A DNA stretch of 64,000 nucleotides, from positions 32,001-96,000 of IMG/VR virus record IMGVR_UViG_3300036761_003779; one strand, given 5' to 3'. The notes beneath the pieces were generated by a model that did not search any database, was not told the DNA's origin, and saw only the letters and a program-made list of their open reading frames with translations. How positions within the stretch are numbered: the stretch's first letter is position 1; each line of letters begins with the position of its first letter. The stretch comes from a virus. A program made the position numbers and the translations under genes. This document shows, one piece after another, positions 1 to 64,000 of the stretch.

Positions 1-470
1 ACCGGCCGGTTTGGCGGCCAGGTCAGCTCGCGCCAGTCCGGCGGCCGGACCGCCGCCGCGCGCCGGGAAAGCGCCTCCTCGAGCGCGGCCTCCCCGCTCC
101 CGTCCTCCCGGACGTACTCCGCCCGGAGCCAGGCAAGCGCGGCCGCGCGCTCCTCCTCCCGCGGCCCGCGGTCCCAGACCTCGCCCCGGCAGCGGGCCAC
201 GAGATCCGCGAAGTCGAGCCCCTTCAGCGGCCCGCCCGGGTGGCTCCAGCAGTTGAACCAGCCGAGCCGCGCGCGCCCCTCCCCGTCCGTGACGTCCTCC
301 ACGCAGACGTGGAAGGAGGGGTTGCTCTCCCGGTGCTCCGGGTCCGGGCACTCGAGGTAGGCGTCCGACCCGTTCCGGTAGGCGATGACCATGCCAAGGT
401 CCGCCAGGACCTCCTCCAGGTCGAGCCGGCGGAGGAGCCGCTGCGTCCGCTGGATGTCCCGCTGGCTCAC
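1..470 (-). CDS. DNA primase, N-terminal zinc-binding domain (truncated by window edge)
   Basis: Not in the ORF track. GTG at 470 overlaps the DnaB stop (GTGA). Hand translation MSQRDIQRTQRLLRRLDLEEVLADLG...ECPDPEHRESNPSFHVC...WFNCWSH matches the DnaG CHC2 zinc-binding pattern (CPxxxH-x-E-x-x-PSF...F-x-C). Position follows dnaB. Confidence 0.8.
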   Translation of the reverse strand, partial: MSQRDIQRTQRLLRRLDLEEVLADLGMVIAYRNGSDAYLECPDPEHRESNPSFHVCVEDVTDGEGRARLGWFNCWSHPGGPLKGLDFADLVARCRGEVWDRGPREEERAAALAWLRAEYVREDGSGEAALEEALSRRAAAVRPPDWRELTWPPNRP

Positions 471-2788
471 TTGCGCCCGTCGAAGTCGGTCGTGTGCGCG
501 CCGACGCGGCAGATCTTAGGGTCGAAGAGGAAGCCCGCCGTCAGGTTCTGCGGCCCGCGCCGCTGCTTGGCGACCTTGACCTCCATCACGTCCTCGTCCG
601 CGCTCTCCGGGTCGTAGTATTTCGAGCGGTGGAGGAGGAGGATCAGGTCCCCCACCTCCTCGTAGCCGCCGGAGTTCTTCAGCTCGTCTAGCCGCGGCCG
701 CGGGTTCCGGGTCCGCTTGATGCGCCGGATCTGCTGGACCACGACTGCGCAGAACTTCCGCCGCTTCCCGAGCTTCTTGAGGCGCCGGAGGGCGTCCGTC
801 ACCTCCGCGGGTTTGAGCTCACCCTGGAGGAGGTACTCAAAGAGGTCCAGGATGACGACGTCGAAGTCGTCCTCCTCCACGCGCATCTCCAGGTCGTCGA
901 GGGAGGAGACCTCGTCGTCGAAGGTCACCAGCCCCGAGTCGAGGATCGCCCGGGCGGACCGCTCCATCCGGAAGACCTCCTCGTCCGTCAGCTGGTCCGG
1001 GGTCTTCACCAGCTTCTCCGCCTCCACCTTCGCGTTCGCGCAGAGCATCTGGTCGACGACGGAGGCGGTCCCCGCCTCCACCGGGCAGTTCAGGACGCGC
1101 CGGCCGGCGAGGACCTGCCGGAGCGTCAGATTGGAGCAGAAGGTGCTGTTATGAGTGGGGATCATCCCTTCCCCCGCAAGGTACACCCCATCCGGAGCGT
1201 CTACCTCGATGCAGCGCACCGGGACGCTCTCCACTGGCTCGATCATCTTTACGAAGCGCCGCTGTCTGCGCGGGGAGCGGTACGACTCGAAGTGGTTCTG
1301 CTTCCGCCCCAACTTGAAGAGGTCCCCGCGATCCAGCGAGAACCACATCCGGTAAGAAACGCTCGTCTCCGGGCATCTCCCCTTCACGGCTCGCTCCCCG
1401 GTTCCAACCCGGTAACCGAGGGAGCGAACTAACTGTAGGGCGTCAAGGAAGAGGGCGCGGTTACAGAGGTCCAGTCGAACGGTCCGCCCGTAGTTCTCAA
1501 CGTACCCGTCGGTGTCTAGGAGCCCCGCCAGAAGCTCCCTCCGCTGCAGCTCTGACGCCCTGAGGTAGAGCTGCGGGATGTGTTTGTTCCCCAGGAGCCC
1601 CGCCTCACGCAGCTTCTTCTTCAGCCCAATGACGTTATACGCTCTGAAATTTCTCCTGCTCCAGCTGCTAACCCTCACCTCATACCCGTCCAGCTCCACC
1701 CGCCTGGGGATCTCCGGATCCTCGGAACCAAACCGCCCATCCGCGGCGCCCCCGTCCCCGAGCCATACCCCAAGGGTGTACGGTTCGATCGGAAGCATGA
1801 CTTCCGGCAGGTCCAGCGGCGGGAAAGGTTCCACGGAGTGGTTTAGTCGATCGTCTTGGTTCACCCGGAGCGTCCGCGCAAGCTCTACCGTCGTCCGCAC
1901 CGATCCACTCCCCCCTCCCTTCCGCTCCCGGTCGGTTCGGGTGAGCCAGAGGTGCTCGGCGTCCGCCACGAGCGAGGACCCGTCCGAGAAGACCACCCGG
2001 AAGCATGGCCTCCGAAGGAGGACCTCCCCGACCTTACGCACGGAGCGCCGCCTACCATCCGAACCAAAGACGGTCTCGCCGACGGAGATGGAACCCATCT
2101 CCACCCAACCGGCGGGCGTCGGGATCTTGGTGTCCAGCGCCAGCGCCTTGCCCATCCCCGGGCGCGCCGCCAGGACGACGAGGTCCCCGGGCTTGAGGCC
2201 CGCGTACAGGTGCTCGTCCAGGCCCGTGAAGCGGAGCGGGACGAACCGCGGTGACTTCCCGGACCGGGACTCCTCGAGGTCCGCCATCCACTCCGCGTGG
2301 AGCGCCCTCCCCTTCTTGACCCGCGTCGCGGAGGAGCCGGCGTCCCGGAGCTTCTTGACGATGGAGAGGGCGTGTCCCTGCGCCTCCTCCAGCCCGGCGT
2401 TCGGGTCGTCCATCGAGGCGTAGAGGGAGGCGAAGTCCTCCCCGGCGGAGAACTTGGCCGCGTCGCGGCGGAGCTGGTCCAGGTGAATCGACAGGTTCTC
2501 CGGCGGGAGCGGCTCGAACTGCTCCTCGAGCTTCCGGAGGTAGGCGAGGTCGACCTCCCCGGCCCCCAGCTGAACAACGCTGTCCGCCGCGTAGGAGGCG
2601 CCCCGCTTCCGGAGTTCCCGGAGCGCGGCCGCGATGGCGCGGTGCCGCGGGTGGTTGAACAGCTCCGGCCGGAGGGCGCCCGCCTCCCGCTGGAAGGCCG
2701 CCGGGTCCCGGACGAGGGCGCCGAGGACCACCTGCTCGTTGTCCACGTTCACGTCGATTAGGAGCGTCCCGGAGTCCCGCTTGCTCAC
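467..2788 (-). CDS. dnaB: Replicative DNA helicase DnaB-like, intein-containing
   Basis: N-terminal EQVVLGAL...FNHPRHRAI; Walker A LAARPGMGK|S split by an intein; VVILD; QIRR...RPRLDELKNSGGYEEVGDLILLLHR; VAKQRRGP. Start moved to GTG 2788, which overlaps the loader stop. Confidence 0.92.
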   Translation of the reverse strand: MSKRDSGTLLIDVNVDNEQVVLGALVRDPAAFQREAGALRPELFNHPRHRAIAAALRELRKRGASYAADSVVQLGAGEVDLAYLRKLEEQFEPLPPENLSIHLDQLRRDAAKFSAGEDFASLYASMDDPNAGLEEAQGHALSIVKKLRDAGSSATRVKKGRALHAEWMADLEESRSGKSPRFVPLRFTGLDEHLYAGLKPGDLVVLAARPGMGKALALDTKIPTPAGWVEMGSISVGETVFGSDGRRRSVRKVGEVLLRRPCFRVVFSDGSSLVADAEHLWLTRTDRERKGGGSGSVRTTVELARTLRVNQDDRLNHSVEPFPPLDLPEVMLPIEPYTLGVWLGDGGAADGRFGSEDPEIPRRVELDGYEVRVSSWSRRNFRAYNVIGLKKKLREAGLLGNKHIPQLYLRASELQRRELLAGLLDTDGYVENYGRTVRLDLCNRALFLDALQLVRSLGYRVGTGERAVKGRCPETSVSYRMWFSLDRGDLFKLGRKQNHFESYRSPRRQRRFVKMIEPVESVPVRCIEVDAPDGVYLAGEGMIPTHNSTFCSNLTLRQVLAGRRVLNCPVEAGTASVVDQMLCANAKVEAEKLVKTPDQLTDEEVFRMERSARAILDSGLVTFDDEVSSLDDLEMRVEEDDFDVVILDLFEYLLQGELKPAEVTDALRRLKKLGKRRKFCAVVVQQIRRIKRTRNPRPRLDELKNSGGYEEVGDLILLLHRSKYYDPESADEDVMEVKVAKQRRGPQNLTAGFLFDPKICRVGAHTTDFDGRK
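1148..2146 (-). mobile_element. Class 3 intein with LAGLIDADG homing endonuclease, in the DnaB P-loop
   Basis: Starts ALALDTKIPTPAGW (Ala1); block B DAEHLW; block F VRCIEVD; ends PTHN|S (W-C-T triplet); LAGLIDADG motifs LGVWLGDG and LLAGLLDTDG; 333 aa. Confidence 0.9.
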
Positions 2789-3435
2789 GCGCCCCTCCTC
2801 GTCCCGCCGGTCAGGGCGGCCACCTCGAAGTAGCGGAGGAAGTCCCGGAAGCGCGGGGAGAGCCCCGGGAGCCGCTTGCCGGAGGCGTCCGCCTCCCCGT
2901 CCACGTTCCCCGTCAGGATGACGGACCGCTCGTCCTCCCAGCGCCGCTCCACGACGGACTCCACGAACTGCTCCTCCCCTCGGTAGCCGGCGACGCGCGC
3001 CACGTCGTCGATCAGGAGGAGGGAGCAGGAGTCGAGCCGGTCCCTGGTGGCGCTCCGACGCTCCTCGTCCTCCCCCTCCTCCTCCCGCCCGGAGAGGGAG
3101 CGGAAGCGGAGGTCCGCGAGCTGCGGCACCCGGATGAAGAGCGGCGAGAAGCCCGGCGGGCAGCGCCCGTCCGACGTGCCCAGGTACGCCTGGAGGAGGA
3201 GCCAGCAGGCGGCCCGGGTCTTCCCGCTCCCGAAGGGTCCGCTCAGGAGGAGGAAGACCGGCTCCGTCAGGAAGCGCCGGGAGCGGAGGGTCTCCCCGAT
3301 CGCGGCGATCTGGTCCAGCGCGGCGAGGTAGTCCCCGGAGGCGCCCGGTCGCATGCCGTCGAGGTCCAGGCGGGCGAACTTCCGCGGGCACGCCGTCCGC
3401 GGGAGGAACTTGCTAAGCTCGACCTCGCTCATCAT
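2785..3435 (-). CDS. DnaC/IstB-like AAA+ helicase loader
   Basis: Walker A LLLSGPFGSGKT, Walker B LLLIDDV, sensor VILTGN; lies between the initiator and DnaB. Confidence 0.85.
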   Translation of the reverse strand: MMSEVELSKFLPRTACPRKFARLDLDGMRPGASGDYLAALDQIAAIGETLRSRRFLTEPVFLLLSGPFGSGKTRAACWLLLQAYLGTSDGRCPPGFSPLFIRVPQLADLRFRSLSGREEEGEDEERRSATRDRLDSCSLLLIDDVARVAGYRGEEQFVESVVERRWEDERSVILTGNVDGEADASGKRLPGLSPRFRDFLRYFEVAALTGGTRRGA

Positions 3436-3439
3436 CCGG

Positions 3440-4678
3440 TCAGACCTCCTCCCCGACGTGGAGCTTCACCTGGCTCAGCGGGATCCCCAGCTTCTCCGCC
3501 TTCCGCCGCCGCTTCTCCTGGATCTCCGCCGCCTTCTTGTCCCAGTGCGCCCGGTCCTCGCCCCAGGCGTCGTTTACCTCGACCGGGGAGGGCGCCTTCC
3601 CGCCTCCCCTGGGTCTATCCAGGGATGCCAGCACGGCCGGGTTCCTCGGGAGGATGTGATACGCAAGACTGACCGGGTGTCCCGCGCCCTCCGCCTTCGC
3701 GAGGATCCCGTCCACCGCGTCCCGCCACCGCTCCCCGGAGGCCCCGAGGTGAAGCTCCGTGTAGTTCCGGCAGGTCCTGGCGACGCGCAGCTCGTAGGCG
3801 GAGTCACACGGGGCGAAGGCCGGGTCCTCCGATCCCCGGGCCTCCCGATAGCGGCAAACCCAATACCCGACCAGGTCCGCGTCCCGCCAGTTGGAGGGGT
3901 TCCTCCGGCGCCAGCCGTTCCACTTCGGGCGGGTGGACGGCTCCGGGCGAATCTTATCCGCGTCCTTTATCCGGGCCAGGAGGGAGCGTTCCTCCTCCCG
4001 GAGCTGCTGGACCTCGAGGGAGCCCCCCTCCAGGTTCAGTCCCCGGAGCTTCTCCCGGACCTCCCGGAGTTGATCCCGGAGGGGCCCGCCTCCCTCGGGA
4101 TGTCCCGGGAGACCCGCGGCGTCCGCGGGTCTTTTATCCGGTTCCCCATTTTCTCCGTGCTTATTTCTTATGGGAGGGTCCAGGTGACCCCCCCGAATGA
4201 GCCCGTCGGGGGGGTCCAGGTGACCCCCCGGATGCGCGTTTTCCGGGGGGGTCAAGGTGACCCCCCCGTTCGCGGGCGGTTCGACCGCGCTCGCCTCGTC
4301 CCCCGGCTCGACGCGGAGGGTGACGCGGCCGCGCTTCAGGTACGCCCTCCCGGCCTCCGCCGCCTGCGTCGGGAGGAAGGTCTCGACGTCCACCACCGTC
4401 GTCCCGCGTCCGTTCCGCCGGTGCGTCCGGTGAGCGTAGCCCTTCCGCTCCAGACCGTCGAGCGCCCGCCGGACGTTCCGGCGGTCCTTCCCGAGCCAGC
4501 TCCCGACGTTCTGCATCGACGGCTGATCCCCGCTCATCTCCACGTTCTCCCGTCCGTGGAAGGCAATGAAGACCAGTTTCTCCGCGTCCGTCAGGTCCGG
4601 GGCGCAGAGGACCGCGCGGCATGCTACGAAGAAGTAGTAAGAATCCTTATTACTTACGTCAATAGTACGCTCAGACAT
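3440..4678 (-). CDS. Replication initiator with N-terminal winged HTH (lambda O-like organisation)
   Basis: DLTDAEKLVF...PSMQNVGSWLGKDRRNVRRALDGLERKGY wHTH; internal iterons; upstream of loader and DnaB; ATG at 4678. Confidence 0.75.
   Translation of the reverse strand: MSERTIDVSNKDSYYFFVACRAVLCAPDLTDAEKLVFIAFHGRENVEMSGDQPSMQNVGSWLGKDRRNVRRALDGLERKGYAHRTHRRNGRGTTVVDVETFLPTQAAEAGRAYLKRGRVTLRVEPGDEASAVEPPANGGVTLTPPENAHPGGHLDPPDGLIRGGHLDPPIRNKHGENGEPDKRPADAAGLPGHPEGGGPLRDQLREVREKLRGLNLEGGSLEVQQLREEERSLLARIKDADKIRPEPSTRPKWNGWRRRNPSNWRDADLVGYWVCRYREARGSEDPAFAPCDSAYELRVARTCRNYTELHLGASGERWRDAVDGILAKAEGAGHPVSLAYHILPRNPAVLASLDRPRGGGKAPSPVEVNDAWGEDRAHWDKKAAEIQEKRRRKAEKLGIPLSQVKLHVGEEV
4172..4267. repeat. 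Three iterons, probable replication origin
   Basis: Core GGGTC(C/A)AGGTGACCCCCC at 4176, 4212 and 4249; each is quasi-palindromic; adjacent AT-rich stretch at ~4148-4171. Confidence 0.7.
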
Positions 4679-5096
4679 TGTAGCCCTCCGCCCGGAAGCG
4701 TCTGGTGGCCTCCTCGATGATCTCCCGCCGCGCCAGGGAGTGCGCCGGCGCAATCCGGTGGTCCTCCGGGATCCTCACCCGCAGGTCTACCTTCGTCCCC
4801 CTCTTCTCGTAGGTCCGCCGCACGAACCCACGCTCCACCAGCCGCCGGATCGCCCGAGCGGCGGTCGCTCGGGAGATTCCCAGGATGGAATAGAGGATCC
4901 CCATCCGGAACTCCGGCCCGGCAAGGTAGGAGATCCCGAGGTACACGATGCGCTCCGTTGGGGTCAGCTCGACGTCCAGGAGGATCGGGAGCGGCGCCGG
5001 GACGGACTCGTACTCCCCCGGGTCCGTGACGTCGAACCGACGCGGGGTGACGTCCCCCCGCAGGAGCAGGTCGACGACGGTGAGTTTTTCTCTCAT
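4671..5096 (-). CDS. Winged helix-turn-helix DNA-binding protein
   Basis: ELTPTERIVY...ILGISRATAARAIRRLVERGFVRR. Confidence 0.7.
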   Translation of the reverse strand: MREKLTVVDLLLRGDVTPRRFDVTDPGEYESVPAPLPILLDVELTPTERIVYLGISYLAGPEFRMGILYSILGISRATAARAIRRLVERGFVRRTYEKRGTKVDLRVRIPEDHRIAPAHSLARREIIEEATRRFRAEGYNV

Positions 5097-5166
5097 CTTG
5101 AACCACCTGTAGAGTTTTGAAACCGGAACCTAGTCCAGTCTTAGACGGATCTGAAGTAGGATGCGC

Positions 5167-7941
5167 TCAGGACAGTCGGCGGAACGGGAGGGCGCGGATC
5201 CGCGCCTGGAAGAACCGCCCCTTGCTCCCCGCCGCGAGTAGCTCCGGGAGGAGCGGCCCGGCGCCCGGGTAGACGTACTCGGCGCCCTTCCTGAACCGGA
5301 CGAGGAGGTCCTCCCCGTCCCGGCGGACCGCCGCGAGGTTCTCGCTCTCGACCGCGACCCAGCCGCCCGCCGCCGACGCCGGCCCGGGCTCAGCCTCCAG
5401 CCCCCGGAGCAGCTCCGGCGTCAGCTCGACCCGCTCCCCGGCCCGCTCCGAGAACCAGGCCCGGTGCGGCGCCTGGACCGCGTTCCGGATGGCCCGGGCG
5501 TGCGACCGGAGCGGCCGGACGAGGCGGTCCCAGAAGTAGAAGTACACGGCGTCGACCTTCCCCTCGTGCCGACGCTTGAGGCGCCCGACCTGCTGCGTGA
5601 ACCGCCCCGGGTTTGCCGCCGCCGGCGTCATGCCGAAGCCGCGGTCGAGCCGCTTCACGTCCATCCCCTCGTCCGCCACCGTCGTCCCGACCGCCACGCG
5701 GAGGGTCCCGTCCTCGAGCCCCTCCGCCGTCCGGTCCTGCTCCTTCGCGTCCCGCCCGCCCATGAGGCGCCCGGCGTGGACGCCCCGCCGCTTCAGCCAC
5801 GCCTGGATCTCGAGGCACATCTCCCGGCGGTCCGCGAGGAGGAGGCACGTCCGCCCGGCGGCGATCTCCGGGAGGAGGTACTCGAGGACCCGCGCGCGCC
5901 GGCGCTCGTCCCGCGTGGCCGCGTCGAGCATCTCCGCGTAGGTGTTCAGCGGCCCCGCAAAGTGGGTCTCCTTCGCCCAGCGGCGGACCGCCGCCGTCCC
6001 CGTCTCCCGCTCCAGCCGCTCGAAGCCGGCCGCCTCCAGCTCCGCCTCCCGGTTCAGGTCGAAGGCGAAGTCCGTCGGGACCACGACCACGTCCACGGGG
6101 ACGATGCGGTTGAAGCGGTCCAGGTCCTCGTCCCGGATCTCGAAGAGGACCCGCGGCCCGCGCGCCGTCCCGCCGCCCCGCTTCGGGACGTACTCGACCC
6201 CGAAGGCGTCGAAGAACAGCGGCTCCTTCTTGTCCCGCCGGTGCGGCGTGGCGGTGGCCGCCAGCCGGTTCCGAGCCGGGAATAAACTGATACATTCCGA
6301 GAACGTAGACGCGGCGCAATGGTGCGCCTCGTCAAGTATCAGCGTCCCCCAGCGGTTCACCCAGCCCGGGTCCGCCTTGACCTTGTTCAGGACGGAGCGG
6401 ATCATCCCGACGATCAGGTCCCCGTCCCGCTTCTCCCGCCCGTAGAGGACACCGATCCGCCGCTCCGGGACGGAGAACCGCGCCGCCGCCTTCCCCACCC
6501 ACTGCCGGAGGATCCGCTCCGTGTGGCAGAGCACCAGCGTCCGCTCCCCGAGGTCCGAGATGGCCTTGAGCAGGATCTCCGTCTTCCCGGAGTTGTGATG
6601 CCAGAGACCTCCGGCCCAGTAGTTCCCAAAGACCGGGACGTTGAAGTCAAAGTACGGCTCCGCCGGGACCGCCCGCGCGGAGAGGACCCGGACGAACTCC
6701 ACTGGACCCGGGTTATAGGTCCCTGTTAAGATGGACCCACCTAGAGGTGACTCGGATGAGAGAACGCCAGATGTGGGACAAAGCGCGCCGTCAGCGAGCC
6801 GCGGAGCTGTACCGCTCCGGACTCCTCCTAGAGGAGGTGGCGTCCGCCCTTGGGACGAGTCGGAACCGCGTCCGGGAGGCGCTCCGAACGCTTGGGGTGG
6901 AGGTTCGCCCGACTGCGTTCCAGAAGGGCGGGCTGACCGGTCGGAGGAACCCGAATTGGAAGAGCGATCGCCGGGTGGATGAGGATGGATACGTCCTCCT
7001 TCGGGTCCCGGGACACCCGGACGCAAAGCCGGGGGGATGGGTACTCGAGCACCGCCTGGTGATGGAGGGTCTTCTTGGGCGCCGCCTGACCGCGGAGGAA
7101 GTGGTCCATCACCGAAACGGAGATCGAGGAGACAACCGTCCGGAGAACCTCCAGCCGTTCGACTCCAATGGAGCGCATCTTGCGCATGAGCTTCGAGGGA
7201 GGACGCCGAACTGGACGGAAGGAGGACGCCAACGGACCCTGGACGGCCTGGAGCGGTGGCGTGGAGAGCTTCATAGATCTCACGGGCGGAGAGGAAATGG
7301 TGGCCGTCCCAGAAGAGGTGTCCCGGCCTGACGCGGAAGGTCCCCACCTCCGTCTCGATCTCCACGAGCTGCGCCGCCTCGAACATCACCGGCGGGAGCG
7401 CCGCGGAGACCACGGGACCGTTCGGTCCCATTGCCCAGACGTGGAAGGGCGCGCCCTCCGCCCAGCGCTGGAGGGCGGTTACATCGCTCCCGTCCGTTGG
7501 GTCTCGAATAACGGTAGATCCGTGGATACAAGCGCACGGGCCGACGAGGATGCCGGCGCGCCGGGCGACGAGCGCCTTGGCCGCGCTCCGCTGGTCCGGC
7601 CCCAGCTCCCACTCCGGCGGGCTCCGGTAGACGAAGGGGAGCGGCCCGGTCCCGCGGACCGTCCGGTCCACGGGCTCGATCTCCGCGCCGACCCGCGCCA
7701 GGAGCCGCTGGAGGACGACCCAGCCGCCGCGCGGGAGGAGGAGGTCCTCCCCCTCGTCCAGCACCAGGCTGAGCTTCCGCGGGGTCTCCCCCGTCCAGAA
7801 GCCCATGTTCGACTTCTTCCAGAACTCCGGGTTGTCCACCTCGAACGCCTCCCGGACCTCCCGGAGGGAGAGCCCGGCGTCCTTGGCCGCGCGCTTGCTC
7901 AGGCGGAGGTGGGCGTCGACGACGACCTTCAGCTTGACCAT
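5167..7941 (-). CDS. SF2 DExH helicase (UvsW/XPB-like) with intein and C-terminal KTSC-like domain
   Basis: Q motif LGPDQ; Walker A GPCA|SGKT; LILDEAHH; TATPHRRD; DEGMDV; QQVGRLKR; C-terminal VESENLAAV...LLVRFRKGAEYVY...AGSKGRFF. Confidence 0.9.
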   Translation of the reverse strand: MVKLKVVVDAHLRLSKRAAKDAGLSLREVREAFEVDNPEFWKKSNMGFWTGETPRKLSLVLDEGEDLLLPRGGWVVLQRLLARVGAEIEPVDRTVRGTGPLPFVYRSPPEWELGPDQRSAAKALVARRAGILVGPCACIHGSTVIRDPTDGSDVTALQRWAEGAPFHVWAMGPNGPVVSAALPPVMFEAAQLVEIETEVGTFRVRPGHLFWDGHHFLSAREIYEALHATAPGRPGSVGVLLPSSSASSLEAHAQDALHWSRTAGGSPDGCLLDLRFGDGPLPPRSGGAQEDPPSPGGARVPIPPALRPGVPGPEGGRIHPHPPGDRSSNSGSSDRSARPSGTQSGEPPPQAFGAPPGRGSDSSQGRTPPPLGGVRSGTAPRLADGALCPTSGVLSSESPLGGSILTGTYNPGPVEFVRVLSARAVPAEPYFDFNVPVFGNYWAGGLWHHNSGKTEILLKAISDLGERTLVLCHTERILRQWVGKAAARFSVPERRIGVLYGREKRDGDLIVGMIRSVLNKVKADPGWVNRWGTLILDEAHHCAASTFSECISLFPARNRLAATATPHRRDKKEPLFFDAFGVEYVPKRGGGTARGPRVLFEIRDEDLDRFNRIVPVDVVVVPTDFAFDLNREAELEAAGFERLERETGTAAVRRWAKETHFAGPLNTYAEMLDAATRDERRRARVLEYLLPEIAAGRTCLLLADRREMCLEIQAWLKRRGVHAGRLMGGRDAKEQDRTAEGLEDGTLRVAVGTTVADEGMDVKRLDRGFGMTPAAANPGRFTQQVGRLKRRHEGKVDAVYFYFWDRLVRPLRSHARAIRNAVQAPHRAWFSERAGERVELTPELLRGLEAEPGPASAAGGWVAVESENLAAVRRDGEDLLVRFRKGAEYVYPGAGPLLPELLAAGSKGRFFQARIRALPFRRLS
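6703..6732 (+). promoter_or_regulatory. Candidate sigma70-type promoter of the antisense HNH gene
   Basis: TGGACC-N18-TAAGAT with extended -10 TGn; the same motif occurs at 61568-61595 and 63801-63828. Confidence 0.5.
6756..7331 (+). CDS. HNH homing endonuclease with N-terminal HTH, nested antisense within the intein
   Basis: HTH ELYRSGLLLEEVASALGTSRNRVREALR; GRRNPNWK; GYVLLRVPGHP; EHRLVMEGLLGRRL...EVVHHRNGDRGDNRPENL (HNH_3/I-HmuI-like); GAGGT 7 nt before ATG 6756 (alternative GTG 6747). Confidence 0.9.
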   Translation: MRERQMWDKARRQRAAELYRSGLLLEEVASALGTSRNRVREALRTLGVEVRPTAFQKGGLTGRRNPNWKSDRRVDEDGYVLLRVPGHPDAKPGGWVLEHRLVMEGLLGRRLTAEEVVHHRNGDRGDNRPENLQPFDSNGAHLAHELRGRTPNWTEGGRQRTLDGLERWRGELHRSHGRRGNGGRPRRGVPA

Positions 7942-7972
7942 GCGGGGAGGTAGGCGGGATGAGCCGGTGAGC

Positions 7973-8452
7973 TCAGAACTTCTTGGCCTCGACCTGCTCC
8001 AGGGAGGCCGGCGGGGGCTCCAGCTTCGGGAGCCGCCGCGCCGCGGGCTTCGCCGCCGGCGGGAGCCGCCGGACCGGCGCCTCGAGCCGCTCCCGCATTG
8101 CCGGCGTTATGACGCGCCGCGCGGTCGCCAGCTGGAGGACCGCCTTGGTCAGCTCCGCCTGCCCGCGCGCCACCTCGTCCCGGAGCTTCTCCGTCCGCGC
8201 CTCGCAGGCCCGCGCCACGGCGTCCAGGTCCGCCCGGCTCGCCCGGGCCCACTCCTGGAGCTGGGTCACCTGCTGCGCGGACTCCGAGTTGACGGCCCGG
8301 ACCGTGTCCCGGGAGGCCGCCTGGCGGCCCTGGATGGCCGCGAAGGCGCCCGGGAGCGCGGCCAGGAGGTAGGCCAGGACGTAGGCCAGCGGACGTCCCC
8401 AGCGCTGTCCCGCGCGCTGTAGCGCGGTGGTCTCCTCGGAGGGCTCAGGCAT
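7973..8452 (-). CDS. Membrane-anchored coiled-coil protein
   Basis: Hydrophobic LAYVLAYLLAALPGAFAAI followed by a heptad-rich helix; overlaps the upstream gene. Confidence 0.6.
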   Translation of the reverse strand: MPEPSEETTALQRAGQRWGRPLAYVLAYLLAALPGAFAAIQGRQAASRDTVRAVNSESAQQVTQLQEWARASRADLDAVARACEARTEKLRDEVARGQAELTKAVLQLATARRVITPAMRERLEAPVRRLPPAAKPAARRLPKLEPPPASLEQVEAKKF

Positions 8453-8846
8453 CCTTCTTCTCCGTTGACGCCAGCAGCGCCGGCGTGATGGCCGGGTAGG
8501 CTTCCCCGGTCCGCTTCCTCCGGAGGTCCGAGACCGCCTCCCGGAGGGTCCCCGCCAGGGTCCGGACCCCCTCGGAGGCCCGGCCCGCCAGGTCCGCGGC
8601 TGCCATGGCCCGGACGTGCCCCCGCCTCGACCGGAGCCCGCGCTGCGCGTTGAGCGCCGCCGCGAGCTGCGCCTCCGTGATCATCCCCCGCCGGACCATC
8701 AGCTCCCCCAGGAGTTCGTCCTGCGACATCCGCTTCTGCTCCTCGAGGACCGCCCGGAGGTCCTCCCGCGTCACCGCCTCCATCTTGACCAGGATCATCC
8801 CGATGGAGAAGACCTCCGTGTTGTCCCGCGGGTCCTGCTTACTCAC
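8445..8846 (-). CDS. Stand-alone MshEN-like (c-di-GMP-binding fold) protein
   Basis: Two tandem 24-aa motifs, SIGMILVKMEAVTREDLRAVLEEQ and LLGELMVRRGMITEAQLAAALNAQ, versus the consensus RLGxxLLxxGLLxxxxLxxxLxxQ. Confidence 0.7.
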   Translation of the reverse strand: MSKQDPRDNTEVFSIGMILVKMEAVTREDLRAVLEEQKRMSQDELLGELMVRRGMITEAQLAAALNAQRGLRSRRGHVRAMAAADLAGRASEGVRTLAGTLREAVSDLRRKRTGEAYPAITPALLASTEKKDA

Positions 8847-9064
8847 TTGAAGCTCCTCCGGAGTTCCTCCAGCTCCTTCAGCGTGTTGGTCATCGTTCCG
8901 TGGACCTCCGCGCTCTGTTTGACCTGCGCCGTCGCCAGCTCGTAGAGCTTGTCCGAGAGCTGAACGGACCGCCGCCAGAGCGTGGTAACCGCGAGGAGGA
9001 GGGCAACGCAGAGGATGCCCCAGGGGGCACCGGACTTGAGCAGACTCGAGAAGAGTGCATCCAA
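8843..9064 (-). CDS. Small single-TM protein, holin-like (BhlA/UviB-like architecture)
   Basis: GAPWGILCVALLLAVTTLW followed by a charged coiled coil; 73 aa. Confidence 0.5.
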   Translation of the reverse strand: MDALFSSLLKSGAPWGILCVALLLAVTTLWRRSVQLSDKLYELATAQVKQSAEVHGTMTNTLKELEELRRSFK

Positions 9065-9190
9065 TTTCGTCTACCTTGCACCTTACAGGTTTCCCTACAA
9101 GAGTAGCGCTGGATCTTCTGAAGGACCGCAGAATTGAGCGGCGAGGGTGAGGTTACCTAGCCGGAGGTCCGGGGGGTTCTGCGCGGCGCT

Positions 9191-9391
9191 CTAGGAATTG
9201 AGCCTGAACGCTTTGACCGCCCTGGCCCTCAGTTCGGCGATGCAGTTGACGCAGAGGGTCGGGGCGGGGGGCGGTCCGGTCCGAACGCAGGCGTGGCACC
9301 CTTCCTTACCGCACTCGCAGACCCGCTTCTCCAGGGCGGACTCGCTCTGGGTTTTGCAGTTTCCGCACTTGTTGTCAGCCCAATTTGGCAT
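9191..9391 (-). CDS. Small Cys-rich zinc-finger-like protein
   Basis: CGNC, CEC, CHAC and CVNC; AAAGGA RBS. Confidence 0.55.
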   Translation of the reverse strand: MPNWADNKCGNCKTQSESALEKRVCECGKEGCHACVRTGPPPAPTLCVNCIAELRARAVKAFRLNS

Positions 9392-9441
9392 TGGTCACGT
9401 CCTTTCAGATTGCTCTCCGGGACCGGCTCCCGGTCTCCGGG

Positions 9442-12288
9442 TTACACCACGTTTCTAGCCTGGACCCTCGCGAGGGAGAAGTTGCTGGGGTCGTTCTTGT
9501 CGGCGGCGGCAACCGCCGCCCAGCCACCCAGAACGGCGGCGGCACCGTCGAACGTGAGGTCCCCGATCGCCGTGCCCGTCAGGGTGATCGCGACCCCGGC
9601 GGTCTCCAGGTACACCTGACTCGCGTCCCGGGCGTAGACCCCGGAGAGGGCGTTCAGGCCCGTGATGGCGCCCTCGAAGTAGACGGTCGAGTTGCGGAGG
9701 TACACCCCGTGCGGGCTTCCGGAGAAGTCGCAGTCCTTGAAGGCCGCCGCCCCTCGGCTCATGTACACGCCGGGACTGGGCGGGGTCACCGAACCCCAGG
9801 GGATGAACCCACCGAAGAAGCTGTCGGAGTTCAGGTTGTAGAAGTCGGAGTAGGCGCCGTTGAAGTCCAGCTCCTTGATCCGGGTGCCGAAGCCGGTGAA
9901 GAACCCCGAGTTGTGCGCGGCGTTGAGGGCAGCGTGGTTGAAGAACCCGCCGTCGATGGTGTGGAAGCCGTCGTTCCACTCGTAGAGGGCGTCGAACATG
10001 GCGGTGACGCCGTCTCCACCCGAACTCCCCACGCCCGCCTGGTTGGCCGGGATCGTGACCGACAGGTCCAGCGTCGCGGGGTCGTACACCGTGAAACCCA
10101 GGGTGGTCCCGCCCTTGCAGAGGATGACCCCAAACCTCCAGATGGTGTACAGGTTCCCCAGGACGCAGGCGGACATCACCACGTCGTTCTTCCCTCCGCG
10201 CCCGCACACGTTGAAGGGCGCGAACCCCGTGAACGTGATCCGCTGGAAAAGAACGGTCCCATCCCCCTCCAGGGCGACCAAGTTGCCGAGGTGGTAGCTG
10301 AAGTCGTAGGGAGCGGGTGCCGTGAGGGCGATCTCGGTCGCAGGCTGGACGATGCGGAACGTGGCCCCGGGACCGGGGTCGACCGAGAAGAGTACAGTCG
10401 GGATGACGGTCGTGGCGATGTTGGCCCGGACGGTGCGGAGGTCCCCGAGCGCCGGACCGCTGGTGATCTCCACCATCAGACCCGTGAACTGGTCCACGGG
10501 GAATGTCAAGGTGGAGAGGCCGATCGACGTCAGGCTGTTGATGTCGGAGACCCAGGGGGAGCCGGCGTTGTCGGCAACCACGGTCAGGCCCGCGCCGCCG
10601 TCGACGAGGATGTGGGCGGTGTCGGCAACGTCCCGCTCGAGGGTGTCGTTCCAGGCCCAGTCGAAGCCGGGACCCTCCAGGTTGACGTGGACGTTGTGCC
10701 GGACGTAGTGGGGGATCTTGGCGTAGACCCCCGCCCTCGTCTGCACCGCCGTGGCCGGCGTCAGCCCGTCGTTGGCGTCGTCCCCCGTGACGCTGTTGGC
10801 GTAGAGTACCATGTCGGCGACGGTTGCGCTGTGGAACCCGGGGTCATTCTTCGTGACGTAAGGGTTGGTCGCGGCGGGGGTTCCATAGCTTCCAGCGAGA
10901 GCCGCCTTCTCCCCAGCGGAGGGATCGTTGGGGGTTCCCGTGAACGTCATCGAGCCGGTGCCAGCCACGTACCCCTCGACGTGGCTGTTGCGGAGCGTGA
11001 CGACGCCGTTGTTCGTGTGGGTTCCTCTCACGAAGCTGTCGTAGGCAAGGAGGGTGAGCCCGGCCGGAACCGTCACCGCGCCGGCCGCGCCCCACCGGCA
11101 CGCCTGCGGGGCCACGGTGTAGAGGGAGGTCCCGCCGATGGCGTACGAGACCGCTCCGCTCTGGAACACGCCGTTGGCGAGCAGCGTGCCGTCCTTGCCG
11201 GTCGACGGGATGGGCAGGGTGTCGTTCATCGTGAGGCTGAGCGCGCCCTGGAGCTGCCCGCCCGCGATGTAGGACCAGGCCACGTTCACGAAGGCGATGG
11301 CGCACTCGCTGTACGGGGTGTCCATCGAGAAGTTGTTCACGCAGGTCACGGCCAGCGTGCCGGTCCCCGTGAACTTGCAGTGGTCCCAGAACACGTCGTT
11401 GAACGCGCTCGCGGGTCCGGCTGGGCCGGTGATGACCACTGGCTTGCTGAAGATGAGCCCGCTCACCAGCAGAGCCTTGAGGTTGCTGTTCAGCGCGGCG
11501 GACTGGAGCGCGTTACCGGCGACCGGGTTGATGGACACGTAGCCGTCGGCCTGGAGCTTGAGGTACTGGAGACCGAGGTGCTCGAGGAGCAGGTTCTCCA
11601 CGTAGATGCCGGAGGCGATCTCGATGACGTGGTAGGCCGCCGAGCCCAGCGCGGCGACCGCGTTGATCGCCGCCTGGATGGTCTTGTACGGTCGCTCGGC
11701 GGACCCGTCGGCGGTGTAGACGTCCGCCCGGCTGCCGTCAACGTGGTGCTTGAACTGCTCCGGGAAGATCGTGTCCAGCTTGGTCCGGTACTCGTTCCCG
11801 GTGGCCGGCGTGCCGTAGGTTCCGGCCAACGCTGCTTTCTCCCCCGCGGTTGGGATCGTCGAAATTGCGTCCGCGCCCCCGTCCTCATGGTCGCTCCCGT
11901 GGGTGTCCGGGATCTGCGGGTCCGCCGCCTGCCCGGAGAGCCCCGCGATCGAGATCTCGTCCGCGCCTCCGTCCTCGTGCGTCGAGGCGTGGAGACCGGG
12001 CGCCGGGCCGGAGACGGTCAGGCCCGGCGTGCTGTACTCCGGTTGACCGTCCCACTCGTAGTCGACGCTGGCGGCCTGCGCCTGGAGCGCCGTGAAGTCC
12101 CCGGCCTCGAGCCCCCCGCTGACGCCGTTGATCGGGTCAACGGTCAGACTTGGGCGAAGCTCCGAGGTGACGTTGACCGCCTGCCCGCGCGCCGGTGGCG
12201 CCGCTGAGGCGGGTATCTTCGGTGCGGATGGTTTCCCGCGCGCCAGTGTCACCCGTGAGCCGGTCTTGTTGAAAGCGTACAGTGCCAT
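9442..12288 (-). CDS. Tailspike/fibre with two beta-helix-like modules
   Basis: Beta-helix cap motifs DGSAERPYKTIQAAINA and GDDANDGLTPATAVQT; repeated HxSxHEDGGADxIS and PxAGEKAALAGxYGTP linkers. Confidence 0.7.
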   Translation of the reverse strand: MALYAFNKTGSRVTLARGKPSAPKIPASAAPPARGQAVNVTSELRPSLTVDPINGVSGGLEAGDFTALQAQAASVDYEWDGQPEYSTPGLTVSGPAPGLHASTHEDGGADEISIAGLSGQAADPQIPDTHGSDHEDGGADAISTIPTAGEKAALAGTYGTPATGNEYRTKLDTIFPEQFKHHVDGSRADVYTADGSAERPYKTIQAAINAVAALGSAAYHVIEIASGIYVENLLLEHLGLQYLKLQADGYVSINPVAGNALQSAALNSNLKALLVSGLIFSKPVVITGPAGPASAFNDVFWDHCKFTGTGTLAVTCVNNFSMDTPYSECAIAFVNVAWSYIAGGQLQGALSLTMNDTLPIPSTGKDGTLLANGVFQSGAVSYAIGGTSLYTVAPQACRWGAAGAVTVPAGLTLLAYDSFVRGTHTNNGVVTLRNSHVEGYVAGTGSMTFTGTPNDPSAGEKAALAGSYGTPAATNPYVTKNDPGFHSATVADMVLYANSVTGDDANDGLTPATAVQTRAGVYAKIPHYVRHNVHVNLEGPGFDWAWNDTLERDVADTAHILVDGGAGLTVVADNAGSPWVSDINSLTSIGLSTLTFPVDQFTGLMVEITSGPALGDLRTVRANIATTVIPTVLFSVDPGPGATFRIVQPATEIALTAPAPYDFSYHLGNLVALEGDGTVLFQRITFTGFAPFNVCGRGGKNDVVMSACVLGNLYTIWRFGVILCKGGTTLGFTVYDPATLDLSVTIPANQAGVGSSGGDGVTAMFDALYEWNDGFHTIDGGFFNHAALNAAHNSGFFTGFGTRIKELDFNGAYSDFYNLNSDSFFGGFIPWGSVTPPSPGVYMSRGAAAFKDCDFSGSPHGVYLRNSTVYFEGAITGLNALSGVYARDASQVYLETAGVAITLTGTAIGDLTFDGAAAVLGGWAAVAAADKNDPSNFSLARVQARNVV

Positions 12289-12334
12289 TCTCAGCCTCTC
12301 TTTTCTTACGTGCTAGGGGCACGTTTTGCGCTGT

Positions 12335-12592
12335 CTAGGTGAGGTTCCCCATCGCGTCCCGCCAGTCGGTCCCGTCGGACCAGTTGGGAGCGCGGTCGTC
12401 CACGTTCCAGATCGAGGAGCCCGGCGGAACCTTGCTCGCGTCCGGTCGCGTTGCGTTGCTGTACACCCGGGCGTTCAGCTCGTTGAGGAGGCGCGGGAGG
12501 GTAAGCCCGATCGGTCGCGAATTTCCGCCCTCCGTGATGCCCTCCCCGCCGGCGAAATGGTTGTCCCTGAGTGGAAAGTTGAACTCTGGCAT
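12335..12592 (-). CDS. Small fibre-associated protein
   Basis: RPDASKVPPGSSIWNVDDRAPNWSDGTDWRD resembles the RP...G...WxDGxxWRD fibre motif; GGAGAG RBS. Confidence 0.5.
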   Translation of the reverse strand: MPEFNFPLRDNHFAGGEGITEGGNSRPIGLTLPRLLNELNARVYSNATRPDASKVPPGSSIWNVDDRAPNWSDGTDWRDAMGNLT

Positions 12593-12674
12593 GAGGATTC
12601 TCTCCGTTTCTAGTGAACCTTGATGTCACAAGTATAGCCACACCCCCGGAACCGCCATGCTCGTAAATGTATCC

Positions 12675-13175
12675 CTAGCGGACCGCGGCCGCCGTCCCAG
12701 CGCAGATCCCGCCGCCAAGGAGGAGGCCCAGGCCCATCGTTAGGTAGCCGGACTTGTACCAGGGTTCGGAGACAGAGAGCCGCTCCAGGGACCGCTCGTA
12801 GAGCGCGGAGCGCCGGAGGAGGTCCCCCTCCAGGGCGGTCCGCTTCTCCCGCTCCGCGGTAAGCGCCGCGTCCGCCGTCTTCACCGTGGCCGCCGCACGC
12901 GCCGCCGCCTCCCGCTTGGCCGCCTCCAGCTCGAGGGCCAGTCGCGCGGCCCGGGCGTCCAGTTCCGCGAGCGTCCTGGCCAGCGCCGCCGGCGTCAGGA
13001 GGATGCCGGCAAACGGCGCCTTCTCCCCGGCCGCTACCATGGCCCGGCGGAGGTCCTCAGCCGCGGGGGGTGGGGTCGCCCCGCCCGAGGGCTCCGCCCA
13101 GGATCTCGTCCAGCCGGCGGAGCAGAGCGTCAGGATCGCCAGCCATGTCACGGTACTTCTGAGCATTGTCCGCAT
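12675..13175 (-). CDS. Signal peptide, coiled-coil and C-terminal TM protein (spanin-like partner)
   Basis: N-terminal hydrophobic WLAILTLC; long Ala-rich coiled coil; C-terminal PWYKS plus TM; starts inside the upstream gene in another frame; GGAGG before ATG 13175. Confidence 0.55.
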   Translation of the reverse strand: MRTMLRSTVTWLAILTLCSAGWTRSWAEPSGGATPPPAAEDLRRAMVAAGEKAPFAGILLTPAALARTLAELDARAARLALELEAAKREAAARAAATVKTADAALTAEREKRTALEGDLLRRSALYERSLERLSVSEPWYKSGYLTMGLGLLLGGGICAGTAAAVR

Positions 13176-13431
13176 CGAGCGCCTCCAGTCTCGTCTTCTT
13201 CCACTCCGCGATGTCACGGATCTCCGCCTCCAGCTCCCGGGCAACCCGCTCCGTCGCCTCCCGCCCCCGCTTCTCCGCGGCCGCCTCCGCCTCCAGGCGG
13301 GTCCGCTCGGAGTCGATCAGGCCGGCGCGGTCCACCGCCGGCGCCGCCTTCTTCCGGAGGAGAAGCCAAAGGCCGAGGAGCACCAGGCCCACGGCCCCGC
13401 CGCCCAGGAGCATCCAGCCCCACCAGGGCAT
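13057..13431 (-). CDS. i-spanin (Rz)-like membrane protein
   Basis: N-terminal TM MPWWGWMLLGGGAVGLVLLGLWLLL plus a charged coiled coil; follows the holin-like gene. Confidence 0.55.
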   Translation of the reverse strand: MPWWGWMLLGGGAVGLVLLGLWLLLRKKAAPAVDRAGLIDSERTRLEAEAAAEKRGREATERVARELEAEIRDIAEWKKTRLEALDADNAQKYRDMAGDPDALLRRLDEILGGALGRGDPTPRG

Positions 13432-13432
13432 C

Positions 13433-14134
13433 TCAGCCCTCCTTCTTGGCCGGCGCGGCCGCCGGCTGGGTGGCCGGGAACATCGCCACCTTTTCCGCGA
13501 TGTCACGGATCTCCGCCTCCCGCCCCCGCTTCTCCGCGGCCGCCTCCGCCGCCGGCGTCGCCTTCGGGACCGCCGGCGCGGCGACCGCCATCGCGGACTC
13601 CGCCTCCGGGATCTTGGCCAGGATGAGGGCGCGGAGCTTCTCCTTGGCCTTCTCGGACCCCATCAGCTTGGCGTCCACGCTCCGGATCAGGTCGAAGGCC
13701 CACTCCTCCTTCTGCGCGCCCGTGCTCTTAGGCTTCCCCTCCCCGAGGGCGGTCGACGCCTTCTTCTCCGCGTACAGCGCCGCCTTCCCGGCCAGGCTGT
13801 CTAGAGTCGCCAGGTCCACCTTGATCCCCAGCTTCCGCAGGAGCAGGAACCCGAGCGCGGAGATGACCGGGACGAAGATGGCGAGCGCCGCGATCAGGAG
13901 GTCCACGAGGAGGGACTGCCACCAGCTCTGCTCCCCGGCCGCCTTGGGCGCCTCCGCCGCCGGCGTCGCCTTCGGGACCGCCGGCGCGGCCGCCGGCTGG
14001 GTGGCCGGGATCATCGCCACCTTTCCCTCGACCTTCAGTACCGCCGCCGGCTTGGCATCCGGCGCCGCGTTGGCCGCCGGCGCCGCGGCGATAAGGAGGG
14101 ACAGAATGGTCAGGACTACCAGCTTGCGTCTCAT
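13433..14134 (-). CDS. Holin-like protein (LL-H-like core) with signal peptide and Ala/Pro-rich arms
   Basis: TM LLIAALAIFVPVISALGFLLL followed by AALYAEK...GAQKEEWA; AAGGAG RBS before ATG 14134. Confidence 0.5.
   Translation of the reverse strand: MRRKLVVLTILSLLIAAAPAANAAPDAKPAAVLKVEGKVAMIPATQPAAAPAVPKATPAAEAPKAAGEQSWWQSLLVDLLIAALAIFVPVISALGFLLLRKLGIKVDLATLDSLAGKAALYAEKKASTALGEGKPKSTGAQKEEWAFDLIRSVDAKLMGSEKAKEKLRALILAKIPEAESAMAVAAPAVPKATPAAEAAAEKRGREAEIRDIAEKVAMFPATQPAAAPAKKEG
13449..13582. repeat. Mosaic of four segments copied from neighbouring sequence
   Basis: 13449-13493 = 13980-14024 (44/45); 13494-13520 = 13205-13231; 13514-13550 = 13255-13291; 13541-13582 = 13949-13990. Confidence 0.9.
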
Positions 14135-14157
14135 GCGAGTTCTCCTTGTCTGGGGGT

Positions 14158-14391
14158 TCATGTCGACTCCCCGTAGGGCGGGTTGGGGGAGAGGTCTGCC
14201 TCGGCAAACGCCGTCCGGTCCTCCACCAGCCCGCGCCGGTTCTCCGCGTCCTTGACGTACTCGACCGTGACCCCGCGCCGGCACTGCGCGACGATGGTCA
14301 CTGCATGGCCCGTCAAGAGCGGGTCGTCTCCGAGGACTGGGGGGTCCCCGGTCCAGCGCTTCACGTTCACGTCCTTGCTCAGTGCGGCCAT
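14158..14391 (-). CDS. Hypothetical protein
   Basis: GGAGGT RBS; tiles with its neighbours. Confidence 0.5.
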   Translation of the reverse strand: MAALSKDVNVKRWTGDPPVLGDDPLLTGHAVTIVAQCRRGVTVEYVKDAENRRGLVEDRTAFAEADLSPNPPYGEST

Positions 14392-14405
14392 ATGGCCACC
14401 TCCTC

Positions 14406-14693
14406 TCAGGTCACGTCGCCGTTGAAGGCGGTCCACTCCCAGAGCTTCACCCCGCCGCTCCAGCCCGACACGGGCGCGTAGATGGAGATCGGCGGGTCCC
14501 AGGTCAGGTGTTTCCCCGCCTTCTTGAAATGAGCCGGGTGCGCCGGAACGCCCTTCAGCCGGACCTCGTAGTCGTCCGGGAGGTCGTCCTTCACCGTGTG
14601 TTTGACCACCGTCCCGCGCTGCCCATGTCTCGTGGACTTCCCCGGCCCCGCCTCGAGGACCCGGGCGTCCAGCGCCTTCTCCGGCCTTGCCAT
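14406..14693 (-). CDS. Hypothetical protein
   Basis: AAGGAG RBS; ATG directly after the fibre gene stop. Confidence 0.5.
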   Translation of the reverse strand: MARPEKALDARVLEAGPGKSTRHGQRGTVVKHTVKDDLPDDYEVRLKGVPAHPAHFKKAGKHLTWDPPISIYAPVSGWSGGVKLWEWTAFNGDVT

Positions 14694-14697
14694 CTGT

Positions 14698-17211
14698 CTA
14701 CTCCTTCGGCCCGGCAACGATGATCTCGTCCCAGACCTCCATGTGGTCTACCTCGAAGCGGCGGACGTTCGTCCCCAGGACGCCGACCTGGCTCACGTGG
14801 AGGAAGGGCTGAACCCGCTTGTCCAGCCAGTCGGAGGCGCCCAGGCCGGCGAGACGGATATTCAGGGCGCTCACGGAGGACATCCCGGTCATCCAGTAGC
14901 TGATCGAGTTGACGGAGGTGTCCACCTCGAAGTAGAACTCCAGCCAGCCGGAGTCGTTGTTCGTGTTCCCGGAGGAGTCGAAGGTGGCCGCCGGTGCGCT
15001 GTTGTCGACCGGCCCGCCGGTTGAGCAGCGGGAGAACAGCTCCCAGTTCGCGCCGACGTTAGCGGTGTCATAGACCCGGAACTGGATGCACTCCGTTGTG
15101 GTCAGGCTGTTGAAGATCCCGAGCCCGTACCAGACGCACTGGTTGACCTGAATGGGGCGCGCCCGGGCGTAGAAGCGGAGCCGGCGGTAAACCGCCCCGG
15201 AGGTCCGGAGGATCCAGCAAGCCGGCCCCTCCCAGGAGAGCCCGTCCCCGGAGGCAATCCCCGCCGTGTCGATGTGGAGGATGTCCCCCTGACCCTGCAT
15301 CCCGGTGCCAAAGATGTTCGTGTCGTTGAAGGAGGACGTCCCGCCGTTCCCCCAGGTTCGCGCCCACCACCGCTCGCTCCCCGGGAGCCCGATGGCCGAC
15401 TCCGCGTAGTCGAAGCGGTCGACGAAGCGGTGGACGTCCGCCATCCGGCCGAAGGGCGTCCAGCGCATGATCTCCGTCCCGCGCTCGTCGAAGAGCCCAA
15501 CCTGCCGGGTGGAGGGCTTCCCGAAGATGGGACCACTCGTCTGCTGCATTGGCTTGACGTTGAGCGCGTACTTGTCCGCCGCGCCCGACCCCTGAACCAG
15601 GGTCCGGAGGTCCAGGCCGCACTTCGTGTGAACCCCGGACTCCGCACCCACCGTCCCGATCCACTGCCCCAGTTGGAGGCGGCCACCCGGGCTCCCGTAG
15701 GCGGGCGCGTCGAAGTCGAGGCTCAGGAGGTCCCGCTGGTCCATCATCCCGGTCGTTGAGCTGATCCGGTTGTTCTTGGCGTTGACTAGCTTCCCGTAGC
15801 CGCGGCTCGGGGCAAGTGTGAGCATCGGCGTGCTGCTCCCGTTCCCGTCGATCCCGGGGAGGAGGAGCCCGAGCCAGTGGAGGATCGTCGAGGGTGCCGC
15901 GGAGGGCAGACCGTTGGAGAAGACCATGCGCGGCTGCATCACGGAAGCGACCTGACCGGTGAGTGCCGGCCAGGCCGGGGTGACTCCCGTCTGGAAGTCC
16001 CGGCATGCGACGGTGTTCGCCCCGACGCTGACGAAGGCGTACACGCCCGCGTAGGCGCCCGTCTTGAGCCAAATGAACTGAACGTCCTTGTCCAGGTACC
16101 AGGCCAACGGGTTGGCGGAGGCGAAGGTGATCGTGTCCCCGGAGATGCTGCAGTTCTCGTTCCGGATCCCCCCGAACTCCTGGCAGAGCAGGAGCGGGAC
16201 GGAGGAGACGTCCCCCATGAGGACCTCCAGGCTGAGCTGGAAGTAGTCGGTGCTGGCGAGCCGGCTGAGTCGGAGCTGCGCATTGTGGAGGTCGTCCGGT
16301 CCGGCGGAATCCGTGTTCATCTCCACCGCGCCGGCGTCCACCTCGATGGCGCGTCCGGAGCCCGCGGAGCCCGTACCGTCGTAGGCCAGGTCGAGGGTCG
16401 GCGGCATGAGGCCTGCCGTCACGTCGATCTGCCCCGCCGTGCTGAAGGCCACCGGCGTCCCGCCGGCACCCACGCCCGTCACCGAGCCGAGGTAGACGTA
16501 GGGATCCGTCACGCTCAGGTCCGTGTTCCTCCGGACCGTCACCCCGGTGGCCGCCGCCGTATAGTCGGTGGCCAGGACGGAGGCGGAGCCGCTCCCCTGC
16601 CCGAGGAGCCCGGTCGTCACGACCACGTTTTGTCCGCCGGTCCACTGCACCGGGAGGTCCCGCTCGATGGCAACGTCCTCCTCCACGGTCTTCGGGGAGT
16701 TCAGCCACACCGTGACCTTCCGGCCGGCGTGGGAGACCCCGGACTCGAAGAGGGCGTCCACCACGAAGCGGAGCGTCCCGGCCACCTCCGTTACGCTGTT
16801 CGGGTTCCCGGAGAGCCCGATCCGGTCCTCCAGCATGTCGTAGTCGAGGAGCCCGGTCCGCGGGTTCCGGTCGATCCCCGTCGGGGTGAGGCAATGCCGC
16901 ACGGCCGCGTAGTAGGTGACCCCCACCGTGTTCTGGAACTGGATCCCCGTCGCGTCCCCGGACGCGAGGGTGAGGATCAGGACGTGCCCCTCCCCGTCGA
17001 GGCACTCGACCGGGAGCGCGTCCACCTTGAACTTGTCCGCCCCGTCCGCGGAGAGGGTGGCGGTCCCGAAGACCCCGCGGCGGCCGCCAACCACCCGGTG
17101 GAGGGTCTCGTACAGCTCCTCTGCCAGGTAGTCAAAGAAGGTGTCCTTGAACCGCGTCTGCGGGAGGTGCCGCTTGTCCGCGAAGTTTGTCCTGAGGTTC
17201 CCGGTTGGCAT
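14698..17211 (-). CDS. Tail fibre / receptor-binding protein
   Basis: 837 aa, Gly/Thr/Ser-rich beta composition; TLDLAYD fibre motif; lectin-like C-terminus; directly after the gpI-like gene. Confidence 0.65.
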   Translation of the reverse strand: MPTGNLRTNFADKRHLPQTRFKDTFFDYLAEELYETLHRVVGGRRGVFGTATLSADGADKFKVDALPVECLDGEGHVLILTLASGDATGIQFQNTVGVTYYAAVRHCLTPTGIDRNPRTGLLDYDMLEDRIGLSGNPNSVTEVAGTLRFVVDALFESGVSHAGRKVTVWLNSPKTVEEDVAIERDLPVQWTGGQNVVVTTGLLGQGSGSASVLATDYTAAATGVTVRRNTDLSVTDPYVYLGSVTGVGAGGTPVAFSTAGQIDVTAGLMPPTLDLAYDGTGSAGSGRAIEVDAGAVEMNTDSAGPDDLHNAQLRLSRLASTDYFQLSLEVLMGDVSSVPLLLCQEFGGIRNENCSISGDTITFASANPLAWYLDKDVQFIWLKTGAYAGVYAFVSVGANTVACRDFQTGVTPAWPALTGQVASVMQPRMVFSNGLPSAAPSTILHWLGLLLPGIDGNGSSTPMLTLAPSRGYGKLVNAKNNRISSTTGMMDQRDLLSLDFDAPAYGSPGGRLQLGQWIGTVGAESGVHTKCGLDLRTLVQGSGAADKYALNVKPMQQTSGPIFGKPSTRQVGLFDERGTEIMRWTPFGRMADVHRFVDRFDYAESAIGLPGSERWWARTWGNGGTSSFNDTNIFGTGMQGQGDILHIDTAGIASGDGLSWEGPACWILRTSGAVYRRLRFYARARPIQVNQCVWYGLGIFNSLTTTECIQFRVYDTANVGANWELFSRCSTGGPVDNSAPAATFDSSGNTNNDSGWLEFYFEVDTSVNSISYWMTGMSSVSALNIRLAGLGASDWLDKRVQPFLHVSQVGVLGTNVRRFEVDHMEVWDEIIVAGPKE

Positions 17212-17220
17212 GTCTTCTCC

Positions 17221-18756
17221 TTATGACGGCCCGCCGCCCGTCCCGTAGATCCCGATGGACATCTCCGGGCCGATCCGGACGGACTCGAGTGGGTGCCGGA
17301 ACATCTCCACGTAGGTAGCCGTGAGACGCTGGGACGTCCCGGCGGCCAGCTCCAGGCACCCGGAGACCAGAGCGGAGTCCGTGACCTCCCCCAGGTGCTT
17401 CCCGTCCAGCTCCGCCTGGATGAGGTTCCCGCCACCGCTGACCGGGGTCACGTCCACGGCAAAGGTGTAGTTCAGGTCGAAGTGGAAGACCGGGAGCGGG
17501 ACCGTCAGGAGGGAGGTCCGCGCGCCGGCCAGGACCCGATCGACCGTCACGGTGGCGCCGACCCCGCCCGTGGCGGTGAGGCGCAGCGCGTAGAAGTTGG
17601 AGGCGTCCTGGTGGTAAAAGCGGAACTCCCCCCAGCGCCCGACCACGTTCATCCCCAGCCGGAACCGCGCCAGGGCGTAGTAGTTGACCCAGGTCCCGGA
17701 GTTGTCCCGATCCACCCGGATCACGGAGTCCTCGACGCCGCTCAGGAGCTGGACCTCCCCCGCGTCCTGGTCCGAGGTCGCCTCCCCGGAGACAACGGTC
17801 CAGTCGAAGGTCCGCCGGAAGGAGTCCAGGAAGGTCACGTATCGGATGAAGATCCGCTCATTGGCCGAGCGGAGGACCCGGGTCAGGTTCTCGACCAGCT
17901 CCCGGTTCAGGTCCCCGTTGTCCGGGACCCGGAGGTCCGAGCAGTACTCGTCCGGGTCCACGCCCACCCGGTAGCTGTTCTCGAAGAGGGGCTCGCCCCC
18001 GGGCGCCAGGCCCAGTGCGACGGAGGGCGTGCTGACCTTGTTCTCCAGGGTCAGCGGATCCCAGTAGGAGGTGAGCGTGGCCACCACCCCCCGGGTCGTC
18101 AGACAGGTGACGCGGACCCGATGTGGGACCGCTTCCCCGCTCCCCAGGAGCCCGTTCACGCTGAAGTGGATTAGCCCGGGTCCGACCACCGTGACCTCGT
18201 CCGGCGGGATGGAGACCTCCATCCCCGGCGCGTCGATGAGCCACGGGTCCACGTCCGGGATCTCCTCGAAGCCCAGCTCCGCGGAGTCGACCAGGACCCT
18301 GAAGAGGAAGTAGTTGACGATCCGGACCTCCCCCACCATGACCGCCTCGAGGACCTCCTGGAGGCCCGCCTCCGTCCCCTTCCGCTTCCAGGTCCGGACG
18401 GCCATTGCGACGAGCCGCCGCAGCTCCGCCTCCGTGAGGTTCCCGGTGAGGTAGTCCAGGGTGGAGGTCAGGCCGACGAGCCACTTGACGTGCTTCAGCG
18501 CCGCCAGGGTGGTGTGCTCCACGTCGTAGAGGAGACGGAGGGTCTGAACCCGCTCGTACGTGTCCTCGAACTCGCTCTGCGCCGCCGCCAGCCAGCGGAG
18601 GATCAGCTCCCCTCCCTCCGCCTTGTCCGAGTCCCGGAGGGACTGGATGAGCATCATGTAGATGTCGTGCGGGAACGCCTCCGCCTCCATCGTCCGGTAG
18701 GCGATAAAGGAGATCGCGGAGGGGTCGATGGGATTGTTGACAAGGTCGGAGATCAT
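17221..18756 (-). CDS. Baseplate wedge protein, P2 gpI-like, with C-terminal lectin-like domain
   Basis: LYDVEHT...LKHVKWLVG...RRLVAMAVRTWKRKGTEAGL signature; C-terminal WVNY...FRFYHQDASNFYAL beta sandwich. Confidence 0.75.
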   Translation of the reverse strand: MISDLVNNPIDPSAISFIAYRTMEAEAFPHDIYMMLIQSLRDSDKAEGGELILRWLAAAQSEFEDTYERVQTLRLLYDVEHTTLAALKHVKWLVGLTSTLDYLTGNLTEAELRRLVAMAVRTWKRKGTEAGLQEVLEAVMVGEVRIVNYFLFRVLVDSAELGFEEIPDVDPWLIDAPGMEVSIPPDEVTVVGPGLIHFSVNGLLGSGEAVPHRVRVTCLTTRGVVATLTSYWDPLTLENKVSTPSVALGLAPGGEPLFENSYRVGVDPDEYCSDLRVPDNGDLNRELVENLTRVLRSANERIFIRYVTFLDSFRRTFDWTVVSGEATSDQDAGEVQLLSGVEDSVIRVDRDNSGTWVNYYALARFRLGMNVVGRWGEFRFYHQDASNFYALRLTATGGVGATVTVDRVLAGARTSLLTVPLPVFHFDLNYTFAVDVTPVSGGGNLIQAELDGKHLGEVTDSALVSGCLELAAGTSQRLTATYVEMFRHPLESVRIGPEMSIGIYGTGGGPS

Positions 18757-18766
18757 GCGTCCCTCC

Positions 18767-20155
18767 TCACGGCTCCGCCTTGACGGAGAGCTGGTACGAC
18801 GCTCCCAACGTCTGCGGCGTGGTGATCACCTTCACGCGGTCCGGGGCAATCCGCTCCACGATCTCCGCGCGGAGCCCGCCCGAGAAGACGTAGGCGGAGG
18901 GGTTGATGAGGTCCGCGTTGTCCGCCATCTCCCGGTCGAAGGCCACCTCCAGGGTCCGGGAGCTGGTGGCGACGACGGAGGTTACACGCGGGTGGGAGAC
19001 CACCGCCATGTAGTCCGAGAGCGCCCCCGTGATGGAGGCCCCGGTGACCGTCTCGAGGTCCCCGACCACCTCCAGTCGGTACGCCTCACCGTCCGTCGTG
19101 AGCGGGATGATCAGCCGCACCGTCGTGGAGTTGACGACCACCACCGCGGTCGGGTGGAAGACCCCGGCGGGGAGGCCAATGTACAGCGCTGTCAGCTCGT
19201 AGCTAAGTGGGTCCCGGAGGGCGTCCCCGGGCTCCCCGAGCAGCTCCATGGCGTAGGCAAAGTGGAGCGTGATCTCGCTGTCCCCCGTCTGATCCGTGGT
19301 GATAAACCCGGTGACGTTGAAGGTCTGGAAGGAGTAGACCGTCATGCCCGCGTTCGGGATCGGGGAGGCGTTGTCCTGCGCGGTTACGCGGACCCGACAG
19401 AGCATGTCCGGCTCGAACGGGACAACGTGCTCGATCCAGTAGCGGTAGCCGTTCGGGAGCGCGGTCCGCGAGGCCGGGTAGCCCGGCTGCTCCGCGTCGT
19501 TCTGCCAGATCGTCTCCCAGGTCCCGGCGCCGCGGTCCAGCTCGATCTTGGTGGCGTCGACGTTCACGCCCGTCTCATCGTCGACAACCTCCAGGATGAT
19601 GTCCGCGTCCAGGGCGACGATGGCCTGACCCGGATAGGGGTCCTGGTTCTGGAGCACCGGCGGGTCGATGTCCGGGTCGATGTCGATGGACGTGTCCGCC
19701 TGGAAGCCGGCAGCGAGGCCCCAGAACTCGTGGAGCGTCGAGGCGTCCGGGAGGTCCGTCCCGCCGACGGTGGTGAACTCCACCTGCGGCGTCGTCCCGT
19801 CCCCGCCCACGACCACGTGCCCGTAGGTGTCAGTCAGGTGCCGGACGAGGAGGGTATATTCCCGCGGCCGGACCGGGAACTCCTCCGTGACCAGGTCGAC
19901 CGTGGCGGAGTTGACCAGCTCAACCCAGAGGACGTACAGGCGCCGCCCGGTCTCCTTCTCCCGGAGGTGGTAGTTGTCCGGGTTCCCGATGAGGGAGGAG
20001 GCCGGGTCCACGCTCAGCGGCCACTCGAAGGTCACGCGGCAGCGGCAGGAGAGCCCCGTGGCGCTCGCCCCCGTGACCTCCGTCCCAACAGGCTCTATGC
20101 CCTCCGAGAGGGTGAGGACGTCCGCCCCGAAGGAAAAGGCGTTCACGATCCTCAT
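18767..20155 (-). CDS. Ig-like domain virion protein
   Basis: Repeated beta-sandwich segments (PPVLQNQDP..., PRVTSVVATSSRTLEVAFDREM). Confidence 0.55.
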   Translation of the reverse strand: MRIVNAFSFGADVLTLSEGIEPVGTEVTGASATGLSCRCRVTFEWPLSVDPASSLIGNPDNYHLREKETGRRLYVLWVELVNSATVDLVTEEFPVRPREYTLLVRHLTDTYGHVVVGGDGTTPQVEFTTVGGTDLPDASTLHEFWGLAAGFQADTSIDIDPDIDPPVLQNQDPYPGQAIVALDADIILEVVDDETGVNVDATKIELDRGAGTWETIWQNDAEQPGYPASRTALPNGYRYWIEHVVPFEPDMLCRVRVTAQDNASPIPNAGMTVYSFQTFNVTGFITTDQTGDSEITLHFAYAMELLGEPGDALRDPLSYELTALYIGLPAGVFHPTAVVVVNSTTVRLIIPLTTDGEAYRLEVVGDLETVTGASITGALSDYMAVVSHPRVTSVVATSSRTLEVAFDREMADNADLINPSAYVFSGGLRAEIVERIAPDRVKVITTPQTLGASYQLSVKAEP

Positions 20156-22593
20156 GAGAGCACCCCCAGCGCGTAGGTGTGCCGCGCGTCCTCGGTCAGA
20201 AGCCCCTCCGCCCAGACCGTGTGCGTGTTCAGGTGGATGACCACGACCCGGTTGACGGCCTGGCCCCAGTCAAGGTTGCAGACCAGGAACTCGTCAGAGC
20301 CGTCCCGCGCGTAGGCGATGGCGGAGACCGCCAGGAAGGGCGGGAGGATGTCGTGGTTGGACCCGGGCTTGTAGACCGGGCAGCCGTACTCGAACGCCCA
20401 CGCCCCGGGCCACTCCGAGACGTAGATCCCGTCGTCCGTGGCCACGTACAGCCGCGTGGGGGAGGGGCGGAGGGCCAGCCGCCACTGGGCCACGTACGAG
20501 GCCGGGTAGTGCGGCCACTCCTTCATGTACTGCGTGGCAAACGGGAAGCCGTCGAAGCCCGCCTCCCAGGCGGTCTTGGGGGCGGAGCGGATCCTCCGCG
20601 TGCTTGTCTCGATCCAGAGGACCTGTCCGGAGGGGTCGAAGGCGCACCACTCCACGCCGTCCTCGTCCACGGAGTAGGTGCTCTCCGGGTTCGGGGCGGC
20701 CGCCAGGAAGTTGCCGGGCTTCGAGCGGAAGATCTCCAGGCCGAGGCCGCCGCCCACCGCCCAGTGAAGGTAGCCCCCGGAGTCCTCCTGGTCGTAGAGC
20801 GCGACGGAGTTGCTCCCGTAGGTCTTCACCGCCCAGTCGTCGTAGTCCCCCTGGTACCCCTTCCCGGCGTTTCGGTGGACCAGCGCCCCGGAGGCGTGCT
20901 GGCTCCCGCAGTAGAAGCCCCCGCAGATCGTCGAGGCCGCCAGCCGGTGAATCCGCGCCCGGTCCAGGCGGAAGTCGATGAGGATGGCCCCACCCTCGAC
21001 CGTCCAGGAGCAGCCCACGCTGTAGGAGATCAGGAGGACCCCGTTGCACCACGCGACCCGGTGGACGTAAGGGCTCGAGCCGTCGTGGAGGAGGTTGTTC
21101 GTCCCCCGGTTGAAGCCCATCCAGAGCTTCTTCGCCGCCGCGTCCATCAGCTCGATGGAGGTGGCGGTTGTCAGCACGGCCAGCTCCGCCGGCATGTCCG
21201 CCAGGAGGCCGCGCTCCGCGCCCGCGACCGCCCCCTCCCGGTACCAGCCGGCCCGGTTGGACGTCAGGCCGGAGTTGATGGCGAAGCTCGAGAACTTCAC
21301 GGAGCCCGTCCGGGAGGCGGACCCATCCATCCCAAGGTGGACGTAGACGTCCCCCTGCAGCGACGCGTGGGTGTAGTTGCTCCCAACCTGGACCCACGTG
21401 GCGCCGCTCCAGCGGTAGCCGGAGAGCGTCCCGGCAACCCGGGTGATCCGCAGCTTCCCGGAGACGTCCGAGGTCGTGAAGGTCCCGAGGGAGACCCAGG
21501 TCCCGGACTGCTCCCGCGCCGCCTCGTAGCGCCCGCCGGAGACGTTCCCGCGCCGCTGGATCTGGAAGTCGTTCGACCCACCGGCGCCGCCCACGTTGGC
21601 GGCAACGAACATGATCGCGGTGATCTCGTCCCCGCTGACCGTGTAGGCGGCGAAGTCGGCCTGGATGTCGAAGTCCCCCGTCAGGAGGACCCACTTCAGG
21701 TCGGAGGTCACGCGCGCGGTCTGGTAGCCCCAGGCCGGCGTCCCAAGGTGCGTGAACGTCAGCTCCCCGTCCGCGGTCAGCGTCGCGGTCCCGTAGGCGT
21801 CCGACCACCCAAGCGGGTCCTCCCCCGGGAAGCGCCACGCCAGCCGGTTCTTCCCGCCCGCCATCGACCCGAAGCCGCCCGGCCCGCACTCCTCCCCGTG
21901 GTCGTAGAAGCGCCCGTTGCGTGCCGCCCCCGTGTGCCCGAGGCCCGGCGTCCCGAACGTCCCCCGCGTCGTGTCGACGAGGATGGCGTCGTAGTGCCAG
22001 GCCGCGTTCGCCGTCTCCCGCCCGTCCGCGTCGTAGATGTCGTCCCCCCAGTCCGAGAGCCCGGAGCCCGGGAGGGACAGCTCCCAGTTGAGGGTGTCCT
22101 CCGCCCCGCCGCGGTCCAGGGCGCCGAGGAGGACGCCCCGGCTCTCCCCCGCGACGGCGTCGTGGAGCAGGATCCGGTCCGCCGGGCGCGTGAACTCGAC
22201 CGCGCCCGCGAAGAGGTGGACCAGCCGGTCCTCCAGGCTCCCCGCCTGCGCGCTCTCGTCCGCCCGGGACATGAGCTGGTCGCCGAGCGTGAGCGGGTCC
22301 GCGCCCCAGAGCCGCGGCTGCCGCGGGTCGAGCCCGGGGTTAAGGAGCGCCGCCGCGTCGAAGGCCCCGGCCCCGGGGTCCGGGCCGCTCGGGGTCCCCG
22401 CCCCGTCGTCACCCGTCACGTCCAGCGGGCTCCGGCTCGCCCGCCCCGGAACGCGCTGGCCCATCCCGGCCGCCTGCCCGCCCACGCCCTCCGCGGCCGC
22501 CGGCCCGCCCGCGTCCGCCTGCTCCCCGGCGTCAAACGCCCCGCCGCCGGGGTAGGAGTTGGTGGGGAAGTTGTCTCGCTCTTGGTCCGCCAT
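20152..22593 (-). CDS. Large virion protein with lectin-like and beta-propeller-like regions; paralogue of 22595-24322
   Basis: LLTGDFDIQADF...GKLRITR lectin-like part; RGLLADMP...LWMGF...NGVL...GGAILIDFR shared with its neighbour. Confidence 0.55.
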   Translation of the reverse strand: MADQERDNFPTNSYPGGGAFDAGEQADAGGPAAAEGVGGQAAGMGQRVPGRASRSPLDVTGDDGAGTPSGPDPGAGAFDAAALLNPGLDPRQPRLWGADPLTLGDQLMSRADESAQAGSLEDRLVHLFAGAVEFTRPADRILLHDAVAGESRGVLLGALDRGGAEDTLNWELSLPGSGLSDWGDDIYDADGRETANAAWHYDAILVDTTRGTFGTPGLGHTGAARNGRFYDHGEECGPGGFGSMAGGKNRLAWRFPGEDPLGWSDAYGTATLTADGELTFTHLGTPAWGYQTARVTSDLKWVLLTGDFDIQADFAAYTVSGDEITAIMFVAANVGGAGGSNDFQIQRRGNVSGGRYEAAREQSGTWVSLGTFTTSDVSGKLRITRVAGTLSGYRWSGATWVQVGSNYTHASLQGDVYVHLGMDGSASRTGSVKFSSFAINSGLTSNRAGWYREGAVAGAERGLLADMPAELAVLTTATSIELMDAAAKKLWMGFNRGTNNLLHDGSSPYVHRVAWCNGVLLISYSVGCSWTVEGGAILIDFRLDRARIHRLAASTICGGFYCGSQHASGALVHRNAGKGYQGDYDDWAVKTYGSNSVALYDQEDSGGYLHWAVGGGLGLEIFRSKPGNFLAAAPNPESTYSVDEDGVEWCAFDPSGQVLWIETSTRRIRSAPKTAWEAGFDGFPFATQYMKEWPHYPASYVAQWRLALRPSPTRLYVATDDGIYVSEWPGAWAFEYGCPVYKPGSNHDILPPFLAVSAIAYARDGSDEFLVCNLDWGQAVNRVVVIHLNTHTVWAEGLLTEDARHTYALGVLS

Positions 22594-22594
22594 G

Positions 22595-24322
22595 TCACAC
22601 CACCAGGAAGCCGTGCGCGGTCATCGCGCCCGCCTCCTCCAGGGTTGGGTGCGTCACCGCCCGGATGACCACGTCGTCGTGGCACCGGACCGCGAAGGCG
22701 CCGCCCAGTGGCCAGGAGGAACCGACGAGGTAGTCCGTCTTGAGCGCGCGGAGGAGCTGGATCCGCTGGACCGCCGCGGTCTCCCCCGGGAGGACCTCCC
22801 CGCCGGGCGGGCTCCCAAAGACCCCGCCCCCGCCGCCGCCCGCGATCGTGTAGCAGAGGTCGTACCCAAGGGAGACCCGGTGGACCCGCCAGACCCCGGA
22901 GGCGCCCCCGCAGTACACGTGGTTGGCGCCAACCGCGAGGGAGGTGACCGCCTCCGGAAGCTCCACCGCGGCGGAGATCCGGCCCCGGAGGTCCCCATGC
23001 CCGGCGGTGAGCGGGTCCACGAGGACCCCGCGCCGGTAGTCTAGGCCGGCGCGGATCAGCCGGTTCTGCTGGCTCCACCACATCTCCCCGGACCGCCCGA
23101 AGGCCACCCGCCGGATGTCCCCGACGTTGTAGACGAGGGCGGAGGGATTCTGCCAGTACTGGAACTGACCCGCGTTATTGAGGAACTCGACGACCTCCAG
23201 CCCGTCCTCCCCGACCTGCGCCGCCCAGGCCCGCCGCGGGTCCGCCGGGTCGACGGAGACCGCCAGCGCGTGGACGTCCTCGTTGTTGATCCAGAGGGAG
23301 GGGGAGACCCCCGTGGGCGTCCACGGGTTCCCCGTGTTCCGGTTGACGATGGTCTGCCCGGCGGTCAGCCACCAGTGCCCGTCCGCGCGGATCAGCTGAC
23401 CCGCGTTCTGCCCGGTGGCCTTGAAGTCCACCGCGAACAGGCCGCCGTTCTCCCAGGAGTTGGTCCGCATGCCCGCGTACAGGACCCCGTTGACCATGCA
23501 GACGTCCCGGACGGACTCCACGCCCCGGCCCAGGAAGTGGAACTCCGTGGAGGTCGCACTGTTCCCCAGCCTGAACCGCATCCAGACCGTCAGCGTCCCG
23601 CCGGCGTGGTAGAGGTCCAGGTCGTAGATCACCACCTCCAGCCGGTCGACGATGATCAGGGCCAGGTCCGGGAAGTCGTCCCGGACCCCGCGGTCCTGGG
23701 AGGACGCCTCGGACGCCCAGGGCGCCCAGACCGGCCCCGCGTCCTCCACGCCGTTCGTGTACTTCTTCCCGTTCTGCGCGTAGCCGGAGAAGCCGCCCGC
23801 CGTCGGGGTGTGCCAGGCGTCCTTCGTCGCGTCGTAGACGAAGGCCCGGTACACCCAGTACGTCGTCAGGTGCTGATGCCCGTCCGCGTCGAGGGTCGGG
23901 AGCTGCGCGTTGTACTGCGGGTCCGCCCCCTGCCACCGGCGGTCCCGGTCGAGCGGCGCCGTCACCCCCTGCACGCCGTTCTGGTTCTCGGAGGAGAACC
24001 AGGCCCGCGTCGACAGCTGCAGCTCCACCGTCGGCGCCGCGTCGCTGTACCCCACCCCCGCCGCGCGCGTGCCGTCCGCCTCCGCGGCGTCCGCCTCCGC
24101 GGAGCCCTCCGGGAGCCGGAGGCCCGTAGAGAACTCCGGCTGCGGGCGCCTCGGTCCGCCGGCGTCCAGGAAGCGGTAGGCGTCGCATGCGCCGGCCGCG
24201 GGCTTTGGCCCCACCTCCTCCCCCGCCGGCGCCTCCGCCGGCCCGGGGAGGATCTTCTGGAGGTCCTTCCCGATGTCGAGGAGGAGCCGGTCCTCCAGGG
24301 CTCCTGCGCACGTCCTAGCCAC
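22595..24322 (-). CDS. Beta-propeller-like virion protein
   Basis: RGVRDDFP...VWMRF...NGVL...GGLFAVDFK; GGAGG before GTG. Confidence 0.55.
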   Translation of the reverse strand: MARTCAGALEDRLLLDIGKDLQKILPGPAEAPAGEEVGPKPAAGACDAYRFLDAGGPRRPQPEFSTGLRLPEGSAEADAAEADGTRAAGVGYSDAAPTVELQLSTRAWFSSENQNGVQGVTAPLDRDRRWQGADPQYNAQLPTLDADGHQHLTTYWVYRAFVYDATKDAWHTPTAGGFSGYAQNGKKYTNGVEDAGPVWAPWASEASSQDRGVRDDFPDLALIIVDRLEVVIYDLDLYHAGGTLTVWMRFRLGNSATSTEFHFLGRGVESVRDVCMVNGVLYAGMRTNSWENGGLFAVDFKATGQNAGQLIRADGHWWLTAGQTIVNRNTGNPWTPTGVSPSLWINNEDVHALAVSVDPADPRRAWAAQVGEDGLEVVEFLNNAGQFQYWQNPSALVYNVGDIRRVAFGRSGEMWWSQQNRLIRAGLDYRRGVLVDPLTAGHGDLRGRISAAVELPEAVTSLAVGANHVYCGGASGVWRVHRVSLGYDLCYTIAGGGGGGVFGSPPGGEVLPGETAAVQRIQLLRALKTDYLVGSSWPLGGAFAVRCHDDVVIRAVTHPTLEEAGAMTAHGFLVV

Positions 24323-24572
24323 CGACTACCTCCGTGAACCCGTCGCTCCAGACCTTCATATCCCCCTCCCCGGAGGAGACGAGCGCGGTCACTGCCGGGA
24401 TCCCCGCCCATGCCGTGGCCGGGTCCGCCTCAAAGACCGCGGAGATCTCGTCCCCCGGGAAGTCCGCCGCCGTGGCGTCCCTCGCCGCCTGCGCCGCCCC
24501 GGCGTCCTCGTGCGGTCCCATGACGCCCCAGCCGTGCTCCCCGGCCCGCTTCCAGCTGTAGAAGTGCTTCAC
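24315..24572 (-). CDS. Hypothetical protein
   Basis: GGAGG RBS; tiles with its neighbours. Confidence 0.55.
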   Translation of the reverse strand: MKHFYSWKRAGEHGWGVMGPHEDAGAAQAARDATAADFPGDEISAVFEADPATAWAGIPAVTALVSSGEGDMKVWSDGFTEVVGG

Positions 24573-24585
24573 GACGCGCCTCCTC

Positions 24586-25230
24586 TCAGATCGTCACCAG
24601 CTTCAGGGTGTACTCGATGAGTAGCACCTGACTGGCCGTCTTGTTGATGATCACCGCCCGCCCCGCGGCGTCCTTGATCCGGACGCGGCAGATACGGGCG
24701 CGGCTCACATACCCTGCCACGGAGTCCGCGTCCGCGGCAAAGTGGATCCCCACGGACCTGATGTCGCTGGAGACCCCCTCCGAGGGGAGGAATAACCACC
24801 GGCTCCGGCACTCCACCGACTCCCGCCCATCCCCGGCCACCGCGATCCGGGTGGTCTCGATCACGTCCTCGACGAACCGCTTGCCCCCACCCCCCGCCGT
24901 CTCCGCCTGGGTGTACATAGTCTCGTAGTAGCCGGTGGCAAGCTCCTCGTACGTGGGCTCGGAGGCGGTCGTCATCAGGGTAACGATCCCGAGTGCCGCG
25001 GCCGCCGTCCCGCCAAGGTCGAAGGGGTCCGTCACGTCCGGACCGCCCATCAGCTGGGAGAAGAGGAAGGCCGCGAAGTTGTCGAAAACCAGGTTCCGCG
25101 CCCGGTATCCCCCCAGGAGCGGGAGCCCGCGGAGGAGGGCGTCCGCCTCCCCCCGCCGGAGCGCCGCGCGGAAGTCCGCGTCCCGGAGTCCCCGGGCGTC
25201 GCGGTGGGTCAGTTCGAAGGTCCCTTGCAT
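24586..25230 (-). CDS. Tail/baseplate accessory protein, paralogue of 25242-25877
   Basis: Shared RWLFLPSEGVSSDIRS and IINKT..VLL.EY. Confidence 0.6.
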   Translation of the reverse strand: MQGTFELTHRDARGLRDADFRAALRRGEADALLRGLPLLGGYRARNLVFDNFAAFLFSQLMGGPDVTDPFDLGGTAAAALGIVTLMTTASEPTYEELATGYYETMYTQAETAGGGGKRFVEDVIETTRIAVAGDGRESVECRSRWLFLPSEGVSSDIRSVGIHFAADADSVAGYVSRARICRVRIKDAAGRAVIINKTASQVLLIEYTLKLVTI

Positions 25231-25241
25231 GGCCGCCCCTC

Positions 25242-25877
25242 CTACACCGTGACGAGGGTGGCCACGTACTCGACGAGGAGGACGTGACGGTTCGTCTTGT
25301 TGATGATGATGGGGAGCCCCGCCTGGTTCTTCAGCCGGATCCGAGCGAAGCGGTAGGTGTAGGATTCGTAGAGGTAGTCTCCATCCAATCGGAAGTAGAC
25401 GGCCAGGGATCGAATGTCACTCGAGACCCCCTCCGAGGGGAGGAACAGCCACCGCTCCCGGAGGGTGATCTCCTCCCGCCCGTCGGGCGCGCACTGGATC
25501 TGATGCGCCTCAATGTGGTCCTCGATGAACCGCTTCGCACCCGCTCCCGCGGTGTTCGGTTGCGTGGAGGGTCCACCGTAGTACTGCTCCGTCCACTCCG
25601 TGTAGGTTGGCTCCGCGTCCAGGGTGCAGAGGTTGAGGTGCGCGAACGCGGCCGCGGATGAGTTCAACGCAATCTGAGCGTACCCAGCCCCGGACATCAG
25701 GTTGACGAACTGGTAGACGGCGAACCAGTTGAAGATCAGGTTCTCCCCCTCCGCCTTCCGCTCCGTCGGGAGACCCCGGAGGAGGGCGTCCAGCTCCCCC
25801 GCCCGGGCGGCCGCGCGGAAGTCCTCGTCCCGGAGATCCCGCGACGCCTTCAGCTCGAGCTTGAAGTGACCGATCAT
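25242..25877 (-). CDS. Tail/baseplate accessory protein, paralogue of 24586-25230
   Basis: Same motifs as its neighbour; AGGAG RBS. Confidence 0.6.
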   Translation of the reverse strand: MIGHFKLELKASRDLRDEDFRAAARAGELDALLRGLPTERKAEGENLIFNWFAVYQFVNLMSGAGYAQIALNSSAAAFAHLNLCTLDAEPTYTEWTEQYYGGPSTQPNTAGAGAKRFIEDHIEAHQIQCAPDGREEITLRERWLFLPSEGVSSDIRSLAVYFRLDGDYLYESYTYRFARIRLKNQAGLPIIINKTNRHVLLVEYVATLVTV

Positions 25878-25886
25878 GGCGCCCTC

Positions 25887-28205
25887 CTAAGCCACCGGCA
25901 GGTCGCCGGAGACGTTGACCCGGTAGATGATGGTGAGCGCCTCCAGCGGGAGCTTCCGGACGACCTGGGTCAGGCCCGTCTTCTGCTCCTGGGAAGTGGA
26001 GAGCCCGAGCTTGGCGTTGGCCGTCCCGCCGGCCGCCGTCGACACCTTGTCGAGCTGGCTGTTGTAGCCGGCCACCGTGGCCCGGATCCAGAGGAAGCCG
26101 GCCTGGCTCCGGATCGCCTCCAGCCCGTAGCCCCGGAGCTGCTTGTTCAGGGCGTCCGCGACGGTCTGGACGTCGTTGTTTGCGATGCTCCCGGACGTGA
26201 CCAGGCTCCCGAAGCTGAAGGTCCGCCAGACGCCGACCGGCCCGGGCGTCCCCGGCCCCGTCGGGGCGCCGGAGGTCGCCAGCTTGACCGCGTCGTCCAC
26301 CCCCGCCGTGAAGGTGATCGAGGCCAGCTCCTCCATGATGTAGAACTCCGCCACCTCGACCGCCTTGGAGGTCACGAACGCCTGCCCGGACGTGATCTTG
26401 ATCCCCCGGGTCGCGCGCGGTGAGTTGAACCTGAACTCATAGCCCCGCTCCCCGCCGTCGAAGATCTCCGTGGCCTTCCCAGAGCCGGTGAAGTCCACCT
26501 CCGCGCCCACGTCCGTCCAGTGGAGCGGCTGCGCCGGCTCGAGGAGGTTCGGGTCCCCGCCCACCTTGCTCGCATCCAGGAACTGGATCTTGAAGGTATT
26601 GAGGCAGTTGTCCTTAGGCGTCCCGGGCGGGAGGACGATGCGGACCCCGTGGACGTTCTGGTCCGCGGCCCAGATCCGCGCCAGCTCGTGCGGCCCGGTC
26701 ACGTCTACACTCCGCCACTTCCGCTCCCCGAGGTCCACGACCCCGGTGCTCGCCTCCGCCTCCACGTTCCCGTCGAAGGCGCCGTCCCCGGTGCTCACCG
26801 TCACGACCTGCGCCGCGAAGCCGGCGGTCTCGTTGGAGACCGCCTCCAGGACGAGGACGTCCCAGGAGGTCAGGACGGTGACGATCCGCTTCGCCCCGTT
26901 GTTCCCGGCACCGGAGCCGGAGATGTCCAGCGTTCGCCCCTCGTCCGCGGCGGTGAAGTTCCCGTTCTTCATCCGGACCCGCTTGTCGCTGGCCCAGATC
27001 TGATCCCCGACCGCGGTGGCGACGGACCGCTCCGTCACGTCCTCGTTCGAGGTCTGGTAGTAGCCCGCGCCATGCCCGTCCCCGAGGAGGTCCCCCAGGA
27101 CGTACTTGTAGAGGGAGGTCGACTCGTGGACGTACACCCGGTCGGAGATCCCCTGGAGGAGCGGCGGGAGCCCGATGACGGAGCGGACCCCGACGAGGCT
27201 GTCCGCCTCCCCGTCCCCGCACTGGATCCCGGCGGCCAGGCCGACCGCCTTAATGGGGAGGTTGTCGATGTAGTCGTCCGCGATCTCCAGCGCCGTCCCG
27301 CCGGTCATCCCGGAGACCGTGAGCGTCCCGCCGGTGTGCGTGATGGTCTTCGCCCCGATGGCGCCGCCCGTGTCGTGGGCGAGGGAGACGATCCCGGAGC
27401 CGCCGTTCGAGGCGGTGATGAAGAGCGTCGTAGCCAGGAGGGAGTTGACGACCGCGATGGTCAGGTCCCGCATCTGGTCCGCGGTCTCCGTCCCGGCGAA
27501 GCGGATGGGGACGTGGTTCGCCGGGTCCCCGTCCCACTCCGCCACGGAGGCGTCCGAGTCAAACTCGAACGTGAGCGCGTCGTTGATCCCGTCCGGGAGC
27601 GTGAACGTCGAGCCGTTCAGCCCGCCCGTCGAGCCGGCCGGGACGGTCACGGAGCCCGTGGCGTAGGTGGGCGTGTTGGCCTGCGCGAAGAAGACGTACT
27701 CAATCTCGCGGTAGGGTGCAGTTGTAGGGTACGCGATGGAGTTCCGCTTCATCCCCGGCCCGGTCGTGTCCGAGATCAGGATGGCGCGAACGCCCTTCCC
27801 CGGGAGCGCCGGGTTGACCGGGACCCGCGCATCGTACGCCCCGTCGCTCTCCGCCCACTTCACGCGGGCGTCCCCCGCCTTTGGCGGGATCGCCTCCGGG
27901 TGGTCCGCCGCCATGAAGAAGGCCGGGAACGGGTTGGTCGTCTGAGAGATGACGATGTCCGTGGGCACGTAGGGTCCGCCCGGGTGCCCAATGAGGGCGC
28001 GGTGCATGAAGGCGGAGAGCCCACGCTTCGTGATCTTGTTCTTGCTCCGGAGGTCCTGGAGCGGGTCAACCCGCGGCGACCACTCCCCGTCCGCCCCGTG
28101 GAGGAGAAGGTCCTCCAGCTGCAGCGGCCGCCCAGCGGCGTCAATGCCGCGCTGCCTGATGAACCGGAACGAACCGGAGATCCCAGCGAAGCCCTTGCCC
28201 TTCAT
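25887..28205 (-). CDS. Multidomain baseplate/fibre accessory protein with a discoidin-like segment
   Basis: Beta-rich; NTFKIQF...W...EFRFNSPRATRGIKIT...EVAEF resembles an F5/8-type domain. Start chosen at ATG 28205 after GGAGG (track start GTG 28217). Confidence 0.55.
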   Translation of the reverse strand: MKGKGFAGISGSFRFIRQRGIDAAGRPLQLEDLLLHGADGEWSPRVDPLQDLRSKNKITKRGLSAFMHRALIGHPGGPYVPTDIVISQTTNPFPAFFMAADHPEAIPPKAGDARVKWAESDGAYDARVPVNPALPGKGVRAILISDTTGPGMKRNSIAYPTTAPYREIEYVFFAQANTPTYATGSVTVPAGSTGGLNGSTFTLPDGINDALTFEFDSDASVAEWDGDPANHVPIRFAGTETADQMRDLTIAVVNSLLATTLFITASNGGSGIVSLAHDTGGAIGAKTITHTGGTLTVSGMTGGTALEIADDYIDNLPIKAVGLAAGIQCGDGEADSLVGVRSVIGLPPLLQGISDRVYVHESTSLYKYVLGDLLGDGHGAGYYQTSNEDVTERSVATAVGDQIWASDKRVRMKNGNFTAADEGRTLDISGSGAGNNGAKRIVTVLTSWDVLVLEAVSNETAGFAAQVVTVSTGDGAFDGNVEAEASTGVVDLGERKWRSVDVTGPHELARIWAADQNVHGVRIVLPPGTPKDNCLNTFKIQFLDASKVGGDPNLLEPAQPLHWTDVGAEVDFTGSGKATEIFDGGERGYEFRFNSPRATRGIKITSGQAFVTSKAVEVAEFYIMEELASITFTAGVDDAVKLATSGAPTGPGTPGPVGVWRTFSFGSLVTSGSIANNDVQTVADALNKQLRGYGLEAIRSQAGFLWIRATVAGYNSQLDKVSTAAGGTANAKLGLSTSQEQKTGLTQVVRKLPLEALTIIYRVNVSGDLPVA

Positions 28206-28272
28206 CTCTTCCTCCACGCGGACCAGCGGGTCCGCATCTGGCCCACCGCGGCGCGTCCGCGGGGAGCGGTTG

Positions 28273-30723
28273 TTAGGTCGTCGGCGGGACGATGGAGACC
28301 GTCAGGGACCCGCTATCCAGGAAGGGCAGCTCGTCCTCCGACATCTCCACGTCCGCGGCCGGGTCCGTCACGTCCACGTCGAACACGTTCCCGGGGGAGA
28401 TCTGGAAGATCTCGGACTCGATCCGGGAGAGCGGGACTCGACCCCCGAACCGCCACACGAACTGCGCGCCGTCCGAGGTCTTGGCGGTGGGGGAGAGGAG
28501 CGTGGCCAGAGTCGTCTTTACCAGAGACTCCGTGAGCGCCGCATTTGCCTCGATAACCACGGTGATCCCGAGGAGGCGCGGCGTGAAGTTGATGACCGTG
28601 ACCTCCGTGTTGGCCTGACCGACCCCGGTCACCCCGGTGATCGGGTTCCCGTTGAAGTATTCCTCCAGCTCGTCCTTGACGGAGGAGGAGATGGCCACGC
28701 CGTTCGTCCCCACCACGATGAGCTTGATGGTCTTCGGCCCGAAGCCCTCCTCGACCGCCTTGGCGCGCACGACCGGCCGCGTCCCGGCGGAGGAGGTGAA
28801 GGCCAGGGCCAGGGTCTCGTAGTCCTCCGGCGCGACCGCCCGGTTCCCCGTCCGGAGGGAGGCCGGACCCTCCTCCTTCACGAGCGCCAGGGACTCCTCG
28901 GAGGCGCCGTCCGCCTCCCGCCACCCGGAGGCCGGGCGCGGGTTCGTGACGGACTTGACCCAGGAGGAGCCGTCCGAGTTCACGATGATGGTGTCCGCCC
29001 CCACGTTCCCCTCGTCCGTCGCGTTGGAGCGGTACTCGAACCGGATGTTATCCGTCCCGAGCGGCGGGACCTTCCCGTGCGTCCCGTCCCCGAACCGGAC
29101 CGTGAGGACTCCCTGCGCGTTCTGGTCGACGACGAAGTGCCGGTCCTTCGGGCCGGAGGTGACGAGGGAGTCCCCGTCCACGGTCAGGTTGCTCCACTCG
29201 ATCTCCCCGCCGCCCTCGTCCACGAAGACCGCCACCGTGTCCCGGAGGCCCGGGGAGGTGGCTAGGACGAACTCCTGCCCCGGGTTCCCGTCGGAGGAGA
29301 CCAGGGGCTCGCTCTCGACCGTCTCCCCCTGCACCGCGTCCTGGAGGACGTACTGGCTCCCCCCGTCGATCCGGACCCGGTTCAGGACCGGCTCCGTGGG
29401 GGTGGAGACGGAGATCACGCGGTAGCGGAGGAAGAAGCCCTCCACGCTCTGGACCGCGACCGGCTGCCAGTTCTCCCGGAGGGTCTGCGGGAGCGTGAAG
29501 GTCAGGTCCCCGTCCTCCGTCAGGTCCGTCGTCCCGTCGTCCTGTTCCGGGAGCGGGTTCCAGTCCGTCCCCACGGAGTAGTCCTCCGGGTCCACGGAGG
29601 GCGTCCCGGACTGCCCCAGGAAGCCGCTCGACTCGACCAGGTTCTTCCCGCCGGAGAAGTAGGACTTGACCACCTCGTACACGCCCGTCGGGAGGTACGT
29701 CATCCGGATCAGCGCGCCGCTCCGGTCCGGGGTCCCGAGGAGGGAGGTGAGCTCGAACTGGAAGGAGGCGCCGATGTTCACGACGTCGTCCGGGGTCTCG
29801 TCCGAGAGGTCCGGGTCGTAGTATTCCCAGACGCCCGTGATCCCGGCGCCCACCGTCTGGAGGGTCACCCCGAGCTGGTCCCACATCGCGTACAGGGAGC
29901 CGAAGTACAGTTTGTCCCCCGCCTCGACGCTCGCCCAGGGCGTCCAGTAGGGCGCGCCGGAGGTGTTCACGTCCGAGGCGTGGTTTGAGGAGAAGGCCCG
30001 GATGGTCCAGGTGAGGTTGGTCTCCAGGATGAAGAGCGGGTCCTCCCCGCCCAGCGTGGCCGCCAGCCGGACGCGGGAGAGCGCCCCGGTCTGGAGGACC
30101 GCCGCGATGATGAAGGTCCCGTAGTTGCCCAGGGAGGAGTTCCCCAGCTCGACCTCCTTCCCGATATCCGCGGTGGAGACCGCCATCGAGGCGGACTCGA
30201 ACGCGGTCGGGTCCCCGAAGACGGTGACGCCGTCCGTCCCGCCCCGGTCCTTCTCCAGGGCGAAGGCCGCGTCGAGGACGTTCGACGGCCCGACGTACAG
30301 CTCGTCGATGACCTCGAACGGGACTGGTTCGGACTCCTCCGTCCGCTCCGTCTCGAAGAGCGCCGCCGCCTCGAGGACCTGGACCGAGGTGGACGGGACC
30401 TGCGCCAGCTCGATCAGCAGCTCCGCCACGCCCGAGCTGTAGTCCCGCATCTGGAAGTCGATGAGCTTCAGGAGGAGCCGCGCAGAGTCCGCCAGTTTGC
30501 ACGTGGGGAGGAGGTTCTCACAGGCCGCCAGGTCGAGGAGGACGTTGTTCAGGTGTCCGACGAGCGCGAAGGCCCGCTCGAGCTGGATGAAGGGCTCCTC
30601 CGCTACCTCGGAGGAGACCTCCGGCGCGTTCACCCGGTTGAAGATCCGGAGTCGCCGGAGGATCTCTGCATAATAAAACCCCGAAAACTGGAAGTCAGGG
30701 ACGATGATCTTGGTGGTACTCAC
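28273..30723 (-). CDS. Baseplate J-like wedge protein
   Basis: SDGNPGQEFVL, VRFGDGTHGKVP, GNVGADTI, NP.PASG..GA.EE, RAVAPEDYETLA. Confidence 0.9.
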   Translation of the reverse strand: MSTTKIIVPDFQFSGFYYAEILRRLRIFNRVNAPEVSSEVAEEPFIQLERAFALVGHLNNVLLDLAACENLLPTCKLADSARLLLKLIDFQMRDYSSGVAELLIELAQVPSTSVQVLEAAALFETERTEESEPVPFEVIDELYVGPSNVLDAAFALEKDRGGTDGVTVFGDPTAFESASMAVSTADIGKEVELGNSSLGNYGTFIIAAVLQTGALSRVRLAATLGGEDPLFILETNLTWTIRAFSSNHASDVNTSGAPYWTPWASVEAGDKLYFGSLYAMWDQLGVTLQTVGAGITGVWEYYDPDLSDETPDDVVNIGASFQFELTSLLGTPDRSGALIRMTYLPTGVYEVVKSYFSGGKNLVESSGFLGQSGTPSVDPEDYSVGTDWNPLPEQDDGTTDLTEDGDLTFTLPQTLRENWQPVAVQSVEGFFLRYRVISVSTPTEPVLNRVRIDGGSQYVLQDAVQGETVESEPLVSSDGNPGQEFVLATSPGLRDTVAVFVDEGGGEIEWSNLTVDGDSLVTSGPKDRHFVVDQNAQGVLTVRFGDGTHGKVPPLGTDNIRFEYRSNATDEGNVGADTIIVNSDGSSWVKSVTNPRPASGWREADGASEESLALVKEEGPASLRTGNRAVAPEDYETLALAFTSSAGTRPVVRAKAVEEGFGPKTIKLIVVGTNGVAISSSVKDELEEYFNGNPITGVTGVGQANTEVTVINFTPRLLGITVVIEANAALTESLVKTTLATLLSPTAKTSDGAQFVWRFGGRVPLSRIESEIFQISPGNVFDVDVTDPAADVEMSEDELPFLDSGSLTVSIVPPTT

Positions 30724-31157
30724 GCTTCACCTCCCATGGCCCCGGAGTAGTTGACCCGCGGGGAACTCTGGAGGGCGTCTTTCAGGTTGCTCTCGACCTC
30801 CCCCTCCCGGTCCGCCTCCAGGTCGACGTACTTGACGCGGGCGATCAGCTCCTCCCCGGCGTTCTCCATCACGAGCCCATCCTCCGGCGCCAGGCGGGCG
30901 ATCTCCGCCTCCCGGAGCCGGGCGAAGAAGCGGGTGACCTCTCGGCGCGCGCGGACCATGACGGAGGCCGCGTTGACGGAGAAGACGATCTGCTCGGAGA
31001 TGCCGACCTCGACGCCCCCGCCGGTCTGGAACGGGTTGCGGGAGTAGTTGGGCGTCAGCCCCACCCGGATGCACTGCTCCGTGTAGGGCGTCCCCTGGAT
31101 CAGCTGGGCGCCCCCGCGCTTGTTGGTCCGGACCGGCACCGCGAATCCTTTGGCCAT
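30720..31157 (-). CDS. Baseplate gp25/GPW-like sheath initiator
   Basis: Size, N-terminal GFAVP motif, position between spike and J. Confidence 0.6.
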   Translation of the reverse strand: MAKGFAVPVRTNKRGGAQLIQGTPYTEQCIRVGLTPNYSRNPFQTGGGVEVGISEQIVFSVNAASVMVRARREVTRFFARLREAEIARLAPEDGLVMENAGEELIARVKYVDLEADREGEVESNLKDALQSSPRVNYSGAMGGEA

Positions 31158-31165
31158 GCTCCTTC

Positions 31166-31915
31166 TTACTCCGTCTTACATTTGGTGGACAACCAAGTGT
31201 TCTTGGCCGCCTTGAAGGCGTTCACCGCGGAGAGGTACGTCCCCGCCGCCGTGGTCGCAGCCGTGACCCCGGAGGACTGCGCCTGCCAGGCCGCCTGCAG
31301 CGCCTCGAAGGCCACCTTGAGCGGTACCAGCGGCCCGGTGCAGGCGGACGCCAGCGCCGTGTACTGCGTCACGTTCGCGTCCGCGCAGGTCTGGCACGTC
31401 CCGAGGTACGTCTGGAGGGCGGTCACCCAGGCCGCCTCCGCGGTCAGGTACGTCTCGAGCTGCATGTTGAAGGTGTCCCCGCGCATCAGCGGGTGAGAGG
31501 CGTCCTCCTCCCCGAGCCGCGTCTTGGCGGAGATGAGGGCCAGGATCCCCTTCTTCCGATCGAAGAGGAGGACCAGCTCCCCCACCTTCATGCCGCCGCG
31601 CTCCGTCGGGTCCGAGGCGAACTCCGTCGGGATGGCGTCCTTGTCCGTGTACTGCGCGCCGGTCCACCGCGCGGAGGTCTCCCCCGCGGACCGCTCCCGC
31701 CCGGACTCGACCTCTACCTCGACGAGGGAGCCCACCTTCGGGACCATATAGAAGCCCTCCCCCTTGCCGGCAAACGGCCAGGAGGCCGGGATCCAGGTCT
31801 CGTCGTCCCCCAGGTTCTGACCCTCCAGCACCGCGTCGACCTGGACCTGGAGGCGCCCGAGCTTCTTGGGGTCCTCATTCTTGAGGACCTTCCCAAAGTG
31901 CTTCTCCGGGATCAT
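31166..31915 (-). CDS. Baseplate spike, gp5/gpV-like OB fold
   Basis: GKVLKNEDPKKLGRLQVQV...W...G.GFYMVPKVGSLVEVE; ATG 31915 overlaps the hub stop. Confidence 0.85.
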   Translation of the reverse strand: MIPEKHFGKVLKNEDPKKLGRLQVQVDAVLEGQNLGDDETWIPASWPFAGKGEGFYMVPKVGSLVEVEVESGRERSAGETSARWTGAQYTDKDAIPTEFASDPTERGGMKVGELVLLFDRKKGILALISAKTRLGEEDASHPLMRGDTFNMQLETYLTAEAAWVTALQTYLGTCQTCADANVTQYTALASACTGPLVPLKVAFEALQAAWQAQSSGVTAATTAAGTYLSAVNAFKAAKNTWLSTKCKTE

Positions 31916-33114
31916 GCGTCCGCCTCCTCCTGCTTGGCCCCGGAGATGTTCCGCGGCGTCCCGACGACGGACTTCAGGGCTACCTTGTTGGCGGAGAACT
32001 CCGTCTCGTAGAGCGCCCCCTCCCCCATCTTCTGGGTCACCGCCGTCATCTGCCAGTCCCCGGAGAACCGCGGGCCAAGCCCCTTCAGCTCGTGGACGTG
32101 CCCCAGGCGGACGTCCGGGGAGCCGAGGATGGCCCCGCGCCCGAAGACGAAGTCGTTCTGACGCCGCTCGAACCACGCCTGGGCCCACCGCTTGCAGTCC
32201 GCCGCGGAGGTGAAGCGGCGGTCCATGACGACCTCCTCCCGCTGACCGAAGACGGTCAGGACCACGGAGGGTCCGTTGGGGATCCCCTTCCTGAGCTTCT
32301 CCTTCCCGGTGGCCGCCGCGAAGCGGGTCTTCTCCGCGTCCTTCTTCTTGACCTCCACGGCGATCCGGTGGAATTTGCGGGTCTTGGGGTCCAGGTACTG
32401 GACCTCGAGCTTCGTGGTCTGGGAGGGTAGGCTCATCTTGGGGTCGAAGTCGAGGAGCGTCGCGTCCGGCTCCCCGGTCCCGTAGATGAATTTGTGCTTC
32501 GTTGGCTGGTCCTCCACGTCCGGCGGCCCCCAGTACCCCACGTGCGTCCCCTTCTCCGGGTCCCAGCGGACCCAGCAGACGAAGGAGTGGTACGAGGCCA
32601 GGTCCTGGAGGAACTGCCACCGGGTCGTCCCCTTCTTCCGGACCCGGGTCACCGTCGGCTTGGTCTGGAAGACGAAGGGCGCGAAGCCCTCCTCCTTGAA
32701 GATCTTGGAGACGACGTCGGAGTCCCGCACCTTCCGGTAGACCTTCCCCTTGTCCTTGGCCCCGGTGTCCATCAGGAGCCGGGAGGCGTCGTGCGCCACG
32801 ATCGTCAGCCGCGGCATCCCGGAGCGCGGGAAGGAGGGGTCCGGCTTCACGATCGTCCCCCGGTTCATGAAATGCAAGGCTTTCCCGGCGTACCCCATCC
32901 AGAGGTCCAGGGTGTTCCCCTCCGCGAAGACCCGCTCGTCGAGGAAGACGAAGTTGGGGTTCATGACCTGGAGGGTGATCTTCGAGGCGGAGTTCTGCTC
33001 CTCGTGGTACTCGACGGAGGAGATGAACTGGGTGATGTCCTCCTTGAGCTTTGTACCCTCCACTACAATCAGGTAGCGGGGAGCCAGCATCGCGCCAAGC
33101 GTGTCCAGGGCCAT
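31912..33114 (-). CDS. Baseplate hub (late control D / gp27-like)
   Basis: LWMGYAG; TRWQFLQDLA; GSPDVRLGHVHELKGLGPRFSGDWQMTAVTQ. Confidence 0.85.
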   Translation of the reverse strand: MALDTLGAMLAPRYLIVVEGTKLKEDITQFISSVEYHEEQNSASKITLQVMNPNFVFLDERVFAEGNTLDLWMGYAGKALHFMNRGTIVKPDPSFPRSGMPRLTIVAHDASRLLMDTGAKDKGKVYRKVRDSDVVSKIFKEEGFAPFVFQTKPTVTRVRKKGTTRWQFLQDLASYHSFVCWVRWDPEKGTHVGYWGPPDVEDQPTKHKFIYGTGEPDATLLDFDPKMSLPSQTTKLEVQYLDPKTRKFHRIAVEVKKKDAEKTRFAAATGKEKLRKGIPNGPSVVLTVFGQREEVVMDRRFTSAADCKRWAQAWFERRQNDFVFGRGAILGSPDVRLGHVHELKGLGPRFSGDWQMTAVTQKMGEGALYETEFSANKVALKSVVGTPRNISGAKQEEADA

Positions 33115-33444
33115 CTAGGCGCCCTCCCCGCCCCCGTTGGGGCTCCCGGGTCCCGGAGGCCCGGCCGGGGTCGTAGCGCCCGGCGTTGGGGCGCTGGCTG
33201 CGCCTGGCGAGGGTCCGGGCACCACGTCCTCGTCCGCCCAGACCACCTTCGTCTTCCCGCGGTGCCCGTGGACCCGCCGGACGTGCTCGATCCCGCCCGG
33301 CCAGTAGTGGACGCAGGGGGAGTCCCCGAGCCAGCGGACGGAGACGTCCCCGCCGCTCCAGAGGACGCCCTCCGCCACGATCCCGGTCCCGGAGGTCCCA
33401 GTCTCGTCCTCGATCCGGACCAGGTAGAAGACCCGCGCTGCCAT
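33115..33444 (-). CDS. Hypothetical phage protein
   Basis: FYLVRIEDETGTSGTGIVAEGV motif; tiles exactly between its neighbours. Confidence 0.6.
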   Translation of the reverse strand: MAARVFYLVRIEDETGTSGTGIVAEGVLWSGGDVSVRWLGDSPCVHYWPGGIEHVRRVHGHRGKTKVVWADEDVVPGPSPGAASAPTPGATTPAGPPGPGSPNGGGEGA

Positions 33445-33447
33445 GGC

Positions 33448-34269
33448 TTACAGGAACTCCCCGCCGGCGGTGTCCGAGAACACCGTGACGTAGCGGTCCC
33501 GGCCCCGGCGGTCGAAGAGCGCGCGCCGGACCTCCTCCGCCTTCTCGTAGCCGGACCCGCTCCGGAAGGCGTGGAACTCCGGCTGGACCGGGAGGGTCAG
33601 GAGGTGCTCCTCCGGGTAGACGTGAACCGGGTCCCGCGGCCGGAGGTCCGCCAGGAGCATCCCGGGCGTCCGCGGGTTCAGCTGCCGGAGGAGGACGCCC
33701 AGGAGCGGGTTCCCGTACTCGTCCTGGGCCAGCGCCTCGTAGGTGTCCCCGCGCTTGGCCCGCCGGATCCGCGTGAACTTCTCCGGGACGGAGGGGTCCG
33801 TGACCTTCCACTGGACCTCCTCGTACCGCATCAGCGTGATGGAGAGCGTGGCCCCGCGGAAGGTGCCGTCGTCCCGGATCTCGTCGTAGGTCACCCCGCC
33901 GATGCTCTTGACGAGGCAGTCCATCTGGAGGGTCTCGAGCCCGCCCCAGGCGAAGCAGCAGACCGGCGGCCGCTTCAGGTCCGAGTTCCGGCGGACCAGG
34001 TTCTCGAGCCGGAGGAGCCGCTCCTCCACCGAGTCCGTGGAGTCCGTCGCCCAGAGCTTGGCCTGGAAGCTGATCTCCTCCAGCTCCCCGGAGATCCACT
34101 GCAGGATGGGGTAGTCGCGGTTCACGGACTTCCCGACCGCGATGTCCGCGGCGACCGTCTTGGAGACGGACTGCGGGATGAACTGGCCGACGATGTCCTC
34201 CTTCCGGTCGAGGTCCACGATCAGCCAGAGCTTCTTGCTGGGCCCGGAGGCCCCGATACCGGCGCTCAT
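33448..34269 (-). CDS. Tail tube initiator (gpU/CIS-tube-like plus LysM-like domain)
   Basis: QFIPQSVS...LQWISG...RPPVCCFAWG; KRGDTYEALAQDEYGNP...N LysM-like; follows the tape measure gene. Confidence 0.8.
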   Translation of the reverse strand: MSAGIGASGPSKKLWLIVDLDRKEDIVGQFIPQSVSKTVAADIAVGKSVNRDYPILQWISGELEEISFQAKLWATDSTDSVEERLLRLENLVRRNSDLKRPPVCCFAWGGLETLQMDCLVKSIGGVTYDEIRDDGTFRGATLSITLMRYEEVQWKVTDPSVPEKFTRIRRAKRGDTYEALAQDEYGNPLLGVLLRQLNPRTPGMLLADLRPRDPVHVYPEEHLLTLPVQPEFHAFRSGSGYEKAEEVRRALFDRRGRDRYVTVFSDTAGGEFL

Positions 34270-36942
34270 CTAGTACGCTCCTCCGAAGGCGAAGCCGCGC
34301 TGGAGCAGGGACGTCCGCTCCCCGGGCTTCAGGGTGACCCCGCTCCGCTCCATCTGGTCGAGCTGGACCTCCGCCACCGCCAGGGCAATCTTCTTCCCGT
34401 CGATGCTCACCGGGACCTCGATCCGGACCGTCCCGCCCCCGCCGCCCCCGCCCGCCGGCGGGGAGGTCCGCCCGGGGTCCCCACCGCCCAGCGCGCCGGC
34501 GCCCACCTGCCCGGCCATCCCGCCGCCCATCCCGGAGGTGACCGCCGCCGCCAGGACCGCCCGGTTCAGGACGACGTCCCCCGCGGAGACCCCGAGGATG
34601 CCGCCGGACGTGACCATCGCGTCCCCCGCCTTCTTCGGGGCCACCGGCGTGACGCCCGCCGGCGCGGCCGCCCCCGGGATCCGGTTGAGCGTCGCGTCGA
34701 GCCGGGTCAGGATGGAGGTCATCTGCTGGGCGTTGATGGTCCCCTGCGCCATCTGCTGCGTGAGGAAGGCGGTCACCCGCCCCGTGGCAAACTCCTTGGT
34801 CAGCTCCGTCCGCCCGCCGCCCTCCGTCCCGACCGTCTTCATCCCCTGCCCGGCGAAGCCGGCCAGGGTCTCCGCCATCTGCGCGGCGTTCTTCTCCGTC
34901 ACGGACACGCCGAAGTTGGCCACGCGGAGCTTCGACGCCTGGATCTCCGCCTGGTTGAAGAGGTTGTAGAGCCCGGTGGAGAGCTTGTCGCTGATGCCGA
35001 ACTTCTTGTCCAACCAGCTCCCGAGGGCGTAGCCCGCCGTGCCCGCCGCGCCGACCGCGGCGCCGAAGATGCCTAGCTTGGCCGCCAGCGGCATCGCGCT
35101 CCCAGCGATCGAGCCGAGGGAGGAGGAGAGCGTCGAGCCGATGAGCGGGATCTTCGAGATGACCCCGTTCAGGGTCGCCCGCCAGCCCGCCGCCTGCTCC
35201 CCGAGCCCGGTCCCGCCCGCGCCCGGCCCGGTCCCGAACCCCGGCTTGAGGCCCGCCCCGCCCATCTCGCCGAAGTTGACCACCCGGACGGGCTGCGCGG
35301 TCAGGGTCTCCGCGAACTTCCCCACCTTCCCGAGGAGGCCGCCGGCGCCGCCGGCCAGCTTCCCGAGCCAGGGGACCTTCGAGGCCAGCGCCCCGAAGAG
35401 CCCGCCCACCGCCTTCGAGGCCAGGGAGAAGGCGCCCACCATGGCCTTCCCGGCGCCCCACGCCATCTGGACCATCCCGCCCAGGAGCTTCGTGACGCCG
35501 AAGAGGACCGCGGAGACCGGGCCAATCGCCACCAGGAGGAGGCCGAACTTCGTGGCCAGGCGCGCCGTCCCCTCCGCGCCCTCCTTCCCGGTGAAGCCGA
35601 GCCACCGCCCCACTCCCCCGAGGGAGGAGAGGACGGAGGCGATCGTGGCCTTGGCGGACTCGAAGCCCGCCCGGATCCCGCGCGCCACCTCGAGGAAGAC
35701 CGGCGGGAGGGTCTTGAGCTGCTTCAGCGCCTCCGGGTCCGTGATCTTCTCCCCGCGGACCACGCGGAGCGCCAGCGCCAGGTTCGAGAGGGCGTCCGCC
35801 GCCTTGCTCATCCCGCCCTTGGTGAAGCCGGAGAGCATCCCGAACATCTCGATGGAGACCCCCTCCATCGCGGAGGTGACCAGCTCGAGCTGCCCGGTGA
35901 AGGACTGGAGGCGCAGGTCCGCCATCTTCTTCGCGGACTGCCCGGTCTCCACCGCCAGCTCCGCCTGCGTCTTCCGGAAGCGGGCCATGTCCTCCCCGGT
36001 GAGGTTGAAGGCGGAGCCGAGGGACTTGGCCTGGATGCCGAAGATCTTGGACGCGATGGACGCCCGCTTCACCGGGTCCGGGATCTTCCGGAGCTTATCC
36101 GCCAGGTTCAGGAAGACGTCCGGGAGCGCCCGCATCCCGCCCTTCTCGTCCTTGAAGATCGACTGGGAGGTTATCCCCAGCTGGGCCATGGCGGCCCGGG
36201 ACTGCTTCGTCGGGTTGACCAGCTTCTGGAGGGACATCCGGAGCGCGGTCCCGGAGAGGGTCCCCTTGATGCCGATGTCGTGGAGGGCGCCCAGCGCGCC
36301 GACGGTAGCCTTGAAGTCGTAGCCCAGCTCCCGGGCGGCCGGCGCGGCGAACTTCAGACCCTCCTGGAGGGAGACCATCGAGGCGTTGGTCCGGGCGGAC
36401 GCCAGGGCCAGTGTCCCCGCGATCATCGTCGCGTCCTTCCCGGCAAGGGCGAAGGCGCGGGTGTTCGCGGCCACCATCTCCGCCGCGGTCGAGAGGGAGA
36501 TCCCCTCCGCGGCCGCCGCGTTGAGGACGCCCGGGACCGCGGACATGATGTCCTTCACGGAGAAGCCCGCGCGGGACAGCTCCGTCATGGCGTCCGCCGC
36601 CTCCGACGCCGTGTACTTCGTCTGCGCGCCGAGGGTCTTGGCCAGGCCGGAGAGCGCCACCTCGTCCGTCTTGGACATGTCGAGGGCGACCGCCTTCAGG
36701 TTGGCCATCGACTGCTCGAACATGACCCCGGACTTCATCATGTAGGCAAAGGCGCCGCCCACCGGGACGGAGACCATGGCGATGTTCCCGAGCCCGCGGG
36801 ACATCGTCCCCATGCCGTCCGAGATGCCCTTGAAGGAGGACTTGAGCGCGGCCGCGGTTCGCCCCACCTTGCCCATGGCGGCGGAGGCGCCCTTGTCGAC
36901 GAACTCCAGGATGGCCGCAAGGCCGAACTGCCGGATAGCCAC
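34270..36942 (-). CDS. Tail tape measure protein (TP901 family)
   Basis: FEQSMANLKAV...TKYTASEAADAMTELSRAGF...GIKGTLSGTALR; hydrophobic central part. Confidence 0.92.
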   Translation of the reverse strand: MAIRQFGLAAILEFVDKGASAAMGKVGRTAAALKSSFKGISDGMGTMSRGLGNIAMVSVPVGGAFAYMMKSGVMFEQSMANLKAVALDMSKTDEVALSGLAKTLGAQTKYTASEAADAMTELSRAGFSVKDIMSAVPGVLNAAAAEGISLSTAAEMVAANTRAFALAGKDATMIAGTLALASARTNASMVSLQEGLKFAAPAARELGYDFKATVGALGALHDIGIKGTLSGTALRMSLQKLVNPTKQSRAAMAQLGITSQSIFKDEKGGMRALPDVFLNLADKLRKIPDPVKRASIASKIFGIQAKSLGSAFNLTGEDMARFRKTQAELAVETGQSAKKMADLRLQSFTGQLELVTSAMEGVSIEMFGMLSGFTKGGMSKAADALSNLALALRVVRGEKITDPEALKQLKTLPPVFLEVARGIRAGFESAKATIASVLSSLGGVGRWLGFTGKEGAEGTARLATKFGLLLVAIGPVSAVLFGVTKLLGGMVQMAWGAGKAMVGAFSLASKAVGGLFGALASKVPWLGKLAGGAGGLLGKVGKFAETLTAQPVRVVNFGEMGGAGLKPGFGTGPGAGGTGLGEQAAGWRATLNGVISKIPLIGSTLSSSLGSIAGSAMPLAAKLGIFGAAVGAAGTAGYALGSWLDKKFGISDKLSTGLYNLFNQAEIQASKLRVANFGVSVTEKNAAQMAETLAGFAGQGMKTVGTEGGGRTELTKEFATGRVTAFLTQQMAQGTINAQQMTSILTRLDATLNRIPGAAAPAGVTPVAPKKAGDAMVTSGGILGVSAGDVVLNRAVLAAAVTSGMGGGMAGQVGAGALGGGDPGRTSPPAGGGGGGGTVRIEVPVSIDGKKIALAVAEVQLDQMERSGVTLKPGERTSLLQRGFAFGGAY

Positions 36943-36954
36943 GCGCGTCCTCCT

Positions 36955-37158
36955 CTAGCGCCGGCGCGGTATCTTAGGCCCCGCCTCCGGCGCGGTCCCC
37001 GGCAGCTTCGGCCGCTTCTTCCGGGCGCGGTCTATCCGGGCGAGGACCCAGGCCCGCTTCTCCGGGGTCATCTCCCGGACGTCCGCCGCCCGGTAGGCGC
37101 CCTCGCTCCCGAGGACGATGGCAAACTCCTCCTCCCAGAGCCGCTCCCGCGGTGTCAC
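36955..37158 (-). CDS. Tail assembly chaperone, second (T) ORF, DUF6760-like; probably reached by -1 frameshift
   Basis: LWEEEFAI...ADVREMTPEKRAWVLARI; in the -1 frame of the upstream chaperone. Confidence 0.6.
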   Translation of the reverse strand: MTPRERLWEEEFAIVLGSEGAYRAADVREMTPEKRAWVLARIDRARKKRPKLPGTAPEAGPKIPRRR

Positions 37159-38078
37159 TGGGAGGAAGGCGCGAAAAAATCGTCATACGACCAGTTGATG
37201 CCCTGGCGGAACTCCCGCCGGCAGCTCGGGCATTGGTCCCGGATCTCCATCACCAGCCCGCCGCCGCACTGGTCGATCTCCCGGACCAGCCGGTTGATCT
37301 CCCGCGGCGCCATGGTCCGGAGGTGCTCCGCGGTCAGGAAGACCGGCCCCTCTGGCGCGCCCTTCAGCCCGATCACGCCCTGCTGGATCGTCACCAGCTT
37401 GAACTTGGCCGGGTTCGTCAGGAGCGTCGGGTCCTCCGTCTCCATGAAGGCCCAGCGGACCGGCCCCACCTTGAACTCCGTGAGCCGCTTCCCCGCGTAC
37501 GTGACGCCCGTCTCGAGCTTGACCTCCCTCGACGGGACCTCGTCGAAGACCTTGACCTCCAGGGTCCGGAGGTCCCCGGTGTAGCCCCGGACGGGCTTCC
37601 GGCAGGCGGAGCAGGTGAACTCCTTCAGGGAGAGCCCCGGGCCCAGCGCGCCGATCCGGATCCAGACGTAGACCGCGAGGGCGTCCGAGAAGTAGAGGGA
37701 GCGGACCAGGAGGCGCCGCTCGCTCCGCTTCATCTTCGTCACGTCGATGCTCCCGACCCGGGAGAGCCCGTGCCCGATGACCTCCGAGACGTAGACGTTG
37801 AGGGACATCTGCTGGTTCTCGGAGGCCAGCTCCCCGAGGCGCTCCTCCAGCTCGTAGGTCCAGTCGGTCAGCTCGAAGTCCAGGTGCTTCTGACCGGTCT
37901 GGTCCGTGTACCCGAGCGGGAGCCGCTTCCCGACCGCGGTCAGCGTGGGGAGCCTCTCCTCCGCCGCCCCCGCCTCCCCGTCCAGGGCGGCAAGGTCCGC
38001 CGGGACGTCCCCGAGGCGCGCGTCCCCATTGCCGGGCGCCCGGTCCTTCTTCTCTGTCTGTTCTTGGGTAGAACTCAT
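37155..38078 (-). CDS. Tail assembly chaperone with two CxxC motifs
   Basis: Lies between tube and tape measure; CSAC and CPSC; ends YDDFFAPSSQ. Confidence 0.7.
   Translation of the reverse strand: MSSTQEQTEKKDRAPGNGDARLGDVPADLAALDGEAGAAEERLPTLTAVGKRLPLGYTDQTGQKHLDFELTDWTYELEERLGELASENQQMSLNVYVSEVIGHGLSRVGSIDVTKMKRSERRLLVRSLYFSDALAVYVWIRIGALGPGLSLKEFTCSACRKPVRGYTGDLRTLEVKVFDEVPSREVKLETGVTYAGKRLTEFKVGPVRWAFMETEDPTLLTNPAKFKLVTIQQGVIGLKGAPEGPVFLTAEHLRTMAPREINRLVREIDQCGGGLVMEIRDQCPSCRREFRQGINWSYDDFFAPSSQ
37173..37179 (-). other. Candidate -1 programmed frameshift slippery site T TTT TTC
   Basis: In-frame X XXY YYZ heptamer; the -1 frame is open into the next ORF. Confidence 0.7.
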
Positions 38079-38194
38079 CTAGCCGCCTCCAAGTGGGCCC
38101 GCTCGCGCGAGCCGTTGTGAGGTCCGTCAGGATCTCGGGGCGCCCCAGTTTGCCGCCGCGCGGTCTGTTGGCGCCCGGTTCCCCGCCCGCCCGG

Positions 38195-38635
38195 TTAAAC
38201 CGGGATCAGGCGGTCGCACTTGAACGTCCACTCGGTGACGTTCAGCTCCCCCTCGTTGTTCATCTCCAGGTCCGCGGTCTTTCGCTTCGACGGGAACAGC
38301 CCGATGAGGTTGTAGGTCCGCGTCTGGAGCCGGGAGATGCTCTGGATGAGGAGCGTGGCCGCCTTCTTGTAGACCGGGAGCACGGGGTCCTGGGACATCA
38401 GGAACCACGACTCGAGGAAGGCGTCCTCCACCGTGTGATGTTTCGGGTGCTGGGCCGTGAACTCCATGGACTTTGTGTTCCCCCCGGACGCGACCGTGCG
38501 GTCCGGCAGGTCCACCGTCTCCAGCTCCTCCTCCAGCCCGTCGATGCTGGTGAAGGTGATGATGGGCGGCCCACCCACCACGATCATCTGGTAGTTGTTG
38601 ACCGGGATGTGGTCCGGCAGGATGATTCCCTTCAT
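38195..38635 (-). CDS. Tail tube protein (T4 gp19/CIS-like)
   Basis: FTSIDGLEEE...RTYNLIGLFPSK...DLE...EWTFKCD. Confidence 0.85.
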   Translation of the reverse strand: MKGIILPDHIPVNNYQMIVVGGPPIITFTSIDGLEEELETVDLPDRTVASGGNTKSMEFTAQHPKHHTVEDAFLESWFLMSQDPVLPVYKKAATLLIQSISRLQTRTYNLIGLFPSKRKTADLEMNNEGELNVTEWTFKCDRLIPV

Positions 38636-38710
38636 CGTCTCTCCTCCTTCGGGCGGACGCGCCGCGCGGCCTCGCGCTAGGTCCCCTTGACGGTCTTCAG
38701 CGCGGCCGGG

Positions 38711-39019
38711 TTACTCCTCCGCGACGAAGCGGTAGGTGTCCCCGGCGTTATTGATCGCCGCGTCCGTCCCCAGTCCGAAGCCCTCCGTCTTCAGGGTGAC
38801 GCCCTGCGTGGTCACGAGGGTCCGCGCGCCGGCCGCCGCCGTCTTGAGGAAGGAGGCGTCCGCCATCCCCTCGACGTGCTCCGCCTTGTCGATGGAGGTG
38901 GTCATCCGGTAGATGCTGACGCGCTTGGGCTTGAAGCCCACCTTGTCCCCGATCATGTCCAGCGCCGCGCCGGTTCCGGTGTACACGCCGGCAACTGCTC
39001 TTGCGATTCCGCTTCCCAT
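38711..39019 (-). CDS. Small beta-rich structural protein
   Basis: YTGTG...VGFKPKRV...GFGLG...NNAGDTYRFVA; GGAGG before ATG 39019. Confidence 0.55.
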   Translation of the reverse strand: MGSGIARAVAGVYTGTGAALDMIGDKVGFKPKRVSIYRMTTSIDKAEHVEGMADASFLKTAAAGARTLVTTQGVTLKTEGFGLGTDAAINNAGDTYRFVAEE

Positions 39020-39091
39020 GTTCATCCTCCGTGAAGGGGTTGTCCGTTTCTGCCCGTCCGCGCGGGAGACCACCCCCCGCGCGCCCGTGGT

Positions 39092-41437
39092 CTAATCGAC
39101 CGCGTCGAAGATGCCGGCCTTGCCGACCACGATCTTGAACCGCTCCACCGTGTCCGCGAGCTTCAGGATTAGCTCCGCGTTCAGGTCCCCGGCGGAGAGG
39201 GTCAGGTCCGTGTTGTTCTCCTCGTCGATCTTCAGCTTCATGGCCTCGTCGAAAGTCTTGCCCCGGAGGGCGCCCTTCGTCCACTCCGGGAGGAAGAAGG
39301 CCCGGAGGGTCGTCGCCACTCGATGCCACGCCGTCGGGTTGTTGATGGCGAAGATGATCCAGTCGAAGTTCTCCCGGATGAGGTTCTCATAGTGGCTCAT
39401 CTGAGACCGCTGATGGTACCACTTCCACTCGCTCGTCGGAGAGAGCGTCCGGTCCCCCCAGAGGATGCAGGTCCCCTGGCGGAACTTGACCACGTTCAGC
39501 CCCTGCGGGTTGAGGATCTCCTCGTTCAGCGCCTCCTGGGTCTCCGGGTTCCCGGTCGGCAGCTCCAGGACGTCCGGGAGCGTCACCTCGATGCCCGCCG
39601 GTGCCTTGTGATAGCCGTCGTACTGACGCGCCGTCAGCGCCTCCCGGCCGAGGATCATTCCGATGAGGGTCTGCTCCTTCATCGGGATGTCCGAGGCCCC
39701 GGGCGTCGCGTCCGGGTCCAGGACGGAGCCGAAGGACGGGAAGTGCGTCGAGGCGTAGTCGGACCGCCCGATCGTGTTGTTGATGTAGTCCACCACGTCC
39801 GCCTCCGCCGTGTAGGCGGCCGGGATCTGGACCTTGAAGGTCCAGTTCATCGCGGCGGCGAACTCGATGCCCGCCTTCTGGAGGACCGTCGAGGTCAGCC
39901 CCGGGATGGCCAGCTTAACCAGCCCCTTGTTCTTTCCGAAGATCCGGCGGAGCGTGGAGAGGTTCGGGTCGAAGGCCGGGAGGAAGTCCGCGTCCGTGAC
40001 CGCGGAGCCGTTGTTCCCACCCTCGAACTCCTGCCGGTACGCGAGCATGAAGACCGCGCCCGCGGTGATGACCCCGTCGTCCGTCAGGTCCATCCCGGTC
40101 CGGACGGAGACGGTGGAGCGGGTGTTCGACTCGATGTAGAAGGAGAAGTTGGGCTGGTTGACGATGTCCGGCCAGATCGTCCCGCCCTTCAGCTCGTTCG
40201 GGACCCAGGCCATGATCTCGATGGTCACGGTGTCCCCGTCCGCCAGGACGGTCGCGCCGTTGGTCACGGTCACGGTCCCGATCTCGTCCCCGAGGTTGGT
40301 GGCCACCCCGCTGAAGGCCGCCTGGAGCTTCGTCAGCCCGAGGGAGGAGACCCACTCGATGTCCGCCCCGGCGTTATCGACCGTCCCCACCAGGGTCTGC
40401 TGGCGCACCAGCGTCCCGCGGGTGAACGCCGTCGTCGGGTTGGCGGAGGTCGGGGAGTCAACGGTCACGTCCGGGTCCGCGATCCCGATGGTCGTGGCCG
40501 TGATGGTCTTGTTCTGCCCGTAGAAGTTGGCCGGGCGGACCCCCGCCACGGTCTTGTCCCCGGAGTAGAGGTCCTCCGCGACGATTTCCCGGTTGGACGG
40601 GTCGTCGTTGATGACCCGGACCCAGTAGTTGGGCTTGGTCGGGTCCGCGGAGAGGTTGTTGTAACCCTTCCCGACCAGGCCGCCGTCCACGTAGATCTTC
40701 AGGGAAAACTCCGCCGTCGGCTTCTCGTCCCCGTTCCCGATGACGACCGCGAGGTGGTTGTCGTTCCCGAGCCAGTCCACGTTCTCCCGGGTGAGGGCGT
40801 AGCGGTTCGCGGGCGTCCCGGCACCGGCCGCCCAGTCGGTGGCCAGGTCCTGGTCCGCCTCGACGGAGACGACCCCCGCCGCGGTGTTCCCCACGATCCG
40901 GTACGTCTTGGTCGTGACCTTCTTGAGCTGGAGGACCCCGCCCGCCCACTCATTCTCGATCATCGGGTCCCCGGTGTCGAGCGTGGTCGCGGTGAGGTCC
41001 CCGGCCCCCGTGATCTCGTCGAGGTACGTCCGCCGCTGGCCGCCCCAGATCCCGCCGTTCTTGGCGTACAGCTTGCCCAGGACCTTCCGGCCGGAGGCCG
41101 GCGCCGCCGCCGTCCCCTGCCGGGTGTAGAGCGTGATCTCCGCCTGAACCTCGTCCCCGCCGGTCACGCGGTAGGTGATCACCTCGCCGGCGCCGCGGCC
41201 CAGCTTGAAGAAGTCGAGGACCGCCGTGGGCGCCTCCGACTCCAGGATCCGGCCGCCGTTCCGGCGCTTGAAGTCCAGGACGCCGGAGAGGAAGGCCGGG
41301 ACCCCTGGCTCCCCGCGCTCGAACTCCCCGATCATGACCGTGACCCCGTAGGGAGCCGCGATGATCTGCTGGTCCCCCTCCTTCTCCTCCACCTGGACGC
41401 CCGCGCCAAGGACTGGGCCGAATCTTTTGACCGCCAT
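39092..41437 (-). CDS. Contractile tail sheath protein
   Basis: GVQVEE...GEFERG; HKAPAG; LNPQGLNVVKF...ILWGDRTL; WIIFAIN...W..GAL.G. Confidence 0.92.
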   Translation of the reverse strand: MAVKRFGPVLGAGVQVEEKEGDQQIIAAPYGVTVMIGEFERGEPGVPAFLSGVLDFKRRNGGRILESEAPTAVLDFFKLGRGAGEVITYRVTGGDEVQAEITLYTRQGTAAAPASGRKVLGKLYAKNGGIWGGQRRTYLDEITGAGDLTATTLDTGDPMIENEWAGGVLQLKKVTTKTYRIVGNTAAGVVSVEADQDLATDWAAGAGTPANRYALTRENVDWLGNDNHLAVVIGNGDEKPTAEFSLKIYVDGGLVGKGYNNLSADPTKPNYWVRVINDDPSNREIVAEDLYSGDKTVAGVRPANFYGQNKTITATTIGIADPDVTVDSPTSANPTTAFTRGTLVRQQTLVGTVDNAGADIEWVSSLGLTKLQAAFSGVATNLGDEIGTVTVTNGATVLADGDTVTIEIMAWVPNELKGGTIWPDIVNQPNFSFYIESNTRSTVSVRTGMDLTDDGVITAGAVFMLAYRQEFEGGNNGSAVTDADFLPAFDPNLSTLRRIFGKNKGLVKLAIPGLTSTVLQKAGIEFAAAMNWTFKVQIPAAYTAEADVVDYINNTIGRSDYASTHFPSFGSVLDPDATPGASDIPMKEQTLIGMILGREALTARQYDGYHKAPAGIEVTLPDVLELPTGNPETQEALNEEILNPQGLNVVKFRQGTCILWGDRTLSPTSEWKWYHQRSQMSHYENLIRENFDWIIFAINNPTAWHRVATTLRAFFLPEWTKGALRGKTFDEAMKLKIDEENNTDLTLSAGDLNAELILKLADTVERFKIVVGKAGIFDAVD

Positions 41438-41449
41438 GGGTTCCTCCGT

Positions 41450-42796
41450 CTATGTTTCGAATGTCTCTGGCGATGAGGTTGGGACCGGCGCCCCACGCAG
41501 GAGCGCGTCCACCTCCACCTCATCGTCGATGGCCGCCCAGGAGAGCCTGACGCGCTGCACGCCGTGCGCGTCCCGCGCCGCCCGGAGCTGCTGAGTGAGG
41601 TCCTCCAGGCGGAACTCCGCCCGAAAGGCACGGACGTCCGCGTCGTCTAGCGCCGGCGCCTGCGCGTTGAACTGGTCCATCAGGTGGATGCGGAAGCGCC
41701 GGTCCGTGCCCCTCGACCGGAGGAACGGACCGGCCTCCGCGCTCGGCCCGACCGCAAGGAGCTTGGTGAGCGCCTCGAGGAGGCGCGCCTGCTCTCTGCT
41801 GCGGTTGGTCCGAACTTCCATCTCGATCCTGAAGGTCGATCTGAAGGGCGCCGGGATCTCCACCCCGTTGCCCGTGTCCTTGCGCACGATACCGCGCTCG
41901 GCGCTCATCGGGTAGAAGGATGAGAGGACCGTCTCCGCGTCCCGGAGTACGACCTGCGGGAGCTTCCCCAGCTCCTCCCAGTCCTGGTTCGTGTCCCAGG
42001 CCACCTGCGCCCGCGCCCGCATCCGGAGGAACGGGACCCCGGCCGCCGGTATCCCCGCACCGGAGAGGGTCAGGACCTTCGTCCCCGGGTTGTAGGAGGC
42101 GAGGAGGTCCGTCAGGTGCTCCGGGTCCGCGGCGTGGTCGTAGACCGCCTCCGCGCCCGTCAGGGTCAGGTCCGCCTCGTCCCGGTACTCCGTCAGGTCG
42201 ATGGAGGTCGCGTCCGCCGGGAGCGGCGGGAGGGCCATCTCGACCGGGAAGACCGCCTCCTCCTGGACCGTGGCCGTCAAGGAGTCGAGGAGGAGGTCGT
42301 TCAGCCAGTCCACCTCCCCCTCCCAGAGGACTGCCACGTGGGAGACCACCGGGGTCACCTTCGCGTCCGTCGTCAGGAGGTTGAAGGTCACGGCAAAGGC
42401 CCGGTTCGCGGTCACCGGGAGGGTCGGGAGGTGGGCGGAGACCTCCGCCTCCGTGTTCCAGTCCCCCGGCCCGGCGATCGCCCAGCCCGCGCCGTCCCAG
42501 AACTTGTCCGCCGTCCCGTCCCAGATCCGGAGCCCCACGGAGGTCCCCTCCGGGGTCTCCGCGGTCACGTGTAACATGAGGAGCCGCCGGACCGCGCCCG
42601 GCCGCGCGGTGGGCGTCCGGACGTACAGGTCCGCGTCGAGCGGATAAAGGAAGGTCGACTGTAGCTTCAGCTTGGCGCAGAAGTCCGCCGGGTCGAGCCG
42701 GATCTTCGCGGCGTCCGAGATGACGGAGGCCGCCCGGGCGTCGAAGCCCTGGTTGGGCTCCCAGTAGAGGTCCGTGAGGATGCGGCTGAGGCTCAT
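41450..42796 (-). CDS. Putative tail terminator / neck protein with an extra N-terminal domain
   Basis: Position immediately upstream of the sheath gene; LPQVVL...IEMEVRT core. Confidence 0.5.
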   Translation of the reverse strand: MSLSRILTDLYWEPNQGFDARAASVISDAAKIRLDPADFCAKLKLQSTFLYPLDADLYVRTPTARPGAVRRLLMLHVTAETPEGTSVGLRIWDGTADKFWDGAGWAIAGPGDWNTEAEVSAHLPTLPVTANRAFAVTFNLLTTDAKVTPVVSHVAVLWEGEVDWLNDLLLDSLTATVQEEAVFPVEMALPPLPADATSIDLTEYRDEADLTLTGAEAVYDHAADPEHLTDLLASYNPGTKVLTLSGAGIPAAGVPFLRMRARAQVAWDTNQDWEELGKLPQVVLRDAETVLSSFYPMSAERGIVRKDTGNGVEIPAPFRSTFRIEMEVRTNRSREQARLLEALTKLLAVGPSAEAGPFLRSRGTDRRFRIHLMDQFNAQAPALDDADVRAFRAEFRLEDLTQQLRAARDAHGVQRVRLSWAAIDDEVEVDALLRGAPVPTSSPETFET

Positions 42797-43428
42797 AGCT
42801 TCTTGAGGGTAACGCGGACCCCTTCGCCCAGGGCCACCTTAATGCGCTCCTCCGCCTCCAGGAAGGGCTCAAGGATGAAGGGGCGGCCGCGGACCACCCA
42901 GGTGCGCGCGCCGGCCCCCCGCAGGCCGGAGGCGTCGATCTTGACCCCCTCCGCCTTCCCGAAGCGCCCACCCTTCCCCCGCCGCTGCTTCCCCCGCCCG
43001 GCCCGCTTCCGCATCTCCGCGAAGATGGCCGCGCGGACCTTCTCCGTCACCTTGATGGTGAACCCGTTGTGGAGCGCCGCCGCCACGTTGACCAGCCCCT
43101 TCCCGCCCTTCCCCCGGGCGGACCGCTTGACGCCAACCGCGCCGGCGACCCCGTCCGCCGTGACCTCCGCCTCCGCGGAGATGCTCTGCCGGAGGTCCCC
43201 CCGGTCCACGAGCGGCCGACTGCTCCGCTTGACCATGACCGTGAGCGGGGAGTTCGGCACCCCGTGCTTCTCCGCGTCGATATACTCCACGACGTCCCGG
43301 CGGAGGAGGTGACACTGCTCCAGGACCTTCCGGCGCAGCTCCTCCTGGAAGGCCCGCTTGGCGCGCGCTGGGTTGAGGAAGTTGAGGAAGGAGTCCCAGG
43401 CCCCGGAGAGGGTGAGCTTGGCACCCAC
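42793..43428 (-). CDS. Tail completion / virion morphogenesis protein (Mu gpG/HK97 gp10-like)
   Basis: NSPLTV.VK.SSRPLVDRGDLRQSI...RPFI. Confidence 0.75.
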   Translation of the reverse strand: MGAKLTLSGAWDSFLNFLNPARAKRAFQEELRRKVLEQCHLLRRDVVEYIDAEKHGVPNSPLTVMVKRSSRPLVDRGDLRQSISAEAEVTADGVAGAVGVKRSARGKGGKGLVNVAAALHNGFTIKVTEKVRAAIFAEMRKRAGRGKQRRGKGGRFGKAEGVKIDASGLRGAGARTWVVRGRPFILEPFLEAEERIKVALGEGVRVTLKKL

Positions 43429-43431
43429 GGG

Positions 43432-43881
43432 TCAGGCCGCCAACCGGTCGTTGAACCGGACCTCCAGGAGGGTGCAGCCACCCTGGTCCGTGTAGCCGGC
43501 GACGTCCCGGAAGAAGAGGACGTACATGTCCACCGCTCGACGCCCGATCCGGACGATTCGGTCCCCGCGGGCAATCGCCACGGTGAGGGTCCCGTCCGGG
43601 TTCTCCGTGGCCACGCCCGCCGCCAGCAGGTCCACGACCCTGAAGAGCAGGTAGCCCTTCCAGTCCTCCTCCACGCCCCCGGCCGGGAAGGTGGGAAGGG
43701 CGATCTGCCCGTCATTCCAGTTGACCTGCGCCACGAGGGAGAGGGAGGCGCCCGTCCCCGGCCCGTCCTCGTTCCGCCAGACCTGCCGGACCGGCTCCCG
43801 GGCCACCGGGTCGAGGACCGTAACCGCCCGCTCCATGCGCCGGATCTCGACCGGGATCGGGTGTATCAAGTTAGGGATCAC
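43432..43881 (-). CDS. Head closure protein
   Basis: Position after the adaptor; RGDRIVRI beta motif; GTG overlaps the adaptor stop. Confidence 0.55.
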   Translation of the reverse strand: MIPNLIHPIPVEIRRMERAVTVLDPVAREPVRQVWRNEDGPGTGASLSLVAQVNWNDGQIALPTFPAGGVEEDWKGYLLFRVVDLLAAGVATENPDGTLTVAIARGDRIVRIGRRAVDMYVLFFRDVAGYTDQGGCTLLEVRFNDRLAA

Positions 43882-44891
43882 TGCACCGACCTCCCGGAAA
43901 GCCGCCGGAACATGGTCCGTGGCGCCCGCATCAAGAGTGGCCCCTTGTAGGCCGCTAGGATAGCGTCCAGCTCCGCGTCCCCCGTCCCGCTCGTGCTCCA
44001 GGACTTGGAGGTCACCGCGGCGTCGGACCACTTCTTCCGATGACGGTCCGTCTCCTCCTCAATGACCGGTCCGGCCGGACCGGCGGAACCGCTCGAGCTG
44101 TACAGGGGCGCAAGGCCGCGCACGGCCAGCTTCCGGACCGCGTACTTAATGGGCGCCGGCGTCGAGCCGTCCGGCTCGATGAAGCCGAAGGTCCCGACCA
44201 GGCGCTGGTTCTTCTCCCCCACCAGGAAGGTGAAGCTGTTCCGCTGGACCGGCCCCACGCCCTCGAAGATCGAGGTCTCCGCGGAGACCAGCTTCACCCG
44301 CGGGTTCTTCCGGTCGTCTCGCCCGGCCTCCCCGCGCCCGCTGTACACCACGTACCGGGAGGGGTCCTGCGCGGCGTCCCAGACCCCGTTGAGCCCGTTC
44401 AGGTAGAGGGCGGTGATCGAGATGATGGGGACCGGGAGCTGGAGGAGCGTCGTCCCGCTCCCGTCCAGGTCCCAGGTCAGCTGCCGCGGGACGAACCACT
44501 GCCGGCAGAGCCGCTCCACGTACGCCTGCCAGGTCTGGATGGACTGGAGGATCCGGGCGTCCGAGACGGAGGCCGGGACCCCCTCGTCCCGCACGTCCTG
44601 GATCGAGACGTACAGCGCGTCGGCCTCCCCCTGGATGGGGTCCGAGAGGGAGGACTCGAGGAGGGTGATCGAGTGGAAGTAGCTCGTCTTGTAGTAGAAG
44701 GCAGGGTCGCCCGCCACGTCGTCGTAGGTGTAGACCGTCTGCCCGGTCAGCAGCGGGATGCGCGTCCCGGGCGCCGTGATCTCCGCGTAGGGTCCGACCA
44801 GGACCGGTGCGCGGTAGACCTTCATCACGTCGAAGAGGGTCAGGACGTTGTCGAGCTTCTCGACCGTCACGGTCAGCTTGATCGTTGCCAT
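43878..44891 (-). CDS. Head-tail adaptor
   Basis: YVSIQDVR...I...QAYVERLCRQWF...PAPIKYAV...TGDAELDAILAAY. Confidence 0.7.
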   Translation of the reverse strand: MATIKLTVTVEKLDNVLTLFDVMKVYRAPVLVGPYAEITAPGTRIPLLTGQTVYTYDDVAGDPAFYYKTSYFHSITLLESSLSDPIQGEADALYVSIQDVRDEGVPASVSDARILQSIQTWQAYVERLCRQWFVPRQLTWDLDGSGTTLLQLPVPIISITALYLNGLNGVWDAAQDPSRYVVYSGRGEAGRDDRKNPRVKLVSAETSIFEGVGPVQRNSFTFLVGEKNQRLVGTFGFIEPDGSTPAPIKYAVRKLAVRGLAPLYSSSGSAGPAGPVIEEETDRHRKKWSDAAVTSKSWSTSGTGDAELDAILAAYKGPLLMRAPRTMFRRLSGRSVQ

Positions 44892-45379
44892 CAGACCTCC
44901 TCCGCTCCGGCGATCTTAGGGCGGAGCGCGTCCGCTGTCTTCACTTCTGGGCGGACCTCCTCCGCCTCCCCGATGAGCGGCGTCCCGGGGTCCACGTCCG
45001 CGCCGCCCGCGTCCGCTATCCGCGGCCGGAGGTCCCCCGCGTCCCGGATCCGCGGGGAGAGGACGTCCAGGGAGACGAACTGAGGGAGACCGCCGCCGGC
45101 GCCGCCGGTGGAGGTGGCCGCCTCCGTGTCGTAGTAGGCGAAGAGGACGTCCCCCGGGTCGTCCGTCGAGCCCGGGCGCGGCCCGACTGGCGGGATCTTC
45201 ATCCGGAAGGTCCCCAGCGTCGGGTCCGTCTCCTCCCAGCCGTTGTCGAGCGTCCGCTTGAGCTGCTGGCCGTTCAGGAAGACAACGAGGGAGCCCGCCC
45301 GATAGTAGGTGGGGACGGAGAAGTCCCGGTTGACCCCGTTCACCGCCCCGGAGACCGGCTCGATGCGGGAGGACGCCAT
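44891..45379 (-). CDS. Small beta-sandwich protein, paralogue of 45379-45615
   Basis: GAVNGVNRDF...VFLNGQQL...EETDPTLGTFR. Confidence 0.6.
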   Translation of the reverse strand: MASSRIEPVSGAVNGVNRDFSVPTYYRAGSLVVFLNGQQLKRTLDNGWEETDPTLGTFRMKIPPVGPRPGSTDDPGDVLFAYYDTEAATSTGGAGGGLPQFVSLDVLSPRIRDAGDLRPRIADAGGADVDPGTPLIGEAEEVRPEVKTADALRPKIAGAEEV

Positions 45380-45615
45380 CAGACCACCTCCTCGTAGAAG
45401 ACGAAGACGTTGTCCCCGACCTTGGGCGCCCGCCGGAGCCGGAAGGTCCCGAGGGTCGGGTCCACCTCCTCGTAGCCGTCCTCGAAGTCCCGGGAGAGCA
45501 GGCGCCCGTTCCAGAGCGCCCGGAGGGAGTTAGGTTCGTAGGACTCCGGCGCGGCGAAGTCCCGGTTGCTCCCGTCTACGGGCCCAGCGGCCTCGACCAG
45601 GTGGACCGCCGCCAT
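45379..45615 (-). CDS. Small beta-sandwich protein
   Basis: GPVDGSNRDF...WNGRLL...EEVDPTLGTFR...GDNVFVFY. Confidence 0.6.
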   Translation of the reverse strand: MAAVHLVEAAGPVDGSNRDFAAPESYEPNSLRALWNGRLLSRDFEDGYEEVDPTLGTFRLRRAPKVGDNVFVFYEEVV

Positions 45616-45616
45616 C

Positions 45617-45871
45617 TCACTCCCTCCCCTCCGCGTCCTCCACGTCCTCCGGGTCCATCGGGATCAGCGGGCACTTCGCCCCGAGCTTCTCCAGACAGCG
45701 CCGGTTGACGTCCTCCACAACCTGACCCTGCCGCTGCCACGCGGATTCCGCCAGCGTCTGGCGTGTCTCGATAGACTTCAGGCGCCCGTCCACGCGGTCT
45801 AGCTTCCGGAGGACCTCGAGGACCAGCTCCCGCGTCGGCTGGGTCCGCCGCTTGGGCTTCTCCGCCGTCAT
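45617..45871 (-). CDS. Hypothetical coiled-coil protein
   Basis: Tiles with its neighbours. Confidence 0.5.
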   Translation of the reverse strand: MTAEKPKRRTQPTRELVLEVLRKLDRVDGRLKSIETRQTLAESAWQRQGQVVEDVNRRCLEKLGAKCPLIPMDPEDVEDAEGRE

Positions 45872-45874
45872 GTC

Positions 45875-46756
45875 CTAGATCCGCGCCGCGAACACGTCCG
45901 CCACCGCCTCCGCGATCTCCGCCCAGTACTCAGAGCGCGCCGCGTAGCACTGCTCGAGCTGCACGCCCCCACCGCCGGCGGTCAGCCAGTTGACCAGGTT
46001 CGCCGGGGAGGTCCCGGCCAGCGGGTCGTCCGGACCCGCCAGGCGCACATCGATCCCAGTACCGGCAAGCGCCGCCTCGACCGCCGCCCGGACCTCCTCC
46101 CGGAGGTCCTCCGGCGCGGCGCCGCCAACGACAACGTCCGGGTCCGACATGCCGTGGAAGGCCACGGCGTGGAGGAAGCCCCGGTCCGCAATGCCGCCCA
46201 GGAGCGGGAAGGAGACCCGGTGGATCTCCGTCGACGTGATGTGCCAGCGGTCGAAGGCCCCGCCGCCGTCCCGCCAGCCCTTGCAGCGCCAGGCGGCCGC
46301 GGGCTTCCCGGAGAGGACGGCCAGAACGTGCTCCGCCTGCTCGTCCGTGTTGTTCTCGATCGCCCCGCCGTGCGGCGCCAGGATCACCAGGCCCGCCGGG
46401 GAGAGCCCGGACTCGTCGAGCCGCTCCACGAACTCGCTCTGCGCCTCCGCCTCCGCGTCCGTCAGGGTGGGGTGCGGGACCTGGGAGTCGAGCGTCCCGG
46501 TGAACTCGAGGGAGGTCCCCAGGCGGGAGCGCCCGGCCGCCCCCATCCGGACGATCGAATCCGGGCTCTCCTGCCGGGTCTCCCCGACCGTGAAGAGCGC
46601 GTACTGGGTTGCGTTCCGCTTCACGCGGACCTGATGCCCCGCCGCGCGGTTCACGGTGGCCAGCTTCTCCGGGTCCGCGGAGAGGTGCGTCCCATTCTCG
46701 ATGAGGTCCGTCTGACTCGAGAGCGCCTTCTTAACGCTCGCTGCGTAGGTTCCCAT
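45875..46756 (-). CDS. Poly-gamma-glutamate hydrolase family protein (PghP/YjqB-like)
   Basis: APHGGAIE.T, HITST, AVAFHG, GTSPANLVN, GVQLEQ; AAGGAG/GAGG RBS before ATG 46756. Confidence 0.85.
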   Translation of the reverse strand: MGTYAASVKKALSSQTDLIENGTHLSADPEKLATVNRAAGHQVRVKRNATQYALFTVGETRQESPDSIVRMGAAGRSRLGTSLEFTGTLDSQVPHPTLTDAEAEAQSEFVERLDESGLSPAGLVILAPHGGAIENNTDEQAEHVLAVLSGKPAAAWRCKGWRDGGGAFDRWHITSTEIHRVSFPLLGGIADRGFLHAVAFHGMSDPDVVVGGAAPEDLREEVRAAVEAALAGTGIDVRLAGPDDPLAGTSPANLVNWLTAGGGGVQLEQCYAARSEYWAEIAEAVADVFAARI

Positions 46757-46781
46757 TGTCCTCTTCTCCTTCATCTGAGGT

Positions 46782-47633
46782 TCACTGTCCGGGTTGTCCC
46801 GAGAGCATGTAGCCGGTATACCGAAGCTCCTGCTGATGCACGTGGATCCCATTGGTCAGGGTGTCGCCCGCGTGGGAGTGCTCCCGCGCCAGCCAGAGGA
46901 CCATCAGGTCTTTCCCAACGTTGAAGGCCGCCGCCGGGATCGTCAGGTCGATACTGTAGATCCGGTCCCCCAGGTCCGTCGAGTGGTCCACCGTCAGCGC
47001 CGCCGTCCCGTCGTACGCCCCAAGGTCCTCCCCGACGGAGCGGAAGGCATACTTGAGGTACCAGCAACTGGCCTTGCCGTTCCCCGGCGCCACGCCGTGG
47101 CTGATGTAGATCCGCATCGCCACGTCCCCCGAGGCGTAGTTCTGGGGCGGCCGCCGCACGAGCCGGTTCCGCCCCTCCGTGTCCGTCCCGCTCCCCGCGT
47201 ACAGGAGGGAGGGCACGTCGTTGTTCGAGGAGGTGGAGACGTCCCCGCCCTTCACGTCCCCGTCCACCGGGTAGGTGATCCGGCACGTGCCCACCGCGGT
47301 CGGGGACGTCCCGATCAGGATCCGCTCGTCGTGGATCGCAACTACCTCCCCGTTCGCCGTGACGACCCGAGCCAGCGGCGCGTAGAAGTCCGCCGTGGGG
47401 AAGCCGGTCAGGTTCACGACGAGGGCGCCGTCCCGGTCCAGGTAAGTGTAAGAAGTGACGTTGTCCGTCAGCGACTGCCCAAACACGCCAGGGTACGTCC
47501 CCCGCTTCCCCCCAACGTCGTATTTGAACGGGTCGACGTTCACCTTCAGCGGGTCCACGCTCGCGTAGACCAGCCCGGTGTTCAGGATGACCTGCTGAAC
47601 CACCGCCCCGGAAACGGTCACCATCGTTGGCAT
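46782..47633 (-). CDS. Putative structural/fibre protein
   Basis: YTYLDRDG...GFP...PLARVVT..GEV..IHDER motif; beta-rich C-terminus. Confidence 0.5.
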   Translation of the reverse strand: MPTMVTVSGAVVQQVILNTGLVYASVDPLKVNVDPFKYDVGGKRGTYPGVFGQSLTDNVTSYTYLDRDGALVVNLTGFPTADFYAPLARVVTANGEVVAIHDERILIGTSPTAVGTCRITYPVDGDVKGGDVSTSSNNDVPSLLYAGSGTDTEGRNRLVRRPPQNYASGDVAMRIYISHGVAPGNGKASCWYLKYAFRSVGEDLGAYDGTAALTVDHSTDLGDRIYSIDLTIPAAAFNVGKDLMVLWLAREHSHAGDTLTNGIHVHQQELRYTGYMLSGQPGQ

Positions 47634-47646
47634 GCCTTACCTCCTC

Positions 47647-48807
47647 TCACGCGGCGGTCAGCAGGTTGCCCTTCACCCAGCACTTGAAGTAGACCGCGGC
47701 GCTGACAATGTTATCCCGGACCGTCACCCTGACCATGTCCCCCGTCCCGGCCTTGAGCTTGAGCCCGCCGCCAATCAGGTACGTGGAGGACATCATGTCC
47801 TTGGAGCTGACCACCCACTCGAAGCCGCCCGGGGGGGAGAAGTAGATGAAGGACTCGTTCTGCTTCAGGTTCTGGATCGTCCCGGCCACGCCCCCGGCAA
47901 CAACCTCCACCAGGAGCCCGTTCACCAGCGGCCCGGCGGCCGACCCAAAGGCGTTGGACCCAAAGGTGACGGAGTTGGAGACCATCACAAACTTGATCTC
48001 CTGGAGGCTGACGTCCTGCGTAGCGTGGGCGTTGTAGGAGAAGACCCGCGCGGTCCCGGAGCCGTCCACGAGGAGGGACTCCGCCCCGCCATTCTTCACG
48101 AAGTCGTTGCGGATGGAGGCCGCGGAGGGCGGGACGGAGCTAAAGGCGATCGCATCCCCCTCCGGGCTGTACAGGGTCATCTTCAGGCGCCCACGGCCGG
48201 CCGCCGTGTCGAGGGCGTCCAGCTCGACGAGGTCCGTGGCGCCCCGCGCCACCTTCGAGGACGTCTGGAGGCGGTAGACCGCCCCGTCCAGGATGACCCC
48301 GACCGCGTTCCCCGCGGAGTCGAAGAGGACCCACTCCGCGCGCCCGGCCGCGTTGGTCCGGACCGTCCGGACGTTCGTGCCGTCCCAGCCGGCCAGGAGG
48401 ACCGGCGCCCCGGAGGGCGGGGAGCCGGCGAGCGCCGCGCCCACGACCTCCGGGCGGCCCACGCTGTCCGTCTTGTGCGCCCGTACATTCGTCCCGTCCT
48501 GTCCGGCGGCCAGGACCGGGTTCTGGGTCGGGGGAGCGCCGCCCGCGTCGCTCCCCTTCACCGCCCAGGGAGGCGTCCCCTGCTGGACGGTCCAGGCCCC
48601 GCTCTGGATGGCGTCGACGTTCCCGATATTGTTGTCCCCGGCCGGGAGCGGGTCCGTGATCTTCTTGACCCCCGCCGTGTCCCGGATGGCCGCGAGTATG
48701 GTCTTGACGTCCCCGAGGGTCCCCTCCTTGGCCGGGTCGATCTTGTTCCCCGCGGCGTCGAGGATGTTGATCTCGCCCCCGTCTATCTCGACGACGTAGG
48801 TGATCAT
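47647..48807 (-). CDS. Putative fibre protein with internal repeats
   Basis: LPAGDNNIGNVD; two copies of PVLxAGxDGTNVRxxxTxxxGR. Confidence 0.55.
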   Translation of the reverse strand: MITYVVEIDGGEINILDAAGNKIDPAKEGTLGDVKTILAAIRDTAGVKKITDPLPAGDNNIGNVDAIQSGAWTVQQGTPPWAVKGSDAGGAPPTQNPVLAAGQDGTNVRAHKTDSVGRPEVVGAALAGSPPSGAPVLLAGWDGTNVRTVRTNAAGRAEWVLFDSAGNAVGVILDGAVYRLQTSSKVARGATDLVELDALDTAAGRGRLKMTLYSPEGDAIAFSSVPPSAASIRNDFVKNGGAESLLVDGSGTARVFSYNAHATQDVSLQEIKFVMVSNSVTFGSNAFGSAAGPLVNGLLVEVVAGGVAGTIQNLKQNESFIYFSPPGGFEWVVSSKDMMSSTYLIGGGLKLKAGTGDMVRVTVRDNIVSAAVYFKCWVKGNLLTAA

Positions 48808-49265
48808 GCGACCGTCTCCGTCCAGTCGATGGAGGCCACCTTCCCGTTCCCATCCCGGGTGAAGACCCCCGTCATCCGCTGTTTCTCCGCCCCGGCCGCG
48901 GTATAGTGGACGACGTCAAGCTGGGAGACCTTCCCGGCCGCCCGGATGATGAGGACCTCCCGGACCCGGACCGTCTTCCCGGCGTCCGTCCAGAAGACGA
49001 CGGAGGTCACCCGCCCGGCGGTCCGGACGACCTCCTGGAAGCACGTCTCCGAGAGCCCGTGGATCAGCGTGTCAAGGACCTCGTGCTGCGCCTCCGTGAT
49101 CCCGCGCGGGTCGAAGACGCCCGCCGCGTCCTCCAGCTTAAACTGCCCGTCCGCGTACAGGATCCCGCCGGCCGCCGTGGGGATGGTCCCCGGCGCCTGC
49201 TCCGTGAGGAGGATCTCCTCCGACTCCTGGAGCGGCCCCGGGAACCTGTCCGGCGTGTTAGGCAT
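48804..49265 (-). CDS. Hypothetical structural protein
   Basis: ATG 49265 overlaps the upstream gene; beta-meander C-terminus. Confidence 0.5.
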   Translation of the reverse strand: MPNTPDRFPGPLQESEEILLTEQAPGTIPTAAGGILYADGQFKLEDAAGVFDPRGITEAQHEVLDTLIHGLSETCFQEVVRTAGRVTSVVFWTDAGKTVRVREVLIIRAAGKVSQLDVVHYTAAGAEKQRMTGVFTRDGNGKVASIDWTETVA

Positions 49266-49899
49266 CCGCAGGCGCCCCCGGCTTGGCCTTCTTGACGCGC
49301 GGAGCATGCGACTGGGGCGCCTTCAGGGGGACGATCCTCCCCTTACCCTTCCCATTCCCACCGCCCCCGCCTACAGCCTCCTGGGTCCCCGGGGCACGCT
49401 GTCCGTTGGGAGTCCCGCGCCCGCTCCAGTCCTCCTCATTCCCCTCCACCTCCTTGGCCCGGCGGAAGGCAAGGATGCTGGCGGTCACGTCCCCGAGAGC
49501 GGAGGCAGCCGCGATGTTGAGCCCGTCGACCTTCCCGGCCGCCCGGTTCAGCTCCACCGTCCGCGCCTCCCCCGCCTCCCGGACGGAGAGGACCGCGGCC
49601 GCCAGGACCTGGATCAGCTCCTTCCCGAGGGCGGGGTCCAGCTTCTCGTCCTTGACGCGCTGCTTCACGATCTCGATGTGTTGCTGAACGATGGGCCCGG
49701 CCTGCCGGAGCCCGGCCGCGACGCCCTTCAGCTCGTGGAAGTTGGGCGCCGCCTCCGCTAGCTTCTCCCGAATCCCCCGGAAGACCCTGAGGGAGGTCTC
49801 CGCGCGGTCCAGCATGACCGGCGCCTCCGCCAGCTCCGCGCGGTAGTCACCCAGAGCAAGGACCGCGGCGTCGAGTTGCGCAAGCAGCTTCAGTGGCAT
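49258..49899 (-). CDS. Hypothetical helical protein
   Basis: Long ORF with phage-like codon usage; tiles with its neighbours. Confidence 0.55.
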   Translation of the reverse strand: MPLKLLAQLDAAVLALGDYRAELAEAPVMLDRAETSLRVFRGIREKLAEAAPNFHELKGVAAGLRQAGPIVQQHIEIVKQRVKDEKLDPALGKELIQVLAAAVLSVREAGEARTVELNRAAGKVDGLNIAAASALGDVTASILAFRRAKEVEGNEEDWSGRGTPNGQRAPGTQEAVGGGGGNGKGKGRIVPLKAPQSHAPRVKKAKPGAPADA

Positions 49900-49974
49900 G
49901 GAATCCTCATCACCCGGCCAGGTCAGGAGGGAAGGTTAGCGCCGCGGACCGCCCGGTGTGAACTGTGCTGCGTC

Positions 49975-51681
49975 CTATGCGAAGCCGACGGAGATGACGA
50001 CGTCCCCGGCCTTGATGCCCTTCGGGAAGTCGAACATAACATCCCCATTGGACGGCGTGCTCCCGGGGTAGACGTCACCGGTCCCGGCCGCGGCCGCGCC
50101 CCGGAGGAGCCGCCCGTTGAGGAAGACGAACATGTCCGCGGTCGTGGCACCCACCGCCATCGCCAGCGTGTAGCCAGTCTGGGAGAAGGTGGCCGCCGGG
50201 ACGTTCACGCCCTGCCCGTAGTTGGAGCCCGCGATAAAGAGGAAGACGTCGTCCAGGCCCGCGCCGCCCTGCTCGATGGCGTACTTGATGGCCGCGGAGA
50301 TGGAGGCGTGCGGCCCGCCGGTCAGCGCGGAGATGGCCCCCGCCGTCGCGTCGTCGAGCGGGATCGCCGTGGTCTGCTGGGCGGTCTCGAAGGAGAGGAC
50401 GTCGTCCGCCTCGAGCTTCAGGTTGCCCGCGCCCGCCCCGGCGTTCCGGGAAGCGATGAGCAGCTCCTTCGCCCCGGCCGCGTTGGCGGCCTGGATGAGG
50501 TGGGAGTCATCCGTGAAGTCCGCGTCCAGGACCACCCCGTCCATCACGACGTTCCCCGCGTTCGCGTCGAGGGTCACGCCCACGCCGTCCACGGTCACCG
50601 GCTGCCCGGTGGAGAGGAGCTTCAGGGCGGCCGCGCCGGCGTCGATCTGCCCGGCGGTCACGCCCAGGTTGAGCGGCGTCCCGCCGGAGTCCACCGTCAC
50701 GCCGTTGTCGATGTCCACGACCCCGGCCGCGCCGACGTTCACGTCCAGGAGGTCCGCGTTGACCTCCACCTCGTCCCCGGCCACCGCCGGCGCCAGCATG
50801 AGGAGGCTCCGCGCGCCGCCGCTGTCCTGGAAGTTGAGGGCCACCGCGTCGTTGATCCGCCAGTAGACGTTCGTGGCCTGAGTGGCCGGAGTCGTCCCCT
50901 GGTTGTCGATGGCGGTGTCGAGGTCCACCGTGACCGCGCCGGAGCCAATGTCGACGAAGGGCGACCGGCGGAGGAAGTCGATCTTGTTCCAGGTGTCGAG
51001 GTACTGCCTATCGACGAAGGCGATGTTGATGACCTTGTTCTGGATGTCCGCAACCGGGACCGCCTCGAGGTCGTCGTGGGTCGCGTTGACGCGGACGAAG
51101 GAGATCTGCGCCCGCTCCGGCGTCGTGTCCGTGAAGGCCGCGCCATCCGTGGCGCCCGTCTCGTGCTGAAGGAGCGCCCAGACCTCCCGGCTGCTCGAGA
51201 GGATCGGGTCGCCAGTCGTGGCGTTGACCACCGCGCAGAGGTTCTCCGGGTTGATGGCGTTCGCGCCCGCGACCTCCGCGAGGGAGTGCGCCCCGAAGGA
51301 GGCGTTGAGCGCCGTGGGGAGGCCGACCTGGATGCCGGAGATCGCCTTGATATTGAGGCCGCCCGCCGGCAGCTCGTTCCCGGCGACGGAGATCACCTTC
51401 CAGTTCTGCGCGTTGGGGACCGTGATGTCCGTGAGCAGCTGTAGCTCCCGGTCCGCCAGTTTCTCGTCGAGGAAGGTCTTGGCCGCGATGGCCGCGATGG
51501 AGAGGTCCGGCGCGGTCTCCCAGGCCACCTCCCCGAGGATGTCTGCCACCTGACTGGCCAGGTAGGAGACGGTATCCGCCAGGTCCACCGCGTTCGCGTC
51601 GTGGTTGGTCGGGGTTAGGGTATCGTCGATGCCGGACCCCTCGGTATGCATCTGGTCCTGGCGGAGTCTCGAAACGGCCAT
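49975..51681 (-). CDS. Acidic beta-rich virion protein (head fibre/decoration candidate)
   Basis: GGAGGT before ATG 51681; C-terminal VFLNGRLL...GDVV domain shared with the genes at 44891-45615. Confidence 0.55.
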   Translation of the reverse strand: MAVSRLRQDQMHTEGSGIDDTLTPTNHDANAVDLADTVSYLASQVADILGEVAWETAPDLSIAAIAAKTFLDEKLADRELQLLTDITVPNAQNWKVISVAGNELPAGGLNIKAISGIQVGLPTALNASFGAHSLAEVAGANAINPENLCAVVNATTGDPILSSSREVWALLQHETGATDGAAFTDTTPERAQISFVRVNATHDDLEAVPVADIQNKVINIAFVDRQYLDTWNKIDFLRRSPFVDIGSGAVTVDLDTAIDNQGTTPATQATNVYWRINDAVALNFQDSGGARSLLMLAPAVAGDEVEVNADLLDVNVGAAGVVDIDNGVTVDSGGTPLNLGVTAGQIDAGAAALKLLSTGQPVTVDGVGVTLDANAGNVVMDGVVLDADFTDDSHLIQAANAAGAKELLIASRNAGAGAGNLKLEADDVLSFETAQQTTAIPLDDATAGAISALTGGPHASISAAIKYAIEQGGAGLDDVFLFIAGSNYGQGVNVPAATFSQTGYTLAMAVGATTADMFVFLNGRLLRGAAAAGTGDVYPGSTPSNGDVMFDFPKGIKAGDVVISVGFA

Positions 51682-51744
51682 CACTACCTCCAATGGAAGG
51701 TTTGACCCCTCCAAGGTAGCGCGGGCGATCCCGGACCGGCAGCG

Positions 51745-52098
51745 TTATGAAGGAGGCGTCCAGCGCGCGCGGCCCCGCTTGTCCAGGTCCACCCGGAAGC
51801 GGCCGGAGCGCCCGTTGAGGAACATCGTGAGGGAAAGGAGGACCCCGTCAGAGAGGGCGGAGACCCGCTCCGCGGCCGGCTCCCCCGCCCGGTCCCGGAG
51901 GACCTCGGCGGAGAAGCGGACCCCCCGGAAGCGCCGCGGGAGCGGAAGATCCGCCCGCGCCCCGCCCGTCCCGAGGGCCACGCCCGTGAGCGCGCCCCCG
52001 TCCGGACCGGACGCCAGGGTCTCCCACCCCCGGAGCCCGTCCGGGGTCAGGATGTCGAAGGGCATGACCCTCCCGTCGATGAGGCTGGCGTACAACAA
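51745..52098 (-). CDS. Hypothetical protein
   Basis: ORF fills the gap on the coding strand; start uncertain. Confidence 0.5.
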   Translation of the reverse strand: MLYASLIDGRVMPFDILTPDGLRGWETLASGPDGGALTGVALGTGGARADLPLPRRFRGVRFSAEVLRDRAGEPAAERVSALSDGVLLSLTMFLNGRSGRFRVDLDKRGRARWTPPS

Positions 52099-52119
52099 GC
52101 GGCACCGTCCGCCGGCGGT

Positions 52120-52542
52120 CTACCTCCCGCCGGGCTTCTTCCCGCCGGGCTTCCCGCTCGGCTTCTCGGAGACGGCCGCCCGCTGCTTCCCGGGCTTCCG
52201 GATCTTCCCCCGCTCCCGGAGCAGCTCCACCTGCCGCCCGTGCGGAAGGTGCGCGATGCCCTCCTGCTCCGCGAGCTTGGCGATCTCCGCCTCCCCGGCC
52301 CCGCGCCGGTCCACCCGCTTGCTCTCCACGTAGGGCTGGACGGTCAGGCGGTTGTAGAGGTCCGGCTCCGCCTGCTTGATGTGCTCCAGTTCGTCCCGCG
52401 TCACCGTCTTCGGGATCCCGGGGAACAGGCGGAGGACGCCGAAACAGCTGCGCTGCAGCGCTCCCCCATCCTTCTTCTTCTCCGGGACCTCGACGGTCGC
52501 CGAGGGCGCGGACCGGAGCGTCACGATCGTTCTCTCCGTCAT
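52120..52542 (-). CDS. Hypothetical protein
   Basis: GGAGGAG RBS; overlaps the upstream stop. Confidence 0.55.
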   Translation of the reverse strand: MTERTIVTLRSAPSATVEVPEKKKDGGALQRSCFGVLRLFPGIPKTVTRDELEHIKQAEPDLYNRLTVQPYVESKRVDRRGAGEAEIAKLAEQEGIAHLPHGRQVELLRERGKIRKPGKQRAAVSEKPSGKPGGKKPGGR

Positions 52543-52856
52543 TTCTCTCCTCCTTCCACGCCGGTCACCCGAAACCTCGAGTTGACCGACACGGTGGAGA
52601 GGATCCGCTGATCCGTCACGACCACCGGCCGACCGGAGATGAACCGCACACCGTGGACCTCGTAGCTGCTTCCCTCCACGAGTTCCACCTTGGCCGCACG
52701 GACCTTCGGGGCAGGCGCCTCCGGCGCCGGCTCCAGCATCCGCTTGACCGTGGGGGCGGACTTCACCTCTGCCGGCTGGGTGGACGTGACCTCGACCCGC
52801 TTCTCCTCCTCCGCCGCCGGCTTGGGCCGGCGCGTGGTGGCGATGATCTTGGTCAT
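52539..52856 (-). CDS. YqbF-like small capsid-associated protein
   Basis: ELVEGSSYEVHGVRF...V...F resembles the YqbF domain; directly after the MCP. Confidence 0.5.
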   Translation of the reverse strand: MTKIIATTRRPKPAAEEEKRVEVTSTQPAEVKSAPTVKRMLEPAPEAPAPKVRAAKVELVEGSSYEVHGVRFISGRPVVVTDQRILSTVSVNSRFRVTGVEGGEK

Positions 52857-52922
52857 CTGTCCCTCCGTGGCTAGGGCGGCGGAGGCGAGACTACCCCGCC
52901 CCCGCCCCTAGCCGGCCAAGGC

Positions 52923-54116
52923 TCAGTCGAGCCCGATGTTGATCCCCTTCACCGTCGCGGTGACCTCCTCCACCTGGACGCTCACCTTCGTCGTGATGGC
53001 GAACTGGTTCACGCCCTTGTAGATGTCCCGGTCCGTCTCGATCCGGACGTCCCGGCCGATGGCGAGGATCAGGTTCTGGAAGTCCGCCAGGACGATCTGC
53101 CCACCGGAGTGGTAGGTGATCTTGAAGATCCCGCCGGCCGCCATCGCGCCGCCGCCCACGGAGGTGACCGTCCCGAGGGTCCGGTCGACCGTGTAGTCCG
53201 TGGTCTCGAGGAGCGGCGTCACCGGGGAGGCGCCGAGGGTCGACGGGGTGACCACCACGGTCGTCCCGATGTGGTTGTAGCGGAGGACGACCGTCACCGG
53301 CGCGGCGCCGAAGGTCTTGTGCTCGACCACCCGCGGGTCCGGCTCGAGGAGCGGGACCGGGATCATCGGCACGCCGAAGACCGGGATGGTCCCGGCGGAG
53401 GTCAGGGCGGAGTCGCCGGCGGCGGTGGTCCGGGAGCTGACCTTCTCCCTCCAGTTCTGCTCCATGTCCAGGGCCATCAGGAAGCGCAGGTTGCGCCGGG
53501 TCCGGCGGAACTTCACCGGCATCTTCTTGATCATGCCGCTGAAGATCTGCGACGAGAGGTTGGCGCCGTCCGCGTCGTAGATGTTCCCGGCGTCCAGGAG
53601 GCGGAGCCACCCGTCGAACATGGCCATGAAGGAGTCCTTCACGACCTGGGTGGTGCTGCCGCCCTCCAGGAGGTCCGCCTCGGTGCGGGCGGGTCCCAGG
53701 ACGTCGCCGTTGATGAAGACCTCCTCGAGGTCGTTCGCGGTCTGAGTCGCCATCAGGCGGACGACGGTGTCCTCCACCGCCTCCCCCTCGATGTTCAGCT
53801 CCGCGAAGTTGTCGGAGATCTCGAAGGGCGTCATGACCTCACGCGGGGTGAGGGTCACCTTCGAGGTGCTCACGCCGCGGCGGAGGCCGGGGTCCTTAGC
53901 CTCCTCCTTGGGCACGCTCACGCGCTGCCCGACGCCGATCTTGTCGATCTGCATGTTCTCGTTGCGGAAGCGGACCACGCGGACCGACCCCTTCAGCTCC
54001 GTGACGTCGATCACGAAGTCGATGAAGGTGTTGGCCTGCACGTCGTTGAGCTTCCCCGCGGCGGCGATGTCCGCCGTGGTGATGATGGCCTTCTGGACCA
54101 GCTCCTCGTTCGTCAT
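52923..54116 (-). CDS. Major capsid protein (HK97 fold, XkdG-like)
   Basis: AGKLNDVQANTFID; NIEGE; DLEEVFINGD; FDGWL; NLILAIGRDVRIE; strong RBS. Confidence 0.9.
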   Translation of the reverse strand: MTNEELVQKAIITTADIAAAGKLNDVQANTFIDFVIDVTELKGSVRVVRFRNENMQIDKIGVGQRVSVPKEEAKDPGLRRGVSTSKVTLTPREVMTPFEISDNFAELNIEGEAVEDTVVRLMATQTANDLEEVFINGDVLGPARTEADLLEGGSTTQVVKDSFMAMFDGWLRLLDAGNIYDADGANLSSQIFSGMIKKMPVKFRRTRRNLRFLMALDMEQNWREKVSSRTTAAGDSALTSAGTIPVFGVPMIPVPLLEPDPRVVEHKTFGAAPVTVVLRYNHIGTTVVVTPSTLGASPVTPLLETTDYTVDRTLGTVTSVGGGAMAAGGIFKITYHSGGQIVLADFQNLILAIGRDVRIETDRDIYKGVNQFAITTKVSVQVEEVTATVKGINIGLD

Positions 54117-54188
54117 TGTCCTATCCTCCTGCTTGCCGGCGTCCTTCCGTCTGCCGGACGGGTTGTTGCCCGCGGACCTCGCCGGCCG

Positions 54189-54653
54189 CTAGGCGGGATT
54201 CCTCTTCTGCGCGCGCTGAACCACCGAGTGGACCGCGCTCCCGGCCCACTTGCTCTTCGTCGCCGGGGTGGGCTCCGGCGGCCGGGTCGTCGCGTCCGGG
54301 ACGGACTCCCCCTTGGCGACCGCGCGGACCGTCTCCATCTTCCCGATGACCGCGCCCTGCTCCTCCAGCTTCTTGTTGACGCCCGCGAGCCCGTCCTCGA
54401 CCGCCTTCTGGACGATCGCGGGGAGTCCCTCGAGCCGCTTGGCCACGGCCGCGTCCACGGCGGACTCGACCGCCTTCTGGACGTCCACCGTCGGCTCCGG
54501 CGCCGGCGGGGTCACCGCGGGGGGCGTCACCGCCGCCGCGGGGGGAGCCGGCGGGATCGCCGGCGGGGTCGTGACGGGCGCGGCCGCCTGCGGCGGCGGA
54601 GCGGCCTTGGCGGTCTCCGTGGGCGCCGCCTGTCCTTCGTGCTTCGTGCTCAT
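54189..54653 (-). CDS. Possible nested in-frame scaffolding protein
   Basis: AAGAGAAGGAGAGAGGAC immediately before in-frame ATG 54653. Confidence 0.55.
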   Translation of the reverse strand: MSTKHEGQAAPTETAKAAPPPQAAAPVTTPPAIPPAPPAAAVTPPAVTPPAPEPTVDVQKAVESAVDAAVAKRLEGLPAIVQKAVEDGLAGVNKKLEEQGAVIGKMETVRAVAKGESVPDATTRPPEPTPATKSKWAGSAVHSVVQRAQKRNPA

Positions 54654-55871
54654 GTCCTCTCTCCTTCTCTTTACGATGAAGAACTCCTCCTCGTTGGCGG
54701 CTGCGTCCACGATGGACACCTCCTCGACTCGGAGGTCAACGAACCTGCTCTTGGCGGGGTCCCCCTCGGCCTTCTCCAGGTGTTCCGGCGCCCGCTTCTC
54801 CGCGCGCGCCTCGCCCTCGTCCTCCTTGGGCCCATCCCCCTCCACGGGCACCCGGCGGGCGAAGCCGCCGATGGAGAGCCCGTTCAGCTTCTTCTCCCGG
54901 ACCCGCTTGACCAGCTCCGGGTCGTCCGTGAACAGCTCCTGGTACCAGGTCCCCTCCGCGATCTTCTTCACGCCCCCGTCCGGGAGCGGGAACTCGAAGT
55001 CGACCGGGGCGATCACGTTCTGGATGATCTTGACCTTCTCGGAGACGTCCTTCTTGTGCATGAAGCCGACGGTCTGGAACTCCCGCATGAAGCGTTCGTT
55101 CGCCCGCCGGATCTCCTCCGCGGCGGTCACGTCTCCCTCGATGTCGGGGACCTCGGGCTTCATCACGATCCCGAACATCCGGACCTGCTTCCCCTCGTCC
55201 TCCCCCTCCTCCGCCTTCCGGACGTACAGCTCCCCGCGCTTGGTCACCGCGGAGGGCGCCACCGCGCTCGGCTCGTCCTTCGGGTCCCCGGCGTCCGGGA
55301 CCGCGCGGAGGACCGGCTCCCCCGCCGGGACCTCCCGCCGCGTCCCGACCACCGCGGAGATGTCCCGCGAGATCCGCTCCCGGCGGAGGGTCGTGAACTC
55401 GAAGGCGTCCTCCGGGACCACCTCCGCGTGAATCACGTCCGCCCGGACCTTGATCTCCCGCGGCGGCATCCCGTGGTTCTCCGCCCAGGACCGCGCCGCC
55501 GGCGCCGCTCGGAACTTGTCCACGGCGAACTCCAGCTCGTGGACGTCCTCGATCGTCAGGTTCAGCGGGAGCAGGAGGGCATTCCCGCGCGCCGCCGCTT
55601 CCTCGTTCTTCGTCATCTTCTCCTCCTTCAGGCGCCCGACGACCCCCTTGACGCCGTCCGTGACCTCGATGGTCCGGAGGGTCCCGTCCTGGAAGTCGCC
55701 CGGCTCCCGCTGACGGAAGCGCCAGCTGTCCCCGGTCTCGTCCGGCGCGCCCGCCTTGACCTTGAAGTCGTGGTCCCGGACCCACTTCGAGGCGCCCTCC
55801 CGCGTGGGGAAGGTCTCCTTGGAGAGGATCAGGGTCTGCATGACCATCTGCTTCTCTGTCTCCGTTGCCAT
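54189..55871 (-). CDS. XkdF-like prohead serine protease fused to N-terminal repeat domains and a C-terminal scaffold
   Basis: GIVMKPEVPDIEGD...EEIRRA..F...GFMH...GTW...LNGLSIGG; EVSIVDAAAN; Pro/Ala-rich tail plus coiled coil; ATG 55871. Confidence 0.85.
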   Translation of the reverse strand: MATETEKQMVMQTLILSKETFPTREGASKWVRDHDFKVKAGAPDETGDSWRFRQREPGDFQDGTLRTIEVTDGVKGVVGRLKEEKMTKNEEAAARGNALLLPLNLTIEDVHELEFAVDKFRAAPAARSWAENHGMPPREIKVRADVIHAEVVPEDAFEFTTLRRERISRDISAVVGTRREVPAGEPVLRAVPDAGDPKDEPSAVAPSAVTKRGELYVRKAEEGEDEGKQVRMFGIVMKPEVPDIEGDVTAAEEIRRANERFMREFQTVGFMHKKDVSEKVKIIQNVIAPVDFEFPLPDGGVKKIAEGTWYQELFTDDPELVKRVREKKLNGLSIGGFARRVPVEGDGPKEDEGEARAEKRAPEHLEKAEGDPAKSRFVDLRVEEVSIVDAAANEEEFFIVKRRREDMSTKHEGQAAPTETAKAAPPPQAAAPVTTPPAIPPAPPAAAVTPPAVTPPAPEPTVDVQKAVESAVDAAVAKRLEGLPAIVQKAVEDGLAGVNKKLEEQGAVIGKMETVRAVAKGESVPDATTRPPEPTPATKSKWAGSAVHSVVQRAQKRNPA

Positions 55872-55879
55872 GACCCCTC

Positions 55880-56905
55880 TCAGTCCGGGACGACCACGCT
55901 GCGGCAGCGCCCGTGCAGCGGCGGCCAGATGACCCCCGCCGCGGTCAGCGCCCGGCTTGCCTCCTGCGGCCCCCGGTCCCCGATGATCTCCCGGATCTCG
56001 CCCGCGCTCCGCCAGCCGGCCAGGTCCTTCACCGCGTCCGGGTCCTCCGCCGACTCCACGCGGTCCATCAGGGACACGCCGTCGGAGACCAGGAACACCC
56101 GGTCGTGAAGCTCCGCGCACTGCTCCGAGGTCCGCTCGTCCATGACCGCCTGGAACCTGTACCGCTCGATCCCCGCGTCCCGGAGCCCGCGGAGCGCCCC
56201 GGAGGCGCTGACCCGCGCCCGGACCGTCCCGGAGAGCATCTCGAAGTAGCTCCCCTTGCTCCCGCGCCAGGTCCCCGGGACCTCGGCCGCCGGGTGCCTG
56301 GCGGTAATGACCCCCTCCATGATCCGCCCCACGTCCGCCCGACCCAGGCCGCGGAGCAGCGCCTCGCGCTGGACCGTCGCCAGGATCGTCCGGGAGAGGT
56401 GTTTCCCCCAGAGGTCCCCGATCCACCAGAGCTGCTGGCGCGCGGAGGCCGCAATCGCGCCCCGGTCCGCCCGGGAGAGGGTGGCGGAGATCCGCCCCGC
56501 CGCCTTCGGGTCCGTCGCGCGCACCGCCTCCTTCGTCCGGCGCTTGGCCAGGAGGGTCATCACGCCCAGCGCCGTGGCGAGGATCTTCAGGGTCTTGATG
56601 GTGCTCCGGTCCTCCAGCTTCGCCCCGATCTCCCCGAGCATCCCCTCGACCTCCGCGACCGCCACCTCCTCCTCGGGGAGCTCCGCGAGCGCCTCCGCCG
56701 CGGCCGGGTTGTAGTCCCCGGTCCAGTCCGCGTCGAGGTCGTCCGCCAGGTCCTGCTCCAGGGCGCGGTCCCGCGCGTCCTCCCGGAGGACCGGCTCCCG
56801 GGTCCTCCCGGAGACGGTGTCCGCCAGGGTGATCAGCTCCCCGTGGGAGAGCCCGGTCAGGAACTCCGGAGTGATCGCGGCCGCGGTCTTGGCGTCCAGC
56901 TCCAC
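55880..56905 (-). CDS. Head morphogenesis protein (SPP1 gp7 / Mu gpF family)
   Basis: YRFQAVMDERTSEQC..LH..VF...PPLHGRCRS. Confidence 0.88.
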   Translation of the reverse strand: MELDAKTAAAITPEFLTGLSHGELITLADTVSGRTREPVLREDARDRALEQDLADDLDADWTGDYNPAAAEALAELPEEEVAVAEVEGMLGEIGAKLEDRSTIKTLKILATALGVMTLLAKRRTKEAVRATDPKAAGRISATLSRADRGAIAASARQQLWWIGDLWGKHLSRTILATVQREALLRGLGRADVGRIMEGVITARHPAAEVPGTWRGSKGSYFEMLSGTVRARVSASGALRGLRDAGIERYRFQAVMDERTSEQCAELHDRVFLVSDGVSLMDRVESAEDPDAVKDLAGWRSAGEIREIIGDRGPQEASRALTAAGVIWPPLHGRCRSVVVPD

Positions 56906-59026
56906 TCAGTCCTCCTCCGGCTCCGGCTCGTCGCGGAGGTCCAGCGCCGGCGGCACGAAGCCGCCGAAGCGGGTGGCCGCCTCCGCGCGGATCATCTCCG
57001 TCAGGCGGGAGAAGGCGTCCGTGGGGTCCGTGGGGTCCCCGTCCGCGGACTCGAAGGCCGGCTCAAGCGAGCGGTCCCGCGGCCCGCCGCCCCCGACCTG
57101 GAGCCCGGAGCGCCCCTGACTCGTGGGCTCCCCGCCACCGGGCGCCGCAGAGGCGGAGGCGGTCTTCATGATCTGCGCCAGCGTGAGCGAGAAGGGCTGG
57201 TCCGGCGGGAGCAGGTCCGCGTCCACGTCCCCCAGGTCCTCGTTGACGACCCGGGACAGGAGCTTCCGCGCGATGCGCGGCGTCAGCCCGCCCGTCTTCT
57301 CCCCGGAGGCCAGGAGCTTGACCAGCTCCGCGTTCTCCGTCACGTTCGGGGAGTTGGACCGGAAGACGGACCAGGCGATCTCCAGGCGGAGGAGGACGTC
57401 CCGCGTGAAGAAGCGGTCCACCTTGGCGCGCTCCGGCGCGAAGACCTGCTCGTCCCCAAGCTTCCGGCTCGCCTCGATGGTCTTCCCGGTGAAGTCCTCG
57501 CTCTTGCCCACGTAGATGGGCGGGAAGCGCCAGGCCCGGCGCGTCCGCTCGTCGTTGGCCGCCTGGTAGTTGACGAAGAGGGCGTCCGTGTGCTGCTCCT
57601 TCGTCAGGGGCTGGATCTCGATCTTCATCGAGCCCGGGTCCCGCATCCCCTCCATCACCGGCTCCGCCTCGAGGAGGAGGAACTTGCTGTAGTTGTCGTC
57701 CCCCTGGATGGCCGCCTCGACGAACTCCTCGATCCGCTCCAGGGACTCGTCGTCCAGCTTCCCGTTGGAGACCGTGATGGCCAGGGACGGGATGTTGTTG
57801 TTCTTGAAGGTGGTGAAGTTGATCTCCTCCGCGGCCCGGGAGCCGAAGATGGAGAAGAGGTGCCCGACGTAGCGCGGGAGACCGTAGGGACTCCGCGTGC
57901 AGTACAGCCGCCGGTGTCGGACCGGGTTCGCGGCGTCCCGGACCGGGAAACCCGCGAGCCCGCGGGTCACGACCAGCCGCTCCGGGGTCCCGCCCAGTGT
58001 GAAGCGGGCCAGCTCCTCCGTCCCCTCCGCCGTCAGCTCCTCGCGCGTCACCACGTGCCCGTCCACGCAGGAGATGAGCCGCGGATCCCCCAGCTCCTTG
58101 AACCAGATCACCCGCCGGTCCCGCACCTGGACGTAGCGCCGGAACCGCTTGAAGCGGAGCTGCTGCTTCAGCTCGTAGGAGACCTCCACCCGGACCTGCT
58201 TCCGGACGCTGACCTCCCCGTCCCCCGCCGCCCCCTCCCGCATCGTCTCCGCCGGCATCCCGGGCTCCCCGGGCGACTCCTCCGGCTCCTCCGGTGCGAG
58301 CCAGCCCGGCTCCCCCTCCCCCGGCTCCCCCGGCGCGATCTCCGGGACCTCCTCGAGGCGGACCGACTTCTGGACCCGCGGGTCCAGGTACTCCGTCAGC
58401 TCCGCGTCCGCGCGCCCGATGCGCATCGTCCAGGCGGGGAGGTGGTTCAGCCCGTCCAGCTTGCCCGTCCCGGGGACCTCGATGAACTCCACGTAGCAGT
58501 TCCCGGTGGCCTCGAGGTCCCGCCGGAGCTTGTCCCGGAGGTCCTCGATGGACTCCCCCTCCGCGCAGGCGTTCTCAAAGAAGTTCTCCGCGCGGACCCG
58601 CTCCTCCTCCAGCGCCGTCAGGACCTCCAGGGAGGTGTCCTCGTTCACCGGGATCCGCGGCTCGAGCCGCCACCCGAAGGACTCGATGTTCACCGCCATG
58701 GCGTCGATGCAGGGACCCAGCTCCGTGCTGTTCTCCGGCATCACCGCCAGGGTGAGGACGTCGAAGGGCGGCTGGACGACCTTCCCCTCCCGCTCGAGGC
58801 GGGTCAGGGGGTCGTCCTCGATCTTCTGGGTGCTGCCCGCGGAGGTCCCGGGGGAGGAGGGCGCCGGCTCCGCCTCGGCCTGCAGGCGGAGCCGCTCCCC
58901 CCGCGTCCCCTTCGTGCGCATCCCGGCCAGACCGAAGACCGCCGCGCGGATGGCGTTGACGTTCCGCTTGGTGATCTCCGCCGCCGTGCCCTCGCGGGCA
59001 ATCGGGACCTCCGCCCCCAACGTCAT
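56906..59026 (-). CDS. Portal protein (PBSX-like)
   Basis: CIDAMAVNIESFG; DLEATGNCYVE; YGLPRY...N...FKNN.IP; AWRFPPIYVG; QVFAPE. Confidence 0.88.
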   Translation of the reverse strand: MTLGAEVPIAREGTAAEITKRNVNAIRAAVFGLAGMRTKGTRGERLRLQAEAEPAPSSPGTSAGSTQKIEDDPLTRLEREGKVVQPPFDVLTLAVMPENSTELGPCIDAMAVNIESFGWRLEPRIPVNEDTSLEVLTALEEERVRAENFFENACAEGESIEDLRDKLRRDLEATGNCYVEFIEVPGTGKLDGLNHLPAWTMRIGRADAELTEYLDPRVQKSVRLEEVPEIAPGEPGEGEPGWLAPEEPEESPGEPGMPAETMREGAAGDGEVSVRKQVRVEVSYELKQQLRFKRFRRYVQVRDRRVIWFKELGDPRLISCVDGHVVTREELTAEGTEELARFTLGGTPERLVVTRGLAGFPVRDAANPVRHRRLYCTRSPYGLPRYVGHLFSIFGSRAAEEINFTTFKNNNIPSLAITVSNGKLDDESLERIEEFVEAAIQGDDNYSKFLLLEAEPVMEGMRDPGSMKIEIQPLTKEQHTDALFVNYQAANDERTRRAWRFPPIYVGKSEDFTGKTIEASRKLGDEQVFAPERAKVDRFFTRDVLLRLEIAWSVFRSNSPNVTENAELVKLLASGEKTGGLTPRIARKLLSRVVNEDLGDVDADLLPPDQPFSLTLAQIMKTASASAAPGGGEPTSQGRSGLQVGGGGPRDRSLEPAFESADGDPTDPTDAFSRLTEMIRAEAATRFGGFVPPALDLRDEPEPEED

Positions 59027-59424
59027 GGCAGCCTCCCGTACACCGGCACCCCGTAGACCTCGAGGCGGACCTTACCGCCGCCCACGATCCCGGTGACCTC
59101 GAAGAAGACGGACTCCGAGTGGGCCACGCGGAAGACCTTGCGGGTCCCCGGCACGGCCATCGCCAGCACCACCGGGGTGGCCTCCGGGACGAAGGCGCCG
59201 TTGTCCGGCGTCCCGTCCGCGTGTTCCGCCCAGAAGTGAGGCTCGATAGTCGCACCCGTGCAGGGCGCGACCGGCGTGGCAACGAGCACGACCTCGTCGA
59301 AGTCGCAGCAGTTGATCCCCGCCTCCTTCTTCACCGGCAGCGCGGCGTCCGCCGCCGCCACCTCCCGGAAGCAGGAGGACGTCGGGGAGTGCGGGACCCG
59401 CGCGGTTGGCGTGACGGCTGGCAT
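59023..59424 (-). CDS. Hypothetical beta-rich protein
   Basis: GGAGGT RBS; tiles with its neighbours. Confidence 0.55.
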   Translation of the reverse strand: MPAVTPTARVPHSPTSSCFREVAAADAALPVKKEAGINCCDFDEVVLVATPVAPCTGATIEPHFWAEHADGTPDNGAFVPEATPVVLAMAVPGTRKVFRVAHSESVFFEVTGIVGGGKVRLEVYGVPVYGRLP

Positions 59425-59427
59425 GGA

Positions 59428-59970
59428 TCACCTCCCCCGGAGCGTGGTCGGCAGGAAGCCCCACTTGCCGGACTCGGGCTTCTCGATCTCGATGATCTGC
59501 TCGGACTCCGGCGCGGCCGCCGGCTCCCCGGCCGCCGCCTCCGCGCCCGGCTCCGGCGCGGACTTGGCCGCCGGCTCCGCGGAGACCGGGACGAAGGCCA
59601 CGCGGACCTCCACCGGCTCCCCGAACTTGATCGCCCCGTCCGCGCCGCGCTCGAAGGACGCCTTGAAGAGCCGCCCCGTATTGGCGTCCCGGACGATGAC
59701 GTGGGCGTCGAAGATGCCCTCGACCCAGGCGTCCAGGCTCCCGTTCGCCAGGACGATCCGGTCCGTCATGACCGCCCCGCAGATCGTGTGGACGAACTCC
59801 ATCAGCTCCTCACCCTCCCGGAGGGCCAGCTTGCCCACGCGGACGAACCGCCGCCCCAGGTTGCTCTCCCGGCGGAGCGCCGCCAGCTTCTGGACCTGCT
59901 CGTCCGTCAGCCGCGCGCCGCTCTGGATGGCCTTCTTCAGCTCGACCAGCTCCGCCCCGTTCTTCATCAT
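59428..59970 (-). CDS. Hypothetical protein, possibly head-assembly related
   Basis: AWVEGIFDAHVIV...LFKASF...IKFGEPVEV motif; GGAGGT RBS. Confidence 0.55.
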   Translation of the reverse strand: MMKNGAELVELKKAIQSGARLTDEQVQKLAALRRESNLGRRFVRVGKLALREGEELMEFVHTICGAVMTDRIVLANGSLDAWVEGIFDAHVIVRDANTGRLFKASFERGADGAIKFGEPVEVRVAFVPVSAEPAAKSAPEPGAEAAAGEPAAAPESEQIIEIEKPESGKWGFLPTTLRGR

Positions 59971-61508
59971 CGTACACCTCCTGCGGTGATGGAGATCCCG
60001 GCGCGCAGCCGCCGCGTCCGGGGTCCCCCGAAAAGTCCGACCTTCCGCTTCCGCGTCTTCCGTGCCCGGACCACGCAGCCCAGCGTCACCGCCAGGTCAA
60101 GGGCGTCGAACAGATCGTCGTACCTCCCCTTGGGGAAGCCAACCAGTTGGTCCTCCAGGTCCGAGTGGAGGCTCCGCCGGTGGAAGATCCTCCCGGCCTC
60201 GTAGCGCGCGGCCAGCTTCCACGCGCGGGTCACCTTGTCCGTCAGCGTCACGATCGGGACGCAGCGGTCCCCGATGGTCTCCCCCAGCTCCCGGTACACG
60301 GCATGCAGGCGCGCCTTCTGGAAGGCGGTCGCCTCGATCCCGAACCGGATGGGGTCCCAGCGGTCGAAGATGTACTCCGCCCGCGCGATCTGCATGCCGT
60401 AGGGAATCTTGCCATGGTAGCGGTCCAGGACATAGACCCGGAGCCCATGTTGACTCTCGTTCTCCCGGTCGTCGACCCCGATGACCGCGTCCGCGTACTC
60501 ATCCTGCTGCTCCTCCTCCGCGATCGCCAGATCGCACGCGCTCCAGACCTTGAGCTCAAGCCGCCGGACCAGGTCCTCCGGCTCCTCGTCGTACCAGATG
60601 AACATCTCGTCCTTGAAGATGTCCCCCTTCATCCGCTTGGTGCTCTGCTGCATCTGACTGTCGAAGTGGGCGGAGCCCATGGAGATCCGGAGCGCCTTCA
60701 GATCCTCCGTCGGGAGCATCTCCTCCAGGACGGAGACCCCGTTCACGTCCGCCGCCCCGGTCTCCGGGTTCACCAGCGCCGGGACCTCGCAGACGTTCCC
60801 GGCGAACTTGGCGTCCTCCTCGATGGCGCGCCCGTAGACGTCCTCAGGGTGATAGCGCGTCCCGACGAGGTCCATCTCCCCCGGGGTCCCGTCCGCCCGG
60901 ACCATCATCAGGGTCGGGACGAGCGTCTTGTAGAAGAAGGTGTGGATCCGCTCCCGCTCCCCGTCCGTCCGGGAGTTCTTCTCGTCCACAAGGTCGTCCG
61001 CCTTCACGTGGTCGAAGTGCTTGGAGGTGACCGGCCCGTCCGCGCCGGCGGCGAGCCAGGTCGGCTCCTTGAACTGCCGGGTCCGCGTCTTGACCGTGGC
61101 CTCCCCCGTCCCCCACTTCTCCCCGCGGAGGTCCCCGAACAGCTCGCAGAAGCGGTCCACCAGGAAGCAGCCCTGGATCTCCGCCAGGATGTCCTTGGAC
61201 TGATCCTTGACGCGGGAGCCAATGAGGATGCGGATGTTGGGCTCCACCAGCGGGAGGAGCACGGAGTCCACGACGGTCAGGATCGTCGACTTCCCGGAGC
61301 CCCGCGGCGCCAGGTAGATTCGCCACGGCCCGGGGAGGTTTCGCTTCGCCTGGATCAGAATCCAGTGGAAAGGCAGGACGTCGTAGCCCAGGACCCGCGC
61401 CAGGACGTCCAGCCGCCGGTCCTCCCGGATGAGCTTCCGCTGAAGCTCCGCCTTTGACTCGGCGATCTTGTCCAGTTCCTTCCGGATCTCATCGGCGGTC
61501 GGGATCAT
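59967..61508 (-). CDS. terL: Terminase large subunit
   Basis: LAPRGSGKS Walker A; ADDLVD Walker B; GTRYHPED; nuclease acidic motifs ACDLA, FGIE and YDDLFDAL. Confidence 0.92.
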   Translation of the reverse strand: MIPTADEIRKELDKIAESKAELQRKLIREDRRLDVLARVLGYDVLPFHWILIQAKRNLPGPWRIYLAPRGSGKSTILTVVDSVLLPLVEPNIRILIGSRVKDQSKDILAEIQGCFLVDRFCELFGDLRGEKWGTGEATVKTRTRQFKEPTWLAAGADGPVTSKHFDHVKADDLVDEKNSRTDGERERIHTFFYKTLVPTLMMVRADGTPGEMDLVGTRYHPEDVYGRAIEEDAKFAGNVCEVPALVNPETGAADVNGVSVLEEMLPTEDLKALRISMGSAHFDSQMQQSTKRMKGDIFKDEMFIWYDEEPEDLVRRLELKVWSACDLAIAEEEQQDEYADAVIGVDDRENESQHGLRVYVLDRYHGKIPYGMQIARAEYIFDRWDPIRFGIEATAFQKARLHAVYRELGETIGDRCVPIVTLTDKVTRAWKLAARYEAGRIFHRRSLHSDLEDQLVGFPKGRYDDLFDALDLAVTLGCVVRARKTRKRKVGLFGGPRTRRLRAGISITAGGVR

Positions 61509-61567
61509 GCGGTAAAGGTGTACACCGGGTCCGGTGGCGGTCCCACTCCAATGAGCGCATCTACCGC

Positions 61568-61595
61568 TAGACCCGGGCGCCCCCGCTGTTAAGAT
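61568..61595 (+). promoter_or_regulatory. Candidate promoter
   Basis: TAGACC-N16-TAAGAT with TGn; followed by AGGAGG and ATG 61613. Confidence 0.5.
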
Positions 61596-61612
61596 GGGGT
61601 CAGGAGGCCAGG

Positions 61613-62386
61613 ATGAGCAGCAACACAGCCAAGCTCCAGGACGTCCTGGAGGGGAGGACCGGGAACCGCGCCCGGACCCTCCGGGTGGCCCGGGAGGGTC
61701 TGCCGCACCTCAACGCGCAGGGGACGAACGGCGTGGACAACCTCCAGGCGCTGAACAAGCGCCGGCGGGACGTCGTCCAGTACCGCGCCTGCGTGGCGCT
61801 CGGGTGGGCCCGGGAGCAGATCCTGGAGGAGACCGACTGGCCGCTCCAGCGCCTCATGGCCGTGGAGCAAATCGTCCGGGAGGAGGACCGCCGGATCTGG
61901 GGGCAGGTGGACCCGGTGGCCGTCTTCGCGGAGTACCGCGAGCAGCAGCTCCTCTGCGCCAAGGAGCTGGAGGACCTGGCGACCTCCTTCCGGGACTCCC
62001 GGCAGTTCTCCGCGCTGGTCGGCGCGGTCAAGGCCCGGTCGGACCTCCTGGACAAGATCATCAAGGTGGGCCAGGAGCTGGGGCTCATCAAGCGAGCGGC
62101 CCGGGAGATCAGCGTCCACGGAGCCGTGGACGTCCGCTCCCTCTCCGTCTCGGAGCTGCGCGTCCACCTGGAGAAGGAGGTCTCCGGCCTCCGGAAACTC
62201 CTGGCGCCGCCGCCCGACGTCTCCGGCGCCCCCGGCGTCGTCCTCCGGCGCGTCCTGACCGGCCGCAGTCAGGAGGTGGGCGGAAACATCGCGAATGAGG
62301 CACCCCCGACAGCCCAGGAGCCCGCCAACCCGGCCCCCCGGGCGTCCGGGCCTCGGGTCAAGCGCCTCGCGCCGGACGAGCCCTAG
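61613..62386 (+). CDS. Putative terminase small subunit
   Basis: HTH-like segment, helical hairpin, and ISVHGAVDVRSLSVSEL C-terminal motif typical of TerS; adjacent to TerL but divergent. Confidence 0.5.
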   Translation: MSSNTAKLQDVLEGRTGNRARTLRVAREGLPHLNAQGTNGVDNLQALNKRRRDVVQYRACVALGWAREQILEETDWPLQRLMAVEQIVREEDRRIWGQVDPVAVFAEYREQQLLCAKELEDLATSFRDSRQFSALVGAVKARSDLLDKIIKVGQELGLIKRAAREISVHGAVDVRSLSVSELRVHLEKEVSGLRKLLAPPPDVSGAPGVVLRRVLTGRSQEVGGNIANEAPPTAQEPANPAPRASGPRVKRLAPDEP

Positions 62387-62549
62387 CGCGCTCCAGGCGC
62401 TGCTCCCACCTTCTCTCACACGCCTCGCACCGCTCCGTCGCCGGCCGGCAGTCCCGGGCGCAGCCCGGACAGAGCCAGACGTCGTGCCCGCAGCGCGCGC
62501 GGACCCTCCGCGCCTCCGCGCCGCACATCTCGCAGGCGACCCGCTTCAC
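62358..62549 (-). CDS. Small Cys-rich protein
   Basis: CEMC, CGH, CPGC and CEAC; GTGA coupling. Confidence 0.45.
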   Translation of the reverse strand: MKRVACEMCGAEARRVRARCGHDVWLCPGCARDCRPATERCEACERRWEQRLERARARPARGA

Positions 62550-62770
62550 CGCCGCCACCACCCCTCCGGCGCGTCCGGGAGCAGGTCCACGTAGCGCGCC
62601 GCGGTCCGCCAGATCCGCCGGCATCCAGCGCAGCGGACCGCGGAGAACCGGCTCGGGGTCCGGCGATAGCCGGCAAAGGCGGAGTGGTTGCAGCGCCGCT
62701 GAGTGACCTCCCAGCGCCGCTCCGCCGGGGGCTTCCGGCTCTCCGGGCAGGTGCAGACGTTCCCGCTCAC
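62546..62770 (-). CDS. Small zinc-ribbon-like protein
   Basis: CTC...CNHSAF...CAGC; GTGA coupling. Confidence 0.5.
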   Translation of the reverse strand: MSGNVCTCPESRKPPAERRWEVTQRRCNHSAFAGYRRTPSRFSAVRCAGCRRIWRTAARYVDLLPDAPEGWWRR

Positions 62771-63015
62771 TGGAGCGCCCTCACGACGAGCCGCCCGACC
62801 GGGGTGAAGGCGGTCCAGCGGACGGTCGTGACCATCGAGAAGCCCGCGTCCGCCATCACGCGGTCCCGGGAGCGGACCGCGTTCATGGCATCGGCGGCCG
62901 ACGGGTGGCGCTCCTCCGAGCCCGGGTCCCAGCGGAGGACCCACTCGGAGCCGTCGCGCGCCTCCTCGATCTCGACGGTCGACGCGCGGAAGTTCCCGCG
63001 ATCTCGGTACGGCAT
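62767..63015 (-). CDS. Hypothetical protein
   Basis: GAGGAGG RBS before ATG 63015. Confidence 0.5.
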   Translation of the reverse strand: MPYRDRGNFRASTVEIEEARDGSEWVLRWDPGSEERHPSAADAMNAVRSRDRVMADAGFSMVTTVRWTAFTPVGRLVVRALQ

Positions 63016-63016
63016 C

Positions 63017-63325
63017 TCAGTCCTCCTCCCCGGCATGCCAACGCCTGGGAACGTAGCGCGGGACCACCTCCTCCTGAAGCTCCACGCAGCCCCTCCAGTT
63101 CAGGGCGGCCAGGAGGAGCGCCCGCCGCGGGAGGTCCCGGAAGACCACCCGCTCGATCTCGAAGTCCTCCCCGTAGCGGTGCCCCGCCAGCCGCGGACTC
63201 ACCCGGATCAGCTCCGCGCGCCGGCGCCGCGCCGCCCCGAGGGAGCCGAACCACTCGTCGTGGTCCTCCCCCTCCCCCTGACTCTCGTCCGCGCAGATGC
63301 CCAGGCGGTAGAGGGTAACTCCCAT
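63017..63325 (-). CDS. Hypothetical protein
   Basis: GGAGG before ATG 63325; tiles with its neighbours. Confidence 0.5.
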   Translation of the reverse strand: MGVTLYRLGICADESQGEGEDHDEWFGSLGAARRRRAELIRVSPRLAGHRYGEDFEIERVVFRDLPRRALLLAALNWRGCVELQEEVVPRYVPRRWHAGEED

Positions 63326-63327
63326 CC

Positions 63328-63582
63328 TCAGCCCTCCGTCCCGTACACGTCGGCGGCCGCCTCCGCCTCCTCCGCGTCGAAGTGCCGCCCGCAGGCGCGG
63401 CAGCAGTACATGAGCTGGAAGCCCGACTCCCCGTTGTCCTCGTGCGGCCCGCGGTCCCCGCACTCCGGGCAGGTGACCAGATTCTCCCCGCGCGCCTTCA
63501 GCTCCGCCGCCAGCCGCGTCAGGCCCGCCTGGTCCCCCGCCAGGAGGAGGTCCACCGCCATCTGATCCGCCGTCCGCGCCAT
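63328..63582 (-). CDS. Small zinc-ribbon protein
   Basis: CPECG...CRACG. Confidence 0.55.
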   Translation of the reverse strand: MARTADQMAVDLLLAGDQAGLTRLAAELKARGENLVTCPECGDRGPHEDNGESGFQLMYCCRACGRHFDAEEAEAAADVYGTEG

Positions 63583-63794
63583 CAGAGCACCTCCCCGTCC
63601 TGCGCGTCCTCGAGCGCCGCGCGATAGCCGCGGAGCCAGTTCGGCTCGTCCTTCGCGAGGCGGACCAGCGCCGCCACGTTCCGCGCCATCCAGGCGTAGC
63701 CGTTCCGCGCCAGGTCCGAGCGCCCCACCGCCAGCCCCGCCTGGAATTTCCGAACCGCCTTCTCGCTCTTCATCTTGCTCTCCGTCGTTTGCAT
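63582..63794 (-). CDS. Hypothetical protein
   Basis: First gene after the candidate promoter; TGATG coupling to the next gene. Confidence 0.5.
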   Translation of the reverse strand: MQTTESKMKSEKAVRKFQAGLAVGRSDLARNGYAWMARNVAALVRLAKDEPNWLRGYRAALEDAQDGEVL

Positions 63795-63800
63795 ACCCTC

Positions 63801-63828
63801 ATCTTAGCACATGGAAAGAATCTGTCCA
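63801..63828 (-). promoter_or_regulatory. Candidate promoter of the small-gene operon
   Basis: TGGACA-N16-TAAGAT with TGn, in an AT-rich patch; ATG follows 6 nt after the -10. Confidence 0.55.
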
Positions 63829-64000
63829 GACAGAAAATGAGCGCGGTCGAAGAAAAGAGGAGGGAGCGGCCGGGTCGGAGGCGGAGCCTCCCGAGTGCGC
63901 CGGGTCAGTCGGGTCGGAGGACCTTCTCGCGGGGGAGGCGCCGGACCTCCCCGGAGCGGCCCACCGCCGACCTTCGGTAGCTCCTGGGGAACCAGGCGAG

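Follow-up and report, generated by a model that had tools for sequence, protein, structure and literature searches.

How can a helicase gene be read, without meeting a stop, straight through a second gene that lies antisense within it? In other words, what is the element that divides the Walker A motif of this helicase, and how might such an element keep itself going? The locus lies in a 64,000-nucleotide stretch of viral DNA (hereafter, the window). Our answer, which we hold to be probable, is that a class-1-type intein occupies the helicase P-loop, that its nuclease slot contains an antisense HTH-HNH gene, that this slot is read through and spliced out along with the intein's remaining parts, and that the whole presumably homes. 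The helicase strand can be laid out as follows.

5167 to 7941, minus strand: SF2 helicase precursor ORF, 924 aa (N-extein, intein and C-extein, with a KTSC-like tail).
7531 to 7941, minus strand: N-extein, residues 1–137, closing with GPCA, the first half of Walker A; GC3 0.99.
7186 to 7530, minus strand: predicted intein N-lobe, intein residues 1–115, with Cys1 and block B RPGH; pLDDT 93–98, top Foldseek matches inteins.
6706 to 7185, minus strand: intein linker, intein residues ~116–275, where the HNH gene is read through in antisense; predicted to be disordered.
6592 to 6705, minus strand: predicted intein C-lobe, intein residues 276–313, with blocks F and G (YFDFNVP...NYWAGGLWHHN); pLDDT 96–98.
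5167 to 6591, minus strand: C-extein, comprising Ser+1 (SGKT), the helicase core, the KTSC-like tail and the stop codon; GC3 0.96.

All of the Pfam domains of the 924-aa ORF (ResIII, DEAD and Helicase_C) fall from residue 451 onward, and its PHROG match is a DNA helicase (1.9e-35). The insert of 313 aa, residues 138–450 (6592–7530), sits exactly between GPCA and SGKT; the boundaries can be given this exactly because three uninterrupted relatives in viral contigs lack the 313 aa at that point, L001 reading GVCA-SGKT and L002 and L003 reading GPCS-SGKT. GC3 is 0.96–0.99 in the exteins compared with 0.80 in the intein and 0.68 in the HNH gene, a gap that fits a foreign element. The phage genome is 105.9 kb and rated 100% complete, and the same sequence is present in three sediment samples; among the contigs of the three sediment metagenomes that hold the phage, we found neither an intein-less allele of it nor a joint across the intein. 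In the public gene call, the helicase appears in pieces, as a 511-aa “helicase” (P0004) and an “HNH endonuclease,” and P0004 starts at an internal GTG inside the intein, 37 residues before the HN.

Is the insert an intein at all? It starts with CIHGST and ends with WHHN (HHN being 311–313), after which comes Ser (+1). All of 32 relatives keep Cys1, H312 and N313, and the block-B His, the block-F Asp, the HN pair and Ser+1 are all present in the window's copy; the C-lobe is the most conserved block of the family. AF2, run on a 32-sequence alignment, gives pLDDT 93–98 for intein residues 1–125 and 276–313 and pLDDT 40–50, with no secondary structure, for the linker. The unstructured stretch (residues ~116–275) comes to about 145–160 aa, shorter than the ~190 aa of the original prediction, and GC3 in its intein frame is 0.48. 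The top Foldseek matches of the model are all inteins (1zd7, TM 0.79; 2imz, 0.78; 4o1r, 0.76; TM to target 0.72–0.79, prob 1.0). On these models, the two ends of the insert are predicted to form a Hint (intein) domain around a disordered middle, and with the exact boundaries given by the uninterrupted alleles, the claim that a 313-aa intein splits Walker A is borne out.

Profiles had been expected to respond on both strands, and they did so on one. HNH_3 was found on the plus strand; on the minus strand, the window's intein alone had no Pfam match (E <= 0.1), none in NCBIfam and, by phmmer, none in the PDB. Its relatives straddle the Intein_splicing model (PF14890, cut-off 35.8 bits): L038 (4.6e-15, 56.2 bits) and L046 (1.3e-10, 41.7 bits) pass it, and L019 and L015 score below it.

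Block B calls for more caution. Its His71 is invariant among relatives, but the Thr position is Arg68 in the window's intein, where 131 of 143 relatives keep Thr and the only credible alternatives are Ala (4) and Ser (2); the window's copy may, therefore, splice poorly. Of the four blocks (A, B, F and G) that had been called intact, Cys1, the block-F Asp and the HN hold good, and block B lacks its Thr. One could, thus, imagine a copy that is decaying or splice impaired, in which T68R hampers or stops splicing at its first step and leaves the helicase partly or wholly inactive, or else makes splicing conditional. Such a copy might well show this substitution and fall, as this one does, under all HMM thresholds, but it would hardly be expected to keep its frame open where 3–4 stops are expected, to retain Cys1 and the other residues listed above or to sit between exteins of strong coding bias in a genome rated 100% complete, with the same sequence present in three sediment samples. 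We regard this explanation as rather unlikely.

What, then, is encoded on the other strand of the intein? The features there are these.

6724 to 6732, plus strand: promoter-like extended -10 motif, TGTTAAGAT, marked by motif enrichment in the genome.
6743 to 6747, plus strand: Shine-Dalgarno AGAGG, 8 nt ahead of the ATG at 6756.
6756 to 7331, plus strand: HTH-HNH endonuclease gene, 191 aa from the ATG (an in-frame GTG also at 6747).
7050 to 7151, plus strand: HNH catalytic core (EHR...VVHHRNG...DNRPENL), HNH_3, residues 102–135.

The plus-strand ORF matches Pfam HNH_3 (1.4e-8, 34.7 bits against a cut-off of 24.8), HTH_23 and PHROG HNH families (3e-26), and its nearest profile families are free-standing phage HNH endonucleases. 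Of the catalytic His and Asn residues of the beta-beta-alpha-metal core, H119, N127, N131 and N138 do not vary among 22 homologues, and H141 hardly does. The AF2 model has a pLDDT of 85; Foldseek returned nothing for it at E <= 0.001, with I-HmuI (1u3e) ranked second (prob 0.96, a weak E of 0.12 over 93 columns), and among isolated phages, blastn found only a 119-nt part of the HNH core, in three Pseudomonas phages. As for signals, TGYTAAGAT occurs in 5 copies in the 105.9-kb genome compared with 0.13 expected (~40-fold), each copy upstream of a gene start, and GGAGG-type sites with an ATG precede the HNH in relatives as well. The complete antisense HTH plus HNH gene with its own ribosome-binding site is, then, as first described.

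Its supposed origin and setting are another matter. The last ~48 codons of the HNH gene lie opposite the folded intein N-lobe, and the gene is not, as had been supposed, wholly within a dispensable loop. Nor do the data bear out the idea that it landed in a mini-intein: its 3' end runs into the conserved splicing domain, and the short relatives L028 and L029 still carry HNH remnants, so that some minis at least arose by deletion.

The relatives bear on what kind of element this might be. A single-sequence locus search of viral contigs with the window's intein gave no match, and relatives were retrieved from these contigs by an alignment-based locus search. The intein–HNH pair turns up in P-loop ATPases that are not related to one another (helicase, SMC-like, clamp loader, TraG-like and AAA), and its insertion site is constant, between G-x-x-x-G and [CST]GK[ST], which suggests that intein and HNH travel together, and to a single type of site. 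Splicing-domain distances correlate with HNH distances (Mantel r = 0.757, p = 2e-4): intein and HNH co-diverge. Other arrangements occur as well: L038 and L046, of the same splicing-domain family, appear to hold in-frame domains in the nuclease slot, and L006 has 6 in-frame stops, followed by AAGAGG and an ATG that opens a 37-aa C-intein joined to an intact AAA domain; an intact antisense HNH stands between its two intein halves, and its intein frame is not under selection. A single splicing domain can, in other words, accommodate an HNH in antisense, domains in frame, remnants and a split form.

Perhaps the HNH is no homing enzyme but an ordinary phage nuclease, concerned with packaging, competition or exclusion, that has lodged in a tolerant site of an immobile intein. 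Its closeness to free-standing phage enzymes would fit, as would the fact that no intein-less/intein-plus polymorphism was seen in the three sediment metagenomes. An accidental lodger should not, however, co-diverge with the splicing domain (r = 0.757) in one register always or accompany it to the same P-loop motif in unrelated ATPases, and remnants in short relatives are what a homing cycle predicts. We think this idea distinctly improbable.

How firmly is the intein frame held open against the gene opposite? At the window locus, both frames are free of stops over the overlap, as had been reported; when the codons of the HNH ORF are shuffled, or resampled synonymously, 3–4.4 stops are expected in the intein register, and 0 are present (P(0) = 0.006–0.018). 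Taken alone, the window locus has an open intein frame at P ~ 0.01. The same can be asked of ~20 distinct related loci, drawn from viral contigs and a Phycisphaerae MAG (locus GC 0.32–0.71), at which HNH homologues of 36–57% identity lie antisense in homologous inteins, in one shared register throughout. Here, 0 intein-frame stops stand against 4–16 (shuffle) or 3–9 (synonymous resampling) expected, and the frame is open in all but one, so that homologues with stops, which had been named in advance as a point against read-through, are confined to L006 with its 6.

Which of the two frames is selected, and where? Read from one and the same set of nucleotides, the HNH frame has an amino-acid identity of 0.44 and the intein frame one of 0.195. 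In the intein middle, conservation is lowest at intein codon position 2, that is, HNH position 3; in the N-lobe, up to ~residue 101, it is lowest at intein position 3, and constraint switches between frames at ~intein residue 102. This pattern agrees with the purifying selection that had been expected on the HNH frame, and it shows that selection acts on the HNH frame in the middle and on the intein frame in both lobes. Across the family, selection keeps the intein frame open and the HNH protein intact. The strength of the constraint is there to be seen: at a G+C of 32–71%, not one stop occurs against expectations of up to 16, and selection passes cleanly from one frame to the other. What conservation the intein-frame middle has is weak (HMM-detectable in 110 of 149 relatives), and we read it as a shadow of the HNH because its codon positions follow the HNH and AF2 finds no structure there. 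That lack of structure, together with intein position 2 being the least conserved, rules out a true domain encoded in frame by the middle of the intein, and here too, the original prediction of an insert without a conserved domain of its own stands.

These same data bear on whether the gene is split (“fractured”), with an N-half and a C-half (the 511-aa P0004) made apart and trans-spliced and with a free-standing HNH between them. The public gene call does begin the C-half within the intein, and L006 truly has the split form, but the window's intein frame has no stop, and no good Shine-Dalgarno stands ahead of the internal GTG; moreover, ~20 relatives hold the frame open against strong expectation, which would be needless in a split gene, and we give this explanation very little credence. 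That the plus-strand ORF is a chance frame of G+C-rich DNA, opposite an ordinary intein whose in-frame domain is novel, has next to no probability and can be set aside: at ~68% G+C in the window, long antisense ORFs are common, and the middle is detectable, if weakly conserved, in those 110 relatives, but HNH_3 is above its curated cut-off, PHROG matches at 3e-26, the same HNH is found at loci of 32–38% G+C, and the profile matches, the low-G+C relatives and the codon-position pattern together rule this out.

We return, then, to an intein that is read through across an antisense nuclease gene. The helicase mRNA would be translated straight across the antisense of the HNH gene, giving a product with ~150 disordered residues between two Hint lobes; protein splicing would excise the 313-aa insert and rejoin GPCA-SGKT. 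The HNH would be made separately from the plus strand, by way of its promoter-like motif, Shine-Dalgarno and ATG, and would presumably cut P-loop alleles that lack the intein, whereupon the element would be copied in during repair (homing). The suggestion of a composite selfish element is well supported by the open frame in relatives, the purifying selection on the HNH, the ribosome-binding site with its promoter-like motif, and co-divergence.

One can imagine more, tentatively, although we find it somewhat doubtful: that the P-loop family is a large unpublished class in which antisense HNH and splicing domain have co-evolved as a unit, hopping between unrelated ATPase genes by recognizing P-loop-coding DNA, with L006 as a step from read-through to a natural split intein. 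If this were true, invasion in antisense would be a general way for inteins to acquire nucleases and for split inteins to originate. There is also a practical side. Gene callers break such genes apart, and the P-loop ATPases of uncultured phages may be under-annotated; a conserved shadow peptide in the intein frame could, in turn, pass for a new protein domain.

The layout, at first not known from any described intein class, has precedents: it is the HNH counterpart of an intein arrangement already described with other antisense nucleases. Antisense LAGLIDADG genes in the Synechocystis DnaX and Chloroflexus SpoVR-like inteins go back to Gorbalenya 1998, as relayed in bioRxiv 10.1101/2025.01.02.630785 and 10.64898/2026.09.14.751524. 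The former also describes actinobacteriophage inteins in which the antisense gene encodes a LAGLIDADG or VSR-like nuclease, and gives HNH solely as an in-frame nuclease type; our literature search found no paper on antisense HNH in inteins. The HNH type is, thus, added to a short list. The likeness is close: an opposite-strand ORF in the endonuclease slot, an open intein frame, an unstructured segment, a nuclease frame under purifying selection and, as the proposed origin, invasion of an intein by a free-standing nuclease gene. The window's element differs from the LAGLIDADG and VSR-like cases in its HTH-HNH (HNH_3) nuclease, in a family that keeps to a single P-loop position across many unrelated ATPases and in an HNH ORF that runs over part of the folded N-lobe.

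Other systems share parts of this design. Canonical inteins with an in-frame nuclease have the same Hint domain, the nuclease between blocks B and F and, one expects, the same homing life cycle, but in the window, the nuclease is outside the intein polypeptide. Fractured genes (2009, PMC2677866) also place a separate nuclease gene between intein N and C parts, and L006 has such a broken form; there, the nuclease is in host-gene orientation and brings a stop and a new start, making the intein trans-splicing, whereas the window's nuclease is antisense and its intein is one continuous polypeptide with no stop. In the ShiLan-type insertions in phage methylases (PMC11855218), a hidden HNH likewise overlaps a stop-free host frame, but it shares the strand of the host gene, in a different frame, and comes with no splicing domain, unlike the true intein and antisense HNH seen here. 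Finally, group I introns with nuclease genes on the complementary strand (Porphyra rDNA, PMC2585584) also pair an antisense nuclease with a self-splicing element. Such introns leave as RNA, and their sense strand need not be translatable; an intein must be translated, and an antisense nuclease gene within it, therefore, forces several hundred bases into coding both ways.

The intein with an antisense HNH gene in the helicase of this virus is a real feature, and the original prediction read it largely correctly. The virus record that contains the window is 105,878 bp long and rated complete, the window is about 68% G+C, and the features that concern us (in window coordinates) are these.

5167 to 7941, minus strand: helicase precursor ORF, 924 aa
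6592 to 7530, minus strand: insert of 313 residues, exactly between GPCA and SGKT
7327 to 7329, minus strand: codon of Arg68, intein residue 68
6747 or 6756 to 7331, plus strand: HTH plus HNH endonuclease ORF (Pfam HNH_3, PHROG)
6724 to 6732, plus strand: TGTTAAGAT, an extended -10-like motif (motif match)
61587 to 61595, plus strand, and 63801 to 63809, minus strand: other copies of TGYTAAGAT(G), with two more outside the window

Where does the insert begin and end? Three related viral contigs have the helicase uninterrupted, with a Walker A of GVCA-SGKT (L001) or GPCS-SGKT (L002 and L003), and they give exact boundaries to the predicted splitting of GPCA/SGKT: the insert starts with Cys, finishes with His-His-Asn and is followed by Ser. 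The SF2 helicase match (Pfam, PHROGs) begins only at residue 451 of the precursor, and a KTSC-like tail is recognized too. This C-terminal domain (5167-5400, minus strand) is fused to the helicase here and is a separate downstream ORF in related phages (L001:5617-6063, L002:5882-6214). A public gene call at the locus, P0004, is a 511-aa “helicase” from a GTG 37 residues before the intein end (window 6592-6705); it starts inside the intein, and thus automatic annotation fragments the precursor around the HNH gene.

Taken alone, the insert matches nothing among Pfam, NCBIfam or PDB sequence profiles. HMMER found 163 relatives among 1.84 billion representative proteins, all of them in P-loops of varied ATPases and sharing the pattern G-x-x-x-G|CL.GDT.I.DP ... 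YYDFHVP..NYWA.G..HHN|[CST]GK[ST]; a search with an alignment of these relatives yielded loci L005 to L048, of which L038 (4.6e-15) and L046 (1.3e-10) pass the Pfam Intein_splicing cut-off. AlphaFold2, given a 32-sequence intein alignment, returned pLDDT 93-98 for residues 1-125 and 276-313 and 40-50, with secondary structure absent, for residues ~130-272, and every one of Foldseek's best PDB matches is an intein (Ssp DnaE 1zd7, Mtu RecA 2imz and Npu DnaB 4o1r; TM to target 0.76-0.79). The Hint lobes, the Cys, the HHN and the Ser uphold the predicted intein; in the block B that was thought intact, the Thr found in 131 of 143 relatives is Arg68 in the window. This could be a one-base change (Thr ACG vs Arg AGG, an argument from the genetic code and not from the bases here), either a mutation of recent date or a variant due to assembly. 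Arg68 and the lack of profile matches speak for a splice-impaired copy in the window, the open frame and the terminal residues speak against it, and we consider impairment unlikely.

On the plus strand, the HTH plus HNH ORF is complete as predicted (Pfam HNH_3 at 34.7 bits vs a 24.8 cut-off, PHROG HNH families down to 3e-26), and its own ribosome-binding site is there as sequence, with AGAGG 8 nt before the ATG at 6756; the HNH genes of relatives have a conserved MPKG start with GGAGG-type sites before it. The 105.9-kb genome has five copies of TGYTAAGAT, against 0.13 expected, every copy upstream of a gene start and each 20-45 nt upstream of a Shine–Dalgarno sequence and start codon; judged by sequence and placement, TGYTAAGAT(G) is probably a promoter -10 element of this phage. 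Some copies also have an upstream GGACAGATTCTTTCC, and two, the HNH copy among them, have GACCCGGG.

We think it probable that the helicase precursor would be translated through the antisense HNH gene, that the two Hint lobes would fold around a disordered linker, splice and restore GPCASGKT, and that the HNH protein, produced from the other strand, would cut empty P-loop alleles, leading to homing. The anatomy and the selection are established, and splicing, expression, target and homing are what we infer here.

Could the HNH gene have nothing to do with homing? Splicing-domain and HNH pairwise distances are correlated (Mantel r = 0.757, p = 2e-4, the former taken from parts that do not overlap HNH), and the pair occupies an identical P-loop position in every host protein, whether SF2 helicase (the window), SMC-like, clamp-loader-like AAA, TraG-like or another AAA ATPase. 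We doubt strongly, then, that the nuclease is a bystander, and these results fit the predicted composite element moving as a whole, a reading that looks largely right. Also in this splicing-domain family are minis of 141-204 aa that lack HNH, and two short inteins keep antisense remnants of the HNH 3'-half (L028:2501-3070, 190 aa, 139 codons; L029:2501-2992, 164 aa, 82 codons); therefore at least some family minis arose through nuclease deletion. L038:1742-2716 and L046:1736-2623 have other, apparently in-frame middles (the former with a weak Phage_endo_I-like match, E 0.015) and antisense HNH is absent. A single intein lineage has apparently been home to nucleases of several types.

A split gene whose halves splice in trans has in its favor the gene call that begins inside the intein and one relative, L006:223-2007 (IMGVR_UViG_3300049489_001113), where N-lobe and C-lobe share a frame with six in-frame stops between them, the two halves flank an antisense HNH that is intact (467-1006), and AAGAGG and an ATG after the stops open a C-intein of 37 aa that continues into an AAA domain, itself intact. 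By its sequence L006 seems to be a natural split intein or fractured gene that arose from the read-through form, and its six stops tell us that stops accumulate fast once the intein frame is not needed. Every other locus has none, nor has the window, and a split-gene reading of the window is very improbable.

Nor is the HNH gene a chance ORF, an explanation that has next to no chance of being right: at the window the predicted stop-free reading of both frames holds, with zero intein-register stops vs 3-4.4 predicted (P(0) = 0.006-0.018, with the codons of the HNH ORF shuffled or resampled synonymously), and it is the family that decides that two-strand coding is more than chance. An HNH homologue (tblastn with the window's HNH, 36-57% identity) lies opposite and inside the intein in about 30 loci, some 20 of them distinct, at locus G+C from 0.32 to 0.71 and always in one register (intein codon positions 1, 2, 3 opposite HNH positions 1, 3, 2), where shuffling predicts 4-16 intein-frame stops per locus and synonymous resampling 3-9.

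Which frame, then, is selected where? When 23 HNH genes are aligned by codon, HNH positions 1, 2 and 3 have nucleotide identities of 0.535, 0.589 and 0.334, and the same bases give an amino-acid identity of 0.44 read as HNH vs 0.195 read as intein. Conservation is lowest at intein codon position 3 in the N-lobe (residues 1-101) and C-lobe, and at intein position 2 (HNH position 3) from about residue 102 to 200; therefore the splicing domain is selected at the two ends and the HNH protein in the middle, where, as expected, the intein frame is, on these codon-position identities, maintained only as stop-free. The middle is rich in Pro, Ser, Gly and Arg because G+C-rich HNH third positions become intein second positions. 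Its weak conservation (an HMM run on the representative proteins, P0005 to P0152, detects it in 110 of 149, with E as low as 1e-21) might suggest a real domain, an idea we rejected on codon positions and on the lack of predicted structure: it is the shadow of HNH, and such “shadow” peptides risk being mistaken for a new protein domain.

The layout had been put forward as an undescribed class, and here the literature disagrees. An HNH version of it and this P-loop family were not found in the literature searched; the search for an antisense HNH brought up only a 2025 preprint (bioRxiv 10.1101/2025.01.02.630785), where the HNH is in-frame. In ShiLan elements (PMC11855218) the HNH is inserted out of frame and there is no splicing domain, and fractured genes (PMC2677866) have their nuclease on the same strand, between split-intein halves. 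Antisense nucleases in inteins are nevertheless already on record, of LAGLIDADG type (Gorbalenya 1998, as cited in two preprints) and of VSR-like type: the 2025 preprint argues that such inteins are under-annotated, and a 2026 preprint (bioRxiv 10.64898/2026.09.14.751524) analyzes frame-wise selection in the dnaX case. The layout itself is therefore known.

Follow-up and report, generated by a model that had tools for sequence, protein, structure and literature searches.

A Phage Protein Family Resembling MshEN_N and Its Conserved Single-Pass Membrane Partner

We describe a phage gene for a stand-alone soluble protein whose sequence similarity to the MshEN_N domain lies far beyond chance. The protein belongs to a large phage family, so far unnamed, that derives from MshEN_N, and its gene is translationally coupled to an upstream gene encoding a small single-pass membrane protein. 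The two genes form a conserved module, and we tentatively favor a reading in which the soluble protein would serve as a regulatory subunit of its membrane partner, most plausibly in holin control or lysis timing.

MshEN is one of the commonest c-di-GMP receptor modules of bacteria. Its motif is RLGxx(L/V/I)(L/V/I)xxG(L/V/I)(L/V/I)xxxxLxxxLxxQ, and in each motif the Arg that occupies position 1 makes a stacking contact with guanine. A literature search found no described phage-encoded MshEN protein.

Source of the Sequence

The window analyzed in this study is a stretch of 64,000 nucleotides (bases 32001-96000) from an IMG/VR virus record of 105,878 bp, which CheckV rated 100% complete. The GC content of the genome is 69.5%, almost all genes are on the minus strand, and no tyrosine integrase was found in the genome. 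One gene product matched PF19266, the tube protein of contractile injection systems (E 1.4e-6), and the phage therefore probably has a contractile tail. The features discussed below are listed in Table 1.

The overlaps of the MshEN-like gene with the genes on both sides, which an earlier note on this DNA had described, are correct. The stop codon of the upstream partner gene overlaps the start of the MshEN-like gene within GTGA (4 nt), and the stop codon of the MshEN-like gene overlaps the start of the downstream gene within ATGCCTGA (8 nt). One strong hydrophobic segment was present in each neighbor (KD19 1.87 upstream and 2.03 downstream) and none in the MshEN-like protein. No lipobox was found near the cassette.

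Table 1. Coordinates of the features discussed in the text. Positions refer to the window unless another sequence is named.
Feature	Sequence	Coordinates	Strand	Description
MshEN-like gene	window	8445..8846	-	133-aa soluble MshEN_N-like protein; GTG start, TGA stop; GC3 0.95 (ORF list)
Motif I	window	8736..8807	-	residues 14-37; S14 for Arg, E23 for second Gly; G16, hydrophobic positions and Q37 kept
Motif II	window	8643..8714	-	residues 45-68; L45 for Arg; G47, G54 and Q68 kept
Long C-terminal helix	window	8508..8621	-	residues 76-113; family-specific; small residues A80, A82, A84 and A87 conserved
TGxxYPA(V/I)T motif	window	8484..8510	-	residues 113-121; T113 in 55, G114 in 65, P118 in 69 and A119 in 57 of 95 sequences
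Upstream partner gene	window	8843..9064	-	73-aa single-pass membrane protein; predicted N-out/C-in; charged helical C-terminal tail
Downstream gene	window	7973..8452	-	159 aa; one TM (residues 22-40, KD19 2.03); long helical Pro-rich C-terminal part
Sub-threshold Amidase_2 match	genome	6356-6628	-	within a 375-aa gene; ~34 kb from the pair, ~25.4 kb before the window start
Match to PF19266	window	33448-34269	-	contractile injection system tube protein
Cys-rich gene	window	9191-9391	-	66 aa, zinc-ribbon-like
SF2 helicase gene	window	5167-7941	-	924 aa, phrog_16
HNH-like ORF	window	6747-7331	+	within the extra stretch of the helicase
Helicase homologue	L002	9931-11550		539 aa
HExxH gene	L002	8805-9422	+	205 aa, one TM
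Patatin-like phospholipase gene	L006	4912-5748	+	immediately upstream of the pair
Three membrane-protein genes	L008	4299-5647	+	just upstream of the pair
Three membrane-protein genes	L002	6152-7629		just upstream of the pair
Three membrane-protein genes	L007	1733-3081		just upstream of the pair

Similarity to MshEN_N Domains

HMM and profile searches bore out the claim that the window encodes a stand-alone phage MshEN-like protein. The NCBIfam model NF053729 (c-di-GMP_motif, MshE-related) matched residues 15-68 with an E-value of 2.8e-18 and 65.4 bits (cut-off 38), and the cut-off was exceeded in four of the five phage genomes with the pair. When the PDB was searched with phmmer, the N-domains of Thermus PilF and Geobacter PilB were returned at E 1e-6 to 1e-5, together with MshE. 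A family profile of 83 relatives matched PilF (2e-23), PilB (4e-11), the PilF GSPII-B domain (4e-8), and MshE (2e-7) in the PDB and nothing else; the PDB profile matches stopped at about residue 69. A Pfam scan of the protein gave nothing above threshold, the only sub-threshold match being DUF4388, and a PHROGs search gave no match.

Relatives were collected by searching 1.84 billion representatives exhaustively with an HMM, which yielded 1144 matches at E <= 1e-3. Among the best 150 of these 1144 matches, approximately 95 were proteins of 100-150 aa, most of which aligned over nearly their full length, and the others were multi-repeat bacterial proteins. The relatives from these best 150 matches, at least about 95 in number, are clusters at 50% identity. 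All ten that were looked up were unnamed metagenomic proteins, and the clusters obtained from the ESM Atlas, which belonged to Myxococcota, viruses, and Planctomycetota, were likewise all unnamed. A word-based search gave three close relatives with 63-75% identity. A single-protein query of viral contigs found nothing, and two narrow alignments recovered one related contig only. Two pattern-limited scans of 185,579 species genomes found no copy of the gene, which is weak evidence against prophage copies.

The phage protein was compared with the MshEN domains of known structure. The MshEN_N domain of Vibrio cholerae MshE (5HTL; Wang et al. 2016, PMC5013675) likewise has two tandem 24-residue motifs, which form four short helices as predicted for the phage protein, and, like the phage family, it has Gly3, the hydrophobic residues, and a final Gln in both motifs. 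The two differ in several respects. The phage protein has no position-1 Arg in either motif, and its pocket entrance is acidic whereas that of MshE is basic. The linker between the motifs comprises 7 residues in the phage protein and 5 in MshE, and where MshEN_C would follow, the phage protein has a long helix with a TGxxYPA(V/I)T tail. In addition, the protein is phage-encoded, from a gene coupled to a membrane-protein gene. Among solved structures, the best sequence matches were Geobacter PilB (5TSG/6OLJ/5ZFR) and Thermus thermophilus PilF (6F8L, 8PDK). The 7-residue linker is common to the phage protein and Geobacter PilB, giving a gapless alignment; unlike PilB and PilF, the phage protein has no ATPase and corresponds to the N-subdomain only.

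The C-terminal alpha/beta subdomain, MshEN_C, is absent. Residues 72-133 were predicted to be all-helical, and no PDB or Pfam match was obtained in this part. The conserved sequence L-R-S precedes the long helix (R72 in 88 of 95 sequences), and A80 within the helix is kept in 91 of 95. Together with A82, A84, and A87, it makes up an Ala-rich face. An AF2 model based on 83 sequences (pLDDT 89.7) showed short helices at residues 15-21, 27-39, 42-52, and 58-71, followed beyond the head by a 38-residue helix at 76-113 and a last helix at 122-131. A preceding model, for which only 4 sequences were used, had a low pLDDT of 68.5. Foldseek searches with both whole models returned nothing at E <= 0.001, with MshE (5htl_B) listed at E 6.1. 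In the wide and second-look runs of VIA-align with the whole model, in which the long helix dominates, MshE and PilF were unlisted.

Residues of the Putative Binding Pocket

Motif I starts with S-I-G and motif II with L-L-G, and both finish in Gln. The deviations from the motif that had been noticed earlier are real: Arg is replaced by S14 in motif I and by L45 in motif II, and the second Gly of motif I is replaced by E23. In the family profile of 95 sequences, position 1 was Ser in 68, Thr in 12, and Arg in none for motif I, and Leu in 54, Met in 12, and Arg in 12 for motif II. Gly3 was present in 92 sequences in motif I and 93 in motif II (97%), and Gln24 in 79 (83%) and 92 (97%), respectively. 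Gly10 was found in 67 sequences in motif I and in 74 in motif II; the motif I residue is E23 in the window, Arg or Lys in the closest relatives, and Gly in 67/95 of the wider family. The three close relatives from the word-based search kept the Ser and Leu at position 1, and one close relative has Arg instead of the motif I Gln.

The charge around the pocket also differs from that of bacterial proteins. In the family, the net charge of the five-residue stretch up to and including position 1 averages -1.0, against +0.9 in the multi-domain bacterial matches of the same profile (299 motif instances), in which Arg or Lys dominates position 1. MshEN itself has a basic patch at the pocket entrance. 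The head keeps the pocket glycines, hydrophobic positions, and glutamines, both stacking arginines are gone, and the entrance is acidic.

Known proteins allow these changes to be weighed. XpsE and PilF GSPII-A, which do not bind c-di-GMP, have lost Gly3 and Gln24. PilF GSPII-A has Ser for a motif Arg, as does the phage protein, but only the phage protein keeps both Gln. The family-wide retention of Gly3 and Gln24, which are lost in the known non-binding GSPII domains, supports the reading of the pair as a regulatory module.

Whether the ligand would be c-di-GMP is another matter. We regard canonical c-di-GMP binding by this head as doubtful, because both Arg have been lost family-wide, the pocket entrance is acidic, and Ser-for-Arg substitution in PilF led to loss of binding. 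It is unlikely, in our estimate, that the protein is a canonical receptor or sponge whose head binds c-di-GMP at sub-micromolar to micromolar concentrations and through which the phage senses or depletes the host messenger. The NF053729 score above the cut-off of a curated c-di-GMP motif would fit such a protein, as would the conservation of Gly3, the hydrophobic positions, and Gln24. Isolated MshEN_N (residues 1-62) binds c-di-GMP with a KD of 0.35 uM. In MshE, changes of Arg9, Asp12, and Gln32 cost at most about fivefold, MshEN binding being mainly hydrophobic and through backbone amides. However, Arg is absent from motif I in 95/95 sequences and from motif II in 83/95, and in engineered PilF 9-65 the return of Ser for the motif II Arg abolished binding. 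The acidic entrance is opposite in charge to that of the bacterial matches and of MshEN, the clade of the window has also lost the second Gly of motif I, and the Arg of one close relative replaces the motif I Gln. Finally, none of the five phage genomes with the pair contains GGDEF or EAL genes.

The Gene Pair in Other Phages

In scans of IMG/VR, seven further viral contigs were found to carry the family, with lengths of 25-198 kb and a GC content of 44-65%; individual contigs are denoted by L numbers. A homologous 73-85-aa one-TM gene lay directly upstream in 7/7 of these contigs, the copy in L006 being truncated (46 aa). The overlap of the two genes was exactly 4 nt in the window, L002, L004, L005, L007, and L008, of which L007 and L008 are near-identical. 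At least seven further pairs of partner and MshEN-like proteins were recognized, both members of which came from contigs of equal size. The partner family comprises at least 116 clusters, and each phage genome has one MshEN-type gene.

The downstream gene behaved differently. Homologues of this TM coiled-coil gene were found only in L002, L007, and L008, beside the helicase, and in L002 two inserted genes part it from the pair. In L004-L006 and L009, the next downstream gene is instead a conserved soluble gene of ~140-240 aa with no known family. The 159-aa gene is clade-specific and lies outside the conserved pair. Since only the upstream membrane gene is conserved with the MshEN-like gene, the conserved unit consists of two genes, not three. 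The earlier note had placed the MshEN-like gene between two membrane genes, which is true of the window but holds across phages only for the upstream 73-aa gene, and no three-gene cassette is conserved in related phages.

No fusion of partner and MshEN-like protein was found among longer proteins, although this is weak evidence. A complex prediction with the MshEN-like protein and partner residues 30-73, carried out without controls, gave a score of 0.01, from which no verdict on binding follows in either direction.

In the window, L005, and L009, the pair has tail or tail-fiber genes beside it, with PHROG support in L005 and L009, and it is positioned at the end of, or within, the tail-fiber block. 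Family scans of the flanking genes in the related loci gave almost nothing beyond the tail-fiber matches and a patatin match in L006. In L006, a relative of 44% GC, this patatin-like phospholipase gene (PF01734, E 6.8e-27) directly precedes the pair.

Several other genes were observed around the pair. The window has a 66-aa Cys-rich protein, zinc-ribbon-like and without a family match, encoded between a tail protein gene and the pair, and L002, L007, and L008 have a Cys-rich gene of 96-136 aa in the equivalent place. The two genes inserted in L002, the closest related phage, between its MshEN-like and TM coiled-coil genes encode a 205-aa protein with an HExxH motif and one TM and an 82-aa coiled-coil protein. 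Three more membrane-protein genes are located just upstream of the pair in L008, L002, and L007. They encode a protein of 208 aa (signal-like segment plus TM), a 120-aa TM coiled coil, and a protein of 153 aa that starts with a signal-like stretch and has its TM at the C-terminus. This trio gave no family matches in L002, L007, and L008; a lysis or envelope module is possible.

The SF2 helicase of the window (phrog_16) has 924 aa compared with 539 aa in its L002 homologue. The extra ~385 aa interrupt the P-loop (GPCA / C...HN / SGKTE) in an intein-like manner, and an HNH-like ORF is present on the opposite strand within this stretch.

A Possible Role in Lysis

The hydrophobic segment of the 73-aa partner spans residues 8-26. 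There is no basic residue before it and three follow in the C-terminal flank, so an N-out/C-in orientation is predicted by the positive-inside rule. The helical tail contains both basic and acidic residues. When 60 partner relatives were searched, phrog_2429 ("involved in bacteriocin production or immunity") was matched weakly by 11 (best E 3.7e-4); this label goes with one-TM holins of the BhlA/UviB type. Pfam Holin_BhlA was matched by 1/60 (E 0.088), and the 73-aa protein of the window itself had no PHROGs match at E <= 0.01.

No endolysin gene adjoining the pair was found, and Phage_lysozyme, SLT, and DPBB_1 had no match in the genome. The sole peptidoglycan-hydrolase-like signal in the genome was a sub-threshold match to Amidase_2 (E 3e-5, 20.8 bits). 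The description of the partner as holin-like, made in the earlier note, is in keeping with its size, single TM, charged C-terminal tail, and weak but recurrent PHROG match, whereas the missing endolysin nearby and the single, poor Holin_BhlA match speak against it. In other phages, the soluble downstream gene of L004-L006 and L009 and the nearby tail-fiber genes of L005 and L009 argue that no lysis cassette is present there. The tail-fiber block, in or at the end of which the pair lies, is a frequent place for lysis genes. As the partner is shaped like a one-TM holin and some of its relatives weakly match phrog_2429, but neither an endolysin nor a lipobox is adjacent, the lysis reading for the pair is plausible but unproven.

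If the two genes act as the regulatory module that we prefer, the first would give rise to a single-pass inner-membrane protein, predicted N-out, from which a charged helical tail would extend into the cytoplasm. The second, translated in coupling with the first through the 4-nt overlap, would provide the soluble cytoplasmic half. This half is predicted to consist of the MshEN_N-homologous head, the family-specific long helix, and the TGxxYPA(V/I)T tail, and it would act at the inner membrane face, with or on the small membrane protein. Its most plausible job would be to control the holin-like membrane protein and hence the timing of lysis.

Comparable arrangements exist in other phages. RIII of T4 is a cytoplasmic antiholin, and LydB of P1 is encoded behind the holin LydA. 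In these systems, as may be the case here, a small soluble protein is encoded with, or acts from the cytoplasm on, a small membrane lysis protein. The comparison serves as a working analogy only, as the membrane partner is a putative holin.

A bolder form of the lysis reading, which we rate as a long shot, assigns a ligand as well. The Arg-less MshEN pocket of this widespread phage clade, many members of which have genomes of ~100 kb, would read a host second messenger or a defense cyclic nucleotide at the inner membrane and gate a holin-type event through the one-TM partner. If true, this would amount to nucleotide-controlled lysis timing in phages.

Alternative Functions

The pair could also be directed at a pilus or secretion motor, an explanation that we consider rather unlikely. 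The protein would mimic the N-terminal MshEN/GSPII module of PilB-type ATPases and, held at the membrane by its partner, titrate a platform or cofactor that binds PilB (PilM, PilZ/FimX type). Type IV pilus assembly would thereby be blocked, and the infected cell or the progeny would be shielded from pilus-dependent adsorption. The closest solved relatives of the protein are indeed the N-domains of PilB and PilF, PilF reportedly contacts the PilM platform through its N-terminal GSPII half, and loss of Arg would do no harm to a decoy. However, a pure decoy would leave unexplained why Gly3 and Gln24, both of which touch the ligand in MshEN, are nearly invariant, and the occurrence of the family in phages of 44-69% GC would require a very generic target. 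Receptor-blocking genes lie beside tail-fiber genes in other phages, such as llp of T5 and cor of T1/phi80, and the position of the pair beside tail-fiber genes in the window, L005, and L009 would be in keeping with this. Phage proteins that disable PilB are established as well, namely Tip, Aqs1, and Zip (review PMC11656802). These are small proteins whose target is the extension motor of type IV pili, and they offer a precedent and a possible analogy. Nevertheless, they have not been reported as MshEN-like, and they are described as binding PilB and come from temperate Pseudomonas phages, whereas the phage of the window has no integrase, so exclusion of the prophage type is not expected.

An adaptor that binds no ligand appears improbable. 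The pair would take part in morphogenesis or envelope remodeling tied to the tail-fiber genes, with the head as a helical scaffold and no relation to lysis. The PHROG-supported tail-fiber genes near the pair in L005 and L009 would agree with such a role, as would the conserved soluble gene that follows the pair in L004-L006 and L009. A one-TM protein and a cytoplasmic protein are, however, unlikely virion parts, and conservation of the ligand-contact Gly and Gln would have no explanation.

It seems very improbable that the Ser/Thr and Leu/Met changes re-tuned the pocket for another cyclic (oligo)nucleotide, for example a defense signal, with the protein as its sponge or sensor: the replacements are conserved and non-random (Ser/Thr in 84% for motif I and Leu/Met in 70% for motif II, with the rest kept), MshEN binds cGAMP weakly, and phage sponges for defense nucleotides are an established class with Tad1, Tad2, and Acb2 as precedents, but an acidic entrance is unfavorable for any anionic nucleotide and strict coupling to a membrane protein is atypical of known sponges.

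Conclusions

The proteins described here represent a large unnamed phage family in which the binding motif is altered in a consistent and unusual manner and the membrane partner is fixed. Should the pair bind a nucleotide, these phages would read host signaling at the membrane and perhaps time lysis by it. If the protein is a decoy, it would represent a new way of disabling pilus or secretion motors. In both cases, the family would serve as an experiment of nature on which residues MshEN requires to bind its ligand.
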